Assembly: GCA_044236265.1 (NCBI GenBank) | Contig: JBIIGV010000038.1 | Coordinates: 1 to 23,910, forward strand | Direction: 5' to 3' | DNA: 23,910 nt | Source of the DNA: Oligoflexales bacterium | GTDB lineage: Bacteria; Bdellovibrionota_B; Oligoflexia; Oligoflexales; RGVZ01 | Shown: positions 1-23,910 of the stretch, piece after piece | Layout: each line of letters begins with the position of its first letter | Position numbering within the stretch: the first letter of the stretch is position 1 | Position numbers and translations under genes: made by a program | The notes under the pieces: model-generated | Told to the model about the DNA's origin: nothing | Database searches by the model: none | The model's input: the letters and a program-made list of their open reading frames with translations, nothing else

Positions 1-1
1 T

Positions 2-562
2 CACGAAATGGATCTTCCGACGAAAGATAGGCCCGACAGCCAGGGCATCTGCTTTCTCGGTAAAATCAAATATAACGAATTCGTAAAATTTCACCTCGGG
101 GAACGTCCAGGCGAAATCAGGGAATGGGAAAGCGGAAAAAAACTCGGCAACCATCAGGGTTTTTGGTTTCACACCTACGGTCAGCGCAAGGGACTAAGGC
201 TGCACGGCGGTCCATGGTTTGTGGTCGATAAAGACTGCGACAAAAATATTGTCTACGTCTCTCACAGCGACTTGCTACAGGATCTGGCGAGAAGAGATTT
301 TATCGTTACTGACGTTAACTGGATGAGCAACACCCCGCAAAATTTGGAATTAAAGGTGAAAGTTCGTCATGGACCGAAAAAAGTGACCTGCCATCTAAAT
401 GCAATTAATGATGGCTCTTACTTAGTCAGCCTCAGCGAACCAGACCCCGGACTTGCTAATGGACAATTTGCCGTATTTTATGATGGTGACAACTGTTTGG
501 GCTCCGGGATGATCCGGTTGCTACCGGTTAAATCTCCCTCAACTGACACTCTACTTCACTAG
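2..562 (+). CDS. mnmA: tRNA 2-thiouridine(34) synthase MnmA, C-terminal part (5' truncated by window edge)
   Basis: DSQGICF motif, H-x-G-x-W-F-H-T-x-GQRKGL, KVRH and GQFAVFY...CLGSG are typical MnmA central and C-terminal motifs; the frame is open to the window start. Confidence 0.95.
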   Translation, partial: HEMDLPTKDRPDSQGICFLGKIKYNEFVKFHLGERPGEIREWESGKKLGNHQGFWFHTYGQRKGLRLHGGPWFVVDKDCDKNIVYVSHSDLLQDLARRDFIVTDVNWMSNTPQNLELKVKVRHGPKKVTCHLNAINDGSYLVSLSEPDPGLANGQFAVFYDGDNCLGSGMIRLLPVKSPSTDTLLH

Positions 563-564
563 GG

Positions 565-600
565 TAGACACAAGCATTTTCGCGCGTAACATGCTAAAAT
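565..600 (+). promoter_or_regulatory. possible sigma70 promoter of the ABC operon
   Basis: TAGACA (565-570) with TAACAT (587-592), or extended -10 TGcTAAAAT (592-600), about 70 nt upstream of ATG 670. Confidence 0.3.
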
Positions 601-669
601 CTTTCTTCTAAGCACAACTTGCACGGAGGCCTATCAGTCCTCCTTGTTGCATCGAGAGGAGAAAGGTTT

Positions 670-2544
670 ATGAAAGGTTTTGTGTCCGCGGCATGGATGG
701 CTTTACTAGGCTTCACACTCTATTCAAATGCAGCGTTGGCTCAAATCGGTGAAACAAACGCTCACGGACTCGCACTGGGAACCAAACCAATTTATGGACC
801 AGATCTTAAATTCAAATGGGTCAATGAAGCCGCCCCCAAAGGTGGTCGTGTTGTTCTTGGGACAATCGGCACGTTCGACTCTCTTAATCCGTTTGCGATA
901 AAGAGCTCGGCCGATGGTCTTCTTTATGGAATCGATGGCAGCGGAGCCGTCTTCGAAAACCTCCATATGAGATCCCTTGGGGAGGCCTTCACAACTTACA
1001 GCATGCTTGCCAAGGGTGTAGACGTGGCCAAAGATGGCATGTCTGTCACGTATTATCTTCATTCAGAAGCAAAATGGTCTGACGGCAAACCACTCACCGC
1101 TGATGACGTACTTTTCTCCTATAAAATTCTGACCACTGATAAAGCTCCACCACTGTTTCGCCTGTATTACGGTGACGTTAAAGGTGGACAGGTGATTGAC
1201 AAAACGACGATTAAATTCACCTTTAAGACATTTAATCGTGAGCTCCCATTAATCATGGGTGAGTTGCCAATTCTTCCAAAACATATTTACGGCGCCCCTG
1301 GTAAAGACTTTATCAAAGCCTATGTCAAACAAATGCCTGTAGGGAGTGGGCCATACATTGTCAAATCATACGAATTTGGAAAATACATCGAGTATGCACG
1401 TAACCCAAACTACTGGGGCAAGGACAAAGCCTTTAGTAAGGGCGCGTGGAACTTCGATACGATTTATGTCAAATACTACAAAGACCAAAATGCCATGATG
1501 GAAGGGTTTAAAGCTGGAGATTTCGATATCCGTCCAGAAAACTCTTCGAAGGCTTGGGCAGTGGATCATGCAGGTCCTAAGTGGGACAAAAAATGGATCA
1601 TGAAGGAGCTCTGGCCTCACAATCAAAATCAAGGTGGACAAGGATTTGTTTTCAACCTGCGCAAACCCATATTTCAAGACCGACTTACACGTAAAGCACT
1701 TTCAGTTGCTTTTGACTTTGATTGGGCAAACGAAACACTTTTTTACAAGCAATACACAGTCTCCACATCCTTTTTCAACAATAGCGAGTTCAACGCAAAA
1801 GGACTGCCTGATGCGAAAGAATTAGCTCTTTTAAATCCACTCAAAGACAAATTGCCGGCAGAAGTTTTCACCGAAGCCAAGGACGCTCTTGGGAAAGGCT
1901 TGACCGGAAAACGGCGCCTTGCCGAGGCATTAAATCTTCTGAAGCAAGCTGGCTGGGAGCTTAAAGACGGCGTTCAGACCAACAAGAAAGGCGAAAAACT
2001 TACGTTTACGTTCCTTCTTGACTCCCCAGTGATGGGCCGCGTTGTTGAGCCCTACATTGCACAACTTGAAAAAATTGGCATCAAGGTCAATTTAAAAACT
2101 GAAGATCCCGCAAATTACGTCAAGCGCGTTGAGAAATGGGATTTCGATGTGATCAGCATGGCGTTTGGTCAAAGCGAATCTCCGGGTAACGAACAACGCG
2201 ACTACTGGCACAGCAAAGCAGCATCCCAATCAGAAAGTCGTAACTTCATGGGACTTAAAGATCCCGCCGTTGACGCACTCGTAGAGAAAGTCATCGCTGC
2301 TAAAAACCGTGAAGAACTTGTAATCACGACGAGAGCCTTGGACCGAGTTCTTTGGAATCTGCACATCATGGTTCCTAACTGGTACATGGCAGCTCACCGC
2401 GTTTCGTGGTGGAACAAGTTTGGACAGACCGGAGAAAAGCCCCTTCAGTATTCGCCAACTGAGTTCATAGTTCGTTATGGCTGGTCCGATCAGAATAAAG
2501 AAACTGCGCTGCAGTCAGCCGTTAAAAACAACAAAAGTCTTTAA
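670..2544 (+). CDS. yejA: peptide ABC transporter substrate-binding protein (SBP family 5, YejA-like)
   Basis: ATG 670 after GAGGAGAAAGG; signal peptide ending ALA; APKGG, GTFDSLNPF, SPGNEQRDYWHS and RALDRVL motifs of YejA-like proteins. Confidence 0.88.
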   Translation: MKGFVSAAWMALLGFTLYSNAALAQIGETNAHGLALGTKPIYGPDLKFKWVNEAAPKGGRVVLGTIGTFDSLNPFAIKSSADGLLYGIDGSGAVFENLHMRSLGEAFTTYSMLAKGVDVAKDGMSVTYYLHSEAKWSDGKPLTADDVLFSYKILTTDKAPPLFRLYYGDVKGGQVIDKTTIKFTFKTFNRELPLIMGELPILPKHIYGAPGKDFIKAYVKQMPVGSGPYIVKSYEFGKYIEYARNPNYWGKDKAFSKGAWNFDTIYVKYYKDQNAMMEGFKAGDFDIRPENSSKAWAVDHAGPKWDKKWIMKELWPHNQNQGGQGFVFNLRKPIFQDRLTRKALSVAFDFDWANETLFYKQYTVSTSFFNNSEFNAKGLPDAKELALLNPLKDKLPAEVFTEAKDALGKGLTGKRRLAEALNLLKQAGWELKDGVQTNKKGEKLTFTFLLDSPVMGRVVEPYIAQLEKIGIKVNLKTEDPANYVKRVEKWDFDVISMAFGQSESPGNEQRDYWHSKAASQSESRNFMGLKDPAVDALVEKVIAAKNREELVITTRALDRVLWNLHIMVPNWYMAAHRVSWWNKFGQTGEKPLQYSPTEFIVRYGWSDQNKETALQSAVKNNKSL

Positions 2545-2571
2545 GGCACATGTGCTAACGCAAGGACTGTC

Positions 2572-3615
2572 ATGCTGACTTACATCTTTCGCCGCCTTTT
2601 ACTGCTCGTTCCTACGATCATGGGAATTGTGATCGTCTGTTTTGCTCTGATGCAAGTGGTCCCGGGCGGTCCTGTTGAATTAGCAATTCAGCAACTGAGA
2701 GGACAGCACTCCAGTGAGTCGGGAGGAGGTGGGGGAAATTCTTCGCGCAACGTCATCAGACCGGAGCAAATTGAGGAATTGAAGAAACAGTATGGTTTTG
2801 ACAAGCCGGTCGGAGAGCGGTTAGCAAGCACGGTCGTGAGTCTCTTCACATTCGACTTTGGACAGTCGTTTAATTATCACGAGAACGTTATTGAGCTGAT
2901 CAAAAAGCGACTTCCTGTTTCATTAACACTGGGCATCCCAAGCCTTATTCTCACATACTTGATCTGTATTCCCCTTGGAATCGCCAAAGCAAGGCGCCCA
3001 TGGAGTCGATTTGATACGTCAACGACCGTTGCACTTATGGTTGCCAGCAGCATTCCGAGCTTTGTCATGGGCATCTTGCTGCTAGTTCTTTTCGGCGGAG
3101 GCTCGTTTTTAAGCTGGTTCCCTATCCGAGGACTTACCAGTGATGGTTTTGAATCTTTTAGCACAATTGAAAAAATAAAAGACTACATCTGGCACATGGC
3201 TCTACCTGTATTCACATACACGTTTGCCGGTTTTGCTGGTCTAACAATTCTAACCCGTAACTGGTTTCTAGATGAATTACAGCAACTTTATGTACAAACA
3301 GCTATGGCCAAAGGTGCCAGCGAAAAGACAATTCTGTACAAACATGTATTTCGTAACGCCATGATCTTGGTGATTGCCGGACTTCCCGCGGCATGCTTTA
3401 GCGTCTTCTTTGCGGGCAGCATTTTTGTGGAGCAAATTTTCTCTCTGGATGGCATCGGACTTTTAACCTGGGAAGCCACAACGCGGAGAGATTATCCGGT
3501 GGTTATGGGCATGCTTTTCATCACATCTTTACTCGGACTCTTGCTAAAAATTATGTCTGATCTCATTCTGGTTTTGGTTGACCCAAGAATCAGTCTTGAT
3601 GCAAACCGGTCCTAG
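2572..3615 (+). CDS. yejB: peptide ABC transporter permease (YejB/DppB-like)
   Basis: YIFRRLLL, VPGGPVE, YGFDKP, EAA-loop TAMAKG, RDYPVV; multiple TM segments. Confidence 0.9.
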   Translation: MLTYIFRRLLLLVPTIMGIVIVCFALMQVVPGGPVELAIQQLRGQHSSESGGGGGNSSRNVIRPEQIEELKKQYGFDKPVGERLASTVVSLFTFDFGQSFNYHENVIELIKKRLPVSLTLGIPSLILTYLICIPLGIAKARRPWSRFDTSTTVALMVASSIPSFVMGILLLVLFGGGSFLSWFPIRGLTSDGFESFSTIEKIKDYIWHMALPVFTYTFAGFAGLTILTRNWFLDELQQLYVQTAMAKGASEKTILYKHVFRNAMILVIAGLPAACFSVFFAGSIFVEQIFSLDGIGLLTWEATTRRDYPVVMGMLFITSLLGLLLKIMSDLILVLVDPRISLDANRS

Positions 3616-3628
3616 GCGAGGAAGGGTC

Positions 3629-4675
3629 ATGACGCTCGGAAAACCTAAACATCGAATCTCACCGGAAACACGACGTAAGCTTCTCGCTTTTAAACGCCAA
3701 CGGATGGGCTACTACTCCTCGATCGTTTTACTGATATTAATCGTCATTTCGATGGCTTCTGAAGTGATCTCAAATAGTCAGCCACTTGTGGTTCGTTATC
3801 AAGGTCAATGGTTCTATCCAATTGTTCACACCTATAGCGATAAGACTTTTGGGGGAATCTTTGATACACCCGCTGATTATCATGACCCAGACACGAAGAA
3901 GGAGCTATCCGCTGAAGGCAATTTTGCCATCTGGCCCATCAACCGCTGGGACTATAAAACAATCAACCCAAATCCTGGTCTTCAGCACCCAAGTCCCCCG
4001 TCCTCTGAAAACTTCCTCGGCACCGATGATCGAGGACGAGACCTCCTCGCAAGACTACTCTACGGTATTAGAATTTCAGTAGGCTTTGGTGTCGCTGGCG
4101 TGCTTATCTATACAATTATTGGAATCATCATTGGAGCGATTCAAGGGTACTTTGGTGGCTGGGTCGACATGCTTATTCAGCGTGTCATAGAGATCTGGGA
4201 CTCACTGCCCTACATTTATATGCTGATTATTTTGGCCTCCCTGTTCGAGCCAGGCCTGGGAATTCTACTTCTATTACTCGCACTCTTTAATTGGACAAGA
4301 GTTCAAGATTACGTACGTATCGATTTTTTTAAGGCTCGCAATTTGGACTATGTAAAAGCTGCAAAAGCACTTGGTGTCAGTGATGTTGGCATCATGATGA
4401 GACACATACTTCCAAATGCGCTCACAAACATTATAATCAGGATTCCATTCGCCGTAATTGGCACCATCGAAGCACTTGTGTCCTTGGACTACCTTGGTTT
4501 TGGTGTACAAAGTCCGACACCGAGCATTGGTGAACTTTTCAAGCAGGCTCAATCACATCTCGACGCGTGGTGGTTGTTATTGTTTACAGGTGGAACCCTC
4601 CTTGTCTTAACCCTCTTGGTAACCAATATTGGCTTTACCATTCTTGACACCCTTGATCCGAGACGAAACGGATGA
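3629..4675 (+). CDS. yejE: peptide ABC transporter permease (YejE/DppC-like)
   Basis: LGTDDRGRD, QGYFGG, DYVKAAKALG, RHILPN; ATG 3629 after GAGGAAGG preferred over TTG 3578. Confidence 0.9.
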   Translation: MTLGKPKHRISPETRRKLLAFKRQRMGYYSSIVLLILIVISMASEVISNSQPLVVRYQGQWFYPIVHTYSDKTFGGIFDTPADYHDPDTKKELSAEGNFAIWPINRWDYKTINPNPGLQHPSPPSSENFLGTDDRGRDLLARLLYGIRISVGFGVAGVLIYTIIGIIIGAIQGYFGGWVDMLIQRVIEIWDSLPYIYMLIILASLFEPGLGILLLLLALFNWTRVQDYVRIDFFKARNLDYVKAAKALGVSDVGIMMRHILPNALTNIIIRIPFAVIGTIEALVSLDYLGFGVQSPTPSIGELFKQAQSHLDAWWLLLFTGGTLLVLTLLVTNIGFTILDTLDPRRNG

Positions 4676-6726
4676 GACAGAACCCGATGATACTGAAAGT
4701 TGACAATCTGCGGACATGGTTTGAGACAACGGCTGGAAAAGCTAAAGCTGTTGACGGTGTATCCTTTGACTTAGAAAAAGGCCGAACACTGGCGGTGGTT
4801 GGAGAATCTGGATGCGGTAAGACCGTCCTGGCGACAACTATCATGCGACTGTTTCGCAGGCCAGGAGTCTCTCACCCTTCAGGGCAGGTGCTTTATAACA
4901 ATCTTAATCTTTTAGACCTGTCACCAATTGAAATGGAAGCCATTCGCGGTCGCCATATTGCCATGATCTTTCAAGAACCCATGGCTGCGCTCAATCCAGT
5001 CTGGACTGTGAGAGATCAAATCGCGGAACCCATGATTCGGCACTTAAAGGCCGGCAAGGATTCCGCTTATCGTCGAGCTCTTGAGCTTTTAGAAGAGCTG
5101 GGCGTCCCCTCGCCGGACCGCGTGATGACGACCTGGCCTCATACATTATCCGGAGGCATGCGTCAGCGTGTAGCGATCGCCATGGCTCTAGCTTGTAAGC
5201 CTGACATCCTGATCGCCGATGAGCCGACCACAGCACTTGATGTCACTGTTCAGGCCCAGATCTTAAGACTGATTCGCGATATGCAAAAATCTCTTGGTAT
5301 GGCTACCATTCTCATAACACATGATCTCGGTGTGGTTAACGAGGTGGCCGATGACGTCATGGTGATGTACTCGGGACGCGTCATCGAGAAAGGTCTAACA
5401 AAGGATGTCTTGTTTAGCCCAAAACATCCTTACACAGAGAAACTTCTAGCAGCTGTTCCAGTAATTTCTGGTGACCGTAAAGTATTGGCCTCGATTGAAG
5501 GGCAAGTGAAACCGGCCACAGCATTTGTGGATGGATGCCGATTTGCCGATCGATGTGGTGATGCAGGACCTCGCTGCCATGAGTCCACAGCACCAGATCT
5601 TTATTCTTCTGGGGTTCAGCAAGTCGCTTGCTTCAAGTACGACAGCAAAAACCCGCTCAAAACGACCGCACAGAAAAAATCGGCAGAGCACGTCTCTGCA
5701 AAGAAAAAACCGCCCACCATGGGAAAGCCTATTCTTGATCTGAAGCAATTGAAAACCTGGTTCCCTGTTCAGGCTGGGATATTCAGAAGCGTTGTTGGAC
5801 ACGTGAAGGCCGTTGATGACATCTCTTTAAAAATTTACCCTGGGCAAACGCTTGCACTGGTAGGGGAGTCAGGATGCGGGAAGTCAACACTCGGTCAGAC
5901 GATCTTACGTCTGATCGATGCCACATCGGGCGAAGCGATTCTTAGCACCGACTCCGAATTGACCGATATCCTCAAGACTGACCGAACGCACTTGCGAGCC
6001 CTACGCAAAGAAATGCAGATCATATTTCAGGATCCTTTTGCCTCGTTAAATCCAAGATTCTCGGTTCGAGAAATTATTGATGAGGGTTTGAAGATTCATG
6101 CACCGAGTCTAGGCCCAGATGAACGTGAGAAACGAATTGGCGACACGCTCGAAGAAGTCGGATTGCCACGTGACACGATGTATCGTTATCCTCACGAATT
6201 TAGTGGCGGCCAACGTCAGAGGATCGCCATCGCCCGCGCTATTATCTTAAAACCGAAGCTTCTGATTTTGGACGAAGCCACCAGTGCTCTCGATGTATCG
6301 ATCCAAGCCCAAGTGCTTAATCTCTTGCAAGAGCTGCAACAAAAACTTGGTCTTGCATACATCTTTATCACCCACAACTTGGGCGTTGTGCGCTACATCG
6401 CCGATCATGTGGCCGTCATGTACCTTGGTAAAATAGTTGAGTTTGGCGCAGCCGATGACATCCTCCATAAGCCATCTCACCCCTATACCCAAAAACTCAT
6501 CGCAAGTGTCCCAGAAATAAAAATAGGAGCCGAACTCCCGGAACCTCTGGAAGGGGACGTTCCATCTCCAGTGAAGCCACCTTCGGGCTGCACCTTTCAT
6601 CCACGCTGCCCATTAAGGAAGTCCAAAGATTCCCGTGGCGAAAATGTTGTCTCCTGCTCGGCCCAAGCTCCAGACCTTCGACCTTCCAGTGGTGACTCTG
6701 CGTTGGTTCGCTGCCATTTCGCCTAG
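4672..6726 (+). CDS. fused dual-domain peptide ABC transporter ATP-binding protein (DppD+DppF/YejF-like)
   Basis: Two Walker A motifs (GESGCGKT, GESGCGKS), signatures LSGGMRQR and FSGGQRQR, two HPYT C-terminal domains; ATGA overlap with the upstream stop. Confidence 0.93.
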   Translation: MRQNPMILKVDNLRTWFETTAGKAKAVDGVSFDLEKGRTLAVVGESGCGKTVLATTIMRLFRRPGVSHPSGQVLYNNLNLLDLSPIEMEAIRGRHIAMIFQEPMAALNPVWTVRDQIAEPMIRHLKAGKDSAYRRALELLEELGVPSPDRVMTTWPHTLSGGMRQRVAIAMALACKPDILIADEPTTALDVTVQAQILRLIRDMQKSLGMATILITHDLGVVNEVADDVMVMYSGRVIEKGLTKDVLFSPKHPYTEKLLAAVPVISGDRKVLASIEGQVKPATAFVDGCRFADRCGDAGPRCHESTAPDLYSSGVQQVACFKYDSKNPLKTTAQKKSAEHVSAKKKPPTMGKPILDLKQLKTWFPVQAGIFRSVVGHVKAVDDISLKIYPGQTLALVGESGCGKSTLGQTILRLIDATSGEAILSTDSELTDILKTDRTHLRALRKEMQIIFQDPFASLNPRFSVREIIDEGLKIHAPSLGPDEREKRIGDTLEEVGLPRDTMYRYPHEFSGGQRQRIAIARAIILKPKLLILDEATSALDVSIQAQVLNLLQELQQKLGLAYIFITHNLGVVRYIADHVAVMYLGKIVEFGAADDILHKPSHPYTQKLIASVPEIKIGAELPEPLEGDVPSPVKPPSGCTFHPRCPLRKSKDSRGENVVSCSAQAPDLRPSSGDSALVRCHFA

Positions 6727-6735
6727 GAAAACCGA

Positions 6736-9132
6736 CTAACTAGGCATTACAGTGACCGCACCAGGAAGGGCCGCCGACGATGCTGTGGCAGGGAAAAACG
6801 CATCATGAATCCCCAAGGCAACCTCTAGCACCTGACTGATATTTTCAACCAACGTGATGGTCATCTGTGACAAAACCTCCGACGGAACATCTGCCAGATC
6901 TTTCTCATTTCGCTTCGGAATCAATACGTGCTCCACACCAGATCGATGCGCTGCCAAAATCTTTTCTTTAATACCACCAACGGGAGTTACTTGGCCCCGC
7001 AGTGTCACTTCTCCTGTCATGGCTAGCTTCGGATTAACCCTAAATCCAGTCAGTAATGAAGCCAAAGCGGTGAGCATCGTCACGCCTGCACTCGGACCAT
7101 CTTTTGGAATCGCCCCTGAAGGCACATGGATATGAAGATCACGTTTATCGAAGTCCGTCACCTTAAGAAAAACGGCTAAGTTGCTTCTCACTAAGCTAAG
7201 AGCAATCTGAGCTGACTCCTTCATCACATCACCAAGCTGTCCTGTAAGAATCAAACGTCCACTACCAGCCATCTGTGCTGCTTCAACAAATAACACATCA
7301 CCGCCAACTGGCGTCCAAGCAAGACCCGTCACGACTCCCGGGGGGACAATCCGATCTGTCTCCTCATATTCGTAGCGTTCAGGCCCAAGAGCCTCACGCA
7401 CCCGATCGCCTGTGATAACCAAACTTTCGTAGGTTGCGTCTGCGATCTTTTCCGCCGCATAGCGGCAAATGGTCTGAATCTGCCTTTGAAGACCCCGAAC
7501 ACCAGCTTCTCTAGTGTAGGACTGAATGACTTTCAGAAGAGACGAGTCAGTAAATGAGACCTGCTCTGACGTAAGACCGTGCTCCCCTAACTGCTTTGGC
7601 ACTAAGTGGTCACGAGCAATAGCAAGCTTTTCTGCCGTTATGTAGCCTGAAAGCTCGATGATTTCCATACGGTCCAATAATGGACCAGGAATCGAATCTA
7701 ACGTGTTCGCTGTGGCAATGAAAAACACATCACTTAAGTCAAAGGGAACATCCAGATAATGATCCGTGAACTCCCTATTCTGCTCGGGATCAAGAACCTC
7801 CAGCAAAGCTGCCGCCGGATCTCCTGTGTAACCGCGACCTAATTTATCTATCTCATCGAGTAGAAAAACAGGATTTTTCACACCAACACGCTTGATTGAC
7901 TGAATGATACGACCTGGCATTGCACCAATATAGGTTTTCCGGTGTCCACGAATCTCGGCATCGTCACGCACACCACCCAAAGCTGTGCGAATAAACTTTC
8001 GCCCTAGGGCTTTAGCAATGCTCTCACCCAGAGACGTTTTCCCAACCCCTGGCGGACCGACAAATAAAATGATGGAACCGCGTTTATCTTTCTTCAGCTT
8101 CATCACAGCCAGATGCTGTACAATCCGCTTTTTGATCTTTTCTAATCCATAGTGATCGGCATTCAAGACATCCCTCGCATGCCCCAAATCCAATTGATCC
8201 TCGGTTGAGATGTTCCATGGCATTGCCAGGAGCAAATCTAGATAATTACGAATCACATGAGTTTCTGGACTACTTGGTCCGATGGAATCAAGGCGCTTTG
8301 CCTCGTCCATAGCTACCGCACGAACAGACTCCGGCAGATTAGCCTCATTGATCCTACGAATGTAATCTTCATCGGCGTCACTCTTGGTATCACCAAGCTC
8401 GTCTCGGATTGTTTTGATCTGTTCTCGAAGAATGGCTTCACGCTGATGTTTACCAATCTTCTCATTTAGCTTGTTGCGAACATCAACCTGGATTTCCAAT
8501 GTCTTCTTTTGGTCTGCCATTAGCTCCAATACAGTCAAAGCTCGCTGCTTGAAACTATCGATTTCCAGTATTTCCTGACGCTTAGCCAGAGAAACATCCA
8601 AATTTTCAATCATGATCGGCATAAACGCATCGAGATCATCGACAGCATCTAGTAAGGCTTCGAGGTGCGAGGTATCACCAGGAATGAGAGCTAATATTTC
8701 TTTGGCAAGAATTTTTGCGTTCGCCAGCAACGCCTTTCCAGTCGCCGGATCACAATCATCGAGCTCTTCAGCGGCAATAAACGCAGCAGAAAGATACGCG
8801 GCATCATCAGTAAGGTCAGAGAGGGTCACGCGCTCAAGCCCCGTAACCACGAGCTGAAACCCCTTTTTGGAGTCACCCACCTTTTTATCGATTCTGGCTA
8901 AAACGCCAGTAAGGTAGGTTTCATCCTTATGGACTTTCGAGCCATCCCCAGTCTCAACACGCTGCGCAACAATGATGACGCGGTTATCAAACAACTCAGT
9001 GGCCGCGTTTACTGCCGCCACACTTTGGGGGCGGTTGATAACCAAAGGAACCGTACGGCCGCGAAATAACACATAATTTCTTGTGACAATGACCGGTATA
9101 CGGCCGGGTTTTTCCTTCAGCTTGGCATCCAT
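6736..9132 (-). CDS. lon: ATP-dependent protease La (Lon)
   Basis: GPPGVGKT, LLDEIDK, PKDGPSAG (catalytic Ser), IKEK (Lys). Start placed at ATG 9132 after SD AAAGGTGG; the ORF-track TTG at 9216 coincides with the -35 box. Confidence 0.96.
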   Translation of the reverse strand: MDAKLKEKPGRIPVIVTRNYVLFRGRTVPLVINRPQSVAAVNAATELFDNRVIIVAQRVETGDGSKVHKDETYLTGVLARIDKKVGDSKKGFQLVVTGLERVTLSDLTDDAAYLSAAFIAAEELDDCDPATGKALLANAKILAKEILALIPGDTSHLEALLDAVDDLDAFMPIMIENLDVSLAKRQEILEIDSFKQRALTVLELMADQKKTLEIQVDVRNKLNEKIGKHQREAILREQIKTIRDELGDTKSDADEDYIRRINEANLPESVRAVAMDEAKRLDSIGPSSPETHVIRNYLDLLLAMPWNISTEDQLDLGHARDVLNADHYGLEKIKKRIVQHLAVMKLKKDKRGSIILFVGPPGVGKTSLGESIAKALGRKFIRTALGGVRDDAEIRGHRKTYIGAMPGRIIQSIKRVGVKNPVFLLDEIDKLGRGYTGDPAAALLEVLDPEQNREFTDHYLDVPFDLSDVFFIATANTLDSIPGPLLDRMEIIELSGYITAEKLAIARDHLVPKQLGEHGLTSEQVSFTDSSLLKVIQSYTREAGVRGLQRQIQTICRYAAEKIADATYESLVITGDRVREALGPERYEYEETDRIVPPGVVTGLAWTPVGGDVLFVEAAQMAGSGRLILTGQLGDVMKESAQIALSLVRSNLAVFLKVTDFDKRDLHIHVPSGAIPKDGPSAGVTMLTALASLLTGFRVNPKLAMTGEVTLRGQVTPVGGIKEKILAAHRSGVEHVLIPKRNEKDLADVPSEVLSQMTITLVENISQVLEVALGIHDAFFPATASSAALPGAVTVMPS

Positions 9133-9159
9133 GACTATATCCACCTTTCGTAGAAAAAC

Positions 9160-9184
9160 TATGAGCGAGTCCAATTCGCTCATA
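9160..9184 (-). other. stem-loop/inverted repeat at the predicted 5' end of the lon transcript
   Basis: TATGAGCGA-N7-TCGCTCATA perfect 9-bp arms, followed on the - strand by GTTTTTCT and then the SD. Confidence 0.6.
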
Positions 9185-9189
9185 ACGCA

Positions 9190-9217
9190 ATATGGGGCCG
9201 AATCGACCTCTGTCAAG
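9190..9217 (-). promoter_or_regulatory. sigma32 (RpoH)-type heat-shock promoter of lon
   Basis: - strand CTTGACA-N13-CCCCATAT versus consensus CTTGAA-N13/14-CCCCATNT; lon is a classical sigma32 target. Confidence 0.75.
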
Positions 9218-9256
9218 GTCGGGGCAACCTGGTGAAAATGTCCAAATATTTATGTT

Positions 9257-9285
9257 TTGCAGGATGCCTCAAATTTTGCCATAAT
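9257..9285 (+). promoter_or_regulatory. sigma70-type promoter of the MTHFR gene
   Basis: TTGCAG-N17-CATAAT with extended TG, followed by a GC-rich discriminator CCGCCGCCCC. Confidence 0.55.
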
Positions 9286-9345
9286 CCGCCGCCCCTTGTG
9301 CCCTTAATATGTGAGACTTAGAACCAATAGTTGGACTTTTGGATC

Positions 9346-11106
9346 ATGCAGATTTTGGACAAAATCAAAGACTACGAAAGGCTTGGTAAGCCGTTCTTCT
9401 CATTTGAGTATTTCCCACCAAAGACCGAGACCGGACTCCATAACCTCTATTCGCGCCTCGACCGCATGGCTGGTCTTGAACCCTGTTTTATTGACATCAC
9501 ATGGGGCGCTGGCGGCAGCACATCTGAAACCACACTGACTTTAAGCAAAGACGCTCAAACCTATTTTGGTTTGGACGTCATGATGCATATCACCTGTGCC
9601 AATTTGAGTGAAACTCGTTTGCGGTCAGCTCTTGATCAGGCTCGTGATTGTGGCATCCGCAACATCATGGCACTGCGCGGCGATTCACCACGTAGCGATC
9701 GCCATGCTGAGCCTTCGTTTATTGAAACCAGCATTGATTTGATCAAATGGATTCGCAAAAACTATGGACAAACCTTCTGTATCGCAGTGGGCGGCTATCC
9801 TGAGGGGCATCCAGAGGCCAAATCAAAAGACGATTGCGTTGCGTATCTAAAGAAAAAAGTTGACGCCGGAGCCGACTTTGTAGTCACTCAGTTGTTTTAC
9901 GATGTGAGCGAGTACGACCAATTTCTGAAACGCTGTAAAAAGATCGGTATTCACTGCCCAATTATACCAGGCATCATGCCGATCATGTCTTACGAGCGCT
10001 TTCAAAAGTTTACTGAGTTTACGGGTATCAAAGTTCCAGAACATATTCGCCAAGCTCTTGAGCCAATAAAGACCGACGACGAAGAGGTTAGGGCTTTTGG
10101 CGTCGACCTTTGCGTGAAAATGGCTCGTGAATTATTTGAGCTAGGTGCTCCTGGACTTCATTTCTACACTCTCAATCTTGAGTCGTCTGTAACTGAGGTC
10201 CTCGAGAACTTGGACTTGTTAGGAGACTGTCGAACAAGGCGCCCGATGCCATGGCGTGCGTCTACAGTTGCAAATCGCAAGTCTGAGGAAGTACGACCAA
10301 TCTTTTGGAGTAATCGCCCGAAGAGCTATCTAGCACGCACACTGACTTGGGATGATTTCCCAAATGGTCGCTGGGGCGATAACTTTTCACCAACTTTCGG
10401 CTCGTTAAACGATTACTACATTTTCCGCAGAACCCAAGACACGGCTATGCGAGAAAATAGATTAAAAATTTGGGGCCAGCCTAAATCTGCAAATGATTTA
10501 GCTGAGGTATTTGCCAAATTTTGTCGCGGCGAAATTAAATGGCTCCCGTGGTGCGAGATGCCAATCCAGATTGAAACTGGCAGAATCGTCTCGCAACTCG
10601 TTGCAATCAACCTCAATGGCTATCTAACCATCAATAGCCAACCACAGGTCAATGCAGCACCAAGTGATGCTCCGGACGTGGGGTGGGGCGGCGCTGGCGG
10701 CTTTGTATTTCAAAAAGCCTATGTCGAGTTTTTCACGACCAAAGCCAAAATGCTTGAACTAATGGAGCGAGCCAAGAAGCTTCCATCCATCACCATTCAT
10801 GCCATCAACGAAAAGGGCGAAAGTTACTCCACGACAGACGACGCCAGCGTCAACGCTGTCACCTGGGGCGTATTCCCTGGTCGAGAAATCATCCAACCGA
10901 CCGTTGTCGACTCCAAAAGCTTTGCAATCTGGAAGGACGAGGCGTTTGACCTATGGTTGGACGAGTGGCGCTCTCTTTACTCCAAAAACAGCGAAAGTTG
11001 GAATTTTATTTCCAGCGTTCACGACGACTACTTCTTGGTCAACGTCGTTGAAAACGATTTTGTGAATGGGGATATCTACAGGCTATTTCCCTGCATTAAC
11101 TCTTAG
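9346..11106 (+). CDS. metF: methylenetetrahydrofolate reductase, eukaryote-type two-domain architecture (catalytic TIM barrel plus C-terminal SAM-binding regulatory domain)
   Basis: FSFEYFPPKT, DITWGAGG, ALRGD, GYPEGH, GADFVVTQLF, HFYTLN, then EEVRPIFW..RPKSY..RT..WDDFPNGRWG, TINSQP, FQKAY, NAVTWGVFPGREIIQPTVVD and WKDEAF as in eukaryotic MTHFR; alternative TTG start at 9331. Confidence 0.95.
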   Translation: MQILDKIKDYERLGKPFFSFEYFPPKTETGLHNLYSRLDRMAGLEPCFIDITWGAGGSTSETTLTLSKDAQTYFGLDVMMHITCANLSETRLRSALDQARDCGIRNIMALRGDSPRSDRHAEPSFIETSIDLIKWIRKNYGQTFCIAVGGYPEGHPEAKSKDDCVAYLKKKVDAGADFVVTQLFYDVSEYDQFLKRCKKIGIHCPIIPGIMPIMSYERFQKFTEFTGIKVPEHIRQALEPIKTDDEEVRAFGVDLCVKMARELFELGAPGLHFYTLNLESSVTEVLENLDLLGDCRTRRPMPWRASTVANRKSEEVRPIFWSNRPKSYLARTLTWDDFPNGRWGDNFSPTFGSLNDYYIFRRTQDTAMRENRLKIWGQPKSANDLAEVFAKFCRGEIKWLPWCEMPIQIETGRIVSQLVAINLNGYLTINSQPQVNAAPSDAPDVGWGGAGGFVFQKAYVEFFTTKAKMLELMERAKKLPSITIHAINEKGESYSTTDDASVNAVTWGVFPGREIIQPTVVDSKSFAIWKDEAFDLWLDEWRSLYSKNSESWNFISSVHDDYFLVNVVENDFVNGDIYRLFPCINS

Positions 11107-11524
11107 ACAAAGCCTTAAATGCGGTTGAGTAGAGCATGATCTGCTTGACGACGCTGGATAGTCCATTGCGACGATTCATGGATAAATGCTCTGTGATTCC
11201 GCCTTCTTTGAGAAAATCTGGGGGCAGAGATAGGTTTTCCGCTGGCGTATTTCCGCTGTAAACAGCCACAAGCACGGCCATTATACCTTTAACAATGGCT
11301 GCATCAGAATCGACGTAAAAAAACAGACGTCCGTCTTTCATCTCAGGCACAAGCCAAGCCTGCGACATGCAGCCTTGAACCAAATATTTATCCTGGCGCT
11401 GATCGTCTTTTAAGGTTGGTAATTCGCGTCCTTTTTCAATGATGAACTTGTAGCGATCATCACTGGAAGTGATCTCCGCGAGTCGATCTAACATATGTTT
11501 TTTCTTTGATTGAATGTCACTCAT
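11096..11524 (-). CDS. sufE: SufE family cysteine desulfuration protein
   Basis: VQGCMSQAW (acceptor Cys), DSDAAIVKG, LSMNRRNGL; SD GAGG upstream. Confidence 0.92.
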   Translation of the reverse strand: MSDIQSKKKHMLDRLAEITSSDDRYKFIIEKGRELPTLKDDQRQDKYLVQGCMSQAWLVPEMKDGRLFFYVDSDAAIVKGIMAVLVAVYSGNTPAENLSLPPDFLKEGGITEHLSMNRRNGLSSVVKQIMLYSTAFKALSKS

Positions 11525-11542
11525 CAAAAAGCCTCACATGGA

Positions 11543-12868
11543 TCAAGAAACAACATGAACATTTGATCCAAGAATCGTGGCTACAACCCTGCCCGGTAAT
11601 CGCGCGTTGACAAAGCAGCTATTACTCGAAAGTCCCACGAAATCAGATGCTAGAACCAAACGATCCGTAGCCCGCACATCGCATATTACAGCATTGAAAG
11701 GCCGACCTTCCGTAATGTTACCGAACTGATTGGCAACCCCCAAAAATCTGGCAGGATTGGTTGCCCAGGTCTGGACAAGACGCGAGGATGATAGTTTTCC
11801 CTGCTGCCAAAGCCAAATCAGGACTCTCAATGAGGTCTCTAAACCGGTCGTCCCAAACGCGCTCGTCTTAAAGTTCACGGTCTTTACAGCTGCCTCATGA
11901 GGCGCGTGATCCGTTGCCATGAAGTCGCAATCCCCGTTTTCAAGGGCAATTTGCAAGCGCGCACGGTCCTCAGCTGAGCGAATAGGAGGATTCATCTTAA
12001 AGGATGAATTTTCCCGATCAATGTCTTCAGCGGTAAAAAACAGGTGGTGTGGGCTGACTTCACAGGAAACACTGAGCCCCGCCTGTCGAGCTTTTTTAAC
12101 CAAATCGATGGTCTTAGCAGAACTGACGTGAAGGACGTGATAACGGGCCTCTGGGACCTTATTCAAAAGATCTAAATCTCGTTTCACCATGTCAAATTCC
12201 GCAGCTTCTGGATAAGCCACTCCACCTAAACGGCTCTGAACAGGTCCAGCTGCTAAAACGCCGCCGTGACCAGGAACCTCGGCATGCTGCAGAAGCGGGA
12301 GTCCCGTTCTTGCTGCTCCGCGAAGTACGTTTTCCATCACCTCATCGTCAGCAACACCGACACCATCATCCGTGAAAGCACTGACACCAGCTCGGGCGAG
12401 AGCCTCAAAGTCGACGCACTCACGCCCCTTTTGTCCAATTGTCATCGCTGCGGAGAAAAGAACTTGAACACCAGTCTCTGCAGCCGGCTCCTTGATTTCA
12501 CGCCGAGCCAATTCGAGCACGGAAACCCTGTCCAAGACAGGATTCGTATTTGGCATGGTCAAAAGAGCTCCGACGCCACCAGCAACCGCAGCCCAAAGGC
12601 CAGAGCTTGCGGTCTCCTTATGCGGCTGGCCAGGAACTCGAAGATGAACTTGCGCATCGACGCCGGCTGGCATCAGCACCAGCCCTTTACCATCAATTAA
12701 ATGGGCATCAGATGGATAAGACTTGGATAAATGTTCGGAAATTGACTCGACAATTCCATTTTGAACCAGAACATCAACCTGATTTCGCTCAGAGTCGGCA
12801 TTCCAAACGTCAATACCCCTGATGACGATTTTGGTCTGAATCGACGATTTTATCTTGTTTTTGTGCAT
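11543..12868 (-). CDS. pyrC: dihydroorotase family protein (long/type I), first metal His replaced by Gln
   Basis: DAQVHLRVPG, MPNTNP, FTDDG, QHAE, HVLHVSS, CEVSPHHL, KMNPPIR, ATDHAPH, NPARFLG. Confidence 0.85.
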   Translation of the reverse strand: MHKNKIKSSIQTKIVIRGIDVWNADSERNQVDVLVQNGIVESISEHLSKSYPSDAHLIDGKGLVLMPAGVDAQVHLRVPGQPHKETASSGLWAAVAGGVGALLTMPNTNPVLDRVSVLELARREIKEPAAETGVQVLFSAAMTIGQKGRECVDFEALARAGVSAFTDDGVGVADDEVMENVLRGAARTGLPLLQHAEVPGHGGVLAAGPVQSRLGGVAYPEAAEFDMVKRDLDLLNKVPEARYHVLHVSSAKTIDLVKKARQAGLSVSCEVSPHHLFFTAEDIDRENSSFKMNPPIRSAEDRARLQIALENGDCDFMATDHAPHEAAVKTVNFKTSAFGTTGLETSLRVLIWLWQQGKLSSSRLVQTWATNPARFLGVANQFGNITEGRPFNAVICDVRATDRLVLASDFVGLSSNSCFVNARLPGRVVATILGSNVHVVS

Positions 12869-13020
12869 ATTTATCCCCCAAAGCTAAGACTTAAGCCCGG
12901 ACGGTTCCTCATCATATCGAGAACGTCCGAAAACTACTATAGATTTCCGTTCAATGAAATCCATTTCTCTGTTAAAAGGAGGGCCCGAAACGACTGGGAT
13001 TTTGAGCCACGGAAGCGTTT

Positions 13021-13956
13021 ATGAAACGTCACCTTGAAGACATAGATGTAGCTAAAACCACGATCAACGATGCGCAGCGTCTTGATCGCGTTGGCATGAG
13101 CAATATTGAATGCCCGATACTCATCAAGTTCGATAGCCGTCCGGCGTGTATGGCCTCCGCGCGAGCCGATGCGTTCGTGAGCCTTGATCAGCCGCAAAAG
13201 GGCATCCATATGTCCCGCCTCTTCATTGCACTCACTGAAGCGCTTGAGGCGGAACCCGTTTCACCAGACCTACTCTCGAAAATTGCATCTTCTTTTCTGA
13301 AAAGTCATGATGGCATCAGCCACTTGGCGCACGTTCGCGTCAATTTCGAGATGATGCTCAAGCGTCCCGCCCTCGTTAGTGAAAATGAAGGATGGCGTTC
13401 ATATCCCATGAGCCTCTGGGCTACAGCGACAAAACAAGGCATACAATGCGGCATCGAGTTAACCGTACGTTACTCAAGCACCTGTCCGTGCTCAGCAGCT
13501 TTGGCGCGTCAGCTGATACAAAACAAATTCTCTGAAAGCTTTGCGCCTGCGCAAGATCTAACCCGAGAGGCTGTGATTGAGTGGCTTGGCAAAGAAGATT
13601 CCATTGCCGGCACCCCACATGGACAGCGCAGTGAAGGCAAGGTGACCGCCACCCTTCGAGCTGTGCCAAAAGATCTTGCCTTTGCGGTTTCGATGATTGA
13701 GCGTTTGGAAACAGCACTGAAAACATCGGTGCAGTCCGCTGTGAAGCGCGAAGATGAGCAGGAGTTTGCTCGCCTCAACGCTCAAAATTTAATGTTTGCA
13801 GAAGACGCTGTTCGGAGAATGAGTCACGCCCTGAGTCGTGACCCCAACTTATCCGGAACTTTGTGCGAGGTATCACACCTCGAAAGCCTGCATCCTCACG
13901 ATGCTGTTGCAAAGGTAGCAACAGGGGATCTTGCAAAAACATTCCAACACTTTTGA
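13021..13956 (+). CDS. folE2: GTP cyclohydrolase I type B (FolE2)
   Basis: RVGM, KGIHMSRL, YSSTCPCSAAL, TPHGQRS, VKREDEQEFA, NLMFAEDAVR, ESLHPHDA. Confidence 0.95.
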   Translation: MKRHLEDIDVAKTTINDAQRLDRVGMSNIECPILIKFDSRPACMASARADAFVSLDQPQKGIHMSRLFIALTEALEAEPVSPDLLSKIASSFLKSHDGISHLAHVRVNFEMMLKRPALVSENEGWRSYPMSLWATATKQGIQCGIELTVRYSSTCPCSAALARQLIQNKFSESFAPAQDLTREAVIEWLGKEDSIAGTPHGQRSEGKVTATLRAVPKDLAFAVSMIERLETALKTSVQSAVKREDEQEFARLNAQNLMFAEDAVRRMSHALSRDPNLSGTLCEVSHLESLHPHDAVAKVATGDLAKTFQHF

Positions 13957-13967
13957 ATCCTAGACTC

Positions 13968-15902
13968 TTATAATCCAAACTTCTTCAAGGCGTCTTTCGC
14001 CTTGTTTTTGACATCATCCTGTAATTTTTTAGAGTCAGCTGATCCCTTTTCTTTGTAGGCCTTTTCAAGCTCTGCCTGCAGGTTTTTGAACTCGGTGTCT
14101 TTTCCTTGTAGCAAACTATTGAAGGCACTTTGAACTTTTGTGTACTCGGCCAAGAGTTTTCCACGCTCATCTTTGATGCGATCATCAACAAATGATTTGA
14201 GCTTTGCCCTGGCCTGATCAATCTTTTGCTTCAAGTGACGTTCCAGACCAGACGCAAGCTCTGTTCCGAGATTTGAATCCAGTCCAATCTTTGGATTAGT
14301 CAGACCACCTTCAAGGGTAACCTCCATTTCAAGGGCCTTTATCCGAGATGTCGCACTCGTCAAAGCCTCCTTCAAAATTGGTGACTTCGCATCAGTCTTA
14401 AAGGCAGGGCTGACAATCGTTTCTTTAATCTTGGCCTTAATCTCTGAACCGTCAAACTCGGCGTCAACGTTCAAACTGGCCGGTGCAGCTGCCACCCCAA
14501 ATGTGATATCTGAGCTTGAAGCAAACATTTGCTCAGGGAACGGATGAGCACCAACCGATAAATCGACATCCGTTGAACTTCTGTCGCCCTTGAAATCCAT
14601 GACAATCTGCAGGTCCGCTTTCTTGACCTCTTGCTTTGGCGCATCGCCAGATAGACGAACCTCGGTGGGTTTATTGATGAGCGATGCATCAGAAGACACG
14701 TTAAGAATCTTGCCGGCAAAATCGCCGGAGAAACCCTCTGGGGTTGATTTGCTGGATATCTCGGCCTTCTTTAGCCAGAACAGTGGATAGCCCACGGTCA
14801 CTGGAAACTTGTAGGTTCTGCCAGTTCCCCGAGGATGCGGAACAAACTCCGGCTCGTCTTTCTCCTTTTTGTCGGGCATGTAAGCTTTCGCTTTATCGAG
14901 GAACCCCGTCAGCTTAACGAGTTTGTCGCCCATAACTTTATTGAGTAATGCCTTTGAGATGCTGGTCTTATCGATGCTGGGTAACTGAAATCGATTTTGA
15001 AGTGCTTCCATATCCTTGCGTGCCGCATCATCGATCTCTTTCAAACTACTATTAAATCCAGAAACATCTTGCTGAATATCTTTCTGGCTCTTTTGGTAAG
15101 CCGCCACAATATCTTGGACCTTATTAATGTCTTTCTTTAATCCCTCTAATTGATTTTTTGCTTCCACTGGATTCGACGTATTGATCTTGGTCGCTTTTAC
15201 CTTCTCCACAATCGCCTTAACTTCGTCGGCCTTGGGCAAAGAATCGATTCGTTTAGTCCACTCGTCTTTTTTCGACGTTAACGTGGTTTGAAGCTCCTTA
15301 ATTTTCGCTTCACTCTGCAGCTGATCCCGAATTTGTTTTAGCTGATCAGTTGCATCAGCTCCTGAAAGAATATTAGCGATATCTCCAAACACATTGTTTT
15401 TGAGCTGAGCCTCAGCTTCAGCCTTCAATTCATTGCCAATTTTTTCTGTTAAGCCTGGACCTGAGGACTTACCTGGTGGCGGCGGTGGATAAATCTCTCC
15501 AGGGCTCTTTCTCGGAGAATAGAGCGCGATCTCTTTGATTGACGACTCATCGACAACAACTTTTGCCCGCAGCAAAGCATCCCAAAGAAGCGCCAGTCTG
15601 ATTTGACCAATCGACACGACATTTTGGCGTGGATTTGACTTATCAGTGACCTCAATACCGCCAATGGTCATGGACGGATCTGTAAATTTGATATTGAGCA
15701 TTCCGACATCGACCTGAGCGCCATACACTGAGGATGCTGCCAGCTCAAGCCCCCTTCGCACATGTCCATCCAGCATAGTTACAACGTAAAACCAAACCAA
15801 GGCGGCAAAAATTGCGATAGGTATAATCGCTTCGAGCCTAAGCGGCCCTTTAGCTTTTGGGGATTTACTCTTTTTTGCGTCCACTATTTTTTTGTCTGTC
15901 AT
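13968..15902 (-). CDS. TIGR03545 family protein (N-terminal membrane anchor, beta-rich and coiled-coil regions)
   Basis: Single N-terminal TM, GAQVD..., LLWDALLRAKVVVDE, GR.YKFP...YP.FWLKK, C-terminal helical KDALKKFGL; adjacent to a TIGR03546-like gene as is usual for the family. Confidence 0.75.
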   Translation of the reverse strand: MTDKKIVDAKKSKSPKAKGPLRLEAIIPIAIFAALVWFYVVTMLDGHVRRGLELAASSVYGAQVDVGMLNIKFTDPSMTIGGIEVTDKSNPRQNVVSIGQIRLALLWDALLRAKVVVDESSIKEIALYSPRKSPGEIYPPPPPGKSSGPGLTEKIGNELKAEAEAQLKNNVFGDIANILSGADATDQLKQIRDQLQSEAKIKELQTTLTSKKDEWTKRIDSLPKADEVKAIVEKVKATKINTSNPVEAKNQLEGLKKDINKVQDIVAAYQKSQKDIQQDVSGFNSSLKEIDDAARKDMEALQNRFQLPSIDKTSISKALLNKVMGDKLVKLTGFLDKAKAYMPDKKEKDEPEFVPHPRGTGRTYKFPVTVGYPLFWLKKAEISSKSTPEGFSGDFAGKILNVSSDASLINKPTEVRLSGDAPKQEVKKADLQIVMDFKGDRSSTDVDLSVGAHPFPEQMFASSSDITFGVAAAPASLNVDAEFDGSEIKAKIKETIVSPAFKTDAKSPILKEALTSATSRIKALEMEVTLEGGLTNPKIGLDSNLGTELASGLERHLKQKIDQARAKLKSFVDDRIKDERGKLLAEYTKVQSAFNSLLQGKDTEFKNLQAELEKAYKEKGSADSKKLQDDVKNKAKDALKKFGL

Positions 15903-15943
15903 GTCTTTGATCTCAATTCAAAGGTTACCGTTAGATTAAAAAA

Positions 15944-16471
15944 TCAGGATCCGTACATTTCGTTATAGCTGGCATACCACTTATAAAGGGACGTTGCCTT
16001 CAGCGCTTTCCAGAACTTGGTCTCCTGGTATCTCTGCACGATTGTTTCCCGGTACTTCACAATTAATACCCGAGACCCGAAGAAAATAATCGGCATCATT
16101 ACAATCGCCAAAACACCCGATCCCATCACAATTGAATTATTAAAGCGGGTCAGCGGAATAACTGGCATGTTGTACATCAAGGTAAAAATACCCCGTAAGG
16201 ACGGCTGCTCTAGAACCATAGCACCAACCGAGGCAAATGCAGGATCAAGAAGATAGGCTACAAATTTGAAAAAGAATGCGGCGAGAAATGCAGCTCCCGC
16301 TTGGACGCGAAATATCAAAATGAGCAGAAAAATTAAAAAAGATTGTAGTGACAAGACAGGCGACATTCCTAAAACAAATCCCGCGGCAACGCCCCATGCA
16401 ATTTGATTGGTTCCTGTCTCGGAATTGAGAAGTTTAATGAGCCCAAAAATTTGTTTAAGCAAAATAGTCAA
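15944..16471 (-). CDS. TIGR03546 family (DUF2062-like) membrane protein
   Basis: LNSETGTNQIAWGVAAG, LYNMP..PLTRFNNSIVMGS-type motif; TTG start after GAGAGAGG. Confidence 0.8.
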   Translation of the reverse strand: MTILLKQIFGLIKLLNSETGTNQIAWGVAAGFVLGMSPVLSLQSFLIFLLILIFRVQAGAAFLAAFFFKFVAYLLDPAFASVGAMVLEQPSLRGIFTLMYNMPVIPLTRFNNSIVMGSGVLAIVMMPIIFFGSRVLIVKYRETIVQRYQETKFWKALKATSLYKWYASYNEMYGS

Positions 16472-16635
16472 AGTCTAATCCTCTCTCAAAGCGGCCTTAA
16501 TCTTTGGTCTTCACATAATGATTTCAATCTCGAAATCTTAGCAGGAAATAGATTCTATTGTCTTGTTTTTCTGGGAGGCACGGGAAATGACTATGAGCTA
16601 CCTCAAGTCAAAGATGATCGGACTTTAATCACTTA

Positions 16636-18357
16636 TTAGAGACGCTCAATTCGGATGATTCCGCGCTTGTTAAGAACCATCCTGAAATGATCATAAACAA
16701 CCTGTTTGTCACGACGATGCTGAAGGGAATGCCTCAAAACAATATGCATATGATAAACCTTGGGCAGCTTCAGCGAAGACAGTCGACCGTCGATGCTGAT
16801 GATATCAGTACCTGCCTGGGGGTCATCCAGTCGAGTTAAGTACCCGGCGATGTTTATGCGCAAAATATCATGCACCGCACGGATCGGATAATCCATGAGG
16901 CTGATTGCTCGCGGATAAAGTTCGACGACCTTTTTGTAATGAATGATGCTTTTAGGGGCGTCCTCAGCCTCTAGGTCGTCTGAATAGGATTGAATCCTTA
17001 GTTGTTTGACCTCAACAGGCAAGTCTTCTGGAGGTACAAAATGCGTATATTCGTTTACGTTGCCGACCTCAATCGCAGCTTCCGTTGCTGGTTCGTACAG
17101 AATACGTTCGCTGTTATCCGGAAGCTGACTAAATATTTTGCCAGAGAAAAAGCTTCTGCCGTTTTCCTTGATACGGTCTTTCAAGACGTAAGCAATCATC
17201 GACGCTGTTACGATCAGAAATCCACTTGATTGCCAGAAGTCAGTTTCGGCCGCCGCATTGCCACCCACGAACGCCCCTCCGCGAAGCGTAATGAAGTACA
17301 TCGCAATGACCCACCAAAGTGCGGCCAAACCGGCGGCAGCCATAGCACCAAGCTGACGCTGAAATTCGAATAGCGGCCTTGTTCGGATACTAAGATAAAG
17401 AACACCCCAGGTTCGCCTTTTCAAGACTCCTCGGCGATGCATATAACGCTCGACTTCATCGTCCGAACTGTCTTCGTCAATCCATGCATAACCGCGCTTT
17501 TTTGCGTACCATCGCTCCAGGCGATTTAAGGCTACACAACGCCTAAGGAACGCAAGATAATCTATTTCTGGAACAAGTCTAGGATCAATTTCAGTTGCAA
17601 CTCGCATCAAATTGGCAAGACCATCCCTCAGTCGATACGTGCAGTATTCATCTACAAATTTCAACTCGTTGACTAACGGTCGTAGATAGTCCTGATTTAA
17701 ACTTTCCGCTTCGATCAAAAGCTTTCGCCATTGCTTGAGCAGATATAGCGCTTTGCTCAAAAGCTCGCGTGTTTCATCGAGGTAGTGCTCAAGAGACTCG
17801 ACCCCCTTACCTCGCTCATCGTAAACCGTCGCGATATACTTATGAACTTTTCGAATTGCCTTTGTACGTTTGCCCATCCGCTTGAGAAAGTAGCTCGCAA
17901 ATGAGCAGCCGAAAATTCTAGCTTCTGAAATGGCCCGCTGAATTGTTACCGGAGGATGACCGTCAGCAACCTGCTTTACATAGTCCTCCAAAAACTTAAT
18001 CGGTGAGCGACTACCGCTTAATCCAATCAATTCACGAAACGAAAATCGCGGCTCACGAAAACGCACCAAAGGGCGCAAATCTGCGTAAAATCGATCTTTC
18101 GTATAGGTTTGTGGCGAGACAGCCATCTGCGGCGGATAGAAAAACCAAGCCTCCACCACATATTTTTGCTTGCGCGTTGCACCGGCAAGATTCGGGATCA
18201 CCGGGTAGTCGAACACCGTTTCTAGCTGTGTTCGATCGTGAGCTGCAAAAGTAGACTTAACCTGTAAATCCTCATCAACTGCTTTTGAACGCGACTTCCC
18301 TTTGCGAGGAAGCTCCGCTTCTTCAAATCTAGTTTTGGTTGTAGCTTTTGCGTACAT
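16636..18357 (-). CDS. conserved hypothetical protein, large soluble N-terminal region, two TM helices and a soluble C-terminal region
   Basis: 573-aa ORF; hydrophobic segments GAMAAAGLAALWWVIAMYFI and GFLIVTASMIAYVL followed by KDRIKE; no catalytic motif recognised. Confidence 0.8.
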   Translation of the reverse strand: MYAKATTKTRFEEAELPRKGKSRSKAVDEDLQVKSTFAAHDRTQLETVFDYPVIPNLAGATRKQKYVVEAWFFYPPQMAVSPQTYTKDRFYADLRPLVRFREPRFSFRELIGLSGSRSPIKFLEDYVKQVADGHPPVTIQRAISEARIFGCSFASYFLKRMGKRTKAIRKVHKYIATVYDERGKGVESLEHYLDETRELLSKALYLLKQWRKLLIEAESLNQDYLRPLVNELKFVDEYCTYRLRDGLANLMRVATEIDPRLVPEIDYLAFLRRCVALNRLERWYAKKRGYAWIDEDSSDDEVERYMHRRGVLKRRTWGVLYLSIRTRPLFEFQRQLGAMAAAGLAALWWVIAMYFITLRGGAFVGGNAAAETDFWQSSGFLIVTASMIAYVLKDRIKENGRSFFSGKIFSQLPDNSERILYEPATEAAIEVGNVNEYTHFVPPEDLPVEVKQLRIQSYSDDLEAEDAPKSIIHYKKVVELYPRAISLMDYPIRAVHDILRINIAGYLTRLDDPQAGTDIISIDGRLSSLKLPKVYHMHIVLRHSLQHRRDKQVVYDHFRMVLNKRGIIRIERL

Positions 18358-18410
18358 AGACCGACCATCAGCACAAATTAAAAGACCAACGCCCTAAGAT
18401 CACATCCATA

Positions 18411-18437
18411 TTATCGGCTTAGTTTTTTGATAATCAA
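18411..18437 (-). promoter_or_regulatory. possible sigma28 -10 box with overlapping palindrome
   Basis: Perfect GCCGATAA (18411-18418, - strand); the -35 position reads TTGA rather than TAAA and lies within the palindrome TTGATAATCAA (18427-18437). Confidence 0.35.
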
Positions 18438-18507
18438 TTTTTTAATTTGTTATTTTGGAAAATTCTATCTGTTAGAGACAATAATTGAATAGCTTACCAG
18501 TGACTCA

Positions 18508-19059
18508 TTAAATTGGCAAAAGTAGCAATCCAAAGATAAAAAAGAGTGCACTAGCTCCATACCGAATATAGTTCATCGGTAAAACTTTAATCAATCGCTC
18601 GCCCCCAAAAACACTCAGAGCGTTGGACACCATCATTCCCAGGGTACTTCCGATCGTTACCATCATGACAGACTGATGCTGCGCACCTAAGGCAATCGTC
18701 GCCAGCTGGGTTTTGTCCCCCATCTCAGCAAGAAAAAACACCACTAGTGTTGTTATGAAAGCTCCGTACTTTGGCGAACGTTCTTCATCGTCCATTTTGT
18801 CCGGAATTAGGATCCAGAGACCAAAAATGAAAAAAACTGCCGCCAGGATGTAGTGAAGCCAAACCGTCGGAACGAGTTCCGATAGCCAGGACCCAACCCA
18901 TGTGGCACCAAAATGATTTGCAATGGTCGCAAAAAAAATCGCGGCCATGATAGTCCATGGTTTCTTATAACGCAAAACAAGCAGCAAACTCAAAAGCTGG
19001 GTTTTGTCACCCATCTCTGAAATTGCGACCATTCCAAATGACTGCAAAAGAGCTGTCAA
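18508..19059 (-). CDS. TMEM165/GDT1 (UPF0016) family Mn2+/Ca2+ transporter
   Basis: Two EMGDKTQL motifs in an internally duplicated hydrophobic protein; TTG start after GAGGT. Confidence 0.93.
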   Translation of the reverse strand: MTALLQSFGMVAISEMGDKTQLLSLLLVLRYKKPWTIMAAIFFATIANHFGATWVGSWLSELVPTVWLHYILAAVFFIFGLWILIPDKMDDEERSPKYGAFITTLVVFFLAEMGDKTQLATIALGAQHQSVMMVTIGSTLGMMVSNALSVFGGERLIKVLPMNYIRYGASALFFIFGLLLLPI

Positions 19060-19071
19060 AGTTTTAACCTC

Positions 19072-19107
19072 AAAAAAAACACCGTATCGTTTACAGCGAT
19101 ACGGTGT
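19072..19107 (-). terminator. Rho-independent terminator downstream of the lipoprotein gene
   Basis: ACACCGTATCG-N7-CGATACGGTGT 11-bp stem running into a T8 tract on the - strand. Confidence 0.85.
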
Positions 19108-19142
19108 GTCTACTTAATTTATGTCGATGTGACCAGTAATTT

Positions 19143-19856
19143 TTAGCGATTATAAGCGCCGTAGCGGATCGGACGGATCGCGTTATTACCTTCGACAGTC
19201 ACTTTACCGACAATGTAGTCGTCGCGGTCGGCTGCCGAGGAATCGGTATCTTTACCCCATCCCGAGGTCAGAAGAATCGAGTAAGCGCCCTTTTTGAGGG
19301 TCACATTGCTGGCAGATGCCGTTGGAGAATTTAGAGGAATATACTGCCCTTGCAAACGGCTCGTCAGTCCATATATCTCGAATGTGTTGGTCTGGTAGTC
19401 AACACCACAAATTTTTGCGACGTTGATATTGAGAGTCGTGTTGTCATTCAATACTTCAAATTGGAAGAAATAAGCTGTGCCGGTTAGGGGCAGCTGAGAA
19501 ATTTCGTCTTTGCATGATGTGTTTTGGAACCGTCCATCACCGATGTGGAAAACCTTGTCTTGACCGAAAACAATCGTGTTGGGGTTTGGTTGACTGATTT
19601 GATCAGCTGGACCTGTTTGTGGGTTTTGTCCATTAACTGGATTTTGACCGTTGGTATTTTGTCCAAAGGGATTTTGACCATTAGGATTCTGACCGTTTGG
19701 GCTCTGACCATTCGGATTCTGACCGTTTGTATTCTGATTCTGAGTGACAGTCTCTTTGCGTTTGGAGCTTCCCCCACCAAAGAAACTAGCATTTCCACAA
19801 GCCACGGAAACCAACATGGTTACCGTCGTCACTAACAACATATTTCGATTCAACAT
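19143..19856 (-). CDS. predicted lipoprotein with Q/N-rich pentapeptide repeat linker and beta-rich C-terminal domain
   Basis: ATG 19856 after GGAG; signal peptide ending LVSVA-C (lipobox-like); GQNPN repeats; Cys pair in the C-terminal domain. Confidence 0.75.
   Translation of the reverse strand: MLNRNMLLVTTVTMLVSVACGNASFFGGGSSKRKETVTQNQNTNGQNPNGQSPNGQNPNGQNPFGQNTNGQNPVNGQNPQTGPADQISQPNPNTIVFGQDKVFHIGDGRFQNTSCKDEISQLPLTGTAYFFQFEVLNDNTTLNINVAKICGVDYQTNTFEIYGLTSRLQGQYIPLNSPTASASNVTLKKGAYSILLTSGWGKDTDSSAADRDDYIVGKVTVEGNNAIRPIRYGAYNR
19617..19742 (-). repeat. degenerate 15-nt coding tandem repeat, about 7 x GQ(N/S)(P/T)x
   Basis: QNQNTN-GQNPN-GQSPN-GQNPN-GQNPF-GQNTN-GQNPVN-GQNPQ. Confidence 0.9.
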
Positions 19857-19947
19857 AAATACGCTCCACATCAACAGTTTTTCCGCTACAACATCAAAAT
19901 GAGCTCTTGAAAGCCCACCCCAGCAACTGGGACCACGACGCGAGAGC

Positions 19948-20031
19948 AGCACCTTTTATGCCACAACGATAAGGACCTGTTTTCAGTAACTTAGCGGGTA
20001 TTTCTGCCCCCCACTGTCAGAATATTTGACA
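19948..20031 (-). promoter_or_regulatory. putative sigma54 promoter with IHF-like site and upstream palindrome
   Basis: TGGCATAAAAGGTGCT (GG-N10-GC, 19963-19948); TTTCAGTAACTTA (19981-19993) resembles IHF WATCAANNNNTTR; TGTCA-N7-TGACA (20015-20031). Confidence 0.55.
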
Positions 20032-20097
20032 CAATGTATGGAAATGGGTGATTGAAGGACCTACTTAAAACCGTGCGCTGGAGCACTTAGACCCCCT

Positions 20098-20763
20098 ATG
20101 CAAATGAATACTGTTTTCAAGAACAACCACTTTGTCGTCGTTAACAAGCCGGCAGGCACCCTAAGCACACCTTCGCGGATGGGCCGAACAGACCCACGTC
20201 CTGTTATTGGCATATTGCTGCAACAGAATCTCGGACAAAAGATATATCCGGTTCATCGCTTAGACGAGGAGGTCTCAGGACTTTTACTGTTTGCCTTGAA
20301 TGATTCCGCTCACAAGGCAGCCAATCGCTGGTTTGAGCTACACGAGGTCAGGAAAACCTATGAGGCGATTTCAGTTGTTCCATCAATAGGGCCCCCCTTC
20401 AAACCAGGAGAGGTCAACATATGGAAAAGCAAACTGATGCGTGGAAAAAAAAGAGCTTACGAGGCGGATTATGGCAAAGAATCTGTAACCAAGTCAAAAC
20501 TGGTGACATTCGATGCAAATCGATCCATCTGGCATTTGCAACCGCTGACCGGGAGGTCGCATCAGCTGCGCTATGAAATGTCCAAGCACGGCTATCCCAT
20601 CAATGGAGATGGCCTTTATGGTTCGGCTCATCCACATCAAGAAGACGGGTCAATTGCTTTGAGGGCTGTGCATCTAGATTTCTCGGCGGCAAACCAGCAC
20701 GGAGATTTTGGCCTACCGACCGCACTGTCACTGAAATCCATCGAACCGATTACTTTGATGTAA
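20098..20763 (+). CDS. RluA family RNA pseudouridine synthase
   Basis: VVNKPAG, VHRLDEEVSG (catalytic Asp), KTYEA, TGRSHQLR, GDGLYG. Confidence 0.93.
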   Translation: MQMNTVFKNNHFVVVNKPAGTLSTPSRMGRTDPRPVIGILLQQNLGQKIYPVHRLDEEVSGLLLFALNDSAHKAANRWFELHEVRKTYEAISVVPSIGPPFKPGEVNIWKSKLMRGKKRAYEADYGKESVTKSKLVTFDANRSIWHLQPLTGRSHQLRYEMSKHGYPINGDGLYGSAHPHQEDGSIALRAVHLDFSAANQHGDFGLPTALSLKSIEPITLM

Positions 20764-20768
20764 CAAAG

Positions 20769-22046
20769 TTAGTGGCTGAGTAAAGCTTCTGAAGCCTCAA
20801 AGGATCTTGATCCGAGGGCCTGCACAGGCCTTGCATTTTGCCCCACCTTTGAGCGTAACTGAGCTAGTTGAGACGCAGACACCTCAACTGAATGGTCCAA
20901 CACATACCACGATACACCCTCTGTACAAGGCGGCATGGTCAATGACCCTTCATACTTATAGTGATCAAACGTTGCAGGCAAAAGATCACGGGCACTTACC
21001 TGATTAACGACCGGTGGAGCCTCCGCCGGCAGCGAGAATTGAGAAATAATTTTATCAAACTCTTTGTGAGATGCTCCAATTTCAACAAATACGCCTAAAA
21101 TAGCGACCCTTCCGCTCGGACTTTCCAGGTAAAGCTGCATTTCCATCGGGTAGCTAAATCCATTGATCTGATGCTCACTTGGACTGTGAAATACAGTCTT
21201 CTTGACAGCATAAGTTTCACCATTGAGAGATGCCTTACTCCGCCCAGACCAGCTCACTTCGCCAGATGGACGTTTACGATCGACAGCCATGGTCTCCGAG
21301 GCCCACTTAAATCGAATCGCATTTTTGGATTTCGCGGCTTTACGTGGAATGTCGATCGGTGACTGCCATTTACCCGAGCCACACTTCGAAAACTCCGCGC
21401 TTAAAGATCCCCAATTTGAAGGACCAGTGGCACCATCGTAAGACCAAGGTTTCGGCTGCTTATCAATAGGCTCAGAATATTTGGTGGTTAAACTCTTTGC
21501 TGCCATGCCTGCAAACCACTGCGCACGTTCAGTTGAGACTCCGGCTATTGGATCACCGGAAAAATCCTCACCCATAACGGCTGATTGATGAATCCATTCA
21601 TGACTGGAACGCCAGCTCACACTAAGCAGCATAAGAACTGAGACAAAAGCGAAAAAACATCCAACCAATGGCAGACCAAAGCGCCTATAGACCAGTAAAA
21701 TATAAATCACTGCTGAACAGCTGAAGCTCAGTAAGTGAGAGGAATAAGCTAAGCCTGCCACCTCAATTTCAACGATGGAAAACACGAAATAAGCTGCGAG
21801 ACCCCAAAGTAAAGCTATCAGTCCATCAACAAAAGAGCTAACTCGGGAGGATTCGTGCTCAGACCGCAATGCCAAAAATCTGAAAAAACCAAACGAAAAA
21901 GCAAGTCCAACTAGTAGCAGCCAAACACCGAAGGGTGTTGCCCCTGCAACAAAGGTATGATGAAGGAAAATTGCAACTGAAATAGGAATGAGTGCTACCA
22001 ACGCAAAAACCCGCGGATGAACTGCCAGGTGCTCGGCGCGCTCCAT
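20769..22046 (-). CDS. multi-pass membrane protein fused to an alpha-carbonic anhydrase-like domain, probably non-catalytic
   Basis: About 5 N-terminal TM helices; WSY.G..GP..WG, C..G..QSPIDI, FHSPSEH, YEGSLTMPPCTEGVSW, NARPVQ; start uncertain (ATG 22046 after GAAGGG, or upstream ATGs). Confidence 0.85.
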   Translation of the reverse strand: MERAEHLAVHPRVFALVALIPISVAIFLHHTFVAGATPFGVWLLLVGLAFSFGFFRFLALRSEHESSRVSSFVDGLIALLWGLAAYFVFSIVEIEVAGLAYSSHLLSFSCSAVIYILLVYRRFGLPLVGCFFAFVSVLMLLSVSWRSSHEWIHQSAVMGEDFSGDPIAGVSTERAQWFAGMAAKSLTTKYSEPIDKQPKPWSYDGATGPSNWGSLSAEFSKCGSGKWQSPIDIPRKAAKSKNAIRFKWASETMAVDRKRPSGEVSWSGRSKASLNGETYAVKKTVFHSPSEHQINGFSYPMEMQLYLESPSGRVAILGVFVEIGASHKEFDKIISQFSLPAEAPPVVNQVSARDLLPATFDHYKYEGSLTMPPCTEGVSWYVLDHSVEVSASQLAQLRSKVGQNARPVQALGSRSFEASEALLSH

Positions 22047-22135
22047 GGTCCCTTCGCTCTTTGTATGTGTCTTACGCATCAAATTTATCATCCCCGTAGG
22101 GGCAGACCCTGGTGGCCTACCGAAAAACCTCAATT

Positions 22136-22162
22136 ATTTCGGCCAGCCGCTGATTTGCTTTA
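22136..22162 (-). promoter_or_regulatory. putative sigma28 (FliA)-type promoter of the CA-like gene
   Basis: - strand TAAA-N15-GCCGAAAT versus consensus TAAA-N15-GCCGATAA, with exact spacing. Confidence 0.55.
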
Positions 22163-22255
22163 GACCAAACCTGTTATTACCCTGGATTTATGGGGAAAAT
22201 TCTTATAACTTTGGAGTTATCCCAATGCTGATAACCCCCTGATCCGAGATGCATA

Positions 22256-23542
22256 ATGTCTAATTTGTCTGAAATTGATTCGACGCTCATTTTGCAAACC
22301 TTCTTAGTACTGCGAATCATCCAATACGCAGTTGAGACGTGGCTCGCGAGAAAAAATCGCGAGTGGTGGGGAGACAAATCCCGTCAGGACCAAGCAGCGA
22401 AAGCCCTGGGCATCTCAGCAGCTGACATGGAAAAAACGTCTCAATACTCTGAAGCAAAGTACGGGCTATCACGCGCTTACGCCGTTACGACTATCATCAT
22501 CTCAACACTTTTCTTCGCACTCGGCGGTTTGGGTATCACAGAAAAAGTTTCTGCGGACCTGACGACAGGGATCAATGGAGGCGTGATTGCTGAAGGGCTT
22601 ATATTTATCGGTCTGCTGACGCTTATGAGTCAAATCGTAAGTCTTCCGTTCAGCCTGTACGGCACGTTCGTGATTGAAGAAAAATTCGGTTACAACAAGC
22701 AAACCATAAAGGGATTTATTTCTGATCTCCTCAAGGGAACCGTACTCGCGGTGCTGCTAGGGTCTGGCATTCTCTCTCTCGTTTTATGGATCATGGGCAC
22801 CATGGGTTCTCTCTGGTGGCTGTACGCTTGGGCTGCTCTATCTGTGTTTAGTCTTTTCACCGCTTGGATATACCCAACGCTGCTCGCTCCCATTTTTAAC
22901 AAATTTACACCCCTGGCAGATGGCGAGCTGAAAGATCAAATAAACGCGTTGGCACAAAAAATCGGTTTTCGTACTGATGGACTTTTCGTGATGGATGCCT
23001 CGAAACGCTCCGGTCACGGCAATGCTTATTTCACAGGCGTCTTCGGCAAGAAAAGAATTGTGCTCTTCGACACGCTGCTGTCGAGCATGTCAAATCACGA
23101 GGTCGTCGCGGTCTTGGCGCACGAATTGGGACACTTCAAACTCCACCATGTAAGAACCGGAATGATTCGGGGGCTTGTCATTTCACTTCTTATCTTTGCA
23201 GGAATCGGAGCGATGCTACCCAACTCGAACTTTTACCAGGCATTTGAGCTAACAAAAGTTAGCCATTATGCCGGGCTTGTTATTTTTTCACTCTGGTTTG
23301 GCCTCATTGAATTCTACCTGCAACCAATTCAAACCTGGTTTTCCCGCAAAAACGAGTTTGCTGCCGATGAATTTGCTAAGACAACTCTTGGAACTGGAAG
23401 CCCACTGGTCGAAGCACTAAAAAAGCTAAGAGAAAAAAGCAGCGTAATGCCGATTGCTCACCCGCTATTTTCTGCGATGTATTATAGCCACCCACCCATG
23501 CTTGAGCGTATTGCAGCACTGCAGGCGAGCGAGCCTCGATAG
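22256..23542 (+). CDS. M48A family zinc metalloprotease (Ste24/CAAX prenyl protease-like)
   Basis: FVIEEKFGYNK, PIFNKF.PL, SKRSGHGNAYFTG, KRIVLFDTL, HELGH, SRKNEFAAD, SHPP..ERI. Confidence 0.94.
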   Translation: MSNLSEIDSTLILQTFLVLRIIQYAVETWLARKNREWWGDKSRQDQAAKALGISAADMEKTSQYSEAKYGLSRAYAVTTIIISTLFFALGGLGITEKVSADLTTGINGGVIAEGLIFIGLLTLMSQIVSLPFSLYGTFVIEEKFGYNKQTIKGFISDLLKGTVLAVLLGSGILSLVLWIMGTMGSLWWLYAWAALSVFSLFTAWIYPTLLAPIFNKFTPLADGELKDQINALAQKIGFRTDGLFVMDASKRSGHGNAYFTGVFGKKRIVLFDTLLSSMSNHEVVAVLAHELGHFKLHHVRTGMIRGLVISLLIFAGIGAMLPNSNFYQAFELTKVSHYAGLVIFSLWFGLIEFYLQPIQTWFSRKNEFAADEFAKTTLGTGSPLVEALKKLREKSSVMPIAHPLFSAMYYSHPPMLERIAALQASEPR

Positions 23543-23632
23543 CTCGATTCACGGTTATTAGACAATGGCAAAAAATTGAATTTTTCTATTGATTAATCAT
23601 ATGATGCGATCATCTCGAAAAACGATACTCAC

Positions 23633-23670
23633 TGAAACATGCTAAACTTAATAGCATGTTTCATTTTTTT
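23633..23670 (+). terminator. Rho-independent terminator-like hairpin
   Basis: TGAAACATGCTA-N7-TAGCATGTTTCA 12-bp stem followed by T7. Confidence 0.75.
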
Positions 23671-23700
23671 ACCGCACGTACAGCGAAAGGAAAGCCCATC

Positions 23701-23910
23701 ATGCCAGCAACAAACAAAAAGCTGAGACCACTCGAGGTTTTGATCGCCGCAGTCGTTACAACCGGGAGTGCCGAGGCTGCGTCTGTCAGTGTTGGGGCCT
23801 ACGCTGTTGCCAACCACTCTAGCTGTGGTGCTGGAAATATCCCCGGAACAATTGAGGAAATGAATCGCTTCTTCGCTAGCCCCGACCTTCCCGCTGACAT
23901 GCAAAAGAAT
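23701..23910 (+). CDS. secreted hypothetical protein, N-terminus (runs off the window; not in the ORF track)
   Basis: SD AAAGGA, ATG 23701, open frame MPATNKKLRPLEVLIAAVVTTGSAEA|ASVSVGAYAVANHSSCGAGNIPG... with a Sec signal peptide and A-E-A cleavage site. Confidence 0.7.
   Translation, partial: MPATNKKLRPLEVLIAAVVTTGSAEAASVSVGAYAVANHSSCGAGNIPGTIEEMNRFFASPDLPADMQKN

Follow-up and report, generated by a model that had tools for sequence, protein, structure and literature searches.

The window (the whole 23,910-nucleotide stretch of an Oligoflexales contig that was analysed) encodes a protein in which a five-helix membrane module is followed by an alpha-carbonic anhydrase (CA) domain whose fold is kept by selection while its catalytic cavity has drifted. 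We infer, with a probability of about one half, that this protein, here called 5TM-CA, is a membrane-anchored periplasmic docking module of the CARP type, its CA fold binding through the outer surface. The five helices, with the N-terminus inside and the C-terminus outside, would hold the disulfide-bonded domain in the periplasm as part of an inner-membrane protein, which would descend from an active 5TM-alpha-CA of the same order. In the 16-member clade to which the protein belongs, His119 would have changed to Gln first, after which His94, His64 and residues of the CO2 pocket would have drifted; because of these changes catalytic zinc binding and CO2 hydration are most likely absent, and the loss of activity, taken by itself, can be held with high confidence. 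Selection would have kept the folded module for docking to a putative cell-envelope partner, and the helices would act mainly as an anchor. The features on which this reading is built are collected in Table 1.

Table 1. Features of the 5TM-CA gene and its neighbours in the window (residue names follow the active-site numbering of alpha-CAs)
Feature	Position	Strand	Basis or remark
Whole gene, 5TM + alpha-CA-like protein	20769..22079	-	436 aa from ATG 22079; 425 aa from ATG 22046; P0002 has 436 aa; upstream start also in P0131
Five-helix membrane module	21570..22016	-	Residues 11-159 of the 425-aa form; models, conservation, charge by loop
Linker, low-confidence, probably flexible	21456..21569	-	pLDDT < 50 at residues 162-191
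Alpha-CA-fold domain without complete zinc site	20772..21455	-	PDB sequence, Pfam and Foldseek matches
His94 position, Val (GTA)	21192..21194	-	PDB alignment, codon reading
His96 position, His (CAC), kept	21186..21188	-	Codon reading
His119 position, Gln (CAG)	21135..21137	-	PDB alignment, codon reading
Val121 (CO2 pocket) position, Tyr	21129..21131	-	Codon reading, family alignment
His64 (proton shuttle) position, Pro	21267..21269	-	Codon reading, family alignment
First Cys of conserved disulfide pair	21381..21383	-	Cys in 78/79 family rows
Second Cys (TPPC motif)	20925..20927	-	Cys in 79/79 family rows
RluA-family pseudouridine synthase, convergent neighbour (synteny marker only)	20098..20763	+	NCBIfam, Pfam, locus comparison
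M48 (CAAX/Ste24-type) membrane peptidase, divergent neighbour (synteny marker only)	22256..23542	+	Pfam, locus comparison

The open reading frame, on the minus strand, terminates in a stop codon at 20769-20771 and stays open upstream to 22133, with zero internal stops. A first-pass annotation, made from the letters of the window, had placed the gene at 20769..22046; its frame is indeed intact, but the start is probably ATG 22079 rather than 22046, because P0131, a relative of 86% identity, keeps the extra 11 residues and because two of the four sequencing runs compared (X9 and X11) have GTG in place of the ATG at 22046. PF00194 is the sole Pfam family in the protein (residues 208-416, 115 bits versus a cut-off of 27), and the best PDB sequence matches are bacterial alpha-CAs (E 4e-40). 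The AlphaFold model, built from a 45-row alignment, has a mean pLDDT of 84 and places N-terminal helices at residues 11-34, 39-60, 67-92, 98-123 and 125-159 ahead of a well-folded CA domain, in agreement with the about five transmembrane helices that had been noted before. Superposition on a bacterial enzyme, which had been proposed as a check, gave a close fit of the CA domain to 4coq_B (Foldseek TM 0.88 over the target, rmsd 2.2, 35% identity, E 1e-22). The N-tail is of about 20 residues and the protein ends with the CA domain, so that, with a single Pfam family present, a cytoplasmic output domain is absent. In the otherwise variable linker of relatives a short Leu/Phe-Ser-Ala-Lys-like motif recurs, located at about 21490-21510 in the window.

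The Val and Gln codons that the first-pass annotation had read at the His94 and His119 positions were found at the same places, as were GSLTMPPC, in which Thr199 is kept and Thr200 is Met, and the retained disulfide Cys pair; the annotation had also noted the NNGH shuttle motif as absent, and Pro is found at 64 and Lys at Asn62. Further changes in the cavity are Lys at Gln92 and Ile at Val143, and the residues kept include Glu106, Glu117, Leu198, Thr199, Trp209 and both Cys. Compared with an active alpha-CA, the zinc triad thus reads Val/His/Gln and neither His64 nor the Val121/Val143 pocket is preserved, with Glu106/Thr199 and the Cys pair in place. The His94/His96/Gln119 site of the eta class is not formed either, Val being at 94. 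CARPs are a class with a CA fold that lacks one or more of the zinc His and is inactive, according to the accessible text of PMC5437132; two such His are absent here, from an intact CA fold under purifying selection. Among human CA II mutants, the greatest loss of zinc affinity comes from H94A, as given in the accessible part of PMC10175565.

An assembly error is ruled out. Val/His/Gln is common to P0003 and P0131, run X2, which comes from a different study, matches the window over 20700-22176 with 0 differences, and none of the strain variants listed falls at codons 94, 96 or 119. The cluster of the exact protein counts 7 members, and ten runs hold at least half of the region's words, nearly all of them labelled lake or fresh water and one being a possible source; no RNA run is among the runs listed as holding these words. 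The four runs compared with the window have zero indels and 68 differences, of which 40 are listed, 37 of them within the 425-codon frame. In the CA domain the listed variants divide into 17 synonymous and 10 non-synonymous ones, giving a pN/pS of 0.17 (p 9.5e-6 versus neutrality) that rests on part of the data, since it derives from 40 of the 68 differences. For the orthologue pair of genomes G001 and G005, both with Phe/His/Gln, dN/dS is 0.16, and both ratios fall inside the range of intact controls (0.03-0.19 for unsaturated pairs); the comparison of G000 with G008 was saturated. The CA domain is also more constrained than the membrane module, with 210/228 versus 125/160 identical residues against P0003 and 127/226 versus 46/160 against P0004. 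Selection thus keeps the fold of the window's CA domain, and strain-specific decay is ruled out by the pN/pS of 0.17 and by a 16-member clade without any intact triad.

That clade emerged from a tree in which 79 rows represent the family and 9 the outgroup, with SH-aLRT branch supports. His94/96/119 is intact in 41 family rows and altered in 38, a distribution that needs 11 changes on the tree; when the trait columns were dropped it still needed 11, whereas 200 shuffles averaged 26.9 and never fell below 18. The window's gene sits in the 16-row clade (SH-aLRT 97), which is sister to three intact rows, and in this tree, from which animal CARPs are absent, it nests among bacterial 5TM-CAs rather than by descent from animal CARPs. 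Position 119 is only ever His or Gln across the family, and His/His/Gln occurs in four rows, three of them in the clade, which suggests that His119Gln preceded the other changes at the zinc site; such changes would mostly have gone via this substitution. The ancestor of the family was probably active and, since about half of the family keeps His94/96/119, the 5TM-CA architecture as such is not a pseudoenzyme design. Conservation of the Val/Gln pair had been put forward as a test: Gln119 and Val94 do recur in the 86%-identical relative, but Val is not fixed as the substitute for His94, at least six different residues occupying this position within the clade. Orthologues with all three His, which the first-pass annotation would have read as a sign of strain-specific decay, do exist (the syntenic genes of G002 and G011, among the 41/79 intact family rows), and the loss is nevertheless old and clade-wide.

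Among the 38 altered members, E106, H107, E117, G196, S197, T199, P201, P202, C203 and W209 are present in 38/38 and H96 in 35/38, and positions 62, 64, 65, 67, 92, 94, 121 and 200, near-fixed in the 41 intact members, vary. As many columns of the CA domain are kept at 85% or more in the 16-member clade as in the intact set (55 in each), and the clade has intact frames at a mean CA identity of 43.5%. With shuttle, second-shell and pocket positions all free and the core invariant, these patterns argue for a true loss of catalysis and disfavour a single ligand conserved in the cavity. When alpha-CA domains were scored across the order, in 76 genomes, 53 of 106 were altered, Gln119 being present in 47 of these 53, and 28 of the 76 genomes have no intact alpha-CA among the copies found; as half of the scored domains are without a full zinc site, an annotation as 'carbonic anhydrase' is doubtful in this order. 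In a comparison set, from which 7 loci of the 5TM-CA family and 3 unscored rows were set aside, 4/74 scored domains are altered; the search pattern biases this set, and related genomes do not count as independent in such comparisons. G000 has, at another locus, an alpha-CA that is intact, and it has two matches to beta-CAs. Compensation by a paralogue was rejected as a rule: G001, G003 and G005 are altered with no intact alpha-CA found, and G002 and G011 have two intact ones (these genomes being incomplete).

The nearest known relatives are the alpha-CAs of Thermovibrio (4coq/4c3t), Persephonella (6im0) and Neisseria (1kop), members of PF00194 that share with the window's protein the fold, the disulfide pair, E106/T199 and the SPIDI, PSEH and GSLTxPPC motifs. 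Bacterial periplasmic alpha-CAs usually carry an export signal; the window's protein has the five-helix module instead, is without His94, His119 and His64, and has a remodelled CO2 pocket. Animal CARPs VIII, X and XI (Gln is at position 119 in X and XI) and the CA-like domains of PTPRG and PTPRZ, extracytoplasmic in these receptors, likewise combine an alpha-CA fold with an incomplete His triad, a fold that we propose to be kept here, too, for a non-catalytic role. The relationship is distant (E 8e-14 with PTPRG 3jxh versus 4e-40 with bacterial CAs), and in contrast to PTPRG/PTPRZ, which have a cytoplasmic phosphatase output domain, the window's protein has a polytopic anchor and no output domain. 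The closest parallel with assay results is TgCA_RP of Toxoplasma gondii, which, as described in the accessible text of PMC5437132, is membrane-tethered, has a hydrophobic residue at 94, His96 and Gln119, keeps E106/T199 and has lost His64. With its Phe/His/Gln triad, a combination also found in the G001 and G005 orthologues, it was inactive in assays. Unlike the window's protein, TgCA_RP is eukaryotic, GPI-anchored and eta-class-like, whereas the loss in the window's protein arose in a bacterial family with intact sisters.

The topology of the membrane module was deduced from charge. In 81 non-redundant modules the mean number of K+R is 3.3 in loop 2, 1.7 in loop 4 and 1.7 in the N-tail, versus 0.85 in loop 1 and 0.48 in loop 3, which would put the N-terminus inside, the C-terminus outside and the CA domain in the periplasm, as also fits its disulfide pair. 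Most relatives keep a P / W-R / W signature in the module; the F-W-R-R that marks the family behind helix 2 has eroded in the window's protein, W-R being lost. The orthologues of G007, G008 and G012 have lost helices 1-4 and keep only the last one, with the peptidase gene so near that there is little space for further helices. Searches with the module gave no Pfam family matching more than 2/23 members at E 0.1, no family in NCBIfam or, by profile, in the PDB, no Foldseek match with E <= 0.001, and no usable match, or one at 0.76, in the ESM Atlas; the best VIA hits, at Z 11.5, were generic helical bundles (about 13 being the level noted as meaningful). This lack of matches is no proof of a new fold. 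A homodimer prediction for the module, with a score of 0.00, speaks neither for nor against a dimer.

Docking is preferred because the cavity drifts while the fold is kept, because a cytoplasmic output domain is absent and because three orthologues manage with the last helix. Some observations pull the other way. Fold stability by itself could explain the conserved columns, the kept E106, T199, L198 and W209 would also fit binding of a small anion, and the signature kept in most relatives goes beyond the needs of a plain anchor. The wider inference of the first-pass annotation, a conserved, probably periplasmic and non-catalytic CA domain on a polytopic module, is upheld, but its suggestion of a sensor or transporter role is without direct support, given the missing output domain, the lack of conserved charged residues in the helix cores and the loss of helices 1-4 in three orthologues.

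One alternative, which we regard as unlikely, is that the dead CA domain serves transport as a 'proton antenna', speeding proton exchange without catalysis beside an H+-coupled transporter or the protein's own helix bundle. CARPs VIII, X and XI of human origin raise MCT1 transport non-catalytically, according to the accessible portion of PMC6609565, many relatives have long His/Glu-rich linkers, and an EamA transporter gene adjoins a separate, single-helix group of dead paralogues in 9/17 loci. However, the linker of the window's protein is short with few His, its CA domain is not acidic (25 K/R versus 22 D/E), a co-oriented transporter gene is absent at the locus, and alignment of the family modules found no conserved D/E/K/R in the helix cores, making the module improbable as a conduit.

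Slightly more doubtful is the idea that the whole family is an envelope receptor or accessory whose ancestral job was non-catalytic, the CA domain reading periplasmic bicarbonate or binding an envelope ligand and being coupled to some membrane machine via the five-helix module with its conserved P, W-R and W. One candidate would be the elongation machinery: rodA is close to the 5TM-CA gene at 14 of 21 loci in family f15, where mreC, PBP2, rodA and purC usually precede it on the same strand. If this were true, catalysis would be a dispensable extra that was lost about ten times, and the order a hot spot of bacterial CARP evolution.

Doubtful to a greater degree is a CO2/bicarbonate sensor in the manner of PTPRG, in which the metal-free cavity would bind HCO3- and the helices relay a signal to a membrane partner. 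The His-deficient CA-like domain of PTPRG has been proposed as an HCO3- sensor (accessible text of PMC7541084), every altered member has E106, T199 and W209, and V143I stabilises bound bicarbonate in CA II (accessible text of PMC12205326), with Ile143 present in the window's protein and 8/16 clade members. Such a relay is hard to reconcile with a protein lacking a cytoplasmic domain (none of 61 module-bearing proteins scanned had a second Pfam domain over cut-off), with a cavity lining that varies across the clade, with a linker modelled as disordered, or with the loss of helices 1-4 in three orthologues and of W-R in the window's protein.

It is very improbable that the domain is still an enzyme, one whose unusual, eta-class-like metal site would combine His96 and Gln119 with a stand-in ligand, for instance Tyr121 or water. 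The eta-CA of Plasmodium (His/His/Gln) is active with Gln at 119, as reported in the accessible part of PMC5437132, and position 119 in our family is never other than His or Gln; but the window's protein, unlike the Plasmodium enzyme, has also lost His94, and His/His/Gln is found in only 4/79 family rows. Val94 cannot ligate metal, Tyr121 is present in only 4/16 clade members, the shuttle and pocket residues were released together, and TgCA_RP with Phe/His/Gln is inactive. Nor did the alignment of the 16-member clade reveal a conserved substitute zinc ligand, which the first-pass annotation had named as a result that would speak against its reading.

Slow decay of the gene once CA activity had become dispensable has the smallest chance of all and is already largely refuted, for although altered lineages have long branches, three orthologues have lost helices 1-4, the start of the CA domain is strongly eroded in G010 and neither G004 nor G009 yielded the gene, frames are intact across the diverged clade, both substitution ratios lie within those of intact controls and four runs have zero indels.

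The 5TM-CA family was delimited with a module-only profile run over 1.84 billion representatives. It matched 62 proteins, of which 51 carry a CA domain behind the module; the other 11, of 99-361 aa, are mostly fragment-like, and one of them matches an ORF running off its contig. All three positions are present in 50 module proteins, as His/His/His in 22 and in altered form in 28. A 17-row module profile matched 28 of 130 genomes of the phylum, with one copy each, namely 7/12 other genomes of the window's genus, 21/22 of family f15 and none elsewhere; these absences are soft, because the profile missed G000's own module, in which the W-R signature is lost. The family thus comprises two lineages within a single order, for which source labels (P0095, L134, L186) point to Oligoflexales, the depositor labels of other top records being in conflict. 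A metagenome scan gave two generic CAs only. In G010 an ORF (L129 1350-2099) that runs off the contig end has the module intact ahead of its eroded CA domain.

The first-pass annotation had not recognised this architecture as described. Searches of the full-text literature, whose reach excludes most subscription papers, gave no description of a bacterial alpha-class CARP or of a polytopic bacterial alpha-CA, and look-ups starting from the sequence and from its relatives gave nothing either; the accessible parts of PMC10880623 and PMC13367328 add nothing on this question. CARPs are known from animals, viruses and an apicomplexan (accessible text of PMC5437132, 2017). CARPs as a kind are known already; what appears to be new is the architecture with five helices, the matching of active with dead orthologues and the rate of loss seen across the order. 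One bacterial family offers active and dead orthologues at the same locus and repeated losses, with His119Gln followed by His94 in a route as in Toxoplasma, so that the role of dead CA domains becomes testable in a small bacterial protein.

The gene context gives weak functional hints. In the genus the 5TM-CA gene lies between the RluA synthase and the M48 peptidase and adjoins one or both in 11/13 genomes; of these copies, those of G002 and G011 are intact, eight are altered and the one in G010 is interrupted by the end of its contig. Neither neighbour is co-oriented with the window's gene, and they offer no functional hint. In family f15, motAB is nearby at 13 loci, often facing the 5TM-CA gene (L073-L092, L124), a context that is absent in the window's genus. 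A promoter and terminator scan at the window's gene stayed at chance level.

Other CA paralogues were encountered as well. The EamA-associated single-anchor group (L045, L050 and L053-L060 in the genus; L061 and L064-L068 in the family) is uniformly zinc-deficient, often with Arg96 and Gln119, and is under strong purifying selection (dN/dS 0.05-0.08). An intact paralogue (L001 946-2175; relatives L033-L041) has a long His-rich low-complexity linker before its CA domain, and in this group the triad is lost in G003 and G009 (Asp/His/Gln and Asn/His/Gln). Of the alpha-CA ORFs of the genus, 20/32 end in His, mostly as xAH/xSH (for example G000:C174:6539-7192, locus L001), versus 83/2062 long ORFs in G000, and a third paralogue group ends mostly in SNR; such endings possibly form a C-terminal motif. 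Elsewhere in the window, a lipoprotein-like ORF of 269 aa (19143-19952, minus strand), which has imperfect GQNP repeats and matches no Pfam/NCBIfam family, is syntenic genus-wide, and a 573-aa protein without a Pfam family (16636-18357, minus strand) is kept at the locus across the genus. Further along are a TIGR03545/TIGR03546 gene pair, both over cut-off (13968-16471, minus strand), and a 591-aa ORF (9331-11106, plus strand), which we take to resemble the long eukaryote-type methylenetetrahydrofolate reductase with a C-terminal extension.
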